Shown here in pieces: positions 1 through 64,000 of a DNA stretch of 64,000 bases. Origin of the DNA: an uncultured Candidatus Rokubacteria bacterium. Its GTDB lineage: Bacteria; Methylomirabilota; Methylomirabilia; Rokubacteriales; CSP1-6. Location of the stretch: NCBI GenBank assembly GCA_963758635.1, contig CAVWWD010000006.1, forward strand, positions 360,180 through 424,179, in the 5' to 3' direction. Within the stretch, counting starts at the first letter, position 1; every line of letters starts with the position of its first letter. The position numbers and the translations under genes are program-made. The notes under the pieces are model-generated. The model searched no databases. It saw only the letters and a program-made list of their open reading frames with translations, and was not told the origin of the DNA.

Positions 1-1185
1 CGGGCGCTGAACCACGCCGAGTTCCGGCGCTTCTACGCGAGCCAGCTCGTCGCGCAGATCGGGGGCTGGGTGCAGACGGTGGCGCAGTCCTGGCTGGTGC
101 TGTCGCTCACCGGCTCCCCGCTGCGCCTCGGCCTGATCGGCACGCTCCAGTTCGCGCCGGTGCTGTTCCTGTCCATCCCCGCCGGCGCCATCGTGGACCG
201 GCTGCCGAAGCGGCGCGTGCTCCTCGTCACCCAGGCCACCTACGCCACCCAGGCCGTCGGCCTCTGCGTGCTGGTGGCGACCGGCGTGGTCGAGTACTGG
301 CACGTGTGCGCCCTCGGCCTCGTGGTCGGCATCACCAGCGCGTTCGACCAGCCCGCGCGCCAGGCCTTCGTCCTCGACCTGGTCGGCCGCGACGACCTCG
401 GCAACGCCGTGGCCCTCAACTCCGCCGCCTTCAACGCCGCGCGCATCGTGGGTCCGGCGGCGGCCGGCCTCCTGATCGGCCGCTTCGGCCTCGCGCCCGC
501 GTTCGCGGTGAACGCGGTGGGCTTCGCCGCCGTCATCGGCGCGCTGCTCGTCCTGCGCGACACGAGCCGCCCCGTGCCGCGCGGGAGCGCGAGCATCGTG
601 GAGGAGATCGCCGAGGGGCTCGTCTACGCGGCCCGGACGCCGCTCGTGGTGCTGGTGCTGTCCCTCGTCACGGTGGTGAGCCTCTTCGTCTTCAACTTCA
701 CCGTGTACGTGCCACTCCTCGCGCGGACCGTGCTCGGGCTGGGCGCGGAGGGCTTCGGCTTCCTCATGGCGTGGCTCGGCGTGGGCGCGGTGACGGGCGC
801 CTTCACGGTGGGCGCGGCGCGCCCGCTCCCGCCCGCCGCCCTCTTCACCGCCGCGGCAGTGGCGCTGGGCGCCCTCGTCGGCCTGTCGGCGGCGCGGCAC
901 TTCTGGGTGGCCGCGCCGCTCCTCGCCGTCACCGGGTTCGCCGGCATCATCCTGATGGCGGGGTGCAACACGCGGCTGCAGCTCGAGGCGCCGCCGGCCT
1001 TGAGGGCGCGGCTGATGGGCATCTACGTCCTGTTCACGGGCGGCGTGTTCCCCATCGGCGCCTTCCTGGTCGGCGCCGTGTCGGAGCGCTGGGGCGTCTC
1101 CACCGCCTTCCTCGCGAACGGCGCCGCCGGCCTCGTGGCCCTCGGCGCCATCCGCCTCTGGTGGCGGCGCCACCGTCGCCCGTGA
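1..1185 (+). CDS. MFS transporter (5' end outside window)
   Basis: Frame open from base 1 (RALNHAEFRRFYASQLVAQIGGWVQTVAQSWLV); motif A-like GAIVDRLPKRR; many hydrophobic segments. Confidence 0.9.
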   Translation, partial: RALNHAEFRRFYASQLVAQIGGWVQTVAQSWLVLSLTGSPLRLGLIGTLQFAPVLFLSIPAGAIVDRLPKRRVLLVTQATYATQAVGLCVLVATGVVEYWHVCALGLVVGITSAFDQPARQAFVLDLVGRDDLGNAVALNSAAFNAARIVGPAAAGLLIGRFGLAPAFAVNAVGFAAVIGALLVLRDTSRPVPRGSASIVEEIAEGLVYAARTPLVVLVLSLVTVVSLFVFNFTVYVPLLARTVLGLGAEGFGFLMAWLGVGAVTGAFTVGAARPLPPAALFTAAAVALGALVGLSAARHFWVAAPLLAVTGFAGIILMAGCNTRLQLEAPPALRARLMGIYVLFTGGVFPIGAFLVGAVSERWGVSTAFLANGAAGLVALGAIRLWWRRHRRP

Positions 1186-1251
1186 ACGTCGTGCCTCGCC
1201 GCTGGCCCGCCACGGCTCTCGGCCGGCGGGCGCTGAACCTCCTTTCGCCGG

Positions 1252-1280
1252 TTGACAGCGGGGGCGCGGGTCCCTAGCAT
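1252..1280 (+). promoter_or_regulatory. sigma70-type promoter for dctP
   Basis: TTGACA (1252-1257), 17 nt spacer, TAGCAT (1275-1280); GAGGAGG RBS before ATG 1401. Confidence 0.6.
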
Positions 1281-1400
1281 CCCGCTCAGGCCGGCCGGGA
1301 GTGGCCGCGCGCGCCGCCGCGGCTCCTGTGCGCTGGAGGGCGCCGGCTCTCGATCGCGTCGACGTTGGCTATGCCCATCACCATTTGAGGAGGAGCGTTC

Positions 1401-2511
1401 ATGCACATCACCGCGTTCACGAGAGCCGTTCTGGTCGCGGCGGCCGCCACCGTGGCGTTCGCCGGCCCGGCGCTCGCCCAGCAGCAGCCGCGGGTGCTCA
1501 AGATGCAGTCGGCGGTTCCGCCGTCGTCGACGACGCAGGACGCCTTCAGGTTCTTCGCCGACCGGGTCGACAAGCTGACCGGCGGCCAGCTCAAGATCGA
1601 CGCCTTGCCGGGTGGGGCGATCGTGCCGCCCTTCGAGATCCTCGACGCGACCCACAAGAAGGTGATCGACGGGGCCTATGGCATCTCCTACTGGTGGTTC
1701 GGCAAGAACAAGGCGGCGACGCTGTTCGCCAACACGCCGGCCGGCATCGCCGGCATGGATGCCATCGACTTCATCGGCTGGCTCTACGACGGCGGCGGCA
1801 TCGAGCTCTGGAACGAGTTCTATCAGAAGGAGCTCAAGATGAACCTGGTCGCGATGCCGAGCATCCCGCCGAGCCCGCAGGCGCTCGGCTGGTTCAAGCG
1901 TCCGATCAAGGACCTCGCCGACTTCCAGGGCATGAAGTGCCGCCAGACCGGCATCGTGGCCGAGCTCTACTCGAAGATGGGCATGGCCGTGGTCAACCTG
2001 CCGGGCGGCGAGATCCTGCCCGCCGCCGAGCGCGGCACCATCGACTGCGCCGAATGGGTCGGCGGCGTCGAGGACCTTCGCCTCGGCCTGCACACGGTGT
2101 GGAAGTACCACTACACGCCGGGCATGCACGAGAGCGCCTCGGTGGCCGAGCTCGCCATCAACAAGGACGTTCTGGGACAGCCTGACGGCCCAGCAGCGGG
2201 AGGCGATCCGGTCGGCCTCGGCGGAGACGTTCCTGCGCTGGTGGGCGACGTGGCAGAAGATGAACGCGGAGGCCATCGCCGAGTTCGTGGAGAAGCACAA
2301 CGTCAAGCTCCTCACCACGCCGCCGGAGATCAACCGAGCGTTCCTCAAGACGTGGGACGAGTTCGCCGCGGCGGAATCGGCCAAGAACCCGTTCTTCAAG
2401 AAGGTCTACGATTCGCAGCGGGCCTACGCCAAGAAGGTGGTGCCGGCCAAGCGCTTCATGTTCCCGCCCTACGCCCTCCAGGCGGACCACTACTACCCCC
2501 TCCCCAAGTAG
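1401..2511 (+). CDS. dctP: TRAP transporter solute-binding protein DctP (frameshift near 2171)
   Basis: Signal peptide; LPGGEILPAAERGTIDCAEW; C-terminus continues in ORF 2260-2511 after an extra base at NKDV(W). Confidence 0.88.
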
Positions 2512-2546
2512 CCGCGCGGATCCGGGCGGGCAGGGTCGGGACGGCG

Positions 2547-2578
2547 GGAAGGGCGGCTTCGGCCGCCCTTCTCTTTTC
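2547..2578. terminator. Intrinsic terminator hairpin between convergent dctP and dctM
   Basis: AAGGGCGGC-TTCG-GCCGCCCTT followed by CTCTTTT. Confidence 0.7.
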
Positions 2579-2597
2579 GTCGGGGAGGATGCGCCGC

Positions 2598-4133
2598 CTA
2601 TCGCACGGCGTGCGGCAGCCAGAGGGCGATCTGCGGGAAGAGCAGCAGCAAGGCGAGGACGATGACCTGGATCACCATGTAGTCGGCCATGCCCTTGAAG
2701 ATGATGCTCAGGTTCCATTCCGGCACCACGTTGCGCAGGTAGTAGGCCGACATGGCGACGGGGGGCTCGAAGTAGGCCGTCTGCATGTTGACGGCGGTCA
2801 GGGCGCCGACCCAGATCAGCAGGTCCAGCTTGCTCAGGCCGAACTGGAGCTTCTCGATCACCGGCATGACGATCGGCAGGAAGACCAGGATGATCACGGG
2901 CCACTCGAACGGCCATCCCAGGATGAAGAAGATCGCCATGATGAGGGTCAGCTTCCAGAAGTCTCCCATGGGGAGCCCGAGCAGCGACTGCGTGATCACG
3001 TTCGCCGAGCCGAGCTTGGTGAAGACGGCGCCGAACACGTTGGACGCCATGGCCAGGAACACGACCATCGCCACCGTGACCATCGTGCCCATGGCCGCGT
3101 TGGTGGCCGCCTTGAGGTCGAGCCGGCCGTAGACCAGGGCGAGCAGGGTGGCGCCGAACGCGCCGCACGACGCGGCCTCGGTGGGCGTCGCGAGCCCGCC
3201 CACGATGGTCCCGAGCGTGAACCCGATCAGCGCGGCCAGCGGCGCGATGCCCAGCACGATGGCGCGGAAGTAGGGGCTGCGGACGTAGGGATACGCCGTG
3301 GCCATCGCCGGCACGAGCGCCGCGCCCGACACGGCCAGCGGACCGACGCCGACGGCGAGCGCCGGCACGCCCAGCCGGCCGAAGGCCGCGTCCGCCACGA
3401 AATAGACCATCACCATCAAGCAGACGAGGCCCAGCCCCACCACGGGAGCGCCGACCCGTTCCGTCGTCATGGCGTCGTAGGCGGCCTTGCGCTCGTCCAT
3501 GGTCATGGCGGGCCCGAGCGCCGGGTTGATGAAGCTGCGGACCAGCGTGTAGATGATGTAGCTGCCGGCGAGCAGGAAGCCGGGACCGAACGATGCCGAG
3601 TAGAGCAGGTTGACGGGCACGCCCATGACCGGGCCCATCACGACCAGCATGATGCTGGGCGGAATCAGGATGCCGAGCGTGCCGCCGGCGGCGATCGCGC
3701 CCGCCGACAGGCGCGCGTCATAGCGGCTCTTGAGCATCATCGGGGCGGCCATGATGCCCAGCACCGTCACCGCCGCGCCGACGATGCCGGTGGCCATGGC
3801 GAAGATGGTGGCGGTCAGGATCACCGCCAGGTAGAGAGCGCCGCGCACCGGGGCGAGCAGGCTCCGGAGCGCTCCGAACAGCCGCTCCATGAGCCCGGCC
3901 TGCTCGGTCATGAAGCCCATGAAGATGAAGAGCGGCACGGCAGGAAAGATCTCGTCCTTCATCGTGCCCCAGATCTGGAGATAGGCGAGGTTGAACGTCT
4001 GCTCCCAGCCCAGTCCGAAGCCGCCGACGATGAGGGCGAGAAACAGCAGCGTGAAGGAGATCGGGAACCCGATGAAGATGATCCCGACCATGCTGACGAG
4101 CATCACGAATCCGAGGGTCTCGGCGCCGGTCAT
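2598..4133 (-). CDS. dctM: TRAP transporter large permease DctM
   Basis: AVPLFIFMG, GAIAAGGTLGILIPPSI, ATPTEAA motifs; start MTGAETLG at 4133. Confidence 0.92.
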   Translation of the reverse strand: MTGAETLGFVMLVSMVGIIFIGFPISFTLLFLALIVGGFGLGWEQTFNLAYLQIWGTMKDEIFPAVPLFIFMGFMTEQAGLMERLFGALRSLLAPVRGALYLAVILTATIFAMATGIVGAAVTVLGIMAAPMMLKSRYDARLSAGAIAAGGTLGILIPPSIMLVVMGPVMGVPVNLLYSASFGPGFLLAGSYIIYTLVRSFINPALGPAMTMDERKAAYDAMTTERVGAPVVGLGLVCLMVMVYFVADAAFGRLGVPALAVGVGPLAVSGAALVPAMATAYPYVRSPYFRAIVLGIAPLAALIGFTLGTIVGGLATPTEAASCGAFGATLLALVYGRLDLKAATNAAMGTMVTVAMVVFLAMASNVFGAVFTKLGSANVITQSLLGLPMGDFWKLTLIMAIFFILGWPFEWPVIILVFLPIVMPVIEKLQFGLSKLDLLIWVGALTAVNMQTAYFEPPVAMSAYYLRNVVPEWNLSIIFKGMADYMVIQVIVLALLLLFPQIALWLPHAVR

Positions 4134-4138
4134 GTCCC

Positions 4139-4738
4139 TCAGACCTCGATCTTCTCGTGCTTGACCAAGAACTCGCCGACGCGCCACGCCCAGAGGCTCT
4201 TCATGAGCTCGGAGATGGCCTGCAGGAACAGCATGAAGGCGGTCAGCGGAATGACTCCGCGCAGCGGCCACAGGATCGGCGTCCAGGCGCCGGAGCTGGA
4301 GCGCTCGTCGATCGAGAACGCGTGGAAGAAGTCGTCGATCGAGATGAAGAACAGCACCGCCATGGTCGGCAGGAAGCACAGCAGGAGGGCCAGGCTGTCG
4401 ATCATGCCCTTCGTCCGGTCCGAGAACTTCTCCCACAGCATGTCGGTGCGCACGTGGGCGCCCTTGAGCAGCGCCAGCGCCGACCCCAGCATGAAGAGGG
4501 TCCCGTAGGACATGGTCGTGACGTCGAGGGCCCAGATGGTCGGAGACTTGAGCACGTAGCGGGCGAAGACTTCGACGACATTGGCGAAGACCAGCGGAAT
4601 GATCACGAGCACGAACAGGTAGCCGGTCACCTCGGTGAACTTGTCGATCGTGCGAATGACGGCCAGGTAGCCGCGGGAGGGCAGGCGCTTGGGGGCGGAG
4701 GGGCCGGTCATCGCGGTCGCAATGCTCTTTCCGGACAC
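4139..4738 (-). CDS. dctQ: TRAP transporter small permease DctQ
   Basis: 4 TM; EVFARYVLKSPTIWALD, GAHVRTD; start may be 4711. Confidence 0.9.
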   Translation of the reverse strand: MSGKSIATAMTGPSAPKRLPSRGYLAVIRTIDKFTEVTGYLFVLVIIPLVFANVVEVFARYVLKSPTIWALDVTTMSYGTLFMLGSALALLKGAHVRTDMLWEKFSDRTKGMIDSLALLLCFLPTMAVLFFISIDDFFHAFSIDERSSSGAWTPILWPLRGVIPLTAFMLFLQAISELMKSLWAWRVGEFLVKHEKIEV

Positions 4739-4808
4739 ATCAGGGGCGATCCATCGAGCCCCCGCGCGTGCCCCGCCAGGAACGGCGGTGAGGCGTGCAC
4801 AGCCCTAG

Positions 4809-4886
4809 TGACCCTCGCAGAGTACGGGAACGCCACGGGCCTCTACAGTCCCGCCGCTCGGGCATTGGTCTGATGCGCGAGGCTCA
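4809..4886 (+). repeat. Intergenic repeat family C, copy 1
   Basis: Aligns to 63852-63931, including exact CGCCACGGGCCTCTACA and CGAGGCTCAC. Confidence 0.8.
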
Positions 4887-4965
4887 CCAGTCGGCTGCCG
4901 AAGCGTCGCGGCATTCTACGTGGGGGTCCCCCTCCTTGTCCATCCATGGCGCGCCGCCGTGCCCG

Positions 4966-6375
4966 TCACTCCAGGCGCGGACGCTGGCGCGACCAGGGGC
5001 GGGCTTCCTCGAAGGCGGCGGCGGCCTGGAGGACGGTGAGGTCGGCGAAGCGGCGACCCACGATCTGAAGGCCGACGGGCAAGCCCGCCGCGGTGAAGCC
5101 GGCGGGCACCGAGGCCGCGGGCTGGCCCGTGAAGTTGAACGGGTAGCTGAACGAGGCCCACGGGATCCAGTCCCAGACGTGCTGGGGCCAGTGCTCGGGG
5201 TTCAAGCGGCCGACGGGGAACGCGGCGACGGAGAGCGACGGCGTGAGCAGCAGCGAGTAGGTCTCGAAGAGCGGGCGCACGGAGTCCCACAGCGCGATCT
5301 TCCTGGCCTTCATCTGGATGTAGCCCTCGAGCGTCACGCGATACCCGTCCTCGATGCAGGCCACGAGGCCGGGGTCCATGCGGTCGCGCCACTGCCCGAG
5401 GTACGGGCCGTAGTTGCCGGCCTCGTGGGCGGACCAGAGGCAGCGGATCATCTCGTGCGTGTCGGCGAAGCCGGGCTTCACCTCCTCCACGACGGCGCCC
5501 AGGTCGCCGAAGACGCGCGCGGCCCGCGCCGCGATCTCCGCCACCTCGGGGTCGACCCGCAGGCCGTCCATGTCGGGGCTCCACGCCACCCGCATGCCCG
5601 AGAGCGACGTCCGGAGGCGGCCCACGTAGTCCGCGGGCGCGCCCTCCAGCGACGTGCGGTCGCGCTCGTCCGGGCCCGCCATCACCGACAGCATCAGCGC
5701 CGCGTCCGCCACCGTCCGGGTCATGGGGCCGTTGTGGGTGGTCTGGTCGTTGTTGGACACCGGCCACTGCGGCACCCGTCCATACGACGGCTTGAGGCCG
5801 AACACGCCGCAGAACGCCGAGGGAATCCGGATGGAGCCCGCGCCGTCCGAGCCCTGGTGCAAGGGCCCGAGCCCGGCGGCGGCCGCCGCCCCCGCGCCCG
5901 CGCTCGACCCGCCGGTCGTCATCGCCGGGTTCCACGGGTTCCGCGTGACGCCGGTCACCGGGCTGTCGCCGATCCCCTTCCAGCCGAACTCCGGCGTGGT
6001 GGTCTTGCCAAGGAAGATCCCGCCCGCGGCGGCCAGGCGCGGCACGAAGGCGGCGTCCGCGTCGGGCACCCGGTCGGCGAAGATGAGCGAGCCGCCCATC
6101 GTGCGCACCCCGCGCGTGAACGTGAGGTCCTTGAGGGAGTACGGGATGCCGTGGATCGGCCCGAGCGGACGCCCCGCCATCACGTCGGCCTCCGCCGCGC
6201 GCGCCTGGGCCATGGCGGCCTCCGCGGTGAGCGTGCAGAAGGCGTTCACCCGCGGGTTGAGCCGCTCGATGCGCTCGAGCACCGCGCGCGTCAGCTCGAC
6301 GGGCGAGAGCGACCGCGCGCGGATCATGGCGGCGAGCTCGGTGGCCGGCGTGTAGCAGAGATCGGTGGCGTCCAT
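4966..6375 (-). CDS. Amidase signature family enzyme
   Basis: GIPYSLKD, GGSSAG, GSDGAGSIRIPS catalytic motifs. Confidence 0.93.
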   Translation of the reverse strand: MDATDLCYTPATELAAMIRARSLSPVELTRAVLERIERLNPRVNAFCTLTAEAAMAQARAAEADVMAGRPLGPIHGIPYSLKDLTFTRGVRTMGGSLIFADRVPDADAAFVPRLAAAGGIFLGKTTTPEFGWKGIGDSPVTGVTRNPWNPAMTTGGSSAGAGAAAAAGLGPLHQGSDGAGSIRIPSAFCGVFGLKPSYGRVPQWPVSNNDQTTHNGPMTRTVADAALMLSVMAGPDERDRTSLEGAPADYVGRLRTSLSGMRVAWSPDMDGLRVDPEVAEIAARAARVFGDLGAVVEEVKPGFADTHEMIRCLWSAHEAGNYGPYLGQWRDRMDPGLVACIEDGYRVTLEGYIQMKARKIALWDSVRPLFETYSLLLTPSLSVAAFPVGRLNPEHWPQHVWDWIPWASFSYPFNFTGQPAASVPAGFTAAGLPVGLQIVGRRFADLTVLQAAAAFEEARPWSRQRPRLE

Positions 6376-6393
6376 GTCGTCCCTCCGGTCACG

Positions 6394-6470
6394 TTGTGAA
6401 GACATGCGGATCTTGACGTCGGCGAGCGGGCCAACACCGCGATTCTGCGTACACGCGGAGTGCGTCTCCC
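6394..6470 (-). repeat. Intergenic repeat family B, copy 1
   Basis: ACGCAGAATCGCGGTGTTGGCCCGCTCGCCGACGTCAAGATCCGCAT closely matched at about 37106 and 55770. Confidence 0.85.
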
Positions 6471-6490
6471 ATTCATGAATCCGGTAGGGG

Positions 6491-7747
6491 TCAGGGGCTC
6501 GGGGCCGGAGCGGCGGGCGTCCGCACGTGCTCGGGGCGGACGCCCATGCCGACCAGCCGGCCCGGGATGCGGCGAAGGATGGCGCAGCGGCCGAGCAGAC
6601 GCAACGCGCGCGGCGGCGTGACGGGCCCGCGGCTCGCCAGCGTGCGGGAGATCACCGCGCGCTGCATGAAGAGCTGCAGGCGCTGGGTCACGCGCGTCGG
6701 CCACTCGCGGCGCCGCTGCACGCGCTCGAGGTCCTCCGGGGCGAGCCGGCCCTCCCGGAGCGGCCCGGCCAGGAGGTTGGCCGCGGCCACCGCGTCCTGG
6801 ATGGCGAGGTTGATGCCGACGCCGCCCACCGGCGACATGGCGTGCGCGGCGTCGCCGATGCAGAGGAGCCCGGGCCGGCTCCATCGCGTCAGCCGGTCCA
6901 CGCGCACGGTCAGGAGCTTCACGTCGTCCCAGCTCGCGATCTCCGCCCCGACGCGGTCGGCGGCGAACGGCGCCAGCTCGACGACGCTGTCGCGGAAGGC
7001 GTCGAGGCCGCGGCCGCGGATCTCATCGAGCGTGCCCTTGGGGATCACGTAGCCGCACTGCCAGTGCTCGCCGCGGTTCAGGAGGACGAAGATCCGCCCC
7101 ACGTCGAACCGGCCCATGCTGGCGACGGGATCGTCGGCGCGCCGCGACAGGCGGAACCACAGCACGTCCATGGGCGCGCCGAACTCCTCCACGGGCAGGC
7201 CGGCCCGCGCGCGCAGCACCGAGGACCGGCCGTCGGCGGCCACCACGAGGTCGGCGCGCACCTCGAGCTCTCCCTCCGGCGTCCGGGCTCGCACCCCGAC
7301 GACGCGGCCCGACGCCTCGACGAGGTCGGTCGCCTCCGCGCGCATGCGCAGGGAGAAGCCGGGGAACCGGCGGGCGCGCTCGGCGAGGAAGTTCAGGAAG
7401 TCCCACTGCGGCATGAACGCGATGAACCGGGCGCGCGTGGGCAGGCGCGAGAAGTCGGCGATCGGGATCATGAGCGCTCCGACCTGCGCGACGAGCTGCG
7501 GCACCTTCTGGTGGGGCAGGGCGAGGAACTCCTCGAGCAGGCCGAGCTCGTGCATGACCTCGAGCGTGGACGGGTGGATGGTGTCCCCGCGGAAGTCCCG
7601 GAGGAAGTCCGCGTGCTTCTCCAGCACCTCCACGCGGACGCCCGCGCGCGCGAGGAGGAGCCCCAGCATCATCCCCGCGGGGCCGCCGCCAGCGATGCAG
7701 CACGCCACGCGCGCGCCGGGCTCTCGCCCCTCGACGGCGGCCGTCAC
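6491..7747 (-). CDS. FAD-dependent monooxygenase/oxidoreductase (UbiH/FAD_binding_3-like)
   Basis: GGGPAG, VAADGRSS, GDAAHAMSPVGGVGINLAIQD. Confidence 0.92.
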   Translation of the reverse strand: MTAAVEGREPGARVACCIAGGGPAGMMLGLLLARAGVRVEVLEKHADFLRDFRGDTIHPSTLEVMHELGLLEEFLALPHQKVPQLVAQVGALMIPIADFSRLPTRARFIAFMPQWDFLNFLAERARRFPGFSLRMRAEATDLVEASGRVVGVRARTPEGELEVRADLVVAADGRSSVLRARAGLPVEEFGAPMDVLWFRLSRRADDPVASMGRFDVGRIFVLLNRGEHWQCGYVIPKGTLDEIRGRGLDAFRDSVVELAPFAADRVGAEIASWDDVKLLTVRVDRLTRWSRPGLLCIGDAAHAMSPVGGVGINLAIQDAVAAANLLAGPLREGRLAPEDLERVQRRREWPTRVTQRLQLFMQRAVISRTLASRGPVTPPRALRLLGRCAILRRIPGRLVGMGVRPEHVRTPAAPAPSP

Positions 7748-7766
7748 CGGATGCCCGCGGCCGCGG

Positions 7767-8420
7767 TCAGGCGCCGGATCCGAGGCGGCTCGCCACGTAG
7801 TCGCCGATCCGGTTGAAGTCCCGCGGCTGCAGGTTCACGAACATCAGCACCGCGTCGTCGCCGTTCATCTCCCACACCACGCTGGGGACGACGAGCGGCG
7901 GCCGCCCGGCCTCGAGGGGCAGGCGGAAGTCGAGGCGCTCGCCGGGGCCGAGCGGCAGCGACGAACGGATGCGCGCGCCGAACGCCGACAGGTCGCGGGT
8001 CTCGGCGGCGACGGGGCCCTCGCGCGGACGCCGCACCTCCACGGGGAGCGCGATGCGGAGCCGGGGCGCGCGCCGCCGCGCCTCCCCCGTTCGCAGGTGA
8101 TTCGTCAGCCAGCGGGCGGCCGACTCGGGCAAGGAGGCGAACGTGAAGGCGACGCCGTCCAGCCCGGCGCGCACGACGGTGCCGTGGATGCGTAGGAGCT
8201 CGACGTGTCCGTCCACGTCGGGGAACGACAGCGTGAGCGTGCCGCCGAGGCCAGGCGTGATCGTCGCGGGCGCGCGCCCCTCGTCGGGACGCAGGCGCGC
8301 GCTCACCACCGACAGGTCGACGATCCGGCCGTCGAGTGTGACCCCCGGCGTCTCGAAGCGGGCGGACCAGTCGGCCCGGATCCGCTCGCTGCCCCGCCGG
8401 TCCTGGCGATCCGCGCTCAT
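7767..8420 (-). CDS. Tandem PilZ-domain protein
   Basis: Two RxxxR...DxSxxG-like motifs (RRGSERI...DLSVVSA; RRRAPR...DLSAFGA). Confidence 0.8.
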   Translation of the reverse strand: MSADRQDRRGSERIRADWSARFETPGVTLDGRIVDLSVVSARLRPDEGRAPATITPGLGGTLTLSFPDVDGHVELLRIHGTVVRAGLDGVAFTFASLPESAARWLTNHLRTGEARRRAPRLRIALPVEVRRPREGPVAAETRDLSAFGARIRSSLPLGPGERLDFRLPLEAGRPPLVVPSVVWEMNGDDAVLMFVNLQPRDFNRIGDYVASRLGSGA

Positions 8421-8518
8421 CCCGCCTCCGTCCTCCGTGGCCCGCCCACCCTTGACCGTCTCCGCCCCGGAGCATACGATCCCCGGAAGCGAATCCGGTC
8501 GGATCGGGCCCAGGGAAG

Positions 8519-9331
8519 ATGGCGGGCCGGTCGAGGAACGCCTTGAGTCTGCCAGAACCCGCTCACCCGACGCCAGTGTCTGCCTCGACGCCTGCGGGCG
8601 GCGGCGCTCCCGCTCGCCCGGACGCGCCGCTCCGGATCCTCCTCGCCGAGGACTCCGAGGACAACCGTCTCCTCGTCCGGTCGATCCTGCGCGATCACGT
8701 CCTGGACGAGGCCGCGGACGGCGAGAGCGCGGTGGGGAAATTCACGAGCGGGCGCTACGACATCGTCCTGATGGACGTGCAGATGCCAGTGCTCGACGGC
8801 TACGCGGCCACCGAGGCGATGCGGGCGTGGGAGCGCGCGCAGGGGCGGCCACCCACCCCGATCCTCGCCTTCACCGCTCACGCCCTGCCCGACGAGATCC
8901 AGCGGAGCTTCGACGCGGGCTGCAACGACCACCTGACGAAGCCCATCCGCCGGGCCGCGCTCCTCGCCGCGATCGATCGGCACGTGCCTGGCCGCGCCGC
9001 GTCCGCCGGCCCGCCCGCGGGCCGGGCGGTGCGCCTCATCCTGGACGAGGCGCTCCGCGACCTCGCGCCCGGGTACCTGGACAACCGGCGGCGCGATCTC
9101 GCGCCCCTGGCCGCGGCGCTCGCCTCCGGCGACTGGGAGACGCTCCGCGTGCGCGGCCACAACATGAAGGGCACGGGCGCCGGCTACGGCTTCGACGCCA
9201 TCACCGCGATCGGCGCCGCCCTCGAGGCCGCGGCCCGGGACCGGGACGGCGCGCGGGCACGCGAGCAGGTGGACGCGCTCGGCCGCTTCCTGGGATCGGT
9301 CGTGCTCGAGTTCCGGCCGGGAGCGGCCTGA
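8519..9331 (+). CDS. Response regulator receiver plus HPt domain protein
   Basis: LLAEDS, LMDVQMPVLDG, LTKP; C-terminal GHNMKGTG HPt motif. Confidence 0.87.
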   Translation: MAGRSRNALSLPEPAHPTPVSASTPAGGGAPARPDAPLRILLAEDSEDNRLLVRSILRDHVLDEAADGESAVGKFTSGRYDIVLMDVQMPVLDGYAATEAMRAWERAQGRPPTPILAFTAHALPDEIQRSFDAGCNDHLTKPIRRAALLAAIDRHVPGRAASAGPPAGRAVRLILDEALRDLAPGYLDNRRRDLAPLAAALASGDWETLRVRGHNMKGTGAGYGFDAITAIGAALEAAARDRDGARAREQVDALGRFLGSVVLEFRPGAA

Positions 9332-9335
9332 CCCC

Positions 9336-10649
9336 ATGCGCGTGCGCTTCTGGGGCACCCGCGGCTCGATCGCCTCGCCCGGCCCGAACACCGTGCGCTT
9401 CGGCGGCAACACCTCGTGCGTGGAGGTGACGACGAACTCCGGCGTGCGCTTCGTGCTGGACTGCGGGACCGGGGCGCGGCTGCTCGGCAACGAGCTCATG
9501 GCGCGCGCGCCCAAGCCGCTCCGGCTCACGCTCCTGCTGAGTCACACGCACTGGGACCACATCCAGGGCTTCCCGTTCTTCGCGCCCATCTTCTCGCCGG
9601 CCACCCGCATCGACATCTACGGGCCCAAGGGGACGGGCCGCTCGCTGCCCCAGGTGATGGCCGGGCAGATGGAGTACACGTACTTCCCGGTGGAGCTCGG
9701 GCAGATCCCCGCCCAGCTCACCTACTTCGATCTCGAGGAGGGCAGCCACGGGATCGCCGACGCGCGGGTGGTCACCCAGTACCTGAACCACCCGAGCACC
9801 GCGCTCGCGTACCGCATCGAGGCCGACGGCGTCGCGCTCGTGTACGCGTGCGACCACGAGCCCTACTCGGGCACGCTCTGGCGCGGGGACTCCGCCCCCG
9901 GCTCCATCCACTCGATCCTCCACGCGGGCGATCGCCGCCATGCCCAGCTCATGGCCGGCGCCGACCTCGTGATCCACGACGCGCAGTACACGTCCGAGGA
10001 GTACCCGACCCGGAAGAACTGGGGGCACAGCACCGTCGAGTACGTGGTGGAGCTGGCCGCGGCCGCGGGATGCCGGCGCGTGGCCCTCACCCATCACGAC
10101 CCCGCCCGCGACGACACCGCCGTGGCCGCCCTCGAGCTCGCGGGCCGCGAGGTGGCCGACGCGCGCGGCTCGTCCATCGAGGTGTTCTGCGCCTACGAGG
10201 GCTGCGTGCTCGACCTCGCGCCCAGCGACACGCCCGCCGCGGCGAAGGTGAGCACGGCGACGGCCCGCCACGGCGGCTCGCGCATCCTGATCGTGGACGA
10301 CGACCCGGACCTGCGCGTGCTCGCCCGGCGGGCGCTCGACAAGGACGGCCACAGCATCCGCGAGGCCGCCGACGGCCACGAGGCGCTCGCCTCCATGTCG
10401 GAGTGGAAGCCCGACCTCCTCGTTCTCGACCTGGTGATGCCCGGGATGGACGGGCTCGAGGTGCTGCGCCGGCTGCGCGCCGACGCGGACACCGTGGCGC
10501 TGCCCGTGCTGGTCCTCACCGCGCACGGCGACGAGACGAGCACCCGCATCGGCTTCGACGTGGGCGCCACCGACTACCTGACCAAGCCGTTCTCGATGCC
10601 GCAGCTCGCCGCGCGCGTGCGCGCCTGCCTCGCCCGCACCGCGGGCTGA
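9336..10649 (+). CDS. MBL-fold metallohydrolase fused to C-terminal receiver domain
   Basis: MRVRFWGTRGS, SHTHWDHIQG, WGHS, THHDP; REC IVDDD...DLVMPGMDG...LTKP. Confidence 0.9.
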   Translation: MRVRFWGTRGSIASPGPNTVRFGGNTSCVEVTTNSGVRFVLDCGTGARLLGNELMARAPKPLRLTLLLSHTHWDHIQGFPFFAPIFSPATRIDIYGPKGTGRSLPQVMAGQMEYTYFPVELGQIPAQLTYFDLEEGSHGIADARVVTQYLNHPSTALAYRIEADGVALVYACDHEPYSGTLWRGDSAPGSIHSILHAGDRRHAQLMAGADLVIHDAQYTSEEYPTRKNWGHSTVEYVVELAAAAGCRRVALTHHDPARDDTAVAALELAGREVADARGSSIEVFCAYEGCVLDLAPSDTPAAAKVSTATARHGGSRILIVDDDPDLRVLARRALDKDGHSIREAADGHEALASMSEWKPDLLVLDLVMPGMDGLEVLRRLRADADTVALPVLVLTAHGDETSTRIGFDVGATDYLTKPFSMPQLAARVRACLARTAG

Positions 10650-10783
10650 GACGGCGACGCGCTCCGGATGCTCGGGCCCGCCTGAGCCGCGCTCGATGCC
10701 CCGGGGCCCGGCGTTCGTCGGGACCGGAGCCTCGTGCCGTACACTGGTTGCCTGGTCGAACAGCCTGCCCAGGAGGCCATGCC

Positions 10784-11689
10784 ATGACCGTCCGCTTCGA
10801 TCCCGGCGCGCCCTACGATGTGGAGGAGACCAACGTCACCTACGCGCGGCCACGAGGCCAGGACCTGCTCGCCCGCGTCTACCGGCCGCGCGGCGAGGCG
10901 ACCGACCCGCTGGCCGCCATCGTCGACGTGCACGGCGGGGCGTGGGCCCGCGGGGATCACACGACCGGGGCGGTCCACTGTCGCGCCCTCGCCGCCTCGG
11001 GTCTCGTGGTGGTCTCGCTGGGCTTCCGCCAGGCCCCCGAGCATCAGTACCCCGCGGCCAACGCCGACGTGGCGGCGGGCGTCCGCTGGACCCGCGCCCA
11101 CGCCGGGCGTCTCGACGTGGACGCGCGCCGCATCGCGCTCCTCGGCAGCTCCAGCGGCGGTCAGGTGGCCCTGGCGGTGGGGCTCCGGCCCGGCTCGCCC
11201 GAGCATTCCGGCACCCCGCAGATCCAGCCCGACGGCGCGCCGGGCCTCGCCCACGGGCAGGACACGGTGGCGTGCATCCTCGCCCTGTATCCCGTGGCCG
11301 ATCCGCTGGCGCGCTACCGCTACGCCCTCGGCCGCGAGCACGAGCCGCCCCCACCCTCGGGATTCGACGCCAAGCGTCTGATCGCCTCGCATCGCGCGTA
11401 CTTCGCGGACGAGGCGGCGATGGCCGCGGCGAGCGCCACGCGCATCGTCGCCGAGGGCCGCGCGGCGGCGATGCCGCCGGTGTGGCTCGCGCAGCCCCAG
11501 CTGGACGACAACGTGCCCGCGGAGATCACCGAGGCCTTCCTCGACACCTATCGGCGCGCGGGCGGACGCATCGAGCGCGCGTGCTTCCCGGGGGCGCGGC
11601 ACGGGTTCATCCAGCAGGCCGGGCCCGACGCGGACAAGTGCATCACGCTGATGCGCGACTTCATCGGCCGCCAGCTCTTCGGCCGCTGA
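10784..11689 (+). CDS. Alpha/beta hydrolase (HSL/acetyl esterase-like)
   Basis: HGGAW, GSSSGG, HGF; AGGAGG RBS. Confidence 0.88.
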   Translation: MTVRFDPGAPYDVEETNVTYARPRGQDLLARVYRPRGEATDPLAAIVDVHGGAWARGDHTTGAVHCRALAASGLVVVSLGFRQAPEHQYPAANADVAAGVRWTRAHAGRLDVDARRIALLGSSSGGQVALAVGLRPGSPEHSGTPQIQPDGAPGLAHGQDTVACILALYPVADPLARYRYALGREHEPPPPSGFDAKRLIASHRAYFADEAAMAAASATRIVAEGRAAAMPPVWLAQPQLDDNVPAEITEAFLDTYRRAGGRIERACFPGARHGFIQQAGPDADKCITLMRDFIGRQLFGR

Positions 11690-11986
11690 GCCGCCGGGCG
11701 GGCAGCCCAGCGCAGGTTGAGCCGCAGCAGACGGCGCGCGTTGCCCTCGTAGATCTTCGCCTTGTCCTCGGCGCTCGCCCGCATCCGCTCCATCGCGGCG
11801 ATGGTGTCGCGGATGAACCCGGGCCCGTGCTCGGGATCGAAGGGGAAGTCGGTGCCGAACAACACGTGGTCGGCGCCAAAGAAGGCGAGCCCCGACTCCA
11901 TGGCGTGCCACGCCCCGAACAGCGCGGTGTCGCCGTACGCCCAGGAAGAGGACCAGCGCCACGAGCGCGGCGGCGGCGGCGATCAC
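11690..11986 (-). pseudogene. Chimeric remnant: hydrophobic N-terminus joined to an amidohydrolase_2 C-terminus
   Basis: MIAAAAALVALVLFLG, then in another frame YGDTALFG...HVLFGTDFPFDP...KIYEGNARRLL; N-terminal metal-binding region absent. Confidence 0.7.
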
Positions 11987-11999
11987 GGAAGCGCGGGGC

Positions 12000-12377
12000 T
12001 CAGTCGCGGACGAGGCGGTTCAGGAGCCAGCTCACCACGGACACGATGAGCGCGCCCAGCAGGGCGGCGCGGAAGCCGTGCACGCGGAAGTCGAGCTCCA
12101 TGCCCTCGGCGATCCAGCTCGTCACGAGCAGCATCAGCGCGTTCAGCACGAAGATGAACAGGCCGAGGGTCAGCACGGTCAGCGGCAGGGTGAGGAAGAA
12201 CAGCACGGGCCGGATGATGGCGTTGACGAGGCCGAAGATCAGCGCCACGAGGATGAGCGTGATCCACGCCCGCTGGCTCACCTGCCCGTGCGCGGCCGCC
12301 AGCTCGATGCCCGGCACGACCCACGCCGCGACGAACAGGGCGAGGGCGTTGATCAGGAGCCTCAGCAGGAGCGACAT
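12000..12377 (-). CDS. YvlD/4-TMS phage-holin-family membrane protein
   Basis: GLVNAIIRPVL..LTLPLTVLTLGLFIFVLNA signature. Confidence 0.88.
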   Translation of the reverse strand: MSLLLRLLINALALFVAAWVVPGIELAAAHGQVSQRAWITLILVALIFGLVNAIIRPVLFFLTLPLTVLTLGLFIFVLNALMLLVTSWIAEGMELDFRVHGFRAALLGALIVSVVSWLLNRLVRD

Positions 12378-12408
12378 GGCCGATCCTCGCGCCCGCCGGG
12401 CGGGCGTG

Positions 12409-13820
12409 TCAGGACTGGGAACGAATCCTGTCGACCGAGGCGGGGCCGCCGGGGACCCTGGGCGCCGCCCGGGCCGACGGCCGCAGGAATCCCTCGACCT
12501 TGTGCGCGATGGGCCGGGCGGGATCGTAGAGCTTGCGCCACGGGTTGTCGCGGCCGGCGATCAGGTCGGCGATCAGGATGCCCGCGATGGTGCCGTGCGT
12601 GAGACCCATCCCGGTGTCGCCGGTCGCCACGTAGACGTTGTCGGCGTCGTCGGGATGGGACCCGATGAAGGCGAGGCCGTCCAGCGAGTTCATCCACGCG
12701 ACCCGACCATCGGAAGTCCACGTCCTCCGCCATGGGGAACCGGTCCCGGACCCATGCCTCGAGCGCCTCGTATCGCCTTCGCCGTCGTCGGCCTGTCCCG
12801 CCGGATGATCCTCGCCTCCCACGATCAGCAGATCGTGCCCGAGCCGCCGGCGTCCCCCGCGCGCCCCGCGCGCACCCAGGACAGCCGCACGTAATGGTAC
12901 GGATCATCGGTGTCCCAGTACAGCCCCTGCGGGATCGACCGGGTGGGCACGCGGACGCCGATCGCGTAGCTCGTGTACGCGGCCTGCTTCCGGTGGGTCC
13001 CGTCGAGGTTGACGATCGGCGTGTTGGTGGCGAGCACGACCGCGTCGGCCCTCACCGCCCGGCCCGACGAGACGCACACGGAAACCGTCGAGCCGACATC
13101 GAGGCCTTCGACGTGGACACGGCCGAAGATGCGGCCGCCGCCGCGCGAGATGGCGCGGGCGAGCCCGGACACGTACTTGAGAGGATGGAACTGCGCCTGG
13201 CCAGGGAAGACCAGGCACCGGCCGGTGTCGAACGGGAGGGGGGCCCGCGCGCGCCAGTGCACGCCGGTGAGCCCGGCCGCGCGGGCGGCCGTCAGCTCGC
13301 GCCCGAGGATATCGGGCGAGTCGCCGGGGGCCGGGAAGAGGTAGCCGTCCACGGTCTCGAAGTCGCAGGAGATGCGCTCGCGATCCACGGTGGCGGCGAT
13401 CTCGGCGATGGCGGCGGTGTGGCTCCCCGCGGCCAGCCGTGCCCCCACCGTCCCGTGCAGCCGGGCGATGGTCTGGTAGTACGCGTCCATCGCGTTCGAG
13501 AGGTGCGCGGTGCTGCGGCCGGTCTCCCCGCCCCCGAGCGGCCCGTCGTCGAGCACGATGACCGAGCGGCCCTCGGCGGTGAGACGGTACGCGGTGGTCA
13601 GGCCCGCGATGCCCGCGCCGACGACGCAGATCTCGGTGCGAACGTCACGGGTGAGCGCGGGGCGCCCGACGACGTTGTACGTGGCCGACCACACCGAGGC
13701 GCTCTGTTGAGGGCCGGCGCTCGGGCGCTCGCGGACCGGCGCCTGGCGCGTGGTCGTCGGACGGCGCGCGCGTCCGTTCCCCGAGCCGGGCAGCCGGGGA
13801 CGTCTCGTGCGAAGCGGCAT
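12409..13820 (-). CDS. FAD-dependent oxidoreductase (DadA/YhfW-like, no Rieske domain), several frameshifts at about 12700-12830
   Basis: VVGAGIAG, ETGRSTAHL, QAQFHPLKY, LATNTP, VATGDTGMGLTHGTIAG across frames. Confidence 0.8.
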
Positions 13821-13856
13821 GCCTTCGCCGCCCGCGCTCAGGACCGCCGCCGGCGC

Positions 13857-14102
13857 TCACAGGAGCGGGACGGCATCCGGGCTGCCCATGGGCTCTTCGG
13901 GGATCACGGCCGACTCGCGTACCGTCTCTCCGACGCCGTATCTGAGCTGGGTGGGCACGGACGCCTCCACCATCTCCGGACGGCCGTACGCCTCCGGATG
14001 CTGGTGACGGAAGCATCGATCCATCATGTCGGAAGCAGACCGCTTCATCTCGACCGTGATCTCCGGCATCGACCGCGTCATCTCGATCGTCATCTCGGGC
14101 AT
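13857..14102 (-). CDS. Small hypothetical protein with a duplicated 11-aa N-terminal repeat
   Basis: GGAGGAG RBS; GC3-rich codons; MPEMTIEMTRS/MPEITVEMKRS. Confidence 0.5.
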   Translation of the reverse strand: MPEMTIEMTRSMPEITVEMKRSASDMMDRCFRHQHPEAYGRPEMVEASVPTQLRYGVGETVRESAVIPEEPMGSPDAVPLL

Positions 14103-14293
14103 CGCCTCGACTCCTCCGCTGGCCCGGGCCGTCACGGGATGCCATCACCCGGAGCCACCTCCCTTTCGCGAGCAAGATGCGGGCCAGCGGCGATCCCTGT
14201 GACGTTCGACACTTGCGGATGCGGCCGAGGGTGAGCTGCTGCAAGGACAGCGAGACGGCAGGAAGAAACTACCGCGGCGCGCGGAGTCGCTCC

Positions 14294-16021
14294 TCAGCGC
14301 CCGCGGCAGGCCGGGCAGTCCAGGTCGTCCGGGCCCTGGTACACGGAGCGTGCCGCCGCCGCGGTGACGTAGCCATTGATGACGTCGTCCCGGACCTTCT
14401 CGGTGTTTCTCCGAGCCGGCGCGCCGAATCCGCCCGCGCCGGGGGCGCGGAGCACGATCAGCGAGCCGGCGGGCGCGGCGAAGGCCCCCTTCTCCAGCAG
14501 CTCGCGCTCGGCCCCGTCGAGGCCGATCAGCGAGATGCGCCCGGGCGCGCCCGCGCCGCCGCCGGCGAGGCCGAACGGCGCCGACTTGGTGCGCTCGAGG
14601 CAGACGCTCGCGTGGCTCGGGCCGCCCAGGATGCGCCACGCGCGCTCGACCGCGCAGCCGCCACGGTGGAGACCCGGGCCGCCGGAGTCGGGCACGATCT
14701 CGTAGCGCTCCACGCGCACGGGAAAGCTCATCTCGAGGATCTCGATGGGCGTGTTCATGGTGTTCGAGATCGCGCTCGCCACGCCGGTGATGCCGTCCTT
14801 GGTCGGGCGCGCCCCGAAGCCGCCCTTGATCGTCTCGTAGCTCACGTAGCGCGTCCCCGTCCGGTGGTCCACGCCGCCGAGCGTGAGGATGGCCGAGGTG
14901 CCCTGCGAGCACGCCATCACGCGGTCCGGGGCGAGCTGGGCCAGCGCGCCGAAGAGCATGTCGGCGACGCGGTGGGAGATCTCGTGGTTGGCGTACACGA
15001 CGGGCGCCGGCGACACCGCGTTCACCACCGTGCCCGGCTCGGCGCGAAGCTCCACGGGCCGCCAGCAGCCTGAGTTCGGCGGCACGAGGTCGCCGGGATC
15101 GGCCACCATCTTGATGGCCGCGTAGATGCCGGAGGCGGTGACGGCGAGCGGCGCGTTCATCGGGCCGGGAACCTGGCCGTCGGTGCCCGTGAAGTCCACG
15201 AGGAGCCGGTCGCCCTGCTTGGTGACGCGCATGCGGATCCAGAACGGCGCGTCGTCCTTCTCTCCCTCCTCGATGATGCCGTCGCCGTCGCAGAAGTCCT
15301 CGAAGAACGCGGTGCCGTCGGGCAGGCCGGCGAGCATGACGCGCATCATGCGCTCGGAGTAGTCCATCACCTCCTGCATGATGGCGAGGAGCCGCGCCGC
15401 GCCGTGGCGGCGCGCCAGCTCGGCGAGCCGGGTGACGCCGCGGAGGTTGGCGGCGATCTGCGCGCGCAGGTCGCCCCGGCGCTCGTCGGGGGTGCGCACG
15501 TTGGCGAAGATGATCTGGTCCACGTCGTGGTTGAGGACCCCCGCGGCGTAGAGGCGCACCGGGGGCAGGCGCAGGCCCTCGCCGAAGATCTCGGTGGTCG
15601 CGCCGTAGCTGCCCGGGGTGGCGCTGCCGATGTCGGGCCAGTGGGCGCGCACGCACCCCCAGCCCAGCAGCGTCCCCTCGTGGAAGGCCGGCATCACGAC
15701 GTTCACGTCCGGGAGGTGGCTCCCGCCGAAGTAGGGATCGTTGTGGATGAAGATGTCGCCCGGCGCCACCGCCGGCCACGCGCGGATGACGGCCTTCACG
15801 GCGAGCGGCATCGAGCCCAGGTGGATGGGCAGGTCCGGCCCCTGCGCCACCATCTCCCCCGCCACGTCGAAGAGGCCGCAGGAGTAGTCGCCCGCCACCT
15901 TGAGCAGCGGCGAGTAGGCGGTCTTGGCGAGCACCACCTTCATCTCCTCGGCCGCGCAGTACAGCGCGTTCTTCACCACCTCGAAGGTGGCGGGATCGAT
16001 CCCGGACCTTGGCTCAGCCAT
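14294..16021 (-). CDS. Hydantoinase B/oxoprolinase family protein
   Basis: KTAYSPLLK, PIHLGSM, HNDPYFGGSHLPD, RAHWPDIG, NTPIEILE. Confidence 0.93.
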   Translation of the reverse strand: MAEPRSGIDPATFEVVKNALYCAAEEMKVVLAKTAYSPLLKVAGDYSCGLFDVAGEMVAQGPDLPIHLGSMPLAVKAVIRAWPAVAPGDIFIHNDPYFGGSHLPDVNVVMPAFHEGTLLGWGCVRAHWPDIGSATPGSYGATTEIFGEGLRLPPVRLYAAGVLNHDVDQIIFANVRTPDERRGDLRAQIAANLRGVTRLAELARRHGAARLLAIMQEVMDYSERMMRVMLAGLPDGTAFFEDFCDGDGIIEEGEKDDAPFWIRMRVTKQGDRLLVDFTGTDGQVPGPMNAPLAVTASGIYAAIKMVADPGDLVPPNSGCWRPVELRAEPGTVVNAVSPAPVVYANHEISHRVADMLFGALAQLAPDRVMACSQGTSAILTLGGVDHRTGTRYVSYETIKGGFGARPTKDGITGVASAISNTMNTPIEILEMSFPVRVERYEIVPDSGGPGLHRGGCAVERAWRILGGPSHASVCLERTKSAPFGLAGGGAGAPGRISLIGLDGAERELLEKGAFAAPAGSLIVLRAPGAGGFGAPARRNTEKVRDDVINGYVTAAAARSVYQGPDDLDCPACRGR

Positions 16022-16050
16022 GCGCGTCTCCCTCAGCCATGCGCGTCTCC
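16013..16050. repeat. Exact 19-bp tandem duplication at the hydantoinase A/B junction
   Basis: CTCAGCCATGCGCGTCTCC twice (16013-16031, 16032-16050). Confidence 0.95.
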
Positions 16051-18118
16051 CTCCAGGATCATGAACCCCTGGTCGTCCGCGCGGGCGCGCCAGCCCGGGG
16101 GAACGACGACGGTGCTGTCCATGGACTCGACGATCACCGGTCCCGCGTACGAGCGCCCGATCGCGAGCGCGTCGCGGGCGAGCACGTCGACGCGGACCGT
16201 CCCGACCTCCGTGAAGTGGGCGAGCCGCGACCCGGCGGGCGCGCCGCCGGCCGCGCGCCCGTCCCGGAACAGCTCGAGGCCGCCGAGGCGGCCGACCGCG
16301 GAGGCGCGGACGTTCACCACCTGGACGGGCTCGTCCGGGCTCGCGTGGCCGTACGTCATGCGGTGCTTGTCGTGGAAGTCCGCGGCCAGCCGCGCGATCG
16401 TCTCCACGGTCACGGGACCCGGCGCGACCGGCACCGTCAGCTCGTACGCCTGCCGGCCGTAACGGAGGTCCGCGGCGCGGCCGATCTCGCGGCGCTCGGG
16501 CGGCACGCCGGCCCGGTCCAGCATGGCCGCGGCGGCCGCGGTGAGCTCGCCCCACGCGCGCGCCAGGTCGGGCGCGCGCGCGGCGTCCAGCCGCGCGTAG
16601 AACGTCTTCACGTAGTCGCGCCGGAGATCGCTCGCCACGAGGCCGAGCGCGGAGAAGCCGCCGGGGACGGGCGGCACGATGACGCGGGGGATCTCCAGCT
16701 CCTGGGCCAGCCGCGCGGCGTGCACGGGCCCGGCGCCGCCGAAGGCCACCAGGGCGAAGTCGCGCGGATCGTAGCCGCGCTCGACGGAGACGATGCGAAG
16801 GGCGGCGGCCATCCCCGCGTCGACCACGTCCACGATGGCGGCGGCCGCGGCCAGCGCCTCGAGCCCGAGGGGCCGGGCGATGCGCGTCTCGATGGCCTCC
16901 CGCGCGCGGTCCAGGTGCACGGGCAGCGCGCCGCCGAGGAGCGCGACCGGGTTCAGGTAGCCCAGCACCAGGTCGGCGTCGGTCACCGTCGGCCGCTCGC
17001 CGCCGTGGCCGTAGCAGACGGGGCCGGGCTCGGCGCCCGCGCTCTCCGGCCCTACCCGGAGCGCCCCGCCCGGATCGATCCACGCGATGCTGCCGCCGCC
17101 CGCGCTCACCTCGGCCAGGTCGATCACGGGCACGCGGATCGGGTGCCCGGTGCCGTGCAGCCAGCGGCGCACGTTGCCCGCGCCGCCGACCTCGTACTCC
17201 GACGTGGTCTTGATCTCGCCGCGCTCGATCAGGCTCGCCTTCGCGGTGGTCCCGCCCATGTCGAACGAGATGACGTTGTCCACGCCGAGCCGGCGGCCGG
17301 CGAGGGCGGCGGCGATGACGCCGGCGGCCGGGCCCGACTCGACGGCCATGGCGGGCATGGCGAGGCCCTCGGCCACCGAGAAGACGCCGCCGCTCGACCC
17401 CATCACGTGCGGCGCGGGAAATCCGAGGCCGGTCACGGCGGACTCCAGGCGGCCGAGGTACGAGCCGAGGATCGGGCCCACGTACGCGCACACCGCGGTC
17501 GTGCTCGCGCGCTCGAACTCGCGCACCTCGGGCAGCACCTCCGAGGAGAGGTACACGGGGCGCCCGGGGAGCGCGGCGCGCAGGCGCTCGCCGATGGCGC
17601 GCTCGTGCGAGGCGTCGAGGAACGAGAACAGCAGGCACACCGCCACCGCCTCCACGTCGTGGCGCCGGATGAACTCGATGGCCGCGGTCCACCTCGTCGA
17701 GCCGGAGCGGCTCGACCACGCGCCCCTCCGCGTCGAGCCGCTCGGTGACCTCGAGGCGCAGGTGCCGCGGCACGAGCACGGCGGGGGCGTCCTGGAACAG
17801 GTCGTAGAGCGAGGCGCGCGCCGAGCGCCGGAGCTCGAGCACGTCGCGGCAGCCGCGGGTCGTCACCAGCGCGGTGCGCGCGCCCTTGCCCTCGAGGAGC
17901 GCGTTGGTGACCACGGTGGTCGCATGCGCGAGCCAGCGGACCTCGCGCGGGGCGATGCCGCGCCGGGCCACCGCGGCGGCGAGGGCGTCGAGCACGCCAC
18001 GGGCGAAGTCGCGCGGCGTCGTGGGCACCTTCACCACGTCCATGCTGCCCGCCGTCTCCTCGACGAGGACGACGTTGGTGAAGGTGCCGCCGATGTCCAC
18101 GCCGACCCGCCAGCTCAC
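16033..18118 (-). CDS. Hydantoinase A/oxoprolinase family protein (frameshift near 17685)
   Basis: GVDIGGTFT, HATTVVTNALLE, ESGPAAG, FDMGGTT, FGGAGPVHA. Confidence 0.92.
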
Positions 18119-19152
18119 GCGTTCGCGCCCGCCGCGGTGGACAGGGTCGGGGCGACGCCCGTGATCCGCGCGAACCGGGCGGCGGCGCGGCGGCCGTAGG
18201 ACGAGGCGTCGAGCCGGCCGACGGCAGGGCCGCCCCGCGCCGCCGCTCGATGCACCTCGGCCACGCGGATCAGCCCGCGCATGCAGGCCACCGCCTCGTA
18301 GTACTCGAGGGTCGACGGGTCGAACGACCGCCGGCGCCGGTAGCCGGCCAGGTACCTCCGGAGGAGGAGCCGCCGCGCCACGTCGATCAGGGGCCGGACG
18401 GCAGCGGGCACGCCGAGCACCTCGACAGGCGTCAGCTCCAGTAGCGCCTTCGTCGCCGCCACGTCGTAGGCGGGATCGCCGACCACGGCGTTCGGCCAGT
18501 CGAGCACGCCGGTGATCGCCCCGGCCGAGACCAGGATGTTGCCGGGGTGGAAGTCGCCGTGGCAGATGACCCGCCGCGCCGGCTCCGCGGGCCGGTGCGC
18601 GAGGAGCCAGTCCATCGCGGGCTCGAGGCCGGCGAACGGCGGACCGGCCACGCGAGCGGCGAAGTCCGCGAGGAGACCGCCGACCGTGATCACGTCACCG
18701 GCGCCCGCCGCATCCGTCGCGCGAACCACCGGGGCGGCGTCGAGGTCGTGGAGGCGGAGCTGCGCCGCGACGAGCGCGGGAGCGACGCCGAAGCGCTTGG
18801 CGTCGAGCATCGGACGCCCCGGCTTGCGCTCCATCACGAGGAAGGCCGCGCCGAGCGCCTCGGGATCGGCGCACGCGGAGAGCACCGCGGGGGCCGGATA
18901 GCCGAGCGCGGCCACGGCATCCTGGACCGCCCGCTCCCTCAGCACGCGCGTGGGCTGCGAGCGCGCGGCGAGGAGCCGGAGGATCAAGGGCCCGCGCGAC
19001 GCCGGCGGGCCGCCCTCGAGCCGGAACGAGAAGATCTGGGTGTCGTACCCGCCACGGATGGCGGCGAGCGGCTCGGCGAGACGAAGCGCGGGCGCCTCCA
19101 GGTCGATACGCAGGTAGTCGAGGAGGCGACTCGACAGGTCCGGCAACATCAC
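18115..19152 (-). CDS. Aminoglycoside phosphotransferase/choline kinase family protein
   Basis: CHGDFHPGNIL, VLDW, GDPAYDVA. Confidence 0.88.
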   Translation of the reverse strand: MMLPDLSSRLLDYLRIDLEAPALRLAEPLAAIRGGYDTQIFSFRLEGGPPASRGPLILRLLAARSQPTRVLRERAVQDAVAALGYPAPAVLSACADPEALGAAFLVMERKPGRPMLDAKRFGVAPALVAAQLRLHDLDAAPVVRATDAAGAGDVITVGGLLADFAARVAGPPFAGLEPAMDWLLAHRPAEPARRVICHGDFHPGNILVSAGAITGVLDWPNAVVGDPAYDVAATKALLELTPVEVLGVPAAVRPLIDVARRLLLRRYLAGYRRRRSFDPSTLEYYEAVACMRGLIRVAEVHRAAARGGPAVGRLDASSYGRRAAARFARITGVAPTLSTAAGANA

Positions 19153-19498
19153 GGCGAAACCCGGCCGAGGACAGCCAGCGCGTCCAGGCTCTTCCGGTCG
19201 CGGACGGGAGACTTGGGCATGGGTGGATGGGCTGGCTCGCCTTCGCCTTGATCCGTCTGGTCGCCCAAAGTATAGCCGTAGACCAGCAGATCGAACCCGA
19301 CGAGCGTTGGCCGCCGCAGCGCCGTCTCAGCGGGAGTCCATCGTGCCCTCACTTCCCGAACGGCCGGGGCATTAAAGGAACACGCCGCCGCGACTGTATC
19401 CGAATCCATTCAGTCATCGGTCGTCGCCGATTTGCCTTGCTCGACCCGAGTCATTCGTCTATGTTCGACACCCACGAACACAGGGGGGCCGCGAGCAC

Positions 19499-20308
19499 AT
19501 GGCCACTGTCGCCCTTCGATCGAGCCGCTCGCTGTCATATCCCACGGCGTCGCAATCAGCCGCTCGCCCACTTCGCGTGCGCGAAGTCGACTCGAGCGGC
19601 ACGCAGAAGCCCGACTGCTCGACCGCGACCGGGCGGCCGTCCGCGCGAGACACTACAGTCGCCGCACCGAGAAGGCCTACGTCGCGTGGATCCGCCGCTA
19701 CATCCTCTTCCACGACAAGCGCCTGTACGGGGCTGGAGCTCAGGCTGCTGGAGTGCTGCCGCCTACGCGTCCAGGACGTCGATTTCGGGACGAACCAGAT
19801 CGTCGTGCGGGGCGGCAAGGGCGACAAGGACCGCGTGACGATGCTGCCGGCTGCGGTGAAACCGCATCTCGCGCGGCATCTGGAGCGTGTCCGCGAGCAA
19901 CATCGGCGAGATCTCGAGAGCGACGCCGGCTGGGTAGAGCTTCCGACCGCCCTCGCCCGGAAAAACCCAAATGCCGGCCGGGAGTGGGTGTGGCAGTGGG
20001 TCTTCCCGGCGACGCGGACGTATGTCGAGCCGCTCACGCGCGAGCGTCGCCGCCATCACCTGCACGAGTCGGTCTTGCAGCGCGCGGTGAAGCACGCGGC
20101 CTGGCGCGCCGGGATCGCCAAGCGTGCGGGCCCTCATACCCTGCGCCATTCGTTCGCCACTCACCTGCTCGAGGACGGCCGGGACATCCGGACCGTCCAG
20201 GAGCTCCTGGGTCACCGTGACGTGTCCACGACGCAGATCTACACGCACGTCCTGAACCGCGGCCCGTCCGGGGTGCGCAGCCCGCTCGACGGGATGTTGG
20301 ATGCGTGA
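19499..20308 (+). pseudogene. intI: Integron integrase with an internal deletion and two compensating frameshifts
   Basis: RLLDR...[24 protein letters not shown] joins directly to LYGAG(L)RLLE; GKGDKDR, IntI-specific insert [48 protein letters not shown]. Confidence 0.9.
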
Positions 20309-20469
20309 TAATCACGCCGTCCCGACCGGGATATGCGGCGCGCTACACGACATCCCCGCGTTGGATAGCACGGCCAGGGAGACCCGGCCAAGGATCAGTA
20401 AGGAGTGGGAATCACAGGACTGCAAGAACCCAGCCTGGAGGGTGCGACCGATGCTACCCGGCTCCGCGT

Positions 20470-20527
20470 TGCAGCCTCTGGGTCGCTACGCGGGTCCGCG
20501 TATCGCCGGACCGAATAGTAGTTGGGC
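20470..20527 (+). other. Putative attI; recombination core GTTGGGC at 20521-20527
   Basis: GTTGGGC is the exact complement of the first attC inverse core GCCCAAC (21117), as expected for the first integrated cassette. Confidence 0.65.
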
Positions 20528-20589
20528 GGATGGGCCCCCGCGTTCCGCGACGAGCCCCCGAAAGATGAGGCCCAGCGTAGAATCCAGGC

Positions 20590-20910
20590 ATGGTCGAGCC
20601 CGAGATCTTGTTCGAGGCGCGCACGCCGCTCGGGTTCGTGGTCCGCATCACGCGGGCCCGGTGGGAGTTGATCGTCACGGTGAAGCATCCCGTGATGGCC
20701 GGTCGAGAGTCCAGCGTCAAGACGGCGCTGGAGAACCCGGACGAGGTCCGGCAGAGCCGGACAGATCCCAACATGCTTCTCTTCTACAAGGCCGAGGCTT
20801 CGCGACGCTGGGTGTGCGCCGTCACCAGGCAAACCGACGATGACGCTTTCTTGGTGACAGCTTATCCAACCGATGCGATCAAAGAGGGAATGCGCATATG
20901 GCCGAAGTAA
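20590..20910 (+). CDS. Cassette 1 gene A, DUF4258-like putative toxin
   Basis: 106 aa; KHPVM...LENPDEVRQS...AFLVTAY; overlaps the downstream gene. Confidence 0.65.
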   Translation: MVEPEILFEARTPLGFVVRITRARWELIVTVKHPVMAGRESSVKTALENPDEVRQSRTDPNMLLFYKAEASRRWVCAVTRQTDDDAFLVTAYPTDAIKEGMRIWPK

Positions 20911-21110
20911 GCGTGCTCTACGATCGGGAGGGGCGAACGCTCACCGTCTGGTTTAGCGATCGACGACAGGAACACGTCTGCGAGGAGACGGGCGACGAGG
21001 TGATCTTGATGAAGGATTCCACAGGACGCGTCATCGGTTTTGAGAAGCTCAACTTCTCCATCCCCGAAACCGACCGCCTCCGGGTCGCCCTTGAAACGAC
21101 GCCCGCGTGA
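20898..21110 (+). CDS. Cassette 1 gene B, DUF2283-like putative antitoxin
   Basis: YDREGRTLTVWF...EETGDEVILMKDSTGRVIGFEKLN. Confidence 0.75.
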   Translation: MAEVSVLYDREGRTLTVWFSDRRQEHVCEETGDEVILMKDSTGRVIGFEKLNFSIPETDRLRVALETTPA

Positions 21111-21116
21111 TCGACC

Positions 21117-21176
21117 GCCCAACAACACGCTTCAGCAGTCGGCGCTTCGCGCCGCTGCTGAGCGTGCGCGTTCGGC
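21117..21176 (+). repeat. attC site 1
   Basis: GCCCAAC...imperfect palindrome TTCAGCAG/CTGCTGA...GTTCGGC, 60 bp. Confidence 0.9.
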
Positions 21177-21261
21177 GGACGGGAGATCGGTCACACCCCG
21201 AGACGACCGAAACGATTCGCGTGCTTGCCACGCCGACACCGACTCGCCTACCATCATCTGC

Positions 21262-21489
21262 ATGGACTACCTGAGCCGGATCACGATCGATCCCGAGGTC
21301 CGCTTCGGGAAGCCCTGCGTCCGCGGGACCCGCCTGACGGTCGGGGATGTCCTGTCGTACCTGGCGTCGGGTATGACCGAGGACGACATCCTCGCCGACT
21401 TCTCGCAGCTGACGCGGGACGATATTCGTGCCTGTCTCGCGTTCGCCGCCGAGCGAGAGCGACGCATCCTGGGCATTCCCGCTGCCTGA
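21262..21489 (+). CDS. Cassette 2 DUF433 antitoxin
   Basis: RITIDPEVRFGKPCVRGTRLTVGDVL...LTRDDIRACLAFAA. Confidence 0.92.
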   Translation: MDYLSRITIDPEVRFGKPCVRGTRLTVGDVLSYLASGMTEDDILADFSQLTRDDIRACLAFAAERERRILGIPAA

Positions 21490-21823
21490 ACCCAAGCTTC
21501 TCTTTGACGAGAACCTTGCCGCAAGCTTGGCCAGCGCTCTCTCGGACCTATACCCGGACTCAGCCCACATCAGCGGCGTTGGACTCGCGGCTGCTCGCGA
21601 CCGCCAAATCTGGATGTACGCTGCGGCAAACGGGTTCGTCCTCGTGACCAAGGACGAAGACTTCCATCGGCTGAGCGTTCTTCACGGCGCGCCGCCGAAG
21701 GTCGTCTGGATCGGCCTCGGCAACTGCTCGACGGACGATGTAACGCACCTCCTCCGGGCTCGGCACCGCGAGATCGTCCAATTCGTTGAGCACCCCGAGG
21801 CCACCTTTCTGGCGCTCGGGTGA
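21482..21823 (+). CDS. Cassette 2 DUF5615 PIN-like toxin (start uncertain)
   Basis: KLLFDENL, DRQIWMYA, LVTKDEDF, GAPPKVVW. Confidence 0.88.
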   Translation: MPEPKLLFDENLAASLASALSDLYPDSAHISGVGLAAARDRQIWMYAAANGFVLVTKDEDFHRLSVLHGAPPKVVWIGLGNCSTDDVTHLLRARHREIVQFVEHPEATFLALG

Positions 21824-21834
21824 CGCTATCGACC

Positions 21835-21895
21835 GCCGAACAACCGGCTTGAGCGGACGCGCTACGCGGCCCGCCGCTGAACCGGAGTGTTCGGC
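21835..21895 (+). repeat. attC site 2
   Basis: GCCGAAC...GAGCGG/CCGCTG...GTTCGGC, 61 bp. Confidence 0.88.
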
Positions 21896-21947
21896 GACTG
21901 ACAAGCGGGCAGATGGGGCAAGTCACGACGTGATCGGGTGAAGCCGG

Positions 21948-22225
21948 GTGCCAAGGATCGCCGAGTTCTACGGAATCGCGATCTACATGTATTTTCGCGA
22001 TCACGGCGTCCCTCACTTCCATGCGATCTACGGCGATCAAGAAGCGGTATTCGCGATTGAAGGTTTGCGGCTGCTCGAGGGGCAGCTCCCGCGACGAGCT
22101 CTTGCGCTCGTTCGGTCCTGGGGGAAAGGTTTCGGGAAATGACACTACACGGCGATGAGCTCCAACGGAACTGGGAGTTGGCGCGGGCCAACCGATCGTT
22201 GCAGCAGATTGCGCCTCTGGAGTGA
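21948..22225 (+). pseudogene. Cassette 3 DUF4160 protein, split by a short insertion near 22122-22141
   Basis: MPRIAEFYGIAIYMYFRDHGVPHFHAIY...RSW; TGA at 22140-22142; expected C-terminus LHGDELQRNWELARANRSLQQIAPLE lies in the -1 frame. Confidence 0.8.
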
Positions 22226-22237
22226 GGAGCTCGGTCA

Positions 22238-22555
22238 ATGAGATGGCGAGTCACCAAGGCTAAGGCGTGCGGACCCCATTCCGTGGACCTGACCTTCAAA
22301 GACGGGAGGCGCAAGCGGGTCAATCTGCTGCCCCTTCTCCAGGGGCCGGTGTTCCAGCCGCTGCGAGACCCCGCGTTTTTCGCGCGGTTGAAGCTCGATC
22401 CGCTGGCGGGAACTGTCGTCTGGCCGAATGGGGCTGACATAGCGCCCGAGACACTGTACGACCTCTCAGATGAGGCCAAGGGGAGAGCGAGAGGTCCATC
22501 GCCGAACAAGCCGCTTCAGCGGCCCGGTGCTCGCGTTGCTCGCTCCGGCCGCTGA
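22238..22555 (+). CDS. Cassette 3 DUF2442 protein (partner of DUF4160)
   Basis: LTFKDG...GPVFQPLRDPAFF...GTVVWPNGADIAPETLY; reads into attC3. Confidence 0.88.
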   Translation: MRWRVTKAKACGPHSVDLTFKDGRRKRVNLLPLLQGPVFQPLRDPAFFARLKLDPLAGTVVWPNGADIAPETLYDLSDEAKGRARGPSPNKPLQRPGARVARSGR

Positions 22556-22570
22556 GCGTGAGCGTTCGGC
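22501..22570 (+). repeat. attC site 3
   Basis: GCCGAAC...TTCAGCGGCC/GGCCGCTGA...GTTCGGC, 70 bp. Confidence 0.9.
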
Positions 22571-22603
22571 AGCGCGGGTACCCTCACCGCCCCGTTGAGC
22601 GGC

Positions 22604-22633
22604 TTGTGCTCCTGTATATCGTAGACGTATACT
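22604..22633 (+). promoter_or_regulatory. Cassette-internal promoter/operator for the BrnT-like pair
   Basis: TTGTGC, 18 nt, TATACT; overlapping inverted repeat GTATA-N9-TATAC. Confidence 0.5.
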
Positions 22634-22639
22634 CGTGGC

Positions 22640-22954
22640 GTGGCGCTCATCCCCGAGTTCTTCCCTGACGTTGAGGGGTTTCAGTGGGATGAAGGTAACT
22701 CCTCGAAGAATTGGGCGCGACACGGGATTAGCCAGACAGAGGCCGAGCAGATCTTCGTCAACCGGCCCCTGGTAGTCATTGGCGATGTGGCGCACTCCGG
22801 TACCGAGACGCGGTATTTCTCTTTCGGACGGACTGACGGAGGGCGTCTACTGACCGTTGTCTTTACTGTGCGCGGTCAACTGCTCCGGGTGATCTCCGCG
22901 CGCCCGATGAGCCGCAGGGAAAGAAGAGGATATGCCCAAGCGACGCGACCGTAG
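22640..22954 (+). CDS. brnT: Cassette 4 BrnT-family toxin (DUF497)
   Basis: FQWDEGNSSKNWARHGIS..EAEQIF, HSGTETRY, RVISARPMSRRER. Confidence 0.9.
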   Translation: MALIPEFFPDVEGFQWDEGNSSKNWARHGISQTEAEQIFVNRPLVVIGDVAHSGTETRYFSFGRTDGGRLLTVVFTVRGQLLRVISARPMSRRERRGYAQATRP

Positions 22955-23270
22955 CACGATCCCGGCATTTCGCTCCGAGGCCGAGGAACGTAGGTTCTGG
23001 GAGACTCACGACACCAGCCCGTTCGTCGATTGGACCAAGGCTCGCGTCGCCGTCTTTCCCAACTTGAAGCCATCCACGGAGACAATCTCCTTGCGGTTAC
23101 CTGCCGCGCTCCTGGCGGAACTGAAAGCGCTGGCCAATAGGCGCGACGTGCCATATCAGTCACTGCTGAAGGTATTTCTCGCGGAACGGATTGCCCGTGA
23201 GACGGCAGCGGTCAGCGCGCCGCCGAACAAGCGCATGCAGCCGACGGCGCGCCCTGCGCGCCGCAGCTAA
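22932..23270 (+). CDS. Cassette 4 BrnA/CopG-type antitoxin
   Basis: IPAFRSEAEERRFWETHD, TISLRLP, RDVPYQSLLK. Confidence 0.88.
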   Translation: MPKRRDRSTIPAFRSEAEERRFWETHDTSPFVDWTKARVAVFPNLKPSTETISLRLPAALLAELKALANRRDVPYQSLLKVFLAERIARETAAVSAPPNKRMQPTARPARRS

Positions 23271-23285
23271 TACGCCGCGTTCGGC
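23222..23285 (+). repeat. attC site 4
   Basis: GCCGAAC AAGCGCATGCAGC...GCAGCTAATACGC...GTTCGGC, 64 bp. Confidence 0.85.
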
Positions 23286-23425
23286 AAGACCCGGAAGGGG
23301 AACCGCTGGTTGCGGATGGCGCTGTCGCGGCGGCTTTTCCTGACGCCGCAACGGTCAACCGAGCACTGCGTGCCCTGCTGAACGCCGTACCATCTCAGCG
23401 GGCGCGGCGGCGTAGCGCTGACTAA
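23283..23425 (+). pseudogene. Cassette 5 remnant: IS110 transposase sliver joined to an antitoxin-like C-terminus
   Basis: GKTRKGNRWLRMAL (IS110-type motif), then VAAAFPDAATVNRALRALL...SAD-stop. Confidence 0.55.
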
Positions 23426-23466
23426 CAACAGGCTGGAGCGGCCCGGCTCGACGCCGGCCGCTCAAC
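23420..23466 (+). repeat. attC site 5, interrupted
   Basis: GACTAAC AACAGGCTGGAGCGGCCCGGC/GCCGGCCGCTCA; right core displaced, candidate GTTCGGG at 23615. Confidence 0.7.
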
Positions 23467-23613
23467 ACGATCCGCGTGCTCAGCGTCGCGCCCACGGGCT
23501 CCGCGACGAGGAGTACCTCCGGCTCAAGATTCTCCCCTGCATGCTGCCCGAGATCTGACCGTGCCATTGTCGCCACACGTCCCCGATTCACCCGCACGAC
23601 TTCACGAAGAGCC
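23461..23613 (+). mobile_element. ISL3-family remnant (transposase C-terminus and right end)
   Basis: LNTIRVL..RRAHGLRDEEYLRLKILPCMLPEI-stop (23558); ends in GAAGAGCC, resembling the ISL3 terminal repeat. Confidence 0.75.
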
Positions 23614-23719
23614 CGTTCGGGAATGATCCGCGCCAGCGCGCACGGCGCGGGGGGACGGTCGTGACCGGGATGGCCCCGCCTCGTGGCATCATGGCGAGCT
23701 GGAGCGGGTCACCGAAGAC

Positions 23720-24529
23720 ATGCCGAGAGTCCGGGCGAGCGGGACCGACGTGAGCTACGAAGCCGCAGGCGGCGGGGCGCCCGTCGTGTGCCTCGTGCAT
23801 GGCACCGGCGGCCGCGGCGGCGTCTGGATGAGACAGCTCGAGGGACTCGCCAACGTCGCCCGGGTCGTTGCGCCCGATCTGCCGGGCCATGGCCAGACGG
23901 GCGGCGCCCTCTGCCGGAGCATCGCCGAGGCCACCGCGTTCGTCGCGAGGTTTCTCGACGCGCTCGGCGTCGATCGCGCCGTGATCGGCGGGCACTCGAT
24001 GGGAGGCGCGATCGCCCAGGAGTTCGCGCTCACCCATCCCGGGCGCGTGCTCGGGCTGGCCCTGGTGGGCACCGGAGCGCGCCTGCGCGTGCTGCCGCGG
24101 CTGCTCGAGCTGCTCGACACTGACTACCCGGCGGGCGTCGACCTGCTCATGCAGATGGGCGTGGGGGCGGGCGCGGCGCCCGCCCTCCGCGCGATGCTCC
24201 ATCACGAGACGGCGGCCAATCCGCAGGCGGTGGTGGTGGGCGACCTCCGTGCCTGCAACGTCTTCGACGCGCTCGAGCGTGTCGGGACGATCTCGGCGCC
24301 GACGCTCGCCATCTGCGGTGAGGAGGATCAGCTCACACCGCCGAAGTACTCGCGGTTCCTCGGGGAGCGGATCGCGGGGGCGCGGGTCGTGATCGTGCCC
24401 GGGTCCGGGCACTACGTGCAGGTCGAGCAGCCGGACGCCGTCACGACGGCGCTGCGTGAGCTCGTGACGTCGCTTCCGGCGCCGGCGCCTCCCCCCACGG
24501 CGGGAGGAGGTCGAGCTCGCGCAGGATGA
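23720..24529 (+). CDS. Alpha/beta hydrolase
   Basis: LVHGTGG, DLPGHG, GHSMGG, GEEDQLTP, GSGH. Confidence 0.9.
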   Translation: MPRVRASGTDVSYEAAGGGAPVVCLVHGTGGRGGVWMRQLEGLANVARVVAPDLPGHGQTGGALCRSIAEATAFVARFLDALGVDRAVIGGHSMGGAIAQEFALTHPGRVLGLALVGTGARLRVLPRLLELLDTDYPAGVDLLMQMGVGAGAAPALRAMLHHETAANPQAVVVGDLRACNVFDALERVGTISAPTLAICGEEDQLTPPKYSRFLGERIAGARVVIVPGSGHYVQVEQPDAVTTALRELVTSLPAPAPPPTAGGGRARAG

Positions 24530-26562
24530 AGGCGTAGTCGAGCGCGATCTCCCGGAGGAAGTCGTAGCGGCCCGAGGCGCCGCCGTGCCCGGCGCCCATG
24601 TCGATCTTGAAGAGCACGGGCCGCGTGCCCGTCCCCGCCGCGCGGAGCTTCGCCACCCACTTCGCCGGCTCCCAGTACATCACCTGGCTGTCGTTGATCG
24701 CGGTGCGCACGAGCACGGCGGGGTAGGGCTGGGGGGCGATGTTCGTGTACGGGCAGTACGTCTTCATGTACGCGTAGAAGGCCGGCCGCTTCGGGTTCCC
24801 CCACTCCTCGAACTCGCCCACCGTCAGCGGCAGCGACTCGTCGAGCATGGTGTTGATCACGTCCACGAACGGCACGCGCAGGACGGCGGCGCGGGCGAGG
24901 TCGGGCCGCATGTTCAGCACCGCGCCGATGAGGAGGCCGCCCGCGCTCCCGCCCTCGATGACCAGCCGATCGCGCGCGGTGTAGCCCTCCCGGACGAGGG
25001 AGTCGACGACCGCGACGAAGTCGGTGAAGGTGTTGCGCTTGTTGAGCATGCGCCCGGCGTCGTGCCAGCGCTTGCCCATCTCCCCGCCCCCGCGCACGTG
25101 GGCCACGGCCACCGCCACGCCGCGCTCGAGGAGGCTCAGGCGGTTCGACGAGAAGTACGGGCCGTACGGGATGCCGTACGCGCCGTAGCCGGCGAGGAGC
25201 ATCGGGACCGAGCCGTCGCGCGGGGCGTCCTTGGCGCACACCAACGAGATGGGCACGAGGGTGCCGTCGGGCGCGGGGGCGTGCAGGCGCTCGGTTCGGT
25301 AGCGCGCCGGGTCGTACCCGCCGAGCACCTCGGTCTGCTTCAGCAGGACGAGCCGCCGCGCGCCGACCTCCCAGTCGAACACGGACGGCGGCGTGATCAG
25401 CGACTGGTAGCGGAAGCGGTAGGCCGCGGGGTCGAACTCCTCGTTGGGCTCGGACTCCACGTCGTAGGTCGGCTCGGGGAACTCCACGTGGTGCGCGCCG
25501 CCGCCCTCGAGGGGCACGACGTGCAGGCGCGTGAGGCCGCCCGCGCGCTCGTGGACCACGTAGAAGCGTGCGAAGACGTCGACGTCCTCGATCATGACGT
25601 CCTCGCGGTGGGGGATGAGCTCCTCCCACGCCGCGGGGCGCGGATCGGCGACGGGCACGCGCACGAGGCGGAAGTTCCGGAGGCCGGCGCCGTTCGTGCG
25701 GACGAAGAACGCGCCGGGGTCGCCGGGGCCGGAGGTCCAGTGATCGAACGTCGTACTCGTGATCGGCCTCGCGGGGCGAGAGCACCGTCCACGGCGCGTC
25801 GGGATCGCCCGCCGGCGCGTAGCGGAGCTCCGCGGAGGTGAAGCTCCGGGAGCCCGCGAACAGCAGCGCGCGGCTCCGCGTACGCCCCACGTACAGCCGG
25901 AACACCGGGTCGGTCTCCTCGTACACGGGCGCGTCGTCCGTTCGGCCGAGCCGGTGCCGCCAGAGGCGGTACGGGCGCTTCGCGGCGTCCTCGGTGACGT
26001 AGAAGAAGACCTCGGGGTCGGCCGACCAGGCCACGGACGCCACGTTGTCGATGCGGTCGGGCAGGAGCTCGCCGGTGCGCAAGTCCTTGACGTAGAGCGT
26101 GAACTCGCGGAACCCGGTCACGTCGGTGGTGTAGGCGAGGCGGTGGCCGTCGTCGCTGACCGCGTACGCGCCGACGGCCAGGAACGGGTGGCCCTCGGCG
26201 AGGCGGTTCAGGTCGAGGGTGATCTCCTCGGGCGCGTCCAGGCTCCCGGCGCGCCGGCAGAGGATCGAGTACTGCTTCCCCGTCTCGGTGCGCGAGTAGT
26301 AGAAGTAGCCGTCCTGCCGGTAGGGAACGGAGGAGTCGTCCTCCTTGATCCGGGCGAGCATCTCCCGGTAGAGGTCCTGCTGGAAATCCTCCGTTGCGTT
26401 CAGGACTTGCGCGGTATAGGCGTTCTCGGCCTGGAGGTGGGCGATGACCTCCGGATCGGTCTTGTCCCGGAGCCAGTGGTAGTCGTCCTCCCGCCGGTCG
26501 CCATGGACGACCTCGATCTTCGGGATCCGCTTGGCCACCGGGGGGCCCGGACGGTCGATCAC
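24441..26562 (-). CDS. ptrB: Oligopeptidase B, peptidase S9A (frameshift near 25745)
   Basis: HGDRREDDYHWLRD, GGSAGG, EFEEWGNP, DSQVMYWEPAKW, AGHGGASGR. Confidence 0.92.
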
Positions 26563-26627
26563 GCGCTCATCTCTCCAAGGTCCTCACCATACACCTCCCG
26601 GTACGCGTCGCGAGCCGGCGCGCCGGC

Positions 26628-27341
26628 TCAGCAGCCGAGCTGCCGCGCGAGGTCCTGGAAGTCGGTGGCCACCACGTCCCAGTCCTTCTCCGCGCGCAAA
26701 TCGGTGGTCTGCTTCGGGCCGTGCTCGGTGGGCCGGCAGACGAAGGCGGTGCGGAGCCCGACCCCGCGCGCCGCCCCGAGATCGCCGTTGTGGGCGGCCA
26801 CCATGAGGCACTGATCGGGACGCAGGCCGAGGAAGTCGGCGGTGGCCAGGTAGCACTGCGGATCCGGCTTGTAGTGGCGCGCCGGCTCCGCGCCGAGGAT
26901 GGCGTCCCACGGCAGGCCGGCCCGCTTCGCCATGTTCACCATGAGCGCCACGTTGCCGTTGGATAGCGTGGCCAGGACGAAGCGCGCGCGCAGGCGCGTG
27001 AGCCCGGCGACCGCCTCCGGCCACGGATCCAGGCGGTGCCACGCCCGGTTCACGTGGTCGAGGTCGGCGTCGGAAAGGCCGGCGATCCCGAACTCGGGCA
27101 GGAGCTTCTCGAGGCTCATCCGGTGCAGGTCGTCGAGACGCGTCCACGGCAGGTCGCCGCTGCGCACCCGCTGCATCGAGGGCTGGTAGAGCTTCCGCCA
27201 CGCCACCGCGAACGCCGTCCAGTCCGCGGAGAGCCCGCGCTCCCGCCCGAAGGCCTCGAGGTCGCGCGCGATGCTGGTGCGCCAGTCCACGACCGTGCCG
27301 AACACGTCGAAGGTCAGGGCCTTGACCGATCCGATGTCCAT
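26628..27341 (-). CDS. Haloacid dehalogenase type II
   Basis: FDVFGTVVDW, TLSNGN, YKP, MVAAHNGDL. Confidence 0.92.
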   Translation of the reverse strand: MDIGSVKALTFDVFGTVVDWRTSIARDLEAFGRERGLSADWTAFAVAWRKLYQPSMQRVRSGDLPWTRLDDLHRMSLEKLLPEFGIAGLSDADLDHVNRAWHRLDPWPEAVAGLTRLRARFVLATLSNGNVALMVNMAKRAGLPWDAILGAEPARHYKPDPQCYLATADFLGLRPDQCLMVAAHNGDLGAARGVGLRTAFVCRPTEHGPKQTTDLRAEKDWDVVATDFQDLARQLGC

Positions 27342-27452
27342 CCCGCCCCCTCTCCCACCGCGGGTCGTACGGCCGCGCCGCGCGGCTCGGGTCCCCGCCG
27401 GGCCCCCACAGTACCACCGGAGGCCGTCCGGCCTTGGAGGTAGACTGCGCCT

Positions 27453-27659
27453 ATGACCGGCGGCCGACTCCGGACCGCCTGGGGCCAGGCGTGTCGAGAC
27501 GTCCGGCACGCGGGAGCGCTGTTCCTCGCCCGACGGCTCGCCCGGAGGGCGCTCGCCCCCGCCTGCGCCTGGCGGACGCTCTGCTTCTACGAGCGCGACC
27601 TCTCGGCTCCCCTCCCGGCCTTCCAGGCCAGGATCCCCGTCGACGCGTCGCTCTTCTGA
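27453..27659 (+). CDS. Short hypothetical ORF, possibly a truncated N-terminal fragment
   Basis: GC3-rich codons in its 3' half (LCFYERDLSAPLP); no recognisable complete domain. Confidence 0.3.
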   Translation: MTGGRLRTAWGQACRDVRHAGALFLARRLARRALAPACAWRTLCFYERDLSAPLPAFQARIPVDASLF

Positions 27660-27742
27660 GGAGGACGGCCACCGGGCACGAGGACGATGATGTAGTATTT
27701 TCGGGAAGATGAGATAGATCGACGACCCCCGAAAGGAACCCC

Positions 27743-28966
27743 ATGGCTCACCGCGGGATGAAGTTCGGCATCTTCCTCGCTCCCTTCCACCGTGTCGGCG
27801 AGAACCCGACGCTCGCCATCGGGCGGGACATGGAGCTGATCGAGTGGCTCGATCACCTGGGCTACGACGAGGCGTGGATCGGCGAGCACCACTCGGCGGG
27901 CTGGGAGCTGATCGCCTCGCCGGAGGTCTTCATCGGCGCGGCCATCGAGCGCACCCGCCACATCAACCTGGGGTCCGGCGTCACGAGCCTGCCGTACCAT
28001 CACCCGCTCATGGTCGCCAACCGGTTCGTGCAGCTCGACCACATGAGCCGCGGGCGGACGATGCTCGGCGTGGGGCCGGGCGCGCTCGTCTCCGACGCGT
28101 ACATGATGGGCATCGAGCCCGTGACCCAGCGCCAGCGCATGGACGAGGCGCTCACCGCCATCATGGACCTGCTCCGCTGCGAGGAGCCGGTGACCATGAA
28201 GACGGACTGGTTCGAGCTGCGGCAGGCGCGCCTGCACCTGGCGCCCTACACCGCCCCGCACTTCCCCATCGCGGTGGCCAGCGTGCTGACGCCGGCGGGC
28301 ATGATCTCGGCGGGCAAGTACGGGCTCGGCGTGCTCTCGCTCGGCGCCGGCCTGCCCGGCGGGCCCGAGGCGCTGGCCGAGCACTGGAAGATCGCCGAGG
28401 ACACCGCCGCCGCCCACGGCACCGCCATGGACCGCCGTGACTGGCGCCTCGTCGTCAACGTGCACCTCGCCGAGGACGACGCGCTCGCCCTCCGCCAGGT
28501 TCACGCGAGCGAGCGGCACGAGACCGTGACGTACTTCGAGGAGACGCTCGGGCGGCCCCCCGGCCGGTCGGACGATCCGCTGCGCGACGGCATCAGGATG
28601 GGCACCACGCTGGTGGGAACGCCGGAGACGGCGATCAAGGGCATCCAGCGCCTCCAGGAGCTCTCGCGCGGCGGCTTCGGCGGCCTCCTGTTCCGGGCCC
28701 ACGAGTGGGCCACGCGCGAGGAGACGCTCAAGAGCTACGAGCTGTTCGCGCGCTACGTCATGCCGCGCTTCCAGGGCTCGCTCGACACCATCGCGGACTC
28801 CAACGAGTGGTGCCGCGACAACCGCCGCACGATCTTCGGCCCCAACGTGCAGGCCATCCAGAAGGCGTTCACGGACGCGGGGCGCGAGGTGCCGACGGAG
28901 TTCATCATGACGCGCACCAGCGGCGCGCGCGACTCCGTCCCGACGCCCCGCCCGACTGTTCCCTGA
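27743..28966 (+). CDS. Luciferase-like (LLM) flavin-dependent monooxygenase
   Basis: KFGIFLAPFH, WIGEHHS, SLPYHHP, LDHMSRGR. Confidence 0.92.
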   Translation: MAHRGMKFGIFLAPFHRVGENPTLAIGRDMELIEWLDHLGYDEAWIGEHHSAGWELIASPEVFIGAAIERTRHINLGSGVTSLPYHHPLMVANRFVQLDHMSRGRTMLGVGPGALVSDAYMMGIEPVTQRQRMDEALTAIMDLLRCEEPVTMKTDWFELRQARLHLAPYTAPHFPIAVASVLTPAGMISAGKYGLGVLSLGAGLPGGPEALAEHWKIAEDTAAAHGTAMDRRDWRLVVNVHLAEDDALALRQVHASERHETVTYFEETLGRPPGRSDDPLRDGIRMGTTLVGTPETAIKGIQRLQELSRGGFGGLLFRAHEWATREETLKSYELFARYVMPRFQGSLDTIADSNEWCRDNRRTIFGPNVQAIQKAFTDAGREVPTEFIMTRTSGARDSVPTPRPTVP

Positions 28967-29064
28967 CCCGGCCGCGCCGTGGGAGCGCGGCGCCCGGCGT
29001 TCGCTGCTCGAGGCGTGGATGAACCGGTTCGCCGAGGTCGGCGACGACACCGAGGGAGGACGGC

Positions 29065-30591
29065 ATGGCCATCGCGACTGAGCACTATCGTGCGTACGTT
29101 CCCCGGCCCTTCACCGCCGCGGAGCGCGACACGACGACGATCCTGTTCGGCGGGCTCCACTGGCGCATCGAGCGCATCCTCCAGGCCGTGCTCGAGGCCA
29201 AGGGCCTGCGCGCGCAGGTGCTGCCCGTCGCCACCAAGGAGGATCTGCTCACCGGCCGCGAGGTCGCGGACATCGGCCAGTGCTGCCCGACCAGCTTCAC
29301 GACGGGGAACCTGGTCAACTTCCTCAAGAAGGAAGCGAAGCAGATCGGGGCGGAGGAGGTCTCGAAGAAGTTCGTGTACCTCACCGCGGGCTCCTGCGGC
29401 GCCTGCCGCTTCGGCCAGTACCACCAGAGCTACGAGCTGGCGCTGCGCAACTCGGGGCTCGGCGCGTTCCGGATGTTCCTGATGGCCCAGGACCAGATGG
29501 ACCAGAAGGACCAGATGGGCGACGGCCTCGACCTGGACCTGCCGATGACGCTCGGGTGCCTCTGGGGCATCTTCTGCACCGATCTCGTGCAGGACCTGGA
29601 GTACCAGGTGCGCCCCTACGAGGTGACGCCGGGGCAGACCGACGCGGTGGTGAAGGACTGCGTGGAGTACCTCTACGAGCTCTTCCGCGCGCGTCCCCGC
29701 TACGGCACGTGGCGCTCGCTCGGCTGGCACCTCACCACGCGCTACTTCACGCGCGCGATGCGGGAGATCCGGCGCCGGTTCGACGCGATCGAGGTGGATC
29801 GGCTGCGCGTGAAGCCCACGGTCAAGATCACCGGCGAGTTCTACCTGCAGACGGTGGAGGGCGATCCCAACTACAACATCCATCGCTGGCTCGAGGCCGA
29901 GGGCGCGGAGGTCTATCCCGCGGCCATCACGGTGTGGATGGACTACCTGCTGCGCCTCGGGCTCCAGCGCTTCGAGGACTACTCGGGCATCGAGAAGGGC
30001 GCGCGGTGGAAGCTGAGGGCGGGCCGCGCCGCCCAGGCCATCTACCGCTGGACCTACGCGCGCCTGCGCCGCGCCATGGGCGACCTGCCCCACGAGCTGC
30101 CGCACCAGCTCGAGCTCCGGCGGCTCGCCGCGCCGTGGTTCAACAGCCGCCTCGACGGCGGCGAGGGCGACATGCTGGTGGGCAAGGCCCTGTGGGCGCA
30201 CCACCGGAAGAAGGCCCACATGATCTGCGAGCTGTCGCCCTACTCGTGCATGCCCAACACGATGAGCGTGGGCGCGATGGCCGGCGTCATCGGCCGCCAC
30301 CCCGACCTCCTCTACGCCCCCCTCGAGATCAAGGGCGACGCCGAGGTCCACGCCCTGTCGCGCTGCCAGATGATCCTCACCGAGGCGAAGAAGCGCGCCC
30401 AGCGCGAGTTCGACGACGTCCTCGCCCGGACCGGCCTCACCGTGGACGAGGTCCGCGACTACGCGGAGCGCCATCCCGAGATGAAGCGCGCGACCTACCA
30501 CGTGCCGCACACCGGCGAGGCCGCCGGCACCGCGGCCTGCTTCGTGCTCCACGTGGCGCGGCGCATGGGCCGCCGCGCGGCCGCGGCATGA
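29065..30591 (+). CDS. 2-hydroxyacyl-CoA dehydratase activase-associated Fe-S protein
   Basis: GQCCPTSFTTGNL, GSCGACRFGQY, ITGEFY, SPYSCMPN. Confidence 0.8.
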   Translation: MAIATEHYRAYVPRPFTAAERDTTTILFGGLHWRIERILQAVLEAKGLRAQVLPVATKEDLLTGREVADIGQCCPTSFTTGNLVNFLKKEAKQIGAEEVSKKFVYLTAGSCGACRFGQYHQSYELALRNSGLGAFRMFLMAQDQMDQKDQMGDGLDLDLPMTLGCLWGIFCTDLVQDLEYQVRPYEVTPGQTDAVVKDCVEYLYELFRARPRYGTWRSLGWHLTTRYFTRAMREIRRRFDAIEVDRLRVKPTVKITGEFYLQTVEGDPNYNIHRWLEAEGAEVYPAAITVWMDYLLRLGLQRFEDYSGIEKGARWKLRAGRAAQAIYRWTYARLRRAMGDLPHELPHQLELRRLAAPWFNSRLDGGEGDMLVGKALWAHHRKKAHMICELSPYSCMPNTMSVGAMAGVIGRHPDLLYAPLEIKGDAEVHALSRCQMILTEAKKRAQREFDDVLARTGLTVDEVRDYAERHPEMKRATYHVPHTGEAAGTAACFVLHVARRMGRRAAAA

Positions 30592-32789
30592 AGCTGGTCG
30601 GCGTCAACGTCGGGTCCACCACGGTCAAGGCGGCGGTGGTGGAGGACGGCCGCGCGGGCTGGCAGGACTACCAGCGCCACGGGACGCGGCAGGCCGAGAA
30701 GGTCCTGGAGTTCCTCGACCGCATGGAGGCGGAGGCCGGCCTCACCCCCGGGCGCGACCGCGTCTTCTTCACCGGCTCCGGCGCGGGGCTCATCGCGCCC
30801 CTCGTGGGCGCGAAGGCCATCCAGGAGGTCGTGGCGGTGGCGGCGTGCGTGGAGCGCCTCCATCCCGGCGTGCGCTTCGTCTCCGAGATCGGCGGCGAGG
30901 ACATGAAGACGATCTTCTTCACGCCGGCCGGGACGGGCACCGGGGATACGGGGAAGTCCAAGCAGGTCTACATGCAGTCGGCGTGCAGCGGCGGCACCGG
31001 CACCTTCATCGAGAAGACGGCGCGCAAGCTCCAGGTGACGGGCGAGCAGCTCGCGGCCATGGCCTACGCGGGCATGAGCCTCCACAAGATCAGCTCCAAG
31101 TGCGGCATCTTCGCGGAGACCGACGCGAACACGCTGGTGAAGACCGGCGTGCCCGTCGAGGAGATCATCGCGAGCCTCTTCGAGGCCGTCGTCTACCAGA
31201 ACCTCGCCACGCTCACCAAGGGCAACACGCCGCTCCCCGAGGTGCTGCTCCTCGGCGGGCCCAACCTGTTCTTCGCCGGGCTCCAGGAGGCGTGGCGCCA
31301 CCACCTGACGAAGCTCTGGGCCCAGCGCCGCGTCGAGCTGCCCGAGGGGCGCGACCCGGCCTCGCTGATCACCGTGCCCGCCGAGGCGCTCTACTACGCC
31401 TGCCTCGGCTGCGTGGAGATCGGGGGCGCCGAGGCCGCGGACGTCGGCGTGTACCAGGGGCGCGACCGGCTCCGCTGGTGGATCGACGAGGGCCAGCACG
31501 AGGAGAAGGCCAAGGCGGGCGCGCGCGGCCTGATCGCGGGATCGGGCGACCTCCGCGTGTTCACCGAGGCGTACGCGCAGCCGGCCGCGGGCGCCGGGGC
31601 CGCCGCGGCGTGCTCGCCGGCGCAGGCCACCCAGGTGCTCCTGGGCTGCGACTTCGGCAGCACCACCGCCAAGGCCGTGGTGCTCTCGCCGGAGCGCGAT
31701 CTCCTCTTCAGCTGCTACGCGCTCTCGAAGGGCAACCCCATCGAGGACGCGCAGGCCCTCTTCCGCCAGGTGCGCGAGGCCGGCTTCACCGACGTGGCCG
31801 GGCTGGCCCTCACCGGCTACGGCAAGGACCTGCTGCGCGACGTGCTCGGCGCCGACGTGGCGGTGGTGGAGACGGTGGCCCACGCCACCGCCGCCCTCCA
31901 CTACTACTCGGACGCCGACGTGATCTGCGACGTGGGCGGCACCGACGTGAAGATCATGATCCTGCGGCAGGGCACGGTGGCCGACTTCCGGCTGAACTCG
32001 CAGTGCTCGTCGGGCAACGGCGCGTTCCTCCAGGGCGTGGCCGAGCGCTACAACGTGCCGCTCGAGCAGTACGCGGATCGCGCCTTCGAGGCCAAGGCCA
32101 TGCCCGCGCTCGCCATGGGCTGCGGCGTGTTCCTCCAGTCCGACATCGTGAACCAGCAGCGCAAGGGCTGGTCGGCCGAGGAGATCATGGCCGCGCTCGC
32201 CGCCGTGCTGCCCGTCAACGTGTGGATCTACGCCGGCCAGCTCCAGAACCTGCGCGCGGCGGGGCGGAAGTTCGTGCTCCAGGGCGGCACGCACCGGAAC
32301 ATGGCGGTGGTGAAGGCGCAGGTGGACTTCATCAAGGGCAAGGTCCCCGAGGCGGAGGTGGTGCTGCACCCGTACTCCGGCGAGGCGGGGGCCATCGGCG
32401 CCGCGCTCTGCGCGGCCGACTGGCGCGCCGCGGGCGGCGACACGCGCTTTCGCGGCTTCGACACCATCGAGGCGCTCACCTACACGAGCACGACGGCGGC
32501 GGAGACGGTCTGCAAGTGGTGCCCGATCAACTGCACGCGCACGTTCATCGACGTGAAGCTGCCGGGCGCGGCGGGGCGGCCGTGGAGCAAGCTGCCGCTC
32601 GCCCCCGGCCACGAGCGGGTGATCAGCGGCAACTCGTGCCCCAAGGGGCTGGTGGAGGACGTGACCGAGCTGCGCGTGGTGAAGGCCAAGCTCGAGGAGG
32701 TCAAGCGTGGCTACCCTAACGTTGCCGAGATGGTTCGCAAGGACGCCTTCCGCCTCGTCCCCGCCGGAAACGAGGTCGTCGCGGAGTAA
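30588..32789 (+). CDS. BadF/BadG/BcrA/BcrD-type ATPase with two ASKHA activase domains
   Basis: VGSTTVKA, EIGGED, CSGGTG, KCGIFA; second domain DFGSTTAKA, DVGGTD, QCSSGNG, GCGVF; C-terminal CKWCPINC...GNSCPKG. Confidence 0.9.
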   Translation: MKLVGVNVGSTTVKAAVVEDGRAGWQDYQRHGTRQAEKVLEFLDRMEAEAGLTPGRDRVFFTGSGAGLIAPLVGAKAIQEVVAVAACVERLHPGVRFVSEIGGEDMKTIFFTPAGTGTGDTGKSKQVYMQSACSGGTGTFIEKTARKLQVTGEQLAAMAYAGMSLHKISSKCGIFAETDANTLVKTGVPVEEIIASLFEAVVYQNLATLTKGNTPLPEVLLLGGPNLFFAGLQEAWRHHLTKLWAQRRVELPEGRDPASLITVPAEALYYACLGCVEIGGAEAADVGVYQGRDRLRWWIDEGQHEEKAKAGARGLIAGSGDLRVFTEAYAQPAAGAGAAAACSPAQATQVLLGCDFGSTTAKAVVLSPERDLLFSCYALSKGNPIEDAQALFRQVREAGFTDVAGLALTGYGKDLLRDVLGADVAVVETVAHATAALHYYSDADVICDVGGTDVKIMILRQGTVADFRLNSQCSSGNGAFLQGVAERYNVPLEQYADRAFEAKAMPALAMGCGVFLQSDIVNQQRKGWSAEEIMAALAAVLPVNVWIYAGQLQNLRAAGRKFVLQGGTHRNMAVVKAQVDFIKGKVPEAEVVLHPYSGEAGAIGAALCAADWRAAGGDTRFRGFDTIEALTYTSTTAAETVCKWCPINCTRTFIDVKLPGAAGRPWSKLPLAPGHERVISGNSCPKGLVEDVTELRVVKAKLEEVKRGYPNVAEMVRKDAFRLVPAGNEVVAE

Positions 32790-33918
32790 GCTGCGCGTCG
32801 GCATCCCGCGCGTCCTGAACCTCTGGTCCACCCACCAGTTCTGGGTGGCGCTCTTCGGGGAGCTCGGCATCGAGGGGCGGCGCCTCGTCTTCTCCGGCGA
32901 CACCTCGGAGGAGCAGGGCCGCCAGTTCGGCAAGGGCCGCGGCACCGTCGACTGCTGCTACCCGGTGAAGTGCATCTCCGGCCACTACGGCGAGCTGATC
33001 TTCGGCCAGAAGGAGAAGCTCGACATCCTCTTCTCGCCGATGATCTACAACCTGCCCTCGTTCCTGTCCGGGCACGTCGCCAAGACCCTGGCCTGCCCGC
33101 GCGTCATGGCCGCGCCCGAGAACATCCGCGCCGGCTTCGTGAAGGAGCGCGACGTGTTCGCCGAGCAGGGCATCCGCTACGTGGCGCCGCTGGTGTCGCT
33201 GGACGAGCCGGCGCTCGTGCCCAAGCAGCTCTACGAGGGCCTGCGCGACGCGCTGCCCGGCCTCACCCCGGCCGAGATGGCGCGCGCGGTGGCGGCCGCC
33301 TTCCAGGCCCTCCACGCGTTCAACGCCCGCCTGCGGGCGAAGTCGCGCGAGGTGCTCGAGTGGTGCGCGCGCGAGGACCGGGCGTGCCTGATGGTCCTGG
33401 CCCGGCCGTACCACATGGATCCGGGCATCGGCCACGAGATCGAGGTGGACCTCCAGGCCTACGGCTACCCGATCCTGTGGGCGCAGTACGCGCCGACGGA
33501 CGCCGACCTGCTGGACTGGGCCTTCGGCGAGGACGTGCGCGCGGGCCACATCAAGTCGCCCTTCGACATCCGCGACGTGTGGCCGTCGTCCTACAGCTCG
33601 AACACCAACGAGATCCTGTGGGGGGCGAAGCTCGCGGCGCGGCTCCCCTGGGTGGCGTGCGTGGTGCGGCTGGCGAGCTACGAGTGCGGGATGGACCAGC
33701 CCACGTACACGCCGGTGCAGCAGATCGTCGAGCGCTCGGGCACGCTGTTCTTCTCGTTCCAGGACCTGGACTCGACCAAGCCGGCGGGCTCGGTGAAGAT
33801 CCGCGTGGAGACGATCACGCACTACCTGGAAAAGTACGCGCGCGGGATCATCGAGAAGAAGAAAGCGGCGATGCCCGCGGGCTGCCCGCTGGTGACGCCG
33901 GCGAGCGCGCCCGCCTGA
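32707..33918 (+). CDS. DUF2229-type CoA-enzyme activase-related protein
   Basis: LRVGIPRVLN, DCCYPVK...GH, LACP, LARPYHMDPG, SYECGMD. Confidence 0.82.
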   Translation: MATLTLPRWFARTPSASSPPETRSSRSKLRVGIPRVLNLWSTHQFWVALFGELGIEGRRLVFSGDTSEEQGRQFGKGRGTVDCCYPVKCISGHYGELIFGQKEKLDILFSPMIYNLPSFLSGHVAKTLACPRVMAAPENIRAGFVKERDVFAEQGIRYVAPLVSLDEPALVPKQLYEGLRDALPGLTPAEMARAVAAAFQALHAFNARLRAKSREVLEWCAREDRACLMVLARPYHMDPGIGHEIEVDLQAYGYPILWAQYAPTDADLLDWAFGEDVRAGHIKSPFDIRDVWPSSYSSNTNEILWGAKLAARLPWVACVVRLASYECGMDQPTYTPVQQIVERSGTLFFSFQDLDSTKPAGSVKIRVETITHYLEKYARGIIEKKKAAMPAGCPLVTPASAPA

Positions 33919-33997
33919 CGCGCGGGCCGGCCCCCGCCGATCGACGAGGGGTCGATCGGCTCCCGACCGAGTCGCTTCGCGTCCCCGCTGCTCCGCC

Positions 33998-34276
33998 CTA
34001 GTCCAGGTCGGAGAACACCGCCGGCACCGGCTCTCTCGAGCCGCTGCGGCGGTGGATCAGCTCGCACCAGGCGCGGTTGTCGCCGCCTCCCGCCTCCGCC
34101 GTGCCCGACAGGATCGCCTCGGTGTTCACGCGCAGGTCGTCTGTTCCCTCGCGGTCGGGAACGTGCGCGGCGCACCATTGCACGTCGAGCATCTCTCGGA
34201 GGACATCGGCATGCGGCTCGCACCCTGGGCAGTACGCGCGGGGAACCGAGGGCTTCTCAGGAGGGAAGTCCATCAC
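33998..34276 (-). CDS. Small Cys/His-rich hypothetical protein
   Basis: YCPGCEP...WCAAH...WCELIH. Confidence 0.6.
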   Translation of the reverse strand: MMDFPPEKPSVPRAYCPGCEPHADVLREMLDVQWCAAHVPDREGTDDLRVNTEAILSGTAEAGGGDNRAWCELIHRRSGSREPVPAVFSDLD

Positions 34277-34419
34277 GACCCGGGCCGGAAAGGGACCCGA
34301 AGACGGTGTCCATCCGCCCCCAGTCTACGCGCGGCTCATCCGGAACGAAGCAAACTTCGTTCGCGACCATGCCCGTCGCCCTCCTCGACCGTGCGTCGTC
34401 ACGCTGACCCACGGCGCGA

Positions 34420-37047
34420 TCATCGGTCGCCGCGGCCCCGGGGGCGCGACGCCCCCGGCTCGCGATCCGCGCCGCGGCCCGCCGGGCGCTCGCCTCGCTG
34501 CTCGATGGCGGACGCCGGCGCGGGTCGGGCCGCCGGCGGCGCCTGCGGGTTGCCGATCCGCTGACCGGGCGCGATCCTGTCCGCCCGCTCCTGGCGAGGG
34601 GCCGGCGCCGGGGCCTCGATGCGCGACGCGGCCCGCTCGCGCTCGGCCCGCGGGTCCGGTCGCTCGCTTCGGTCCTTGCCTCGCTGCTCCTGCCGCTGCT
34701 GCGGCGGCGGCTGCTGCCGCTCCTCGCGCTGATCGGCGCCCTTCGGAGGCGGCGGCGCCTGCGGAGCGATCTGGGGCTGCGGCGGGCCCGGCTGCGGCGG
34801 CCGCGCCTGCCGCTGCTGCTGCGGGTGCTGCTGGAGCTGCTGCCGCTGTTCCCGCTGATCCGGACGCTCGCTCTTCGGAGGCGGCGGCGCCGGCGGAACG
34901 ACCTGGGGCTGCGGCTGACCCGGCTGCGGCGGCCGTGCCTGGCGCTGCTGCTGTGCTGCTGCTGCTGCCGCTCTTCCCGCTGATCCGGACGCTCGCCCTT
35001 CGGAGGCGGCGGCGCCGGCGGAACGACCTGGGGCTGCGGCGGACCCGGCTGCGGCGGCCGCGCCTGGCGCTGCTGGTCCTGCCGTTGCTGCTCCTGGCGC
35101 TGCTGGTCCTGGCGGCGCACCGGGGCCGGATCGTTGGGAATCGCCGAGCGATCGTCCTTCGGCTCCGGGCGCGCGTCCCTGGGCGCCGGCGCCTGGGGCA
35201 CCGGCTGGGGCACGGGCGGCGGCGTCTGACGCACGCGCCGATCCGGCTGCGTCGTCGGCTGATCGTCCTTGCCCTGGCCGGGGCGCCGGCCGCGATCGCC
35301 GCGGTCCGGCCGCTGGCCGTCGTCGTCGCGACCCTTGCCCATGGCCGGAGCGCCGGGCGTGCCCGGAGCTCCCGGCGCCGCGGGCGGCGTCTGGCGCTCC
35401 GCGCCCGGCGCCCTGGCCTGATCGGGATCCGGGCGGCCCGACCGCTCGCCGCCAGGACGCCCAGGCTGGGCGGGCTCGGCCGCGCGCTCGCGTCCGGGAG
35501 CGCCCTTCACCGGCAGCACGCGCGGCGCGGGCGCGTTCGCGCGCTCGGGCTCGAGGCCCTGAGCGCGAAGCGCCGGCGTGTAGTCGCGTGGCGCGCGCGT
35601 CGCCACGACGGGGCGCGACTTCACGGCGTCGGGCGGCCTCTCCGCCCGGCCGGTGGCCGGGGTCATGCTGGCCGCGACCGGCCGCGCCTCCAGCCCGCCG
35701 CGCACCGGCGAGAGCTGCCGCACGTCGTCCCGCTCGAGCCGAACCGGCCGCACGTGCCCGTGGCCGAAGCGGTCGGCGGGCACGCCCACGACGGCGTTCG
35801 TCACGTTCACGTTCCGGTACACGTTGATGTTGGTCACGTTGACGGTCGTGTGCTGGTGGACCACCACGTTGTTCACGACACGCGGTCCGCCCCAGCCACC
35901 CCAGTACGGCCGACCCACGAAGCCCGGGCGACCCCACCACGGGATGACCGGCTCGCCCCAGGCGAGCGGCGCCCACGCGAGCGGCCGGCCGATGCTCACG
36001 CGGACCGGGCCACCGAGGAACACGACGAGGGCGGGAGAGTAGACCGGACGCACCACGATCGGGCCCGGCGCCCACGCCCAGTAGCTGCCGACGTAGACCC
36101 AGCGCCCGTAGTGATACGGCGCCCAGCCCCACGGCGCGTCGTCGAGCCAGGTCCACCCGTAGCGGGGGTCCCAGATCCAGCGCCCCGTCGTGTACGGTGA
36201 CCAGCCCGACGGGACCCCGGAGGGCACCCAGACGTTCCCGTAGGTCTCCACCGGGCGCCAGCTTCCATGCCGGTCGAGGTCCGCCGCGCCGTAGACGCCC
36301 GCGCCGACGTAGCGGACGCTCGCCGACTGGGCGAGGGCGTCGGTGCGCTGGTCGTTCCAGCGGTCCCACGCGGTGAGCTCGGGCGCGGCGACGAGCTGCA
36401 CGCGCGCCCCGTCGGCGCCGTTGACCACGACCTGCTGGTTGGCCGCCAGCGTCGTCGCGGTGCCGCTCGCCGGGATCACGCTCGCCTGCCCCGCGCGGTG
36501 CGCGCGGAACGTGGTGGAGTCGTCGCCCACGTCGAGCCGGTAGTAGCCGGGCGCGGTCCACGGTGAAGGCGGCGTTCGGGGTGGCCAGCTCGAGCGCCTG
36601 CCCCGGCGCCATCTCCCGCACGTCCACGCCCACGTGGCCGGCCGTGACCCGGAACTGCACGAGGTCGTCGTCCTGGTCGTCGAGCCCGATCTGCGTTCCC
36701 TCGGCCGCGCGCAGGAACGCGCGCGGGCCCACCTGGATCTCGATCGTGGTGCCGCGGCCGGCGTAGAGGACGTCGCCCGGGGCGAGCGGCGTGTTCACCT
36801 TGGCCGGCGTCCAGTCCTCGGCGCCGGGACGCCAGAAGGAGACCTCGCCGCCGTGCACGTAGCTGAGACGCGGCGGCGTCTGCTCCGACTGCGCCTGCGT
36901 CTCGCCCGGCGGCGCGGGCGGGGGAACCGCGCCCGCCGCGGGAGGAAGCGGAGGCGGCGGCGGCGGATCCGCCGCCCACGAGAAGATCGAGCCCGTCACG
37001 GTCGTGCACAGCACCAGGAGTGCGGCGACGATCGATCGTGCGTTCAT
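34420..37047 (-). CDS. Secreted FecR/DUF6600-like protein with a Pro/Gln-rich tail (compensating frameshifts near 36550 and 34955)
   Basis: Signal peptide; RLSYVHGGEVSF..NTPLAPGD; DLDRHGSW..YGNVWVP..WSPYTTGRW..PWGWAPYHYGRW. Confidence 0.85.
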   Translation of the reverse strand: MNARSIVAALLVLCTTVTGSIFSWAADPPPPPPLPPAAGAVPPPAPPGETQAQSEQTPPRLSYVHGGEVSFWRPGAEDWTPAKVNTPLAPGDVLYAGRGTTIEIQVGPRAFLRAAEGTQIGLDDQDDDLVQFRVTAGHVGVDVREMAPGQALELATPNAAFTVDRARLLPARRGRRLHHVPRAPRGAGERDPGERHRDDAGGQPAGRGQRRRRGARAARRRARAHRVGPLERPAHRRPRPVGERPLRRRGRLRRGGPRPAWKLAPGGDLRERLGALRGPVGLVTVHDGALDLGPPLRVDLARRRAVGLGAVSLRALGLRRQLLGVGAGPDRGASGLLSRPRRVPRWPGPREHRPAARVGAARLGRAGHPVVGSPGLRGSAVLGWLGRTACREQRGGPPAHDRQRDQHQRVPERERDERRRGRARRPLRPRARAAGSARAGRRAAALAGARRAGGAAGRGQHDPGHRPGGEAARRREVAPRRGDARATRLHAGASRSGPRARARERARAARAAGEGRSRTRARGRARPAWASWRRAVGPPGSRSGQGAGRGAPDAARGAGSSGHARRSGHGQGSRRRRPAAGPRRSRPAPRPGQGRSADDAAGSARASDAAARAPAGAPGAGAQGRAPGAEGRSLGDSQRSGPGAPPGPAAPGAATAGPAAPGAAAAAGSAAAPGRSAGAAASEGRASGSAGRAAAAAAQQQRQARPPQPGQPQPQVVPPAPPPPKSERPDQREQRQQLQQHPQQQRQARPPQPGPPQPQIAPQAPPPPKGADQREERQQPPPQQRQEQRGKDRSERPDPRAERERAASRIEAPAPAPRQERADRIAPGQRIGNPQAPPAARPAPASAIEQRGERPAGRGADREPGASRPRGRGDR
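34700..35110 (-). repeat. Three coding tandem repeats of about 120 bp
   Basis: QQRQARPPQPG(P/Q)PQPQ..P.APPPPK..(R)PDQRE three times. Confidence 0.85.
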
Positions 37048-37103
37048 GAGTCGGCTCCATTCCCGGCCCGGGGAGAAACGAAATGCGCAACGGCGCTGCG
37101 CGA

Positions 37104-37162
37104 GGACGCAGAATCGCGGGGTTGGCCCGCTCGCCGATGTCAAAATCCGCATTCCTTCACAT
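37104..37162 (+). repeat. Intergenic repeat family B, copy 2, between 15-bp direct repeats
   Basis: Matches the 6394 and 55753 copies; CCGGGGAGAAACGAA at 37068-37082 and 37167-37181. Confidence 0.85.
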
Positions 37163-37340
37163 CCGGCCGGGGAGAAACGAATTGGGTCGTGAGGGCCTGG
37201 TGTTCCCGGCCGGTACGCCACGTTAGACGGCTTACCCCGATCAATGTTTAGGTCTTCCATGACCCTCGAAAGGCGAAACTTTCCTGGCCCGTCGCGCGTT
37301 CCTGAGCGACCGGCCCTGCGTCCATCCCTTGCAAGCGCGG

Positions 37341-37349
37341 TGCTATAAT
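37341..37349 (+). promoter_or_regulatory. Extended -10 promoter element
   Basis: TGCTATAAT about 33 nt before ATG 37383; GGAGG RBS. Confidence 0.55.
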
Positions 37350-37382
37350 CCGCGGAACCACACGCGCCCGAGGGAGGACTCC

Positions 37383-38525
37383 ATGAAATACAACCGGATC
37401 TCCGCCGATTGCCACCTGGATCTTCCGTGGATGCCGCCCGACCTCTTCACGTCCAGCGCGTCCGCGGCGCTCAAGTCGCGCATGCCGTACGTGACCGATG
37501 GTCCGGACGGACCCCACTGGACGTGCAAGAACGGCGGGTCGTTCGGGCTCCTGAACGGCGTGGGCCCCGCGGGGGCCAAGTACATCCCGGGCCAGCACCA
37601 TCGCGTGGACATCATGGCCGGCACCGGCCTCTACGACGACGGCAAGAAGGGCATCCAGCGCGTGTCCGATCCGCACCTGCGCATCAAGGACCTCGACCGC
37701 GACGGCGTGGACGCCGAGGTCATCTACGGCATCCTCGGCGCGGCCACGCGGCTCAACGACCCCGAGGCGGCCAACGAGATGTTCCGGATCTACAACGACT
37801 GGCTGGTGGAGTTCTGCCGGCCGTATCCGGACCGGCACATCGGCCTCGCGTGCCTGCCGTACGGCGACATCCCCGCCGCGATCAACGAGGTGTACCGCGT
37901 GGCGAAGATGGGCCTGCGCGGCATGGAGCTGTCCTGCTCGTGGGACATGGAGCCGATGTGGCACCCGGTGTGGGAGCCGTTCTGGCAGGCGGTGAACGAC
38001 GTGAACCTGCCGCTTCACTTCCACACGTTCCCCGCGCTGCCCCCGGGCCAGCTCGACAAGACGACCGGCCTCACGCGCCGCGCCGCCTTCTTCACGGTGG
38101 TGTCGGGCTTCCAGATGAACCTCGTGAACATCGTGGCCGCCATCATCGGCGCCGCCGTCCTCGAGAAGTATCCGAACATCCGGATCGCGCTGGGCGAGAG
38201 CGGCATCGGCTGGCTCCCGTACGCGCTCGACCGCATGGACTTCGAGTGGGAGGACCGCTTCCGCGACCTCGGCCTCACGATGAAGCCGAGCGATTACTGG
38301 CGGCGGCAGTGCAAGGCCACGTTCCAGTTCGACCGCATCGGCACCAAGCTCATCGAGGACATGGGCCTCGAGACGCTCATGTGGGGCTCGGACTACCCGC
38401 ACGGCGACGGCGTGTGGCCGGAGTCGTCGAAGTACATCGCGGAGCAGTTCGGCCACCTGCCCGCGGACCAGACGCACAAGATCACCTGCGAGAACGCGGG
38501 GAAGTTCTACGGCCTGATCAAGTAG
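37383..38525 (+). CDS. Amidohydrolase_2 family protein
   Basis: ISADCH, DLDRDGVDAEVIY, LHFH, ESGIGW, WGSDYPH. Confidence 0.92.
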   Translation: MKYNRISADCHLDLPWMPPDLFTSSASAALKSRMPYVTDGPDGPHWTCKNGGSFGLLNGVGPAGAKYIPGQHHRVDIMAGTGLYDDGKKGIQRVSDPHLRIKDLDRDGVDAEVIYGILGAATRLNDPEAANEMFRIYNDWLVEFCRPYPDRHIGLACLPYGDIPAAINEVYRVAKMGLRGMELSCSWDMEPMWHPVWEPFWQAVNDVNLPLHFHTFPALPPGQLDKTTGLTRRAAFFTVVSGFQMNLVNIVAAIIGAAVLEKYPNIRIALGESGIGWLPYALDRMDFEWEDRFRDLGLTMKPSDYWRRQCKATFQFDRIGTKLIEDMGLETLMWGSDYPHGDGVWPESSKYIAEQFGHLPADQTHKITCENAGKFYGLIK

Positions 38526-38611
38526 CTGGCGGTCGCGGCACGGCCCGCTGCGCGGCCTCGCGGCCGACTCCCCTCGGCGGTCCTCGCGCTCGGCGGCCCG
38601 CGGCGGGTCGG

Positions 38612-39886
38612 CTACCACCGGAGGCGGGACTCGAGCTCCACGCCGCGGCGCCGGGCGCGCCAGCGGATCACCTTCACGACCTGGAAGAAGGCCCACAGCG
38701 AGAAGCGGAACCGCTTCGGCAGCGTGCCGAAGGAGCCGCCGGCGAGGACGCCGGTCACCGCGTCGACCATCCCCAGGACGTTCCGCGGGTGCAGGAACAC
38801 GTCGAGGAACGCGCGGTCGTAGAAGGACTCGATGAACTGCTCGAAGGGCCGCGTGCCGCGCCGCACCGCGCGCTCGTAGCCGCGGAAGCGCCGGGCCTGG
38901 AAGCGGCCGTCGCGGAACGCGCGCAGCACCGCCTGCGGCGGCGAGCTCGCCCGACTGCATCGCGATGAACACGCCGGGCGAGAAGATCGGGTCCACGAAG
39001 GCCATGGCGTCGCCCACGCACACGAAGCGATCTCCCACCGCCGGCTCGACCGAGTAGGCGATGTTGGACACGGTGTGCACGGGCGTCACGCGCTCGGCGC
39101 CGTGCACGTTGTCGCGCACGGCGTGGCAGCGCTCGATCATCTCCGCGAAGAGCGTCTCCACCGATCCCGTGCGGCCCTTGACCACGCGCTGGTGGAGGAC
39201 GCAGCCCACGCTGGTCTCGTCGTGCGCGATCGGGATGTACCAGAACCAGCCCTCGGGGAAGATGTAGATCCGCACGTGGCCTTCCTCGCGGCCGGGGAAG
39301 CGCCGGGCGCCCCGGAAGTAGGCGAAGACCGCCACCTTGCCGAGGTTCGGGCGCGGGATGCGGCGGCCCTGGCGCGCGGCGAGGAAGGCGTCGCGTCCGC
39401 TCGCGTCCACCAGGAACGCCGCGCGGAACGGCTTCGGCCCCGCGCCGTGATCGATCATCGCGGTGACGCCGTCCGCGTCGAAGGCCGCCTGCTCGACGGT
39501 GGCGGGCTGGCACACGCGCACGCCCTGCTCGGCCGCGTGCTCGAGCAGGATCTGGTCGAACTCCGCGCGGTGGACATCCAGCGTGTACGCGGGCCACGGG
39601 CGCCCGGGCCGGAAGCCGAAGGTGGAGGAGGCGCCGAACTCCTGGTCGTGGAAGGTCGCGCCGTACTTCATCTGGAAGCCGTGGGCGAGGACGCGCTCGA
39701 GGACGCCGAGCCGCTCGCAGATCGACATGCACGTGGGGATGAGGGACTCGCCCACCTTGAAGCGCGGGAACCGCTCGCGCTCCACCAGCGTGACCGGAGG
39801 CCGCCCTTGGCGAGGAAGGTGGCCGTGGTGCTCCCGCCGGGGCCGCCTCCCACCACCAGCACGTCAGCGTCACGCGGGGCCGTCAT
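38612..39886 (-). CDS. Flavin-dependent halogenase-like protein (frameshifts near 39795 and 38935)
   Basis: GGGPGG, FPRFKVGESL, KYGA lysine, WFWYIP, FVDPIFSPGV. Confidence 0.82.
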
Positions 39887-40002
39887 CGTGGGGGCATCTT
39901 ACACCGCGCGTGTTCTCTGTCGGAACCGCGCGGCCGGACCGCGACGTTGCGCGAGGGTCTGACTCCGTCGTTGCGACGACGTTGCGTCCCGTCTGCGGAC
40001 CG

Positions 40003-40594
40003 TCAGCGTTCCGGGACGGTCCAGAGGTAGATGGGGCGCTCCCGGCTGTTGCTCCAGATGCGGCGGGTCTCCTGCGGCGGCCAGTCGTCCATGTCGTGCC
40101 AGTGGGACACGATGCGCGCGCCGGGCCGGAGGTCGCGGAGGAGCCTCGGCCGCAGGGCCAGGTTCAGCTCGGGCGAGAGGAACAGCGTGAGCACCGTGGC
40201 GTCCGCGATCGGGGCGGTGAAGAAGTCCTGGCGCCGGAACTCCAGGAGGTCGGCGACGCCGGCCAGGTCCGCCATCTCCCGGCTCTCGGTCAGGCGTCGC
40301 GGATCGATCTCGACGCCGACGCCGCGGGCGCCGAAGCGGCGCGCCGCCGTGGTGACGACGCGCCCGTCGCCGCACCCCAGGTCGTACACGACGTCGCCCG
40401 CTCGCACCTTCGCGAGGCGCAGCATCGCGTACACCACGTCCATCGGCGAGGGCTCGTAGTGGACATCGGGCAGGCGGCCCAACGGCGAGGAGGCGCCGTC
40501 GCGGACCACTCCCTCCACGAGGCCGGGCGCGCGGCGATGCGCCCGCTCCCTCGCGCCGGCTCGGCCCGTCCAGCGGCACCGCGTCGCGCTCCAT
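40003..40594 (-). CDS. Class I SAM-dependent methyltransferase (start uncertain)
   Basis: DVHYEPSP, YDLGCGDGR, GVEID, RIVSH. Confidence 0.85.
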
Positions 40595-40603
40595 CCGGCG
40601 GCG

Positions 40604-40742
40604 TCAGGACTCGAAGCGCTGGTCGCGCGCCTGGATGCGCGCCTTCACGCCCTTGGCGCGCGCTTCGGCGCCATAGGTGCCCTGCGCCTGCCGTGGGGGA
40701 TCGTGATCATGTAGTTCTCGTAGAGGACCGTGTGAAGTCCAT
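40604..40742 (-). pseudogene. Possible crotonase/enoyl-CoA hydratase vestige with only the termini left
   Basis: GGGAG RBS, MDF.TVLYE..ITI start and ARAKGVKARIQARDQRFES-stop end. Confidence 0.4.
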
Positions 40743-40771
40743 GCCGGTCTCCCTGCCTGGCCGCGGCGGTG

Positions 40772-42140
40772 TCAACGGCGCTCCCAGTCGCCGCGCTCGG
40801 CGCGCGGCAGCCCGAGGTTCTCGCGCAGCGTGGTGCCCGCGTACTCCCGGTGGAAGAGCCCGCGCCGCTGCAGCTCGGGCACCACGAGCCGGGCGAAGTC
40901 CTCGTACGCGCCGGGCACGTGGGTGGCGGCGAGCACGAACCCGTCGCACGCGCGGCCGCTGAACCACTCCTCGAGGCCGTCGGCGACGTCGCTCGGCGCT
41001 GCCCACGAAGCGGGGCAGCTCGCGCACGGTGCCGCGCCCGCTGTGCTTGACGAAGTCGCGCGTGGTCGGGTTGGGCGTGCCCGAGACCTGCACCACGCGA
41101 TCGCGGAGCGCGAGGAGGCCGCTCAGGCCGGCGAGGTCGGCGTCGGTGAACGGCTCGTCCATCCCGCGCGCGGCGAAGTCGTAGTTCAGCACCTCGGAGA
41201 GCAGCACCAGCGTGTCGAGCGGATGCGCGAGCTTGTCGATGTACGCGAGCTTGTCCTCGGCCATCGCGCGGGTCTCCCCGACCACGCAGTACATCGCGGG
41301 CGCGATGTGGATGCGCTCGGGGTCGCGGCCCAGCGCGGCGGCCTCGGCCTTGATCTCCCGGTACGCCCGCTGGGCGATGTCGAGGCGCGGCAGGATCACG
41401 AACAGCAGCTCCCCCCAGCGCGCGGCGAAGCGCTTCCCCCGCCCGCTCTGGCCCGCCTGGATCAGCACCGGCCGCCCCTGCGGGGAGCGGGGCACCGTGA
41501 ACGGCCCCCGGCTGCGGAACCACTTGCCGCGGTGATCGAGCCGGTGGACCTTCGCGGGGTCGGCGAAGACCCCGCGCTCCCGGTCGAACTCGATGGCGTC
41601 GTCCTCCCAGGTGTCCCAGTGGCGCAGCACGACCTCGACGAACTCGTCGGCGCGGTCGTAGCGGGCGTCGTGCTCGGGATGGGCCTCGCCGCCGAAGTTC
41701 GCCGCCTCGGAGTCGTTGAGCGAGGTCACGATGTTCCACGCCGCGCGCCCGCCGATCATGTGGTCGAGCGTCGCGAACGTCCGCGCCACGTGGAACGGCT
41801 CGTAGTACGTCGTCGAGTACGTGCCGCCGAGGCCGAGGCGCCGGGTGGCCATCCCCATCACGGTGAGCAGCGGGATCAGGTCCATCTTCACCACGCGGAT
41901 GCCGTGCCGGACCGACTCCGCGAAGTCGTCGCCGTACCGGTCGGGCATGGCGAGACGGTCGTCGAAGAAGGCCAGGTGGAAGCGGGCGTCCTCCAGCGTG
42001 CGCGCGATGCGCTGGAAGTACTCCGGGCGCAGGAAGTCGTCGCGGGACTCGGCGTGGCGCCACGACGCGGGGTAGTTGGAGCAGTTCTGGGCCTGGAGGA
42101 ACGCCACCATCACCATCTGCCGGATCGGATCAGCGGCCAC
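40772..42140 (-). CDS. NtaA/DszA/DmoA-family flavin monooxygenase (frameshift near 41000)
   Basis: SWRH, STTYYEPFHVARTFATLDH, GRAAWNIVTS, SPQGRPVLIQAGQS. Confidence 0.92.
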
Positions 42141-42995
42141 GTCGGTCCTTTCGCTTGCCGGCCGGGGCTCGTGCGGGTCGGCGCGCCGTCGTCGCCGGCC
42201 GGGCGCGCGGCGCCGGCGCGGCCTCGAGCTCGATGCCGAACACGGCGGCGAGCCGGTCCTCCGCGATCACGCGCCGCCCGCGGCGCGACGGGCTCGCGGG
42301 CTCGGGTCAGCCCGGCGGCGGCGCCGGCCAGGAGCTCCGTGTGCGCCACCCCGCGGAGCCGGAAGAGCATCTCCGGGTCGTCGTCCAGCCTGACGCCCAC
42401 GCCGTAGAGGGTGGCCGCGACGTGCTTGCAGAGCCACGATCCGCGGGCGCCGTCCGGGCACGTGCACCGGTAGCGGATCTCCGCGGGCGCCGGGAAGAGG
42501 CCGGTGCCCTGGCGGCACACCTGGTCCATGACCCCCTCGTCGAAGCGCCCGGCGAGGAGCTCCACCACCGAGTCGATCCTCCCCGCGCACGCCTTGACGA
42601 GCGCTCTGCCAGCGCGGCCGCGCCATCGCCTCGATGCGCACGTCGACCTGGTAGACCTCGGAGCCGCTGACGAGCGCGGTCACCGCGCCCGCCTCGATCC
42701 CCAGGTGGATGACCAGGCCGTTCCGGAGATAGCTGCGGCCGCGCTCGAGCCGGTTGACGAGCGCGGCGTAGGCGGCGAGGTTGTCGCACCACGCCCGGCC
42801 CCAGAACGTCCGGGCGAGCGCGCGCCCGCGCCCGCTCGGCGCCACCGGCGCCAGCGCGCGGTCGCGGGGCCGGCGGGCGGCCACGTAGCGCGCGGCGACC
42901 TCCCGGCGCTCCGCCACGGACACGTAGGGCGGAAAGGCTGCCCAGCGACGGAAGGCCCACGCGGGCGCGACGGGACGGCGGGGGCGCGGCATCAC
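42130..42995 (-). CDS. SWIM zinc-finger protein (frameshifts near 42600 and 42270)
   Basis: TFWGRAWCDNL, NRLERGRSYLRNG, CTCPD...CKHVAATLYGVG. Confidence 0.88.
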
Positions 42996-43056
42996 GCGCC
43001 CGCGGGCGGGCCGAGGAACGGCATTGCGGACACCCGCGGCACGCCGGGGGACCGGA

Positions 43057-45796
<2,740 letters not shown>

Positions 45797-45800
<4 letters not shown>

Positions 45801-46231
45801 GGACGACCCGGTCTCACGACCTCGAATCCGAGGGCCTCCGCCGCCCGGGCCTGCGCCACATCAGTCGTCATCAGCCGACGCACGTCCAGCTCTTCCATCG
45901 CGGCCACGTGCAGCCGGTCGAGCGAGCGGACGTGTGAGCGGGCCAACGACTTCTGCTGCCTCAGGGCGACGTTGAAGACGGTGCCGGGTAGCGTGACGAA
46001 CCTGAAGGGTTCGATCTCTCGCAGACGCTCGATCCGATCCAGATACGAGCGATACCTGCGCTCGCCGAGCAAGCCGCCGAGCCTCCGAGCGCGAAGCTGC
46101 ACGACCGCCTCGAGCTGGACCAGGACGGACACGACCACGACGGGCTCGCGCGCCACGGCACGGTCGACCGCCTCGCTGTCGGGCTCGTCGATGAGAAGCT
46201 TCAGGAAGCAGCTGCTGTCGAGGTAGATCAC
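45797..46231 (-). CDS. vapC: PIN-domain (VapC) toxin
   Basis: IYLDSS, RSLDRLHVAA, LMTTD. Confidence 0.88.
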
Positions 46232-46244
46232 GCCGGCCCGCGCG

Positions 46245-46502
46245 TCAGAGCGTGTGGTCCTCCCGGTCGCCGGCCAGCGCGGCGTCCACCCAGCGCTCCA
46301 CCTTCCCGCCGCTGGCCTTCCGCCGCCACCTCGCATGCGCGACGGGATCGAACCGCGGGCGAGGCTTCCTGCTCTCCGTGATTCGAACGAGCCTGGCCAC
46401 CGGAGCGCCGTCCCTGGTGACCACGACTTCGCCTTCTCGCCGGAGCAGCGCCTCGGCGGCGGGCCATCTCTGCCTCAGATCCCGCACGCTGATGGTCTTC
46501 AT
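46245..46502 (-). CDS. Phd/YefM-type antitoxin
   Basis: MKTISVRDLR...EVVVTRDGAPVARLV. Confidence 0.88.
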   Translation of the reverse strand: MKTISVRDLRQRWPAAEALLRREGEVVVTRDGAPVARLVRITESRKPRPRFDPVAHARWRRKASGGKVERWVDAALAGDREDHTL

Positions 46503-46562
46503 GGGCGAAGATTAACATGTTTCACACCAGGTGCTCTGCCCACGCGGAGAGCGTCGCGGTCG

Positions 46563-47003
46563 TCATCGGCCGGGCACCACCACGGCCAACCCTCGATCGC
46601 CGAAGGCCTTGAAATCGTCGGCATTGAAGGTCAGCAGCGTCACGTCCCGCTCCCGGAGGGCGCACTCGGCAATCACCGCGTCGTATGTACGGCCACCCGC
46701 GATGCCGGCGCTGGCAAGGCGGCGCACGAGGTCGCGGTACGCCCGCTCGTCGAGGGCGATCACCTGTCCGTGCTCCATGAAGCTTCCCTCGATCAACTCC
46801 AGGGCGCTCGCCGGCGACACGCGGTGCGGCGGCGGCAGGCGGGTCAGCACCGCATAGGATTCGACCGCGGCGGGGGCCGCGATCAGCATGGGCTCGGCGG
46901 CACGCAGGCGCCGGTCGATCTCTCCGATCGCCTCGCGGTGGCGCTCGTGCCACGCACAGACCGCGGCCACCATGCAGCTCGTATCGGGAAGAAACCCCGG
47001 CAT
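46563..47003 (-). CDS. vapC: PIN-domain (VapC) toxin
   Basis: LPDTSC, ESYAVLTR, GRTYDAVIA, LLTFNADDF. Confidence 0.9.
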   Translation of the reverse strand: MPGFLPDTSCMVAAVCAWHERHREAIGEIDRRLRAAEPMLIAAPAAVESYAVLTRLPPPHRVSPASALELIEGSFMEHGQVIALDERAYRDLVRRLASAGIAGGRTYDAVIAECALRERDVTLLTFNADDFKAFGDRGLAVVVPGR

Positions 47004-47010
47004 GCGACGG

Positions 47011-47274
47011 CTAGGCTCGACGGGTCCGGCTCCGCCGAAGATCCTCGCGCGTTCGCTCCACCGCCTCGGACGTGAGGGCAGGGACCTTGGCCCCCGCCAC
47101 CGCGACGAGGAGCCGCCCCTTTCGCACCAGACGTACTGACAACGGCGCCGCCTCGATCTCGATCCGGCCCTCGCGGAGCCTGATATCGAGCGGCATTCCC
47201 GGCTTCAAGCCCGCTTCACGCCGGATCTCCTTCGGAATCACGAGGCGTCCGGCCTGATCGATGGTCGTTTTCAT
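47011..47274 (-). CDS. AbrB/MazE/SpoVT-family antitoxin
   Basis: MKTTIDQAGRLVIPKEIRREAGLKPG. Confidence 0.9.
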   Translation of the reverse strand: MKTTIDQAGRLVIPKEIRREAGLKPGMPLDIRLREGRIEIEAAPLSVRLVRKGRLLVAVAGAKVPALTSEAVERTREDLRRSRTRRA

Positions 47275-47318
47275 GGCATTGAGAATACCATCGGATCTAC
47301 CATCCTTGCCAGGCCTCT

Positions 47319-48536
47319 TCACACGATGCCGCGGCGGGCGAGGGCGGCGAGGTCGTCCTTGGTGAGGCCGAGCCGCTCGCAGTAGATCTCCTCGTTGTGT
47401 TCGCCGACCCGCGCCGGCCCCGCGCTCGTCACGGCGCCGGGCGTGGCCGAGAGCTTCGGCACCACGCCGGGCATCCACACCGGGCGGCCGTCCGGGCCCG
47501 GGACGGAGATCAGGTTCTCGCGCGCTCGCATGTGCTCGTCCTCGAAGATGTCGCGGGCGCTGTTCACGCGCGAGCACGGAACCTCGGCGGCCTCGAGCCG
47601 GCTCAGCGCGTCGGCGGCGTCGAGGCCGCCCACCCACGCCTGCACGCGCCCGTCCAGGTCGACGCGGCGGCGGATGCGGTCGTCCATCGAGGCGAACTCG
47701 GCGCGGAGCGCGGGGTCGCCCATGGCATCCACGGTGAGGCGCTCGAACATGCGGTCGTTGGTGCATGCGACGGCGATCCACCCGCCGTCCCGGGTCTGGT
47801 AGTGGTTGTGCGGCACCACGTACTCCGTGCCCGAGCCGATGCGCTCGCGCACCTTGCCGAGCGCCGCGTACACCGGGATCAGCTCGTCGAGCATCCGCAT
47901 CATCGGCTCGTAGAGCGCGACGTCCACCACCTGCCCCTGGCCCGTGCGGTGCCGGCTCTGGACGGCGGCGAGCGCGCCGAAGGCGCCCATCACGCCGGCC
48001 AGGTAGTCGGGAATGGTGGGCGTGCCCGGCGACACCGGCGGCCGGTCGGGGTGGCCCGAGATGTAGCTCGCCCCGCTCACCGCGCCGGCGATGCGCCCGA
48101 AGCCCGGCCGCTCCCGGCTGGGCCCGGTCTGGCCGAAGGCCGAGATGCGCACCATCACCAGCCGCGGGTTGATCCGCGACAGCTCGTCCCAGCCGAGGTT
48201 CCACTTCTCCATCGTGCCGGGACGGAAGTTCTCGGCCAGGATGTCCGCCTGCGCCGCCAGGCGCGTGATCAGCGCCTGGCCGTCGGGCTCGCGAAGGTTG
48301 CAGGTGATGGACTTCTTGTTCCGCGACTCGACCAGCCACATGTAGGAGACACCGTCCGCGGCCTTGTGGCCGAGCCGCCGGAGGTCGTCGCCCCGTCCCG
48401 GCTGCTCGACCTTGATGACCTCGGCGCCCAGCTCCCCCAGGAGCGTGCAGCAGAAGGGCGCGGCGACGAACGTGGCGAGGTCCAGCGCCACGAGGCCCTC
48501 GAGAGCCCCGTGGCGCTCGGTTCCGTCTAGGACCAC
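47319..48536 (-). CDS. CaiB/BaiF class III CoA-transferase
   Basis: LEGLVALDL, LGAEVIKVEQP, RNKKS, ENFRPG, SAFGQTGP. Confidence 0.92.
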   Translation of the reverse strand: MVLDGTERHGALEGLVALDLATFVAAPFCCTLLGELGAEVIKVEQPGRGDDLRRLGHKAADGVSYMWLVESRNKKSITCNLREPDGQALITRLAAQADILAENFRPGTMEKWNLGWDELSRINPRLVMVRISAFGQTGPSRERPGFGRIAGAVSGASYISGHPDRPPVSPGTPTIPDYLAGVMGAFGALAAVQSRHRTGQGQVVDVALYEPMMRMLDELIPVYAALGKVRERIGSGTEYVVPHNHYQTRDGGWIAVACTNDRMFERLTVDAMGDPALRAEFASMDDRIRRRVDLDGRVQAWVGGLDAADALSRLEAAEVPCSRVNSARDIFEDEHMRARENLISVPGPDGRPVWMPGVVPKLSATPGAVTSAGPARVGEHNEEIYCERLGLTKDDLAALARRGIV

Positions 48537-49300
48537 ACGTCCCGCGGGATCGGCAGCCCGTCGTAGTCCGCGTCGGTCAGCGGCGCGTCGGCGCGGACGC
48601 CCATCTGGTCGAGGAACCAGTAGATCTGGCGCAGGTGCTGGGCGGCGTGCCAGGTGGTGCGCTCCATGAACTCGTGCGTCGTCTGCGGCCCGTAGTAGGT
48701 GCTGACGCTGCCGTCGCACCAGCCGGGCCGCGTCACGTAGTCGGCGATCCGCCGGCGCACCGTCTCGCCGTACGCGGCGACGGCCTCGCCGTCGGCCATG
48801 TCCGCGGGCGCGCGCTCCTCGAAGACGTTCGCGCCCAGGTGCCCCTGCTCGCGCGTGTCCACGAACCCCGCGCTCAGGCGGAAGACATGGTAGCCGAGCT
48901 GGTGCACGCTCCGGTCGCGCCCGGGCTTCTTCATGCCGAGGTGCTCGCGCGGGATCTGCCGGAGCGCGCGCTGGGTGCCGGCGAGCACGCGGTCGAGCCG
49001 CCGCGCCAGCTCGTCGGGCAGCAGCGGATCCCGCTCGCGCCACTCCACGCCGACCAGCGCGGCCAGCGCCTTCGGGTTCCACCCGTGCACCACGCGCCCA
49101 TCGAAGATGGTGGCAGGCACGCGGTCGATGCCGTGAGCCTGAAGGTCACGCTTGCGCTCGGGCTCGGCCTCGACGTCGAAGCCGTCGAACGACACTCCCC
49201 ATGACGAAAGCAACTCTTTCGTCTTGGCGCAGGAGCTTCAGCCCTGCCGGTAGTAGACCCGCGCCTTCTCCTCCAGCCTCGCCGACGTGCTCTGGGTCAT
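48527..49300 (-). CDS. Selenoprotein: glutaredoxin-like UxxC domain fused to a DinB/S-transferase-like domain
   Basis: AAGGAG RBS, ATG 49300, MTQSTSARLEEKARVYYRQG-TGA(49238-49240)-SSCAKTKELL in frame with ORF 48527-49213; RVPA/DG thioredoxin-fold motif; GYH and WHAAQH histidines. Confidence 0.85.
49195..49235 (-). promoter_or_regulatory. Bacterial SECIS-like hairpin
   Basis: Perfect 8-bp stem GACGAAAG-AGUUG-CUUUCGUC starting 14 nt after UGA; lower pairs CCA/UGG and CUCC/GGAG. Confidence 0.75.
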
Positions 49301-49405
49301 CGCGGTCTCCTTCGCTCCGGGGTGTGGCGGCGGTCGCCGTCCTCGACTATACGCCAGGTCTGCGAGCGACCGGACGCGCGGCGGCTGTTCAAGCTCGACG
49401 CGCTC

Positions 49406-49661
49406 GCGCGCTCATTCCAGGGGCGGCGGGTGGGGGCCCGGGGTCGCGGGTGCTGCCCTCAGTCGCTGTGTCCGACCCGTGCGCTCAACAGCGCGCAGGC
49501 TGTGGCGGTGGGTGGGGGCCCGGGGTCGAGGGGTGCTTCCCCTCCAACCGGCATCGTACCCAGCGCGCCCGGATGGAGCCCAGTCCCAGCGGGGCAGCGC
49601 ACGCGTGCGACGTCGCCCCGCGACCCCGGGCCCCCACCCGCCGCCCCTGGAATGAGCGCGC
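49406..49661. repeat. Repeat family A (MITE/REP-like): partial and full copy bounded by perfect 45-bp inverted repeats
   Basis: 49406-49450 is the exact reverse complement of 49617-49661; the core recurs at 51709, 52001 and 57661. Confidence 0.9.
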
Positions 49662-49723
49662 AAGCTTGACGCCCCTCCTGCCGGGGCGAGGCGGCGACGC
49701 GCCCGCTATGGTAGCCTCCGTCC

Positions 49724-50903
49724 GTGGCGCTCACCGCGGATGTCGTCATCGTCGGCGGCGGCGTGACGGGCACGAGCCTCGCGTTCCACCTCACCACCCG
49801 GGGCGTGCGTGACGTTGTCGTCCTCGACAAGAGCTTCGTGGCCTCGGGGGGCACGGGCAAGAGCTCGGCCTGCGTGCGCCAGCACTACTCCACCGCGGAA
49901 ACGTGCCGCATGATCCTCTACTCGCTCGACTGCTTCCAGCGCTTCGCGGAGATCACGGGAGGCGGCTCGTGCGGGTTCCGCCACACCGGCTACCTCCTCG
50001 GCGTCGACGAGCGCATGCGCAAGCCCATGGAGGCGTCGGTGGCGCTCCAGCGCTCGGTCGGCATCGGCACGCGCCTCGTCTCGCCCGACGAGATGCGCGA
50101 GATCGAGCCGCGCCTGCGGACCGAGGACTTCGTGGCCGGCTGCTACGAGGCGGCGTCGGGCTACTGCAACCCCGCCGAGACGGCCCAGGGCTTCGCGCGG
50201 GCCGCGCGCGACCGCGGCGCGCGCGTCATGGAGGAGACCGAGGCGCTGGGCGTCCTCACCGAGGGGAGCCGCGTGACGGGCGTGCGCACGAGCCGCGGCG
50301 ACATCCAGGCGCCGCGCGTCGTGAACGCCGCGGGCCTGTGGGGCGCGCGCGTGGGCGCCATGGCCGGCGTGGACCTGCCCATCACGGTGTGCCGCCACAA
50401 GATCAGCATCGTGTCGTGGCCGGAGGCGTCGCGCCGGCCGCATCCGATGGTCGTACGACTTCGTCAACAACATCTACACGCGGCCCGAGATGTCCGAGCA
50501 CATCCTGGTCGGCGGCCTCGACTCCGAGGAGTCCCACGACCTCGCCGATCCGGACGCCTACAAGGAAGGCGTGAGCCTCGACGAGTCCGCCGACGCGCTC
50601 GCCCGTGTCAGCGACCGCTTCCCCGTGCTCGCCGACGGCCGCATCGCGCGCGGCTACGCGGGGTGCTTCGACGTGTCGCCCGACTGGCATCCGATCATGG
50701 ACCGCGTGGGCCCCGAGGGGTACCACGTCGCCGTGGGCTTCTCCGGCCACGGCTTCAAGCTCTCCCCCGCCGTCGGCCACATGATGGCCGCCCTCGTCAC
50801 CGAGGGGCCGGGCGGGCACCCGGACCTGCCGACGTTCCGCTTCTCGCGCTTCGCCGAGGGCAAGCCCATCCGCGGGACGTACGGCGACTGGCTGATGTGC
50901 TGA
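49724..50903 (+). CDS. FAD-dependent oxidoreductase, sarcosine oxidase/DadA family (frameshift near 50455)
   Basis: IVGGGVTG, SGGTGKS, VNAAGLW, DVSPDWHPI, GFSGHGFKLSPAVG. Confidence 0.9.
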
Positions 50904-50918
50904 GGCGGCGACGGCGCC

Positions 50919-51683
50919 ATGCCCGGGGTGAAGGATCGCGTGGCCGTCGTGACGGGGGCGGCCCATGGGCTGGGCCGCGAGATCGGCCGGCTCCTCGCGC
51001 GGGAGGGCGCGCGCGTCGTCCTCGGTGACATCGACGCCGCCGGCGTCGAGCGCGTGGCCGCGGACATCGCGGCGGCTGGCGGTGCCGCAGTGGCGGTGGC
51101 CGGCGACGTCACCGAGGAAGCGGGCGCCGCGGCGCTGATCGACGCCGCCGTCGAGCGCTTCGGCCAGCTCGACATCCTCGTCAACAACGTCGGCGGCAGC
51201 CGCAACAGCAAGGTCTGGGAGATGCCCGCCGCGGACTGGGACTTCGTCCTCCGCCTGAACCTCCGCGGCACCTTTCTCTGCACCCGCGCCGCCGCCCGCC
51301 ACATGATGCCCCGCCGCTACGGCCGCATCGTCTGCATGTCCTCGGGCGCCCGCGAGGGCACGCCCTGGACCGCCTACTACCAGGGCGGCGCCGCGTACTC
51401 CGCGGCGAAGGCCGGCGTCCACGGCTTCGTGCGCGACGTGGCCCTCGAGCTGGCCGAGCACGGCATCAACGTCAACGCGGTCGCCCCCGGCCCCATCGAC
51501 ACCGAGCGCACGGGGCCGAACCTGCGCGCGCTCAACGCCACCGTGGACTACAGCCCCGACCGCATGACACCGCTGCGCCGGCTCGGGCAGCCCATCGAAG
51601 TCGCCCACGCCGTCCTCTTCCTGGCCTCCGAGGAAGCCAGCTACATCACCGGCCACACGCTCTCCGTCGCCGGCGGGCGCTGA
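50919..51683 (+). CDS. SDR family oxidoreductase
   Basis: TGAAHGLG, LVNNVG, YSAAK, NAVAPG. Confidence 0.93.
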   Translation: MPGVKDRVAVVTGAAHGLGREIGRLLAREGARVVLGDIDAAGVERVAADIAAAGGAAVAVAGDVTEEAGAAALIDAAVERFGQLDILVNNVGGSRNSKVWEMPAADWDFVLRLNLRGTFLCTRAAARHMMPRRYGRIVCMSSGAREGTPWTAYYQGGAAYSAAKAGVHGFVRDVALELAEHGINVNAVAPGPIDTERTGPNLRALNATVDYSPDRMTPLRRLGQPIEVAHAVLFLASEEASYITGHTLSVAGGR

Positions 51684-51708
51684 GGCGCCTCCTATCGTGC
51701 GGACAACG

Positions 51709-51870
51709 GCGCTCACTCCACGGGCGGCGGGCGGGGGCCTCCGGGGTCGCGGGGTGACGTCGCACGCGTGCGCTGCCCCGCTGGGACTGGGCTCCATCCG
51801 GGCGCTCGGGGTCCGACGCCGGTTGGAGGGGAAGCACCCCTCGACCCCGGAGGCCCCCCCCACCGCCCAC
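51709..51870 (+). repeat. Repeat family A copy
   Basis: Near-identical to 57661-57817. Confidence 0.9.
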
Positions 51871-51967
51871 GCCGGCCCGCTGTTGACGGCGATGACGAAA
51901 CTCCGGGCCACCGAAACTCCGAACCGAGGCGAAACTGCGGTTCAGCGAGGCGACGCAGGACGTGGTT

Positions 51968-52163
51968 GTGTCCGATCATGCAATCAACAGCGCGGCTGCC
52001 GTGGCGGTGGGTGGGGGCCCGGGGTCGAGGGGTGCTTCCCCTCCAACGGGCATCGGACCCAGCGCGCCCGGATGGAGCCCAGTCCCAGCGGGGCAGCGCA
52101 CGCGTGCAACGTCGCCCCGCGACCCCGGGCCCCCACCCGCCGCCCCTGGAATGAGCGCGCAAG
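51968..52163 (-). repeat. Repeat family A copy, inverted relative to 51709
   Basis: Near-identical to 49468-49664. Confidence 0.9.
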
Positions 52164-52207
52164 ACCGAACGCTCGACTCCGAAACGTCACAAGAAAGGGA
52201 GACTGCG

Positions 52208-53409
52208 GTGCTTCCGCTAGAAGACGTGAAGGTGCTCGACCTCAGCCATGCGCTGGCTGGGCCGTTCTGCTCGACGATGCTGGCCGACTTCGGGGCGCAG
52301 GTGATCAAGCTGGAGCCGGCGGGGGCTGGTGACATCGCGCGGGCGTGGGGGCCGCGCATGGCCGGTGGCGAGACGTCGTACTTCGTCAGCCTGCACCGCA
52401 ACAAGAAGGGCATCGAGGTGGACCTCAAGCGGGCGGAGGGCAAGGAGCTCTTCTTCCGCCTCGTCGAGCGCTGCGACGTCGTGCTCGAGAACTACCGCGT
52501 CGGCGCGCTGAACCGCCTCGGCCTGGGCTACGAGGTCGCGCGCACGCGGAACCCCGGCATCATCTACTGCTCGGTGTCGGGCTTCGGGCAGGACGGGCCG
52601 TACCGCGACCGCGCCGCGCTCGACCTGATCCTGCAGGCGGAGAGCGGCATGATCAGCGTGACCGGTGAGCCCGACGGCCGCGGCGTGCGCTGCGGCACGT
52701 CGATCGCGGACATGACGGCGGGCATGTACGCGGCCTACGGGATCATGCTCGCGCTGCGCGTGAAGGAGAAGACCGGGCGCGGCCAGGCCATCGACGTCTC
52801 GATGCTGGAAGGGCCAGCTCTCGCTCCTCGGCACCATGATCGGCGGCTTCCTCGCCGACGGCGAGATGCCGAAGCCCATGGGCACCGCGTACAAGGCGCT
52901 GCTCCCGTACCAGACGTTCCAGACCCGGAGCCGCGACCTGGCGCTGGCCGTGGGCTCCGAGAAGCTGTGGAAGGACTTCTGTCCGGCCATCGGCTGCCCG
53001 GAGCTCGCCGACGACCCGCGCTACCGCACCAATGCCGACCGCGCGAAGAACCGCGGCACGCTGATCCCGAAGCTCCAGGAGGTGTTCCTCACCCGCACCT
53101 ACGAGGAGTGGGAGCAGATCCTCCTCCCGCGCGGCATCCCGATGGGCGCCATCAACACCATCTCGCAGGTCGTCGAGCATCCCCAGGTCCGGGCGCGCCG
53201 GGACGCTGGTGGAGATGGACCACCCGCGCGCCGGCAAGGTGCGCATGGTCGGCGCGCCGGTGCGGCTGTCGGAGACGCCGGGCTCCGTGCGCACGCCCGC
53301 GCCCCTCCTCGGCGAGCACACCGACGAGGTGCTGCGCGATCTGCTCGGGATGAGCGCGGAGGAAACCGCGGCGCTGAGACGCTCCGGGACGCTCGGCCCG
53401 AAGCGCTGA
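52208..53409 (+). CDS. CaiB/BaiF class III CoA-transferase (frameshifts near 52810 and 53200)
   Basis: PLEDVKVLDLS, AGPFCS, RNKKG, ENYR, SGFGQDGP, PAPLLGEHT. Confidence 0.9.
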
Positions 53410-53515
53410 CCGCGCGGCCCGCCGGGCGGGCAAGTATTACCTGAACCGGACGACCGGCCGGGCCGCGGCGTCACGCAAGTGCTGCGCTCGACAAGCCCCC
53501 GGACTGGCATGCCCG

Positions 53516-54001
53516 ATGCTCTTCCTCTCGGGCATGAACACACACACGACCAGCGATCGAAGTCTCGTCACTCGACGGACGCTCGTGGCCGGACTGGCGC
53601 TGCTGGCCCTCGATGGACTCCCGAGACTCGCCGAGGCCGGGGTCAGCGTGAACATCGGCATCGACCTGCCCGGGCCGCCGCGGCTCGTGCCGGTGCCCGT
53701 CGCGCCCGCGGTGGTCTATGCGCCGGCGGTGCACGCGAACTACTTCCAGCACGGCGGCCGCTACTACGTCTTCACCAACGACGTGTGGTACGTGGGGCCG
53801 CGCTACAACGGACCGTGGGTGGTCGCGCCGCACGTGCCTCCGCCCGTGCTCGCGGTGCCCGTGAGGTACTACCGTGTGCCGCCGCCCGCGTGGCGACACT
53901 GGAGCCGCGATGCGGCGCCCCACTGGAAGGAGCACAAGCGCGGGAAGGGGCACGGCCACGGCCACGGGAAGGGGCATGGCCACGGGAAGGGGCACGACTA
54001 G
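53516..54001 (+). CDS. Secreted Pro/Tyr/Trp-rich hypothetical protein with a Gly-His-Lys tail
   Basis: TRRTLV signal-like segment, AEAGVSVNIGI, WYVGPRYNGPW, KGHGHGHGKGHGHGKGHD. Confidence 0.75.
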   Translation: MLFLSGMNTHTTSDRSLVTRRTLVAGLALLALDGLPRLAEAGVSVNIGIDLPGPPRLVPVPVAPAVVYAPAVHANYFQHGGRYYVFTNDVWYVGPRYNGPWVVAPHVPPPVLAVPVRYYRVPPPAWRHWSRDAAPHWKEHKRGKGHGHGHGKGHGHGKGHD

Positions 54002-54053
54002 CACCACGTGACGAGGCGCCCCGGGCACTCGGTCCCCGGGGCGCCCGACGGCG

Positions 54054-55733
54054 TCAGGGAATCGGGACGGGGCTCTCCATCACCACGTCGACCAGCGAGG
54101 GCCCGGGATGGGCGATGGCCTCGCGGAGGGCCGCCCCGAGATCCTCGGGCCGCTCCACGCGCCGGCCGCGCACGCCCATCGACTCCGCCATCCGGTCGAA
54201 GCGCAGCTCGGGGTCGGTCAGGTCCATCGCCACGAACTTGCGCCCGCGCGCGCCCGTGCCGAGGTACTCCACCATGTTGAGCTTCAAGATCCGGTAGGCG
54301 GCGTTGTTGAGCATGACGTAGGTCACCGGCAGCTTGTGGTGCGCGGCCGTCCAGAGCGCGGTGATGCTGTACATGGCGGCGCCATCCGAGCACACCCCGA
54401 CCACCGGCCGTCCCGGGTTCGCGATCTGCGCGCCGAGCGTGCCCGGCAGTCCCGGCCCGATGCCGCCGCCGCGGATCCGCACCATGCGCCCCGGCTCGGT
54501 GGGCTCGAGCGCCGCCGAGAGATGCGCCTGGTTCGTGATCGCCTCCGAGACCACCAGCGCGTCGGGCGGCAGCGCTTGACGGATCTCGTGCATGAGGCGC
54601 GGCGCGGTGATCGGCGCCGTGTCCCAGCCCTTGCGCGCGCTCTCCTGGTACCGGGCGCGCGCCGTGCGCGTGCGCTCGGCCACCGCGGTCGCGCGCTCGG
54701 CGGCCACCCGCGCCTGCTCGGGCGTGCGGAGGCGCCGCACCTGCTCGGCCAGCTCGGCGAGGGCCGCCTTCGGGTCCGCGAGGAGCGAGATGGCGGGGTT
54801 GATGTTCTTGCCGAGCTCCCACGGGTTGATGTCGATCTGCATCAGCGTGGCGCCGGAGGGGAGCGGGCTCTGCTCGGCCTCCGGGAAGATGAGCTGGAAG
54901 AGCGGCGCGCCGACCACGAGGAGGCAGTCGCACCCGTCGAGCGCGGCGGTGACCGGCCCCGGCGTGACGAAGTTGATGTTGCCGAGGTAGAGCGGGTGCG
55001 TCGCGGACACGTTCCAGTCCGACGCGTAGCACTCGAAGATCGGCAGGCCGGCGAGCTCGGCGAGCGCGGTCACCTCCGGCTGGGCATCGGCAATGGCGAC
55101 GCTGTCGCCCACCATCAGCATCGGCCGGCGCGCGGCGAGGAGCCGGCGCGCCACGTCGGCGAGCACGGCGGCGTCGGCGCGCCCGCGCCAGTGCGTGTAC
55201 GTCGTGGGCTCGACGTGGACCTCGGCCTCCTCGTCCAGCGTGTCCATGGGCAGCGAGAGGAACACCGGCCCGAACGGCGGCGTGTTGGCCGTCTTGAACG
55301 CGCGGCGCAGCGCCCGCGGCACGTCGTGCGCGTGGTGGATCTCCGCCGCCCACTTGCAGACGGGCTTCGCCATGTCCACGAGCGGCCCGGACAGGTGGGG
55401 CTCCTGGACGAGCACCCGGCCGGGCGAGTGCCCGGCGTAGATCACGAGCGGCGTCTTGCCGATGGCGGCGTTGTGCATCATGCCCAGCGCGTTCCCGAGG
55501 CCGGGCGCGGTGTGCACCTCGACGAACGCCGGGCGCCGGGTGAGGCGCGCGTACACGTCGGCCATGCTCACGGCCACGCCCTCGTGCAGCGCGAGCATGA
55601 ACTCGACCTGGGGGTACTCCTGCAGGATGTCCATGAAGCCCTGCTCGGTGGTGCCGGGGTTGCCGAAGATGTGTCGCACCCCGTCGGCGATCAGCTGCTC
55701 GACCATCGCTCGCTTGCCGGTCATCTTGGCCAC
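54054..55733 (-). CDS. Thiamine pyrophosphate-binding enzyme (benzoylformate decarboxylase-like)
   Basis: IFGNPGTTE, LALHE, HTAPGLGNA, SDGAAMY...NNAAY. Confidence 0.92.
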   Translation of the reverse strand: MAKMTGKRAMVEQLIADGVRHIFGNPGTTEQGFMDILQEYPQVEFMLALHEGVAVSMADVYARLTRRPAFVEVHTAPGLGNALGMMHNAAIGKTPLVIYAGHSPGRVLVQEPHLSGPLVDMAKPVCKWAAEIHHAHDVPRALRRAFKTANTPPFGPVFLSLPMDTLDEEAEVHVEPTTYTHWRGRADAAVLADVARRLLAARRPMLMVGDSVAIADAQPEVTALAELAGLPIFECYASDWNVSATHPLYLGNINFVTPGPVTAALDGCDCLLVVGAPLFQLIFPEAEQSPLPSGATLMQIDINPWELGKNINPAISLLADPKAALAELAEQVRRLRTPEQARVAAERATAVAERTRTARARYQESARKGWDTAPITAPRLMHEIRQALPPDALVVSEAITNQAHLSAALEPTEPGRMVRIRGGGIGPGLPGTLGAQIANPGRPVVGVCSDGAAMYSITALWTAAHHKLPVTYVMLNNAAYRILKLNMVEYLGTGARGRKFVAMDLTDPELRFDRMAESMGVRGRRVERPEDLGAALREAIAHPGPSLVDVVMESPVPIP

Positions 55734-55752
55734 GGCTCTATCGCTCCTCTCA

Positions 55753-55855
55753 CAGAGGTTGTGAAGGAATGCGGACTTTGACGTCGGCAAGCGGGCCAAC
55801 ACCGCGCTTCTGCGTACGCACGGATTGCCGTCTCGCCACCCGTTCAGCATCCTCT
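55753..55855 (-). repeat. Intergenic repeat family B, copy 3, with imperfect terminal inverted repeats
   Basis: AGAGGTTGTGAA...TTCAGCATCCTCT; core matches 6394 and 37104. Confidence 0.85.
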
Positions 55856-55928
55856 CGCGGGAATGGGTTGGCCCCCACTATATCGCCGGCCCGCCTCAAC
55901 CACGTCCCCTCACCGGTACAATGACGAC

Positions 55929-56705
55929 ATGCGCCCGCGTGCCGCCAGCCTCGTGATCCTCGCCGCCGTCGTCGCCTGCGCCGTCGCCGCGTGGGCCCTG
56001 GACGGGCCGCCGGGCGAGCTCGAGCGGGCGCGCGCGGACATGGCGCGGGCGGCGCGGGAGTACCGCGCGGCCCTCCGGCCCCTGCTGGACATCGAGACCC
56101 GGGCCGCCGAGCGCGCCGATGCCGCCGTCGCCCACCGCCGCGCCCTGTACGCGGAGGGCATCGTGTCGCGCGCCGAGGTCGAGCAGAGCGAGACGGCCGC
56201 CGCCGCCGCGCGCGCGGCCCTCGAGCGCACCCGGACCCGCGTGGCCGAGGCCGACGCGCTGGTCGTGGAGGCGGAGGCGGCGCGCCAGCTCGCGGCCCCG
56301 CCGCCGCCCGCGCGTCCGGGCGAGCCGGCCCCGCTGCCCGCCCTGATCCGTCACGCTGGCGCCACCGAGTGGTCGCTGTCGCGCGCCTCGCAGCTCCAGC
56401 AGTTCTTCGCCGAGCGCTTCGGGCGCGCGCTCCCGGTGAGCGCCTTCGGGCAGACCGTGCTCCACGACCGCCTGGGCTTCGATCACCGCGAGGCGATGGA
56501 CCTGGCCGTCCATCCGGACACGCCGGAGGGCGCCGCGCTCATGGCGTGGCTCCGAGCCCGCGGGTTCTCGTTCCTGGCCTTCCGCGGCATGGTGGCGGGC
56601 GAGTCCACCGGCGCTCACATCCACGTGGGGGAGCCGTCCTCCCGCCTGCCCCCGACGCGCCGGAGCGCCGCGCCCGCGCCGGTCACTTCATCGCGTACGG
56701 ATTGA
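55929..56705 (+). CDS. Secreted coiled-coil protein with a C-terminal putative metallopeptidase-like domain
   Basis: Signal peptide, Ala-rich coil, FDHREAMD...TGAHIHVG. Confidence 0.65.
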   Translation: MRPRAASLVILAAVVACAVAAWALDGPPGELERARADMARAAREYRAALRPLLDIETRAAERADAAVAHRRALYAEGIVSRAEVEQSETAAAAARAALERTRTRVAEADALVVEAEAARQLAAPPPPARPGEPAPLPALIRHAGATEWSLSRASQLQQFFAERFGRALPVSAFGQTVLHDRLGFDHREAMDLAVHPDTPEGAALMAWLRARGFSFLAFRGMVAGESTGAHIHVGEPSSRLPPTRRSAAPAPVTSSRTD

Positions 56706-57630
56706 TCGGCGTCCCCACGCCGCCGGTGACGGGCAGCGGCGGCGCGACGAGCAGGAACGCGTAGCGCCCGTCGGCCGCGCAGTCCGCGGCGAGGCTCTCC
56801 AGGTTGAAGATCTCGCCCAGCGTGAGCCCCATGTTCGGGATCGCGCACACGTGGAACGGGTTCCGGAAGCCCGCGATCTCCGAGGGCCGCACCTCGACCG
56901 CGTAGTTGTCGCTGGCGATGGCCGCCACCTGCCGCGCGTGGAGCCACGGCGTCGTGTGGACGGACACGCCGGGCGAGTCGTCGAGGTCGAAGTGATCCCA
57001 GCTTCCCCTGGCGAGATACGTGGACATGTGCCCGGTGCGCACGAGCAGGATGTCGCCGCTCTGCACCTCCACGCCGGCGGCGCGGGCGGTGGCCTCGAGG
57101 TCGGCCACCGTGATCGCGTAGCCTCGCGGGAGATGCGACACGCCCTTGTGGCGCGCCACGTCCAGCAGCACGCCGCGCCCCACGATCTTGTCCGTGGTCT
57201 TGTCGATGCTGTTCCGCGCCGCGCCGCTCGACGTGACGAGCCGCGCGTCGTACCCGTTCCACATCTTCCCCGAGTCGAAGATGTGCGCGAGGCTGTCCCA
57301 CTGCGTGACGCACTGGAGCGGCATCACGATCCAGTCGTCCGATCCGCCGTAGCCCTGCATCTCGGCCACGCCGGCCGCGTCGCGCGGGGCGTCGCCGCCG
57401 TCACGGAACATGGTGTGGATGGGGTTGAAGCGGGCGCGCGTCCCGCTCTGCGGGCCCTGGCGGGAGAGCGGGATGCCGAGGGCGAACACCTTCCCCGCGG
57501 TGACGAGGCGGCACGCGGCGGCGATGCGCTCGGGCGTGATGTAGTTGAGCGTGCCGATCTCGTCGTCCGGGCCCCACCGGCCCCAGTTGCGGACCTGCAG
57601 CGCAAGCTTCCGCAGCGCCTCCTCGCTCAT
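56683..57630 (-). CDS. Cyclase family protein (kynurenine formamidase-like)
   Basis: NWGRWGPDDEIGTLN, TQWDSLAH, GRGVLLD, GDILLVRTG, GTPINP. Confidence 0.92.
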   Translation of the reverse strand: MSEEALRKLALQVRNWGRWGPDDEIGTLNYITPERIAAACRLVTAGKVFALGIPLSRQGPQSGTRARFNPIHTMFRDGGDAPRDAAGVAEMQGYGGSDDWIVMPLQCVTQWDSLAHIFDSGKMWNGYDARLVTSSGAARNSIDKTTDKIVGRGVLLDVARHKGVSHLPRGYAITVADLEATARAAGVEVQSGDILLVRTGHMSTYLARGSWDHFDLDDSPGVSVHTTPWLHARQVAAIASDNYAVEVRPSEIAGFRNPFHVCAIPNMGLTLGEIFNLESLAADCAADGRYAFLLVAPPLPVTGGVGTPINPYAMK

Positions 57631-57660
57631 GCGTTGTCTCCTTGTTGGGTGTCTCGCTGC

Positions 57661-57817
57661 GCGCTCATTCCAGGGGTGGCGGGTGGGGGCCCGGGGTCGC
57701 GGGGTGACGTCGCACGCGTGCGCTGCCCCGCTGGGACTGGGCTCCATCCGGGCGCGCGGGGTCCGATGCCGGTTGGAGGGGAAGCACCCCGCGACCCCGG
57801 GCCCCCACCCGCCACCC
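57661..57817 (+). repeat. Repeat family A copy
   Basis: Near-identical to 51709-51870; internal inverted repeat GGGTGGGGGCCCGGGGTCG. Confidence 0.9.
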
Positions 57818-58008
57818 ACGCCGATCGCGCTGGTGTCAGCCGTGGTCACCTGGCGTCAGGCGACGGACGAGGGTAGCACGCGGCATTGGCCTCGGGAGCG
57901 GCGTGGGAGACAGTCCCCCGGAGCCTGGCCCGCGGGGGGCGGCCGCGGTCGGCCACTGTGGCGATCCGGCGCCGGGACGCCGGGGGTCGTTCGGCACGTG
58001 ACCATTTC

Positions 58009-58097
58009 TTGTCCACACTCATCCACCGCCGGCCTTACCCTGGCCTGAGATTCCAGGCACCTGAGCGTCACGCCGGCTTGTGGATGACAGTGGATAA
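58009..58097. promoter_or_regulatory. Four DnaA-box-like 9-mers arranged as an inverted repeat
   Basis: TTGTCCACA (58009), TCATCCACC (58019), TGTGGATGA (58079), AGTGGATAA (58089). Confidence 0.55.
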
Positions 58098-58155
58098 CAG
58101 GGCCGGGGGGGCCCCTGAGCCCGGCCCACACCGGGGTCGGCCAAGGGGGGCGGTG

Positions 58156-58602
58156 ATGCACGAAATTGCCGGCGCTGTGGCACTTTTCGCCTGCGCGCTC
58201 TTCGCCGGAGCCGCCGCGTACGTCTCCCTGGTGGAGCACCCGGCGAGGGTCCAGGCTGGCCTGGCGACTGCCTTGGCGGAGTTCGTCCCGAGCTACCGGC
58301 GCGCCTCCGTGATGCAGGCCTCGCTCGCCGCTCTGGCCACGCTCGGGGGCCTCGCACGGTGGGCGGTCGGGGGTGGCGCCGTCTGGCTCATCGGGGCGCT
58401 CTGCATCTTCGCGGTGATCCCCTTCACGCTCATCGTCATCATGCCGACGAACAAGAAGCTGCTCGACCCGCGGCGCGAGCCGGGCGACGCCGAGACCGGA
58501 CGGCTACTCGACACGTGGGCGCGTCTGCACGCCGTGCGGACCGTGCTCGGGCTGGCGGCCACTCTCGCCTTCCTCGTCGGGCTGGCCCACGGAGGCTCCT
58601 GA
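58156..58602 (+). CDS. DUF1772 (anthrone oxygenase-like) membrane protein
   Basis: GAAAYVSLVEHPAR, IPFTLIVIMPTNKKL, WARLHAVRT. Confidence 0.85.
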   Translation: MHEIAGAVALFACALFAGAAAYVSLVEHPARVQAGLATALAEFVPSYRRASVMQASLAALATLGGLARWAVGGGAVWLIGALCIFAVIPFTLIVIMPTNKKLLDPRREPGDAETGRLLDTWARLHAVRTVLGLAATLAFLVGLAHGGS

Positions 58603-58604
58603 CG

Positions 58605-59236
58605 GTGGATCCGATCAGGCAAGCGTTCGATCGGATCGCCGCGCGCTACGCCGCGGACTTCTTCCACGAGCTCGATCGCAAGCCGTTCGATCGCGAGCTG
58701 CTTCGCCGCGTCGCCGGCCTCGAGCGCCCGCGCGGACCCGTGATCGAGGTGGGCTGCGGGCCCGGGCACGTCGGCCGGTTCCTCGCGGGAGCGGGCATGC
58801 CCGATCGTCGGGCTCGAACGTCTCCGTGGAGTCGCTCGCGACGGCGCGCCGGCTCAACCCCGGCGTGAGTTTCGTGGGCGCCGACATGCGCGCGCTGCCG
58901 CTCCGCGACGCGTCGTGCGCCGGGCTCGTGGCCTTCTACTCGCTCATCTACTGGGACGAAGCGACAACGGGGGCGATCCTCCGCGAGATGCGCCGCGTGC
59001 TCCGGCCTCGCGGCCTCCTCGTGCTGGCCGTCCACGGTGGCGCGGGCTCCGAGCGCTTCACCGACTTCAAGGGAACCCCCATCGACATCACGCTCCATTA
59101 CCACCAGCCGGAGCGGCTGGCCGCCCTGGCCGCCGGCGCGGGGTTCGTCGTCGACACGGTGGAAGCGCGCCCGCCCTACCCCGAGGAGCACCCGACCACT
59201 CGCGTGTACCTCGTCGCGCGCGCGCCCGATCTTTGA
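58605..59236 (+). CDS. Class I SAM-dependent methyltransferase (frameshift near 58803)
   Basis: ELDRKPFDRELL, EVGCGPGH, ADMRALP, RVLRPRG. Confidence 0.87.
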
Positions 59237-59261
59237 CATCCCCGCGTCGCGTCCGTAAGAT
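59233..59261 (+). promoter_or_regulatory. sigma70-type promoter of asd
   Basis: TTGACA, 17 nt spacer, TAAGAT. Confidence 0.7.
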
Positions 59262-59379
59262 GGTTCCGCTCATGAGCTGTCTCACGCGTCGAAAGCGGTA
59301 GCTCCCTCCGGCTCACGCGGGCGCCGCGCCCGCGATCGCGTGTTGTCCCCACTACAACAAGCAAGGTTGAGGTGACGTC

Positions 59380-60468
59380 ATGACCAGAAGGCTCAGCGTC
59401 GGCATCGTCGGTGTCACGGGGATCGCGGGTCAGCAGTTCGTGGTCGCGCTCCAGCGGCACCCCTGGTTCGGGATCGCGCGCGTGGCCGCGTCGGAGCGCT
59501 CGGCGGGCAAGACGCTCGGGCAGGCGCTCCTCGACCCCAAGACCGGCGCCCGGCGCTGGTGGTGCGACGAGGAGCCCACCGCGGACGTCCTGGCGCTGCC
59601 CGTGGAAAACGGCGACACCTTCGATCCGCGCGGCCTCGACGTGGTCTTCTCGGCCACCGAGTCGGAGGTGGCGCAGGTGCAGGAGCCACGGTTCGCCAAG
59701 ACCACGCCGGTGGTGAGCACGGCGTCGGCGTTCCGCTACGAGCCCGACGTGCCGCTCCTCGTCCCCAACGTGAACATGGGCCACGCCGAGCTGATCCGCG
59801 AGCAGCGGCGCGTGCGCGGCTGGGAAGGCTTCGTCGTGCCCATCCCGAACTGCACGGTGACGGGGCTCGTGATCACGCTCAAGCCGCTGGCCGACGCGTT
59901 CGGCCTGGAGTCGACGATCCTCACCTCGATGCAGGGCCTCTCGGGCGCCGGCCGGTCACCCGGCGTGATCGGCCTGGACGTGCTCGACAACATCATCCCG
60001 TTCATTCCGAAGGAAGAGGAGAAGGTCGAGAAGGAGCTCCACAAGATCTTCGGAACGCTGGCCGGCGGCGCGGTGCGGCCGCACCCGGCGCGGGTGAGCG
60101 CCACGTGCACGCGCGCCAACGTGATCGACGGCCACACGGAGTCGGTGACGGCTTCGCTCGGGCGCCCGGCCTCCGTGGATGAGGTCAAGCAGGCGCTCCG
60201 GGGCGCGCCGAACGAGGCGCGCGCCCTGGGCCTGCCCTCGGCGCCCGAGGAGTGGATCCGCGTGCACGAGGACCCGTTCCGCCCGCAGCCGCGCCTGGAC
60301 AGGAACAACGGCAACGGCATGACCACCACGGTGGGCCGCGTCCGCGAGGACGCCGTCCTGCCGAACGGGGTGAAGTATCTCCTCGTCAGCCACAACACGA
60401 AGATGGGCGCGGCGGCGGGCGCCGTGCTGGTCGCGGAGTACCTCGTGGTGAAGGGCTACGTGGCGTAG
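59380..60468 (+). CDS. asd: Aspartate-semialdehyde dehydrogenase (archaeal/eukaryotic type)
   Basis: GVTGIAGQ, AASERSAGK, PNCT, QGLSGAG, NIIPFIPKEEEK, DGHT, SHNTKMGAA. Confidence 0.93.
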   Translation: MTRRLSVGIVGVTGIAGQQFVVALQRHPWFGIARVAASERSAGKTLGQALLDPKTGARRWWCDEEPTADVLALPVENGDTFDPRGLDVVFSATESEVAQVQEPRFAKTTPVVSTASAFRYEPDVPLLVPNVNMGHAELIREQRRVRGWEGFVVPIPNCTVTGLVITLKPLADAFGLESTILTSMQGLSGAGRSPGVIGLDVLDNIIPFIPKEEEKVEKELHKIFGTLAGGAVRPHPARVSATCTRANVIDGHTESVTASLGRPASVDEVKQALRGAPNEARALGLPSAPEEWIRVHEDPFRPQPRLDRNNGNGMTTTVGRVREDAVLPNGVKYLLVSHNTKMGAAAGAVLVAEYLVVKGYVA

Positions 60469-60520
60469 CGACGCCCGCTCGTCGCGACGCTCCTCACCGC
60501 TGAGCCGCGCGGAGCGCGGC

Positions 60521-61829
60521 TCAGCCCAGCGTGTGGATGCGGCCCGCCACCGCGCGCACCTTGCGCGGCGAGGCGAGCCAGATGGCGACCGCCGCGATGA
60601 CGGCGCCGACGATGGCGATCCAGAAGGCCAGTGCGTAGCTGCCGGTGGCGTCGTACAGCGCGCCGGTCACCCAGGGGCCGGTGGCCCCGCCCGCGATCGA
60701 CGCCAGCATGAGCGAGCCGAAGATCGTTCCGTAGTGCCGGCCCTGGAAGATCTCCGCGGGGATGGCGCCGACGACCGAGGTGAGCCCATAGCCGAGGAAC
60801 CCCTGCGCGACCACCATGAGGTGGAGCAGCGCGGGCGCCGGCGCGTCGCGCAGCAGGATCAGGGCGAGGTAGCTCACGACGAACCCCGCGCAGCCCACCG
60901 TCCAGACCCACTCGCGGCCGATGCGGTCCGAGATGTGGCCGAGCGCGATCTGCCCGGGGATGGCGATGAGGCTCACGAGGCCCAGCGCCCACGCCGCGTC
61001 GGCGGGGCGTGAAGCCGATCTCCACGAGGTAGCGCGTCTGGTGCACCTGCACCGCGTACCAGGCGTACAGGCCCCAGAAGTAGCCGACGGCGATCCACCA
61101 GAAGCGCGCGGTGCGCACGGCCCGCGGCAGCGTCCAGTCCACGGCGACCCACGCCGCGTCCACCACGTTCGACCGCCGCTCGCCCGCCGCCGCGGCCGCG
61201 CCGGCGGCCCGGTCGCCGTCCGGCTCCAGGCCGAGCTCCTCGGGCCGCCCGCGCACGAGCAGGTTCAGCGGCACCAGCACGACCAGGAGCACCACGCCGA
61301 GCGCCCAGCACGACGACCGCCACCCGGACGCGACGATCAGCCCCTGCATCCACGGCAGCAGGACGATCGAGCCGACCCCGACGCCGGAGTACGCCAGGCT
61401 GATCGCGAGCCCGCGGCGCCGCACGAACCAGTGCGGCAGGTAGAGGGCCTGCCCCGTGTAGCCGAGGCACACGCTGCCGCCGCCCACGAGCACGCCAAGC
61501 GTGGCGTAGAGGTGCCACGGCTGCCGCGTGAGGGGCGCGAGCAGGAGCCCGATGCCCATCAGGATCACGCCCATCTCGATCACCACGCGCGGCCCGCGGC
61601 GGTCCATCATCCGGCCGAGCGACGGGCTCAGGACCGCGGAGACGAGGAAGCCGAACGAGAACGCGCCCGCGGTGACGCCGCGGTCCCAGCCGAACTCGTC
61701 GAGGATGGGCGGGAACAGGAGCGAGAACGCCGTGCGCGCGTTGACGCCGATGCCCATGGTGACGAACGCGCACGCCACCACCACCCAGCCGTAGAAGAAC
61801 GGGATGCGGGCGAGGGGAGACGAGGCCAC
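60521..61829 (-). CDS. MFS transporter (frameshift near 61005)
   Basis: FFYGWVVV, GRMMDRRGPR, WFVRRRGLA, GHISDRIGR. Confidence 0.9.
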
Positions 61830-61919
61830 TCGAGGAGAACGTCACGGCGCCCAGACTACTACGACCGCGCGATCAGATTGATGGGAGGCCCGGGATCGAT
61901 CAGGACGCCGTGCGAAGTC

Positions 61920-62552
61920 TCAGCGGCCGCGCACGTACCGCCGAAGCACCAGGCGCAGGTGGTCGCGGAAGTGCGGCTGCAGACGCGTGGTCCAGTCGCT
62001 CACGCGGGCCTGCTTCCACTCGGCCGACTCCTGCACCTCCGGCGCGGCCAGGTGGTAGAGGGCCACGTACTTCCGGTTGCCGCTGGTGCCGCGGAAGCGG
62101 CGGGCGCCGAGGACGCCGGGGACCGCGGCGAGCGCGGGGATGTGCTCCTTGTCGTACCACTCGTTGAACTCCGCCTCGTGCTCGGGAACGACGTTCATGG
62201 CGTTCAGCAGCAGGCCCCCCGCGTCCTTCGGCGGAAGCTGGTCGCCGGGCAGGATCTGCTCGCCCTCGAAGCGCATCAGGCGCTCCACCTTGGCGGTCAC
62301 GCGCTTCGACCACGGCGAGAGGTTCTCGCCGCCGATCGCCCGATATGCCGGGCTCTGCATGACGGCCAGGGTCTCGAGGTCGTACGTGGCCACGGACACC
62401 CGCGGGTCCTGGGCACCGATCCAGCGCTCGCACACGAGGAAGCCCGGCACCCGCTGTCGCTCGGGCAGGTGCTCGGTGTCGTACCAGTCGTGGAACTCGT
62501 CGTCGGCCGCCCGGCCGATGTTCATCGCCGCGATCAGCGTGCCCTTCGCCAT
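61920..62552 (-). CDS. Duplicated EthD/DUF4286-like dimeric barrel protein
   Basis: EFHDWYDTEHLPE..VPG and EFNEWYDKEHIPAL..VPG. Confidence 0.8.
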   Translation of the reverse strand: MAKGTLIAAMNIGRAADDEFHDWYDTEHLPERQRVPGFLVCERWIGAQDPRVSVATYDLETLAVMQSPAYRAIGGENLSPWSKRVTAKVERLMRFEGEQILPGDQLPPKDAGGLLLNAMNVVPEHEAEFNEWYDKEHIPALAAVPGVLGARRFRGTSGNRKYVALYHLAAPEVQESAEWKQARVSDWTTRLQPHFRDHLRLVLRRYVRGR

Positions 62553-62714
62553 GATGGAATCCTCCCGCGCGCCGGCCACGCCGGCCCGCTCTCGAGGTGA
62601 AGGCCCCTACTCCAGCAGAGGCCGCCGTCCATTGCAATCCCGTCGCGCGCGCCGTCGAGCCGGCCCGGCCGGCGCGGCGCCGAACGCGCGCCGTCGAGTA
62701 CAATCCTCGCGGAG

Positions 62715-63851
62715 ATGCGCTACGTCGATCCCTCCACCGGCCGCACCTATCCGATCGACACGCCGCGCTGGCGCGCCGACGGTGGGCACTACCTGAACCT
62801 GGAGCCGGGCCCGGGCCTCACGCGCCGCGACGTCGACCCGTCGTGCCGATCGGTGTGGCGGTACGCGCGCGCGATCGCCGTGCCCGCCGAGTCCGCAGTC
62901 ACGATGGGCGAGGGCTGGACGCCGCTGGTCCCCGGCGAGTGGGCGGGCGCCCCCGTGCTCTACAAGCTCGACTTCATGATGCCCACCGGCTCGTTCAAGG
63001 ATCGCGGCACCACCGTGATGGTGAGCTATCTGAAGAGCCGCGGCCTGGACCACGTGCTGGAGGACTCGTCCGGCAACGCCGGCGCGTCGCTCGCCGCCTA
63101 CGCCGCCGCCGCGGGCATGCGCTGCCGCATCCTCGTGCCCGAGACCGCGTCCTACCCGAAGATCGCGCAGATCGCCGCGTGCGGCGCCGACGTGGTGACG
63201 ATCCCCGGCTCGCGCCAGGACGTGGCCGAGGCCGCGCTCCGCCAGAGCGCCGAGATCTTCTACGCGAGCCACAACTGGCAGCCGTTCTTCGTGGAGGGCA
63301 CCAAGACGCTGGCCTTCGAGCTCTGGGAGCAGCTCGGCTGGCAGGCGCCGGACAACGTCGTGGTGCCGCTCGGCTACGGGAGCAACGTGCTCGGCTGCGA
63401 GCGCGGGTTCGCCGAGCTGGCCCGGAGCGGCGAGATCGGCACGCGGCCGCGGATCTTCGGCGTGCAGGCCGCGCGGTGCGCGCCATACCACGCCGCGTTC
63501 GTGGCCGGCGGCGAGACGCTCGTGCCCACCGAGATCGCTCCCACCCTGGCGGAGGGCATCGCCTCGGCGAAGCCCACGCGCGTGTCGGAGGTCCTGCGCG
63601 CGGTGCGCGAGACGGGCGGCACGATCGTCGCGGTGGAGGAAGCCGAGATCGTCGGCGCGCTGCGTGACCTCACGCGCCGCGGTCTCTACGTCGAGCCCAC
63701 GTCGGCGGCGGCGGCGGCCGGGCTCACCCGGCTCGTGACGAGCGGCGCCATCCGGCCGGGCGAGCGCACCGTGCTCGTGCTGACCGGCTCCGGGCTCAAG
63801 GCGGGCGCGACGATCGGTGACGTCCTGCAGCTCTCGGCGCGCCGAGCCTGA
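62715..63851 (+). CDS. thrC: Threonine synthase-like PLP enzyme
   Basis: MGEGWTPL, PTGSFKDRG, SSGNAG, EGTKT, VEPTSA, LTGSGLK. Confidence 0.85.
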   Translation: MRYVDPSTGRTYPIDTPRWRADGGHYLNLEPGPGLTRRDVDPSCRSVWRYARAIAVPAESAVTMGEGWTPLVPGEWAGAPVLYKLDFMMPTGSFKDRGTTVMVSYLKSRGLDHVLEDSSGNAGASLAAYAAAAGMRCRILVPETASYPKIAQIAACGADVVTIPGSRQDVAEAALRQSAEIFYASHNWQPFFVEGTKTLAFELWEQLGWQAPDNVVVPLGYGSNVLGCERGFAELARSGEIGTRPRIFGVQAARCAPYHAAFVAGGETLVPTEIAPTLAEGIASAKPTRVSEVLRAVRETGGTIVAVEEAEIVGALRDLTRRGLYVEPTSAAAAAGLTRLVTSGAIRPGERTVLVLTGSGLKAGATIGDVLQLSARRA

Positions 63852-63931
63852 TGACCATCGCAGAACGCGGTAACCGCCACGGGCCTCTACATTCCCACCG
63901 CTCGGCATTCGTCTGATGTGCCGAGGCTCAC
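63852..63931 (+). repeat. Intergenic repeat family C, copy 2
   Basis: Aligns to 4809-4886. Confidence 0.8.
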
Positions 63932-63959
63932 GATCCGGACCTTCCGTGGAGGACACCCG

Positions 63960-64000
63960 ATGACCACGCAGCTCGCGATCAACGGCCCGCGGCTCTGGGA
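63960..64000 (+). CDS. 5' end of a probable M20 Zn-dependent amidohydrolase (truncated by the window)
   Basis: GGAGG RBS, MTTQLAINGPRLW resembles the carbamoylase N-terminus. Confidence 0.5.
   Translation, partial: MTTQLAINGPRLW

Follow-up and report, generated by a model that had tools for sequence, protein, structure and literature searches.

A 2026 inventory of prokaryotic selenoproteins lists 119 families, including Sec-glutaredoxin and several other glutaredoxin-like groups (PMC13188914, Table 1). The Sec-glutaredoxin of that table (PF00462, motif UxxC) is small and stand-alone, as are the members of the Uxx-star, NrdH and YruB families (NF041212, TIGR02194, TIGR02196). Most studied DinB proteins are dimers, and their function is largely unknown (excerpts of PMC10693628). 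In the DinB enzymes that have been characterised, the metal is where small thiols bind (excerpts of PMC10950700), and a His triad is given as the sole invariant feature of the metal-dependent Bst transferases of B. subtilis (excerpts of PMC5815605). Here we describe a gene in a 64,000-nt stretch of a Rokubacteria genome (the window) in which, unlike the stand-alone Sec-glutaredoxin, a glutaredoxin-like domain with the motif USSC is joined to a DinB region of 165 residues. We predict that the gene almost certainly encodes a selenoprotein of 257 residues, with an in-frame TGA read as selenocysteine (Sec).

The ORF list places the start of the gene (Table 1) at TTG 49213, which is Leu30 and lies inside the loop of a hairpin of the SECIS type. 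The original prediction placed the start further upstream, and the AAGGAG ribosome-binding site and the ATG at 49300 that it named are both present in the sequence. From this ATG the frame runs through RVYYRQG-TGA-SSCAKTKELL and, with the TGA translated as U, is open for 257 codons up to a TAG (48529-48527). The TGA in the G-U-S-S-C motif is the only one in the frame and is codon 21, as had been claimed; the RVPA (P62), GYH (H138) and WHAAQH (H218, H222) motifs were also found where they were expected. Codons 1-20 have a GC3 of 1.0, compared with 0.97 for the remainder of the gene, and most of 29 relatives have purine-rich sites 5' of an ATG or GTG located 10-21 codons before the TGA.

Table 1. 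Features of the glutaredoxin-DinB gene and its immediate surroundings (window positions).
Feature	Position	Strand	Remarks
Shine-Dalgarno AAGGAG	49307..49312	(-)	6 nt 5' of ATG 49300; read from the sequence
Full gene, glutaredoxin-like (UxxC) and DinB domains fused	48527..49300	(-)	257 aa
In-frame TGA, codon 21	49238..49240	(-)	predicted selenocysteine, attacking residue of U-S-S-C
Cys24	49229..49231	(-)	predicted resolving cysteine; 98% conserved, 429 rows
Bacterial SECIS-type hairpin	49199..49227	(-)	22 nt after UGA
Hairpin upper stem, 8 bp	49223-49216 / 49210-49203	(-)	loop AGUUG 49215-49211
NrdH/glutaredoxin-like domain, residues 11-86	49043..49270	(-)	cis-Pro position P62 (49117-49115)
DinB/YfiT four-helix bundle, residues 91-241	48578..49030	(-)	
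DinB-bundle His138, His218, His222	48889-48887, 48649-48647, 48637-48635	(-)	
PxRxR loop in the DinB/YfiT bundle, residues 126-130			conserved
C-terminal motif GLPxPxxxW, residues 248-256	48533..48559	(-)	family-specific; 88-99% conserved
Family III CoA-transferase frame	47322..48521	(-)	directly after the stop; PF02515 E 1.7e-113

The nearest relatives of the window gene are in Ca. Methylomirabilota/Rokubacteria. Using search patterns that excluded the codon itself, we retrieved loci from genome_contigs and found TGA at the identical column in all 80 (the best 80 of 186 relatives), and TAA or TAG in none of them; records in this set are labelled by their depositors as, among others, Rokubacteria, Binatia, Terriglobia and Desulfobacteraceae. 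The same column has TGA in 29/29 loci of the class, a set that shares some genomes with the 80, and in four more. The coding sequence is conserved in relatives on both sides of the TGA. Among the full-length matches listed from 201 class genomes, 103 of 104 have one TGA by hand count (this takes in the unpublished genomes G129 and G065, and dropping both alters nothing). The single exception, a second copy in genome G192, has TGC at the column and is nested in the Sec clade.

Contigs assembled from short reads in three studies cover the TGA, and none of the listed differences is on the codon. Two of these contigs have 0 differences (X1 record 8 and X16 record 23), and a third (X4 record 31) has 3 differences, the two listed being at 49259 and 49265, off the TGA; the comparison is with 4 of the 24 listed runs, all of them contigs. 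Independent data thus agree on TGA, where TGC or TGT would have spoken against the original prediction, and the TGA is neither chance nor a sequencing error. Database proteins begin past the Sec codon: 120/120 homologues among those listed (1250 found) start after residue 21, and 107 of the 120 start at residue 36. This bears out the suspicion that gene callers truncate the protein.

Homologues were expected to carry either Cys or TGA at this position, and both kinds were found. Among the best 150 of 1858 profile matches, 53 of the 55 representatives that cover the column have CxxC, and 63 more protein records begin just past the column and reach the C-terminal end, as truncated Sec forms would. 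The codon in 89 further loci is TGC or TGT (74), TGA (6) or uninformative (9). Sec users are not alone in having the glutaredoxin-DinB fusion: its Cys forms are widespread and represented in RefSeq. Named examples (14 records) are plasmid-borne in Roseomonas, Caballeronia, Variovorax, Burkholderia and Rhizobium and carry the annotation 'DinB family', 'glutaredoxin domain-containing' or none. One Cys-form homologue (P0197, 721 aa) has about 470 additional N-terminal residues, presumably resembling an MmgE/PrpD protein; the extension could be a true fusion or read-through.

A quick tree, built from 73 rows picked by hand, requires five changes between Sec and Cys, at least three of them forced by well-supported branches; this tree is unrooted, and the direction of change is not readable from it. 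By this comparison of sequences, Sec and Cys have been exchanged at least three times in the family. The Cys-encoding copy in the Sec clade (L219, G192:C139:25657-26397) retains the hairpin and shares its genome with a TGA copy, and is probably a recent change from Sec to Cys.

The hairpin downstream of the TGA has a folding energy of -16.6 kcal/mol (z -2.8). Bacterial SECIS elements as defined in PMC13188914 have a loop of 3-9 nt with a G among its first two nucleotides, a stem of 4-16 bp, a spacing of 16-37 nt and an MFE of at most -7.5; the window hairpin, with its 5-nt loop, 8-bp stem, 22-nt spacing and above energy, falls within this definition. Pairing is seen in 91.6% of cells over 54 distinct sequences, compared with 34-57% in slid registers. 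Changes on both sides of the stem occur in 25 cells, compared with 11.4 in shuffles, and 0/500 shuffles are as high. Covariation is confined to two pairs, no more than in shuffles (469/500), and the rows are kin; these pairs connect Lys/Arg28 with the Leu31 codon and with Ser/Ala32. In the register of the Sec form, 7.4 of the 8 stem pairs are kept in the 54 Sec sequences and 2.9 in 67 Cys sequences, and the mean hairpin energies are -14.6 (GC 0.60) and -3.7 (GC 0.52), respectively. Five distant Sec forms fold a hairpin at the same place (-6.4 to -11.8), as does the Cys revertant. The only AAA, TTG and TCA codons of the gene fall within the hairpin, where GC3 is 0.73 rather than 0.97.

We identified Sec machinery in the window's genome (G000), as the original prediction required, with selA, selB, selC and selD all scoring above cut-off. 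The tRNA-Sec (anticodon TCA), selA and selB are clustered on one contig (G000:C10:234150-239096), and a selD-type gene is on another (G000:C3:51092-52010). In this assembly, frameshifts interrupt both selA and selD. These are probably assembly errors, because several ordinary genes within the window also look split and selA, which was matched in 174/201 class genomes, is intact in relatives. At least 12 listed genomes with a TGA form gave no selA match. Of five that were re-tested, selB and tRNA-Sec were found in two (the unpublished G065 among them); the other three, fragmented assemblies of 220-250 contigs, gave a match to neither.

Under the alternative, the TGA would be a genuine stop or an error, and the product a truncated protein of 222-228 aa or a pseudogene. 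The frameshifts in selA and selD, the three of five re-tested TGA-form genomes in which Sec genes were not found, and the short form listed in databases are all compatible with this. However, a stop would not be expected to be TGA in all 80 loci behind a conserved coding sequence, to have Cys homologues and to recur on independent contigs, nor would the hairpin be confined to TGA forms and one Cys revertant. The short form would also lack strand 1 and the active site. We consider a stop or an error to have next to no chance of being correct. Reading the TGA as Sec in a redox UxxC motif is supported by the conservation of the codon, the Cys homologues, the hairpin and the sel genes. Sec insertion directed by SelB and a hairpin is an established pathway, and during translation SelB would bind the hairpin and insert Sec.

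Profile and fold searches confirm the proposed fusion of a UxxC glutaredoxin-like domain to a DinB/S-transferase-like domain. Pfam places glutaredoxin at residues 15-71, above cut-off, and DinB_2 at residues 102-226 with an E of 0.006 (17.4 bits, under the gathering score of 24.8); PF12867 is assigned to 4 of 120 listed close homologues. In the window protein and 10 Cys homologues every NCBIfam score is below its cut-off, and no model extends over both domains (for the window protein the best glutaredoxin-type score is 41.1 against a cut-off of 88.55, and Uxx_star scores 28.6 against 66). In the predicted structure (pLDDT 86, pTM 0.75, 23 sequences) the glutaredoxin/NrdH-like domain has a thioredoxin fold with the C/UxxC motif and the cis-Pro position. 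Fold searches give NrdH-type redoxins as the closest redox folds for residues 11-86, and DinB/YfiT bundles for residues 91-241 (YfiT/BstA, mycothiol S-transferase and maleylpyruvate isomerase among them), and no chain among the 50 listed matches covers both domains. A pTM of 0.75 exceeds the larger domain's share of residues, and so the model hints at fixed packing of the domains. Couplings between the domains are near noise (the best, R49-Q134, ranks 28, and Y16-S131 ranks 34).

In 429 rows, whose identity falls as low as about 25%, both redox positions are conserved at 98%, P62 at 99%, H138 at 98%, H218 at 99% and H222 at 100%, and all of these are kept jointly. Other conserved residues in these rows are G20, PxRxR, E213, R214, W217, Q221, R224, Q225 and GLPxP..W, and the C-terminal motif is weakly coupled to E213/W217/Q221. 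Both the four-helix bundle fold and the conserved His triad place the second domain in the DinB/YfiT (STL) superfamily, and the spacing of the triad matches that of H67/H160/H164 given for BstA in excerpts of PMC5815605. On the model, His138, His218 and His222 are predicted to bind a divalent metal, and fold and triad together suggest a thiol S-transferase function for the domain. The genome also encodes a DinB-only paralogue (L025, G000:C8:716839-717303) that is 38% identical and lacks the glutaredoxin domain, His218 and His222; similar partial matches occur in several relatives. G000 as a whole has 19 Pfam DinB_2 matches, 18 of them above cut-off, and standard small-thiol markers were not found in it above cut-off.

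The CoA-transferase gene that follows the stop is not conserved at this position in relatives. Immediately upstream of the gene is an intergenic repeat element, and divergent genes for an FAD-oxidoreductase and an SDR also lie upstream. The repeat (49402-49665) is about 160-260 bp long with terminal inverted arms (49 nt, 98% complementary) and looks like a MITE or REP-type element. Further copies are near 51741-51860, 51979-52163 and 57658-57816 in the window, and 9 contigs together hold 38 matches that are 120 nt or longer and at least 80% identical. Elsewhere in the window (45797-47250), a PIN-domain gene (46563-47003, PF01850) and a similar ORF (45797-46336) each lie beside a small ORF; judging from this pairing, they are probably two toxin-antitoxin pairs.

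No neighbour is common to the whole family among the most frequent neighbour clusters scanned. Over 81 regions, the recurring neighbours are an enoyl-CoA hydratase on the same strand (35), an FGE-sulfatase on the opposite strand (32) and an aminotransferase (28). We rejected a conserved operon, as these genes are absent from the window's region and from the loci closest to the window gene, and also an EgtB-like pairing of DinB with FGE, as the FGE gene is in convergent orientation and frequently lies 1-3 kb off. The neighbours of the Cys forms are mixed catabolic and transport genes. Neighbours vary by lineage, and thus no substrate is indicated.

In 21 host genomes, three of which have an MshC-like second gene, no gene for the common small thiols (gshB, bshC and mshC) scored above cut-off. 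The window's genome has a second CysRS-like gene (L224, G000:C9:433786-435015; 392 bits against an MshC cut-off of 485), and no recognisable mycothiol genes are among the G000 ORFs scanned. The product of L224 may make an unknown cysteine-containing thiol. Because Cys forms occur in Proteobacteria, in which glutathione is generally made, missing small thiols cannot account for the whole family.

We tentatively propose, with slightly less than even confidence, that the protein is a self-contained reductase or thiol transferase that uses its own selenol instead of a small-molecule thiol. The predicted metal site of the DinB domain would bind and polarise an electrophilic or sulfur-linked organic substrate, which the selenolate of Sec21 would attack. 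Cys24 would then resolve the adduct, releasing the reduced product and leaving an Se-S bond, to be reset by thioredoxin reductase or a similar reductant. Thioredoxin reductase is known to reduce NrdH-type domains. Sec would be a rate enhancer rather than a requirement, because Cys forms are common. A broader proposal is possible but doubtful: that the protein is the first selenium user in the DinB/S-transferase-like superfamily and represents a novel catalytic design, an analogue of the glutathione S-transferases (GSTs) assembled from other parts, with a tethered Sec replacing glutathione, mycothiol or bacillithiol as nucleophile at the DinB metal site; that it reductively cleaves or detoxifies organic electrophiles in the abundant Rokubacteria of soil, in which the usual markers of small thiols are missing; and that Sec was recruited several times independently.

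The alternatives differ in what the DinB domain would hold and in whether net redox chemistry takes place. The domain may bind a small thiol, or its conjugate or a mixed disulfide of it, in the way of BstA and MST, for the seleno-glutaredoxin to reduce; the protein would then resemble a mycoredoxin or bacilliredoxin that has its binding module built in. Metal-site thiol binding in characterised DinB enzymes, the conserved R128, R130, R214 and R224 that could bind an anionic thiol, a weak match to mycoredoxin (TIGR02200) and the MshC-like paralogue in 3/21 genomes fit such a tethered de-thiolase. However, no standard GSH, BSH or MSH marker is above cut-off in the 21 hosts and the family spans hosts with differing thiols, and we regard this as unlikely. 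It is improbable that the His triad binds Cu, Hg, As or Se species and that UxxC reduces or relays the ion: the triad together with CxxC and weak matches to ArsC/Spx-type models would suit this role, but genes for metal resistance or transport are not a recurring feature of the neighbour clusters scanned, and the fold is nearer to NrdH than to ArsC.

A reaction like that of mycothiol-dependent maleylpyruvate isomerase, in which Sec would add reversibly to a cis-enone without net redox change, is very improbable. The 98% conserved resolving Cys would be needless for an isomerase, and gentisate or homogentisate genes were not found among the scanned neighbour clusters. A coupled redox cycle is favoured over isomerisation because the redox residues and the His triad are jointly conserved. 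The resemblance of CSSC/CTSC followed by K-x-K-E-F-L to Spx, and profile matches to Spx chains (E ~1e-8), could instead point to a non-catalytic redox sensor with DinB as a ligand-binding or dimerising output. Those matches cover residues 11-53 only, whereas NrdH/Grx matches are stronger and span the whole domain, and full conservation of a triad resembling an active site suggests catalysis; a sensor therefore seems more improbable still. Our preference stays with the self-contained reductase or transferase.

Compared with canonical GSTs, which likewise join a thioredoxin domain to a helical domain and gave many Foldseek matches, the protein is an analogue only: its helical domain is DinB rather than the all-helical C-terminal fold of GSTs, and the GSTs superpose on the glutaredoxin part alone (about 75-85 residues; whole-chain TM ~0.27, rmsd 13-16). 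The stand-alone Uxx-star, NrdH and YruB families are distinct, as the window protein is far below their NCBIfam cut-offs. Deng et al. are said to have described, in Cell Rep in 2026, 63 predicted selenoproteins in a Methylomirabilota genome, which may include the glutaredoxin-DinB family. We found no paper on a selenoprotein fusion of glutaredoxin and DinB. Two publications that may bear on it are Deng et al. 2026 and Haft and Tolstoy 2025, the families of the latter being compared only via PMC13188914 Table 1 and NCBIfam 20.0. No DinB-containing family is among the 119 of that table, and the word 'DinB' is absent from the text of PMC13188914 and of BSepDB (PMC13326102).

The gene adds a selenoprotein family that the majority of sampled genomes from an abundant order of soil bacteria possess. 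Repeated switches between Sec and Cys, with a hairpin at the same place in each Sec form, make it a clean case for the origin of a SECIS element within coding sequence. Since the DinB domain has its own redox pair, a mutant in the resolving Cys could trap substrates, making substrate discovery testable, and Cys forms of the family exist in cultured Proteobacteria. The RefSeq Cys forms WP_207446294.1 (Roseomonas marmotae), WP_244817409.1 (Caballeronia) and WP_162571355.1 (Variovorax) share architecture, motifs and family with the window protein but have Cys for Sec, no hairpin and generic names; we found no characterisation of such proteins in the literature. BstA/YfiT (1rxq, 5wk0), mycothiol S-transferase (8f5v), MDMPI (2nsg) and DR0053 (6iz2) are 8-17% identical to the window protein, which, unlike them, brings a redox domain of its own plus a GLPxP..W tail and belongs to a family whose hosts gave none of the standard GSH, BSH and MSH markers searched for. 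Neither the two domains nor the UxxC chemistry is new. Their combination as a selenoprotein, which appears to be uncatalogued, connects selenium with the DinB superfamily, for which few natural substrates are known.
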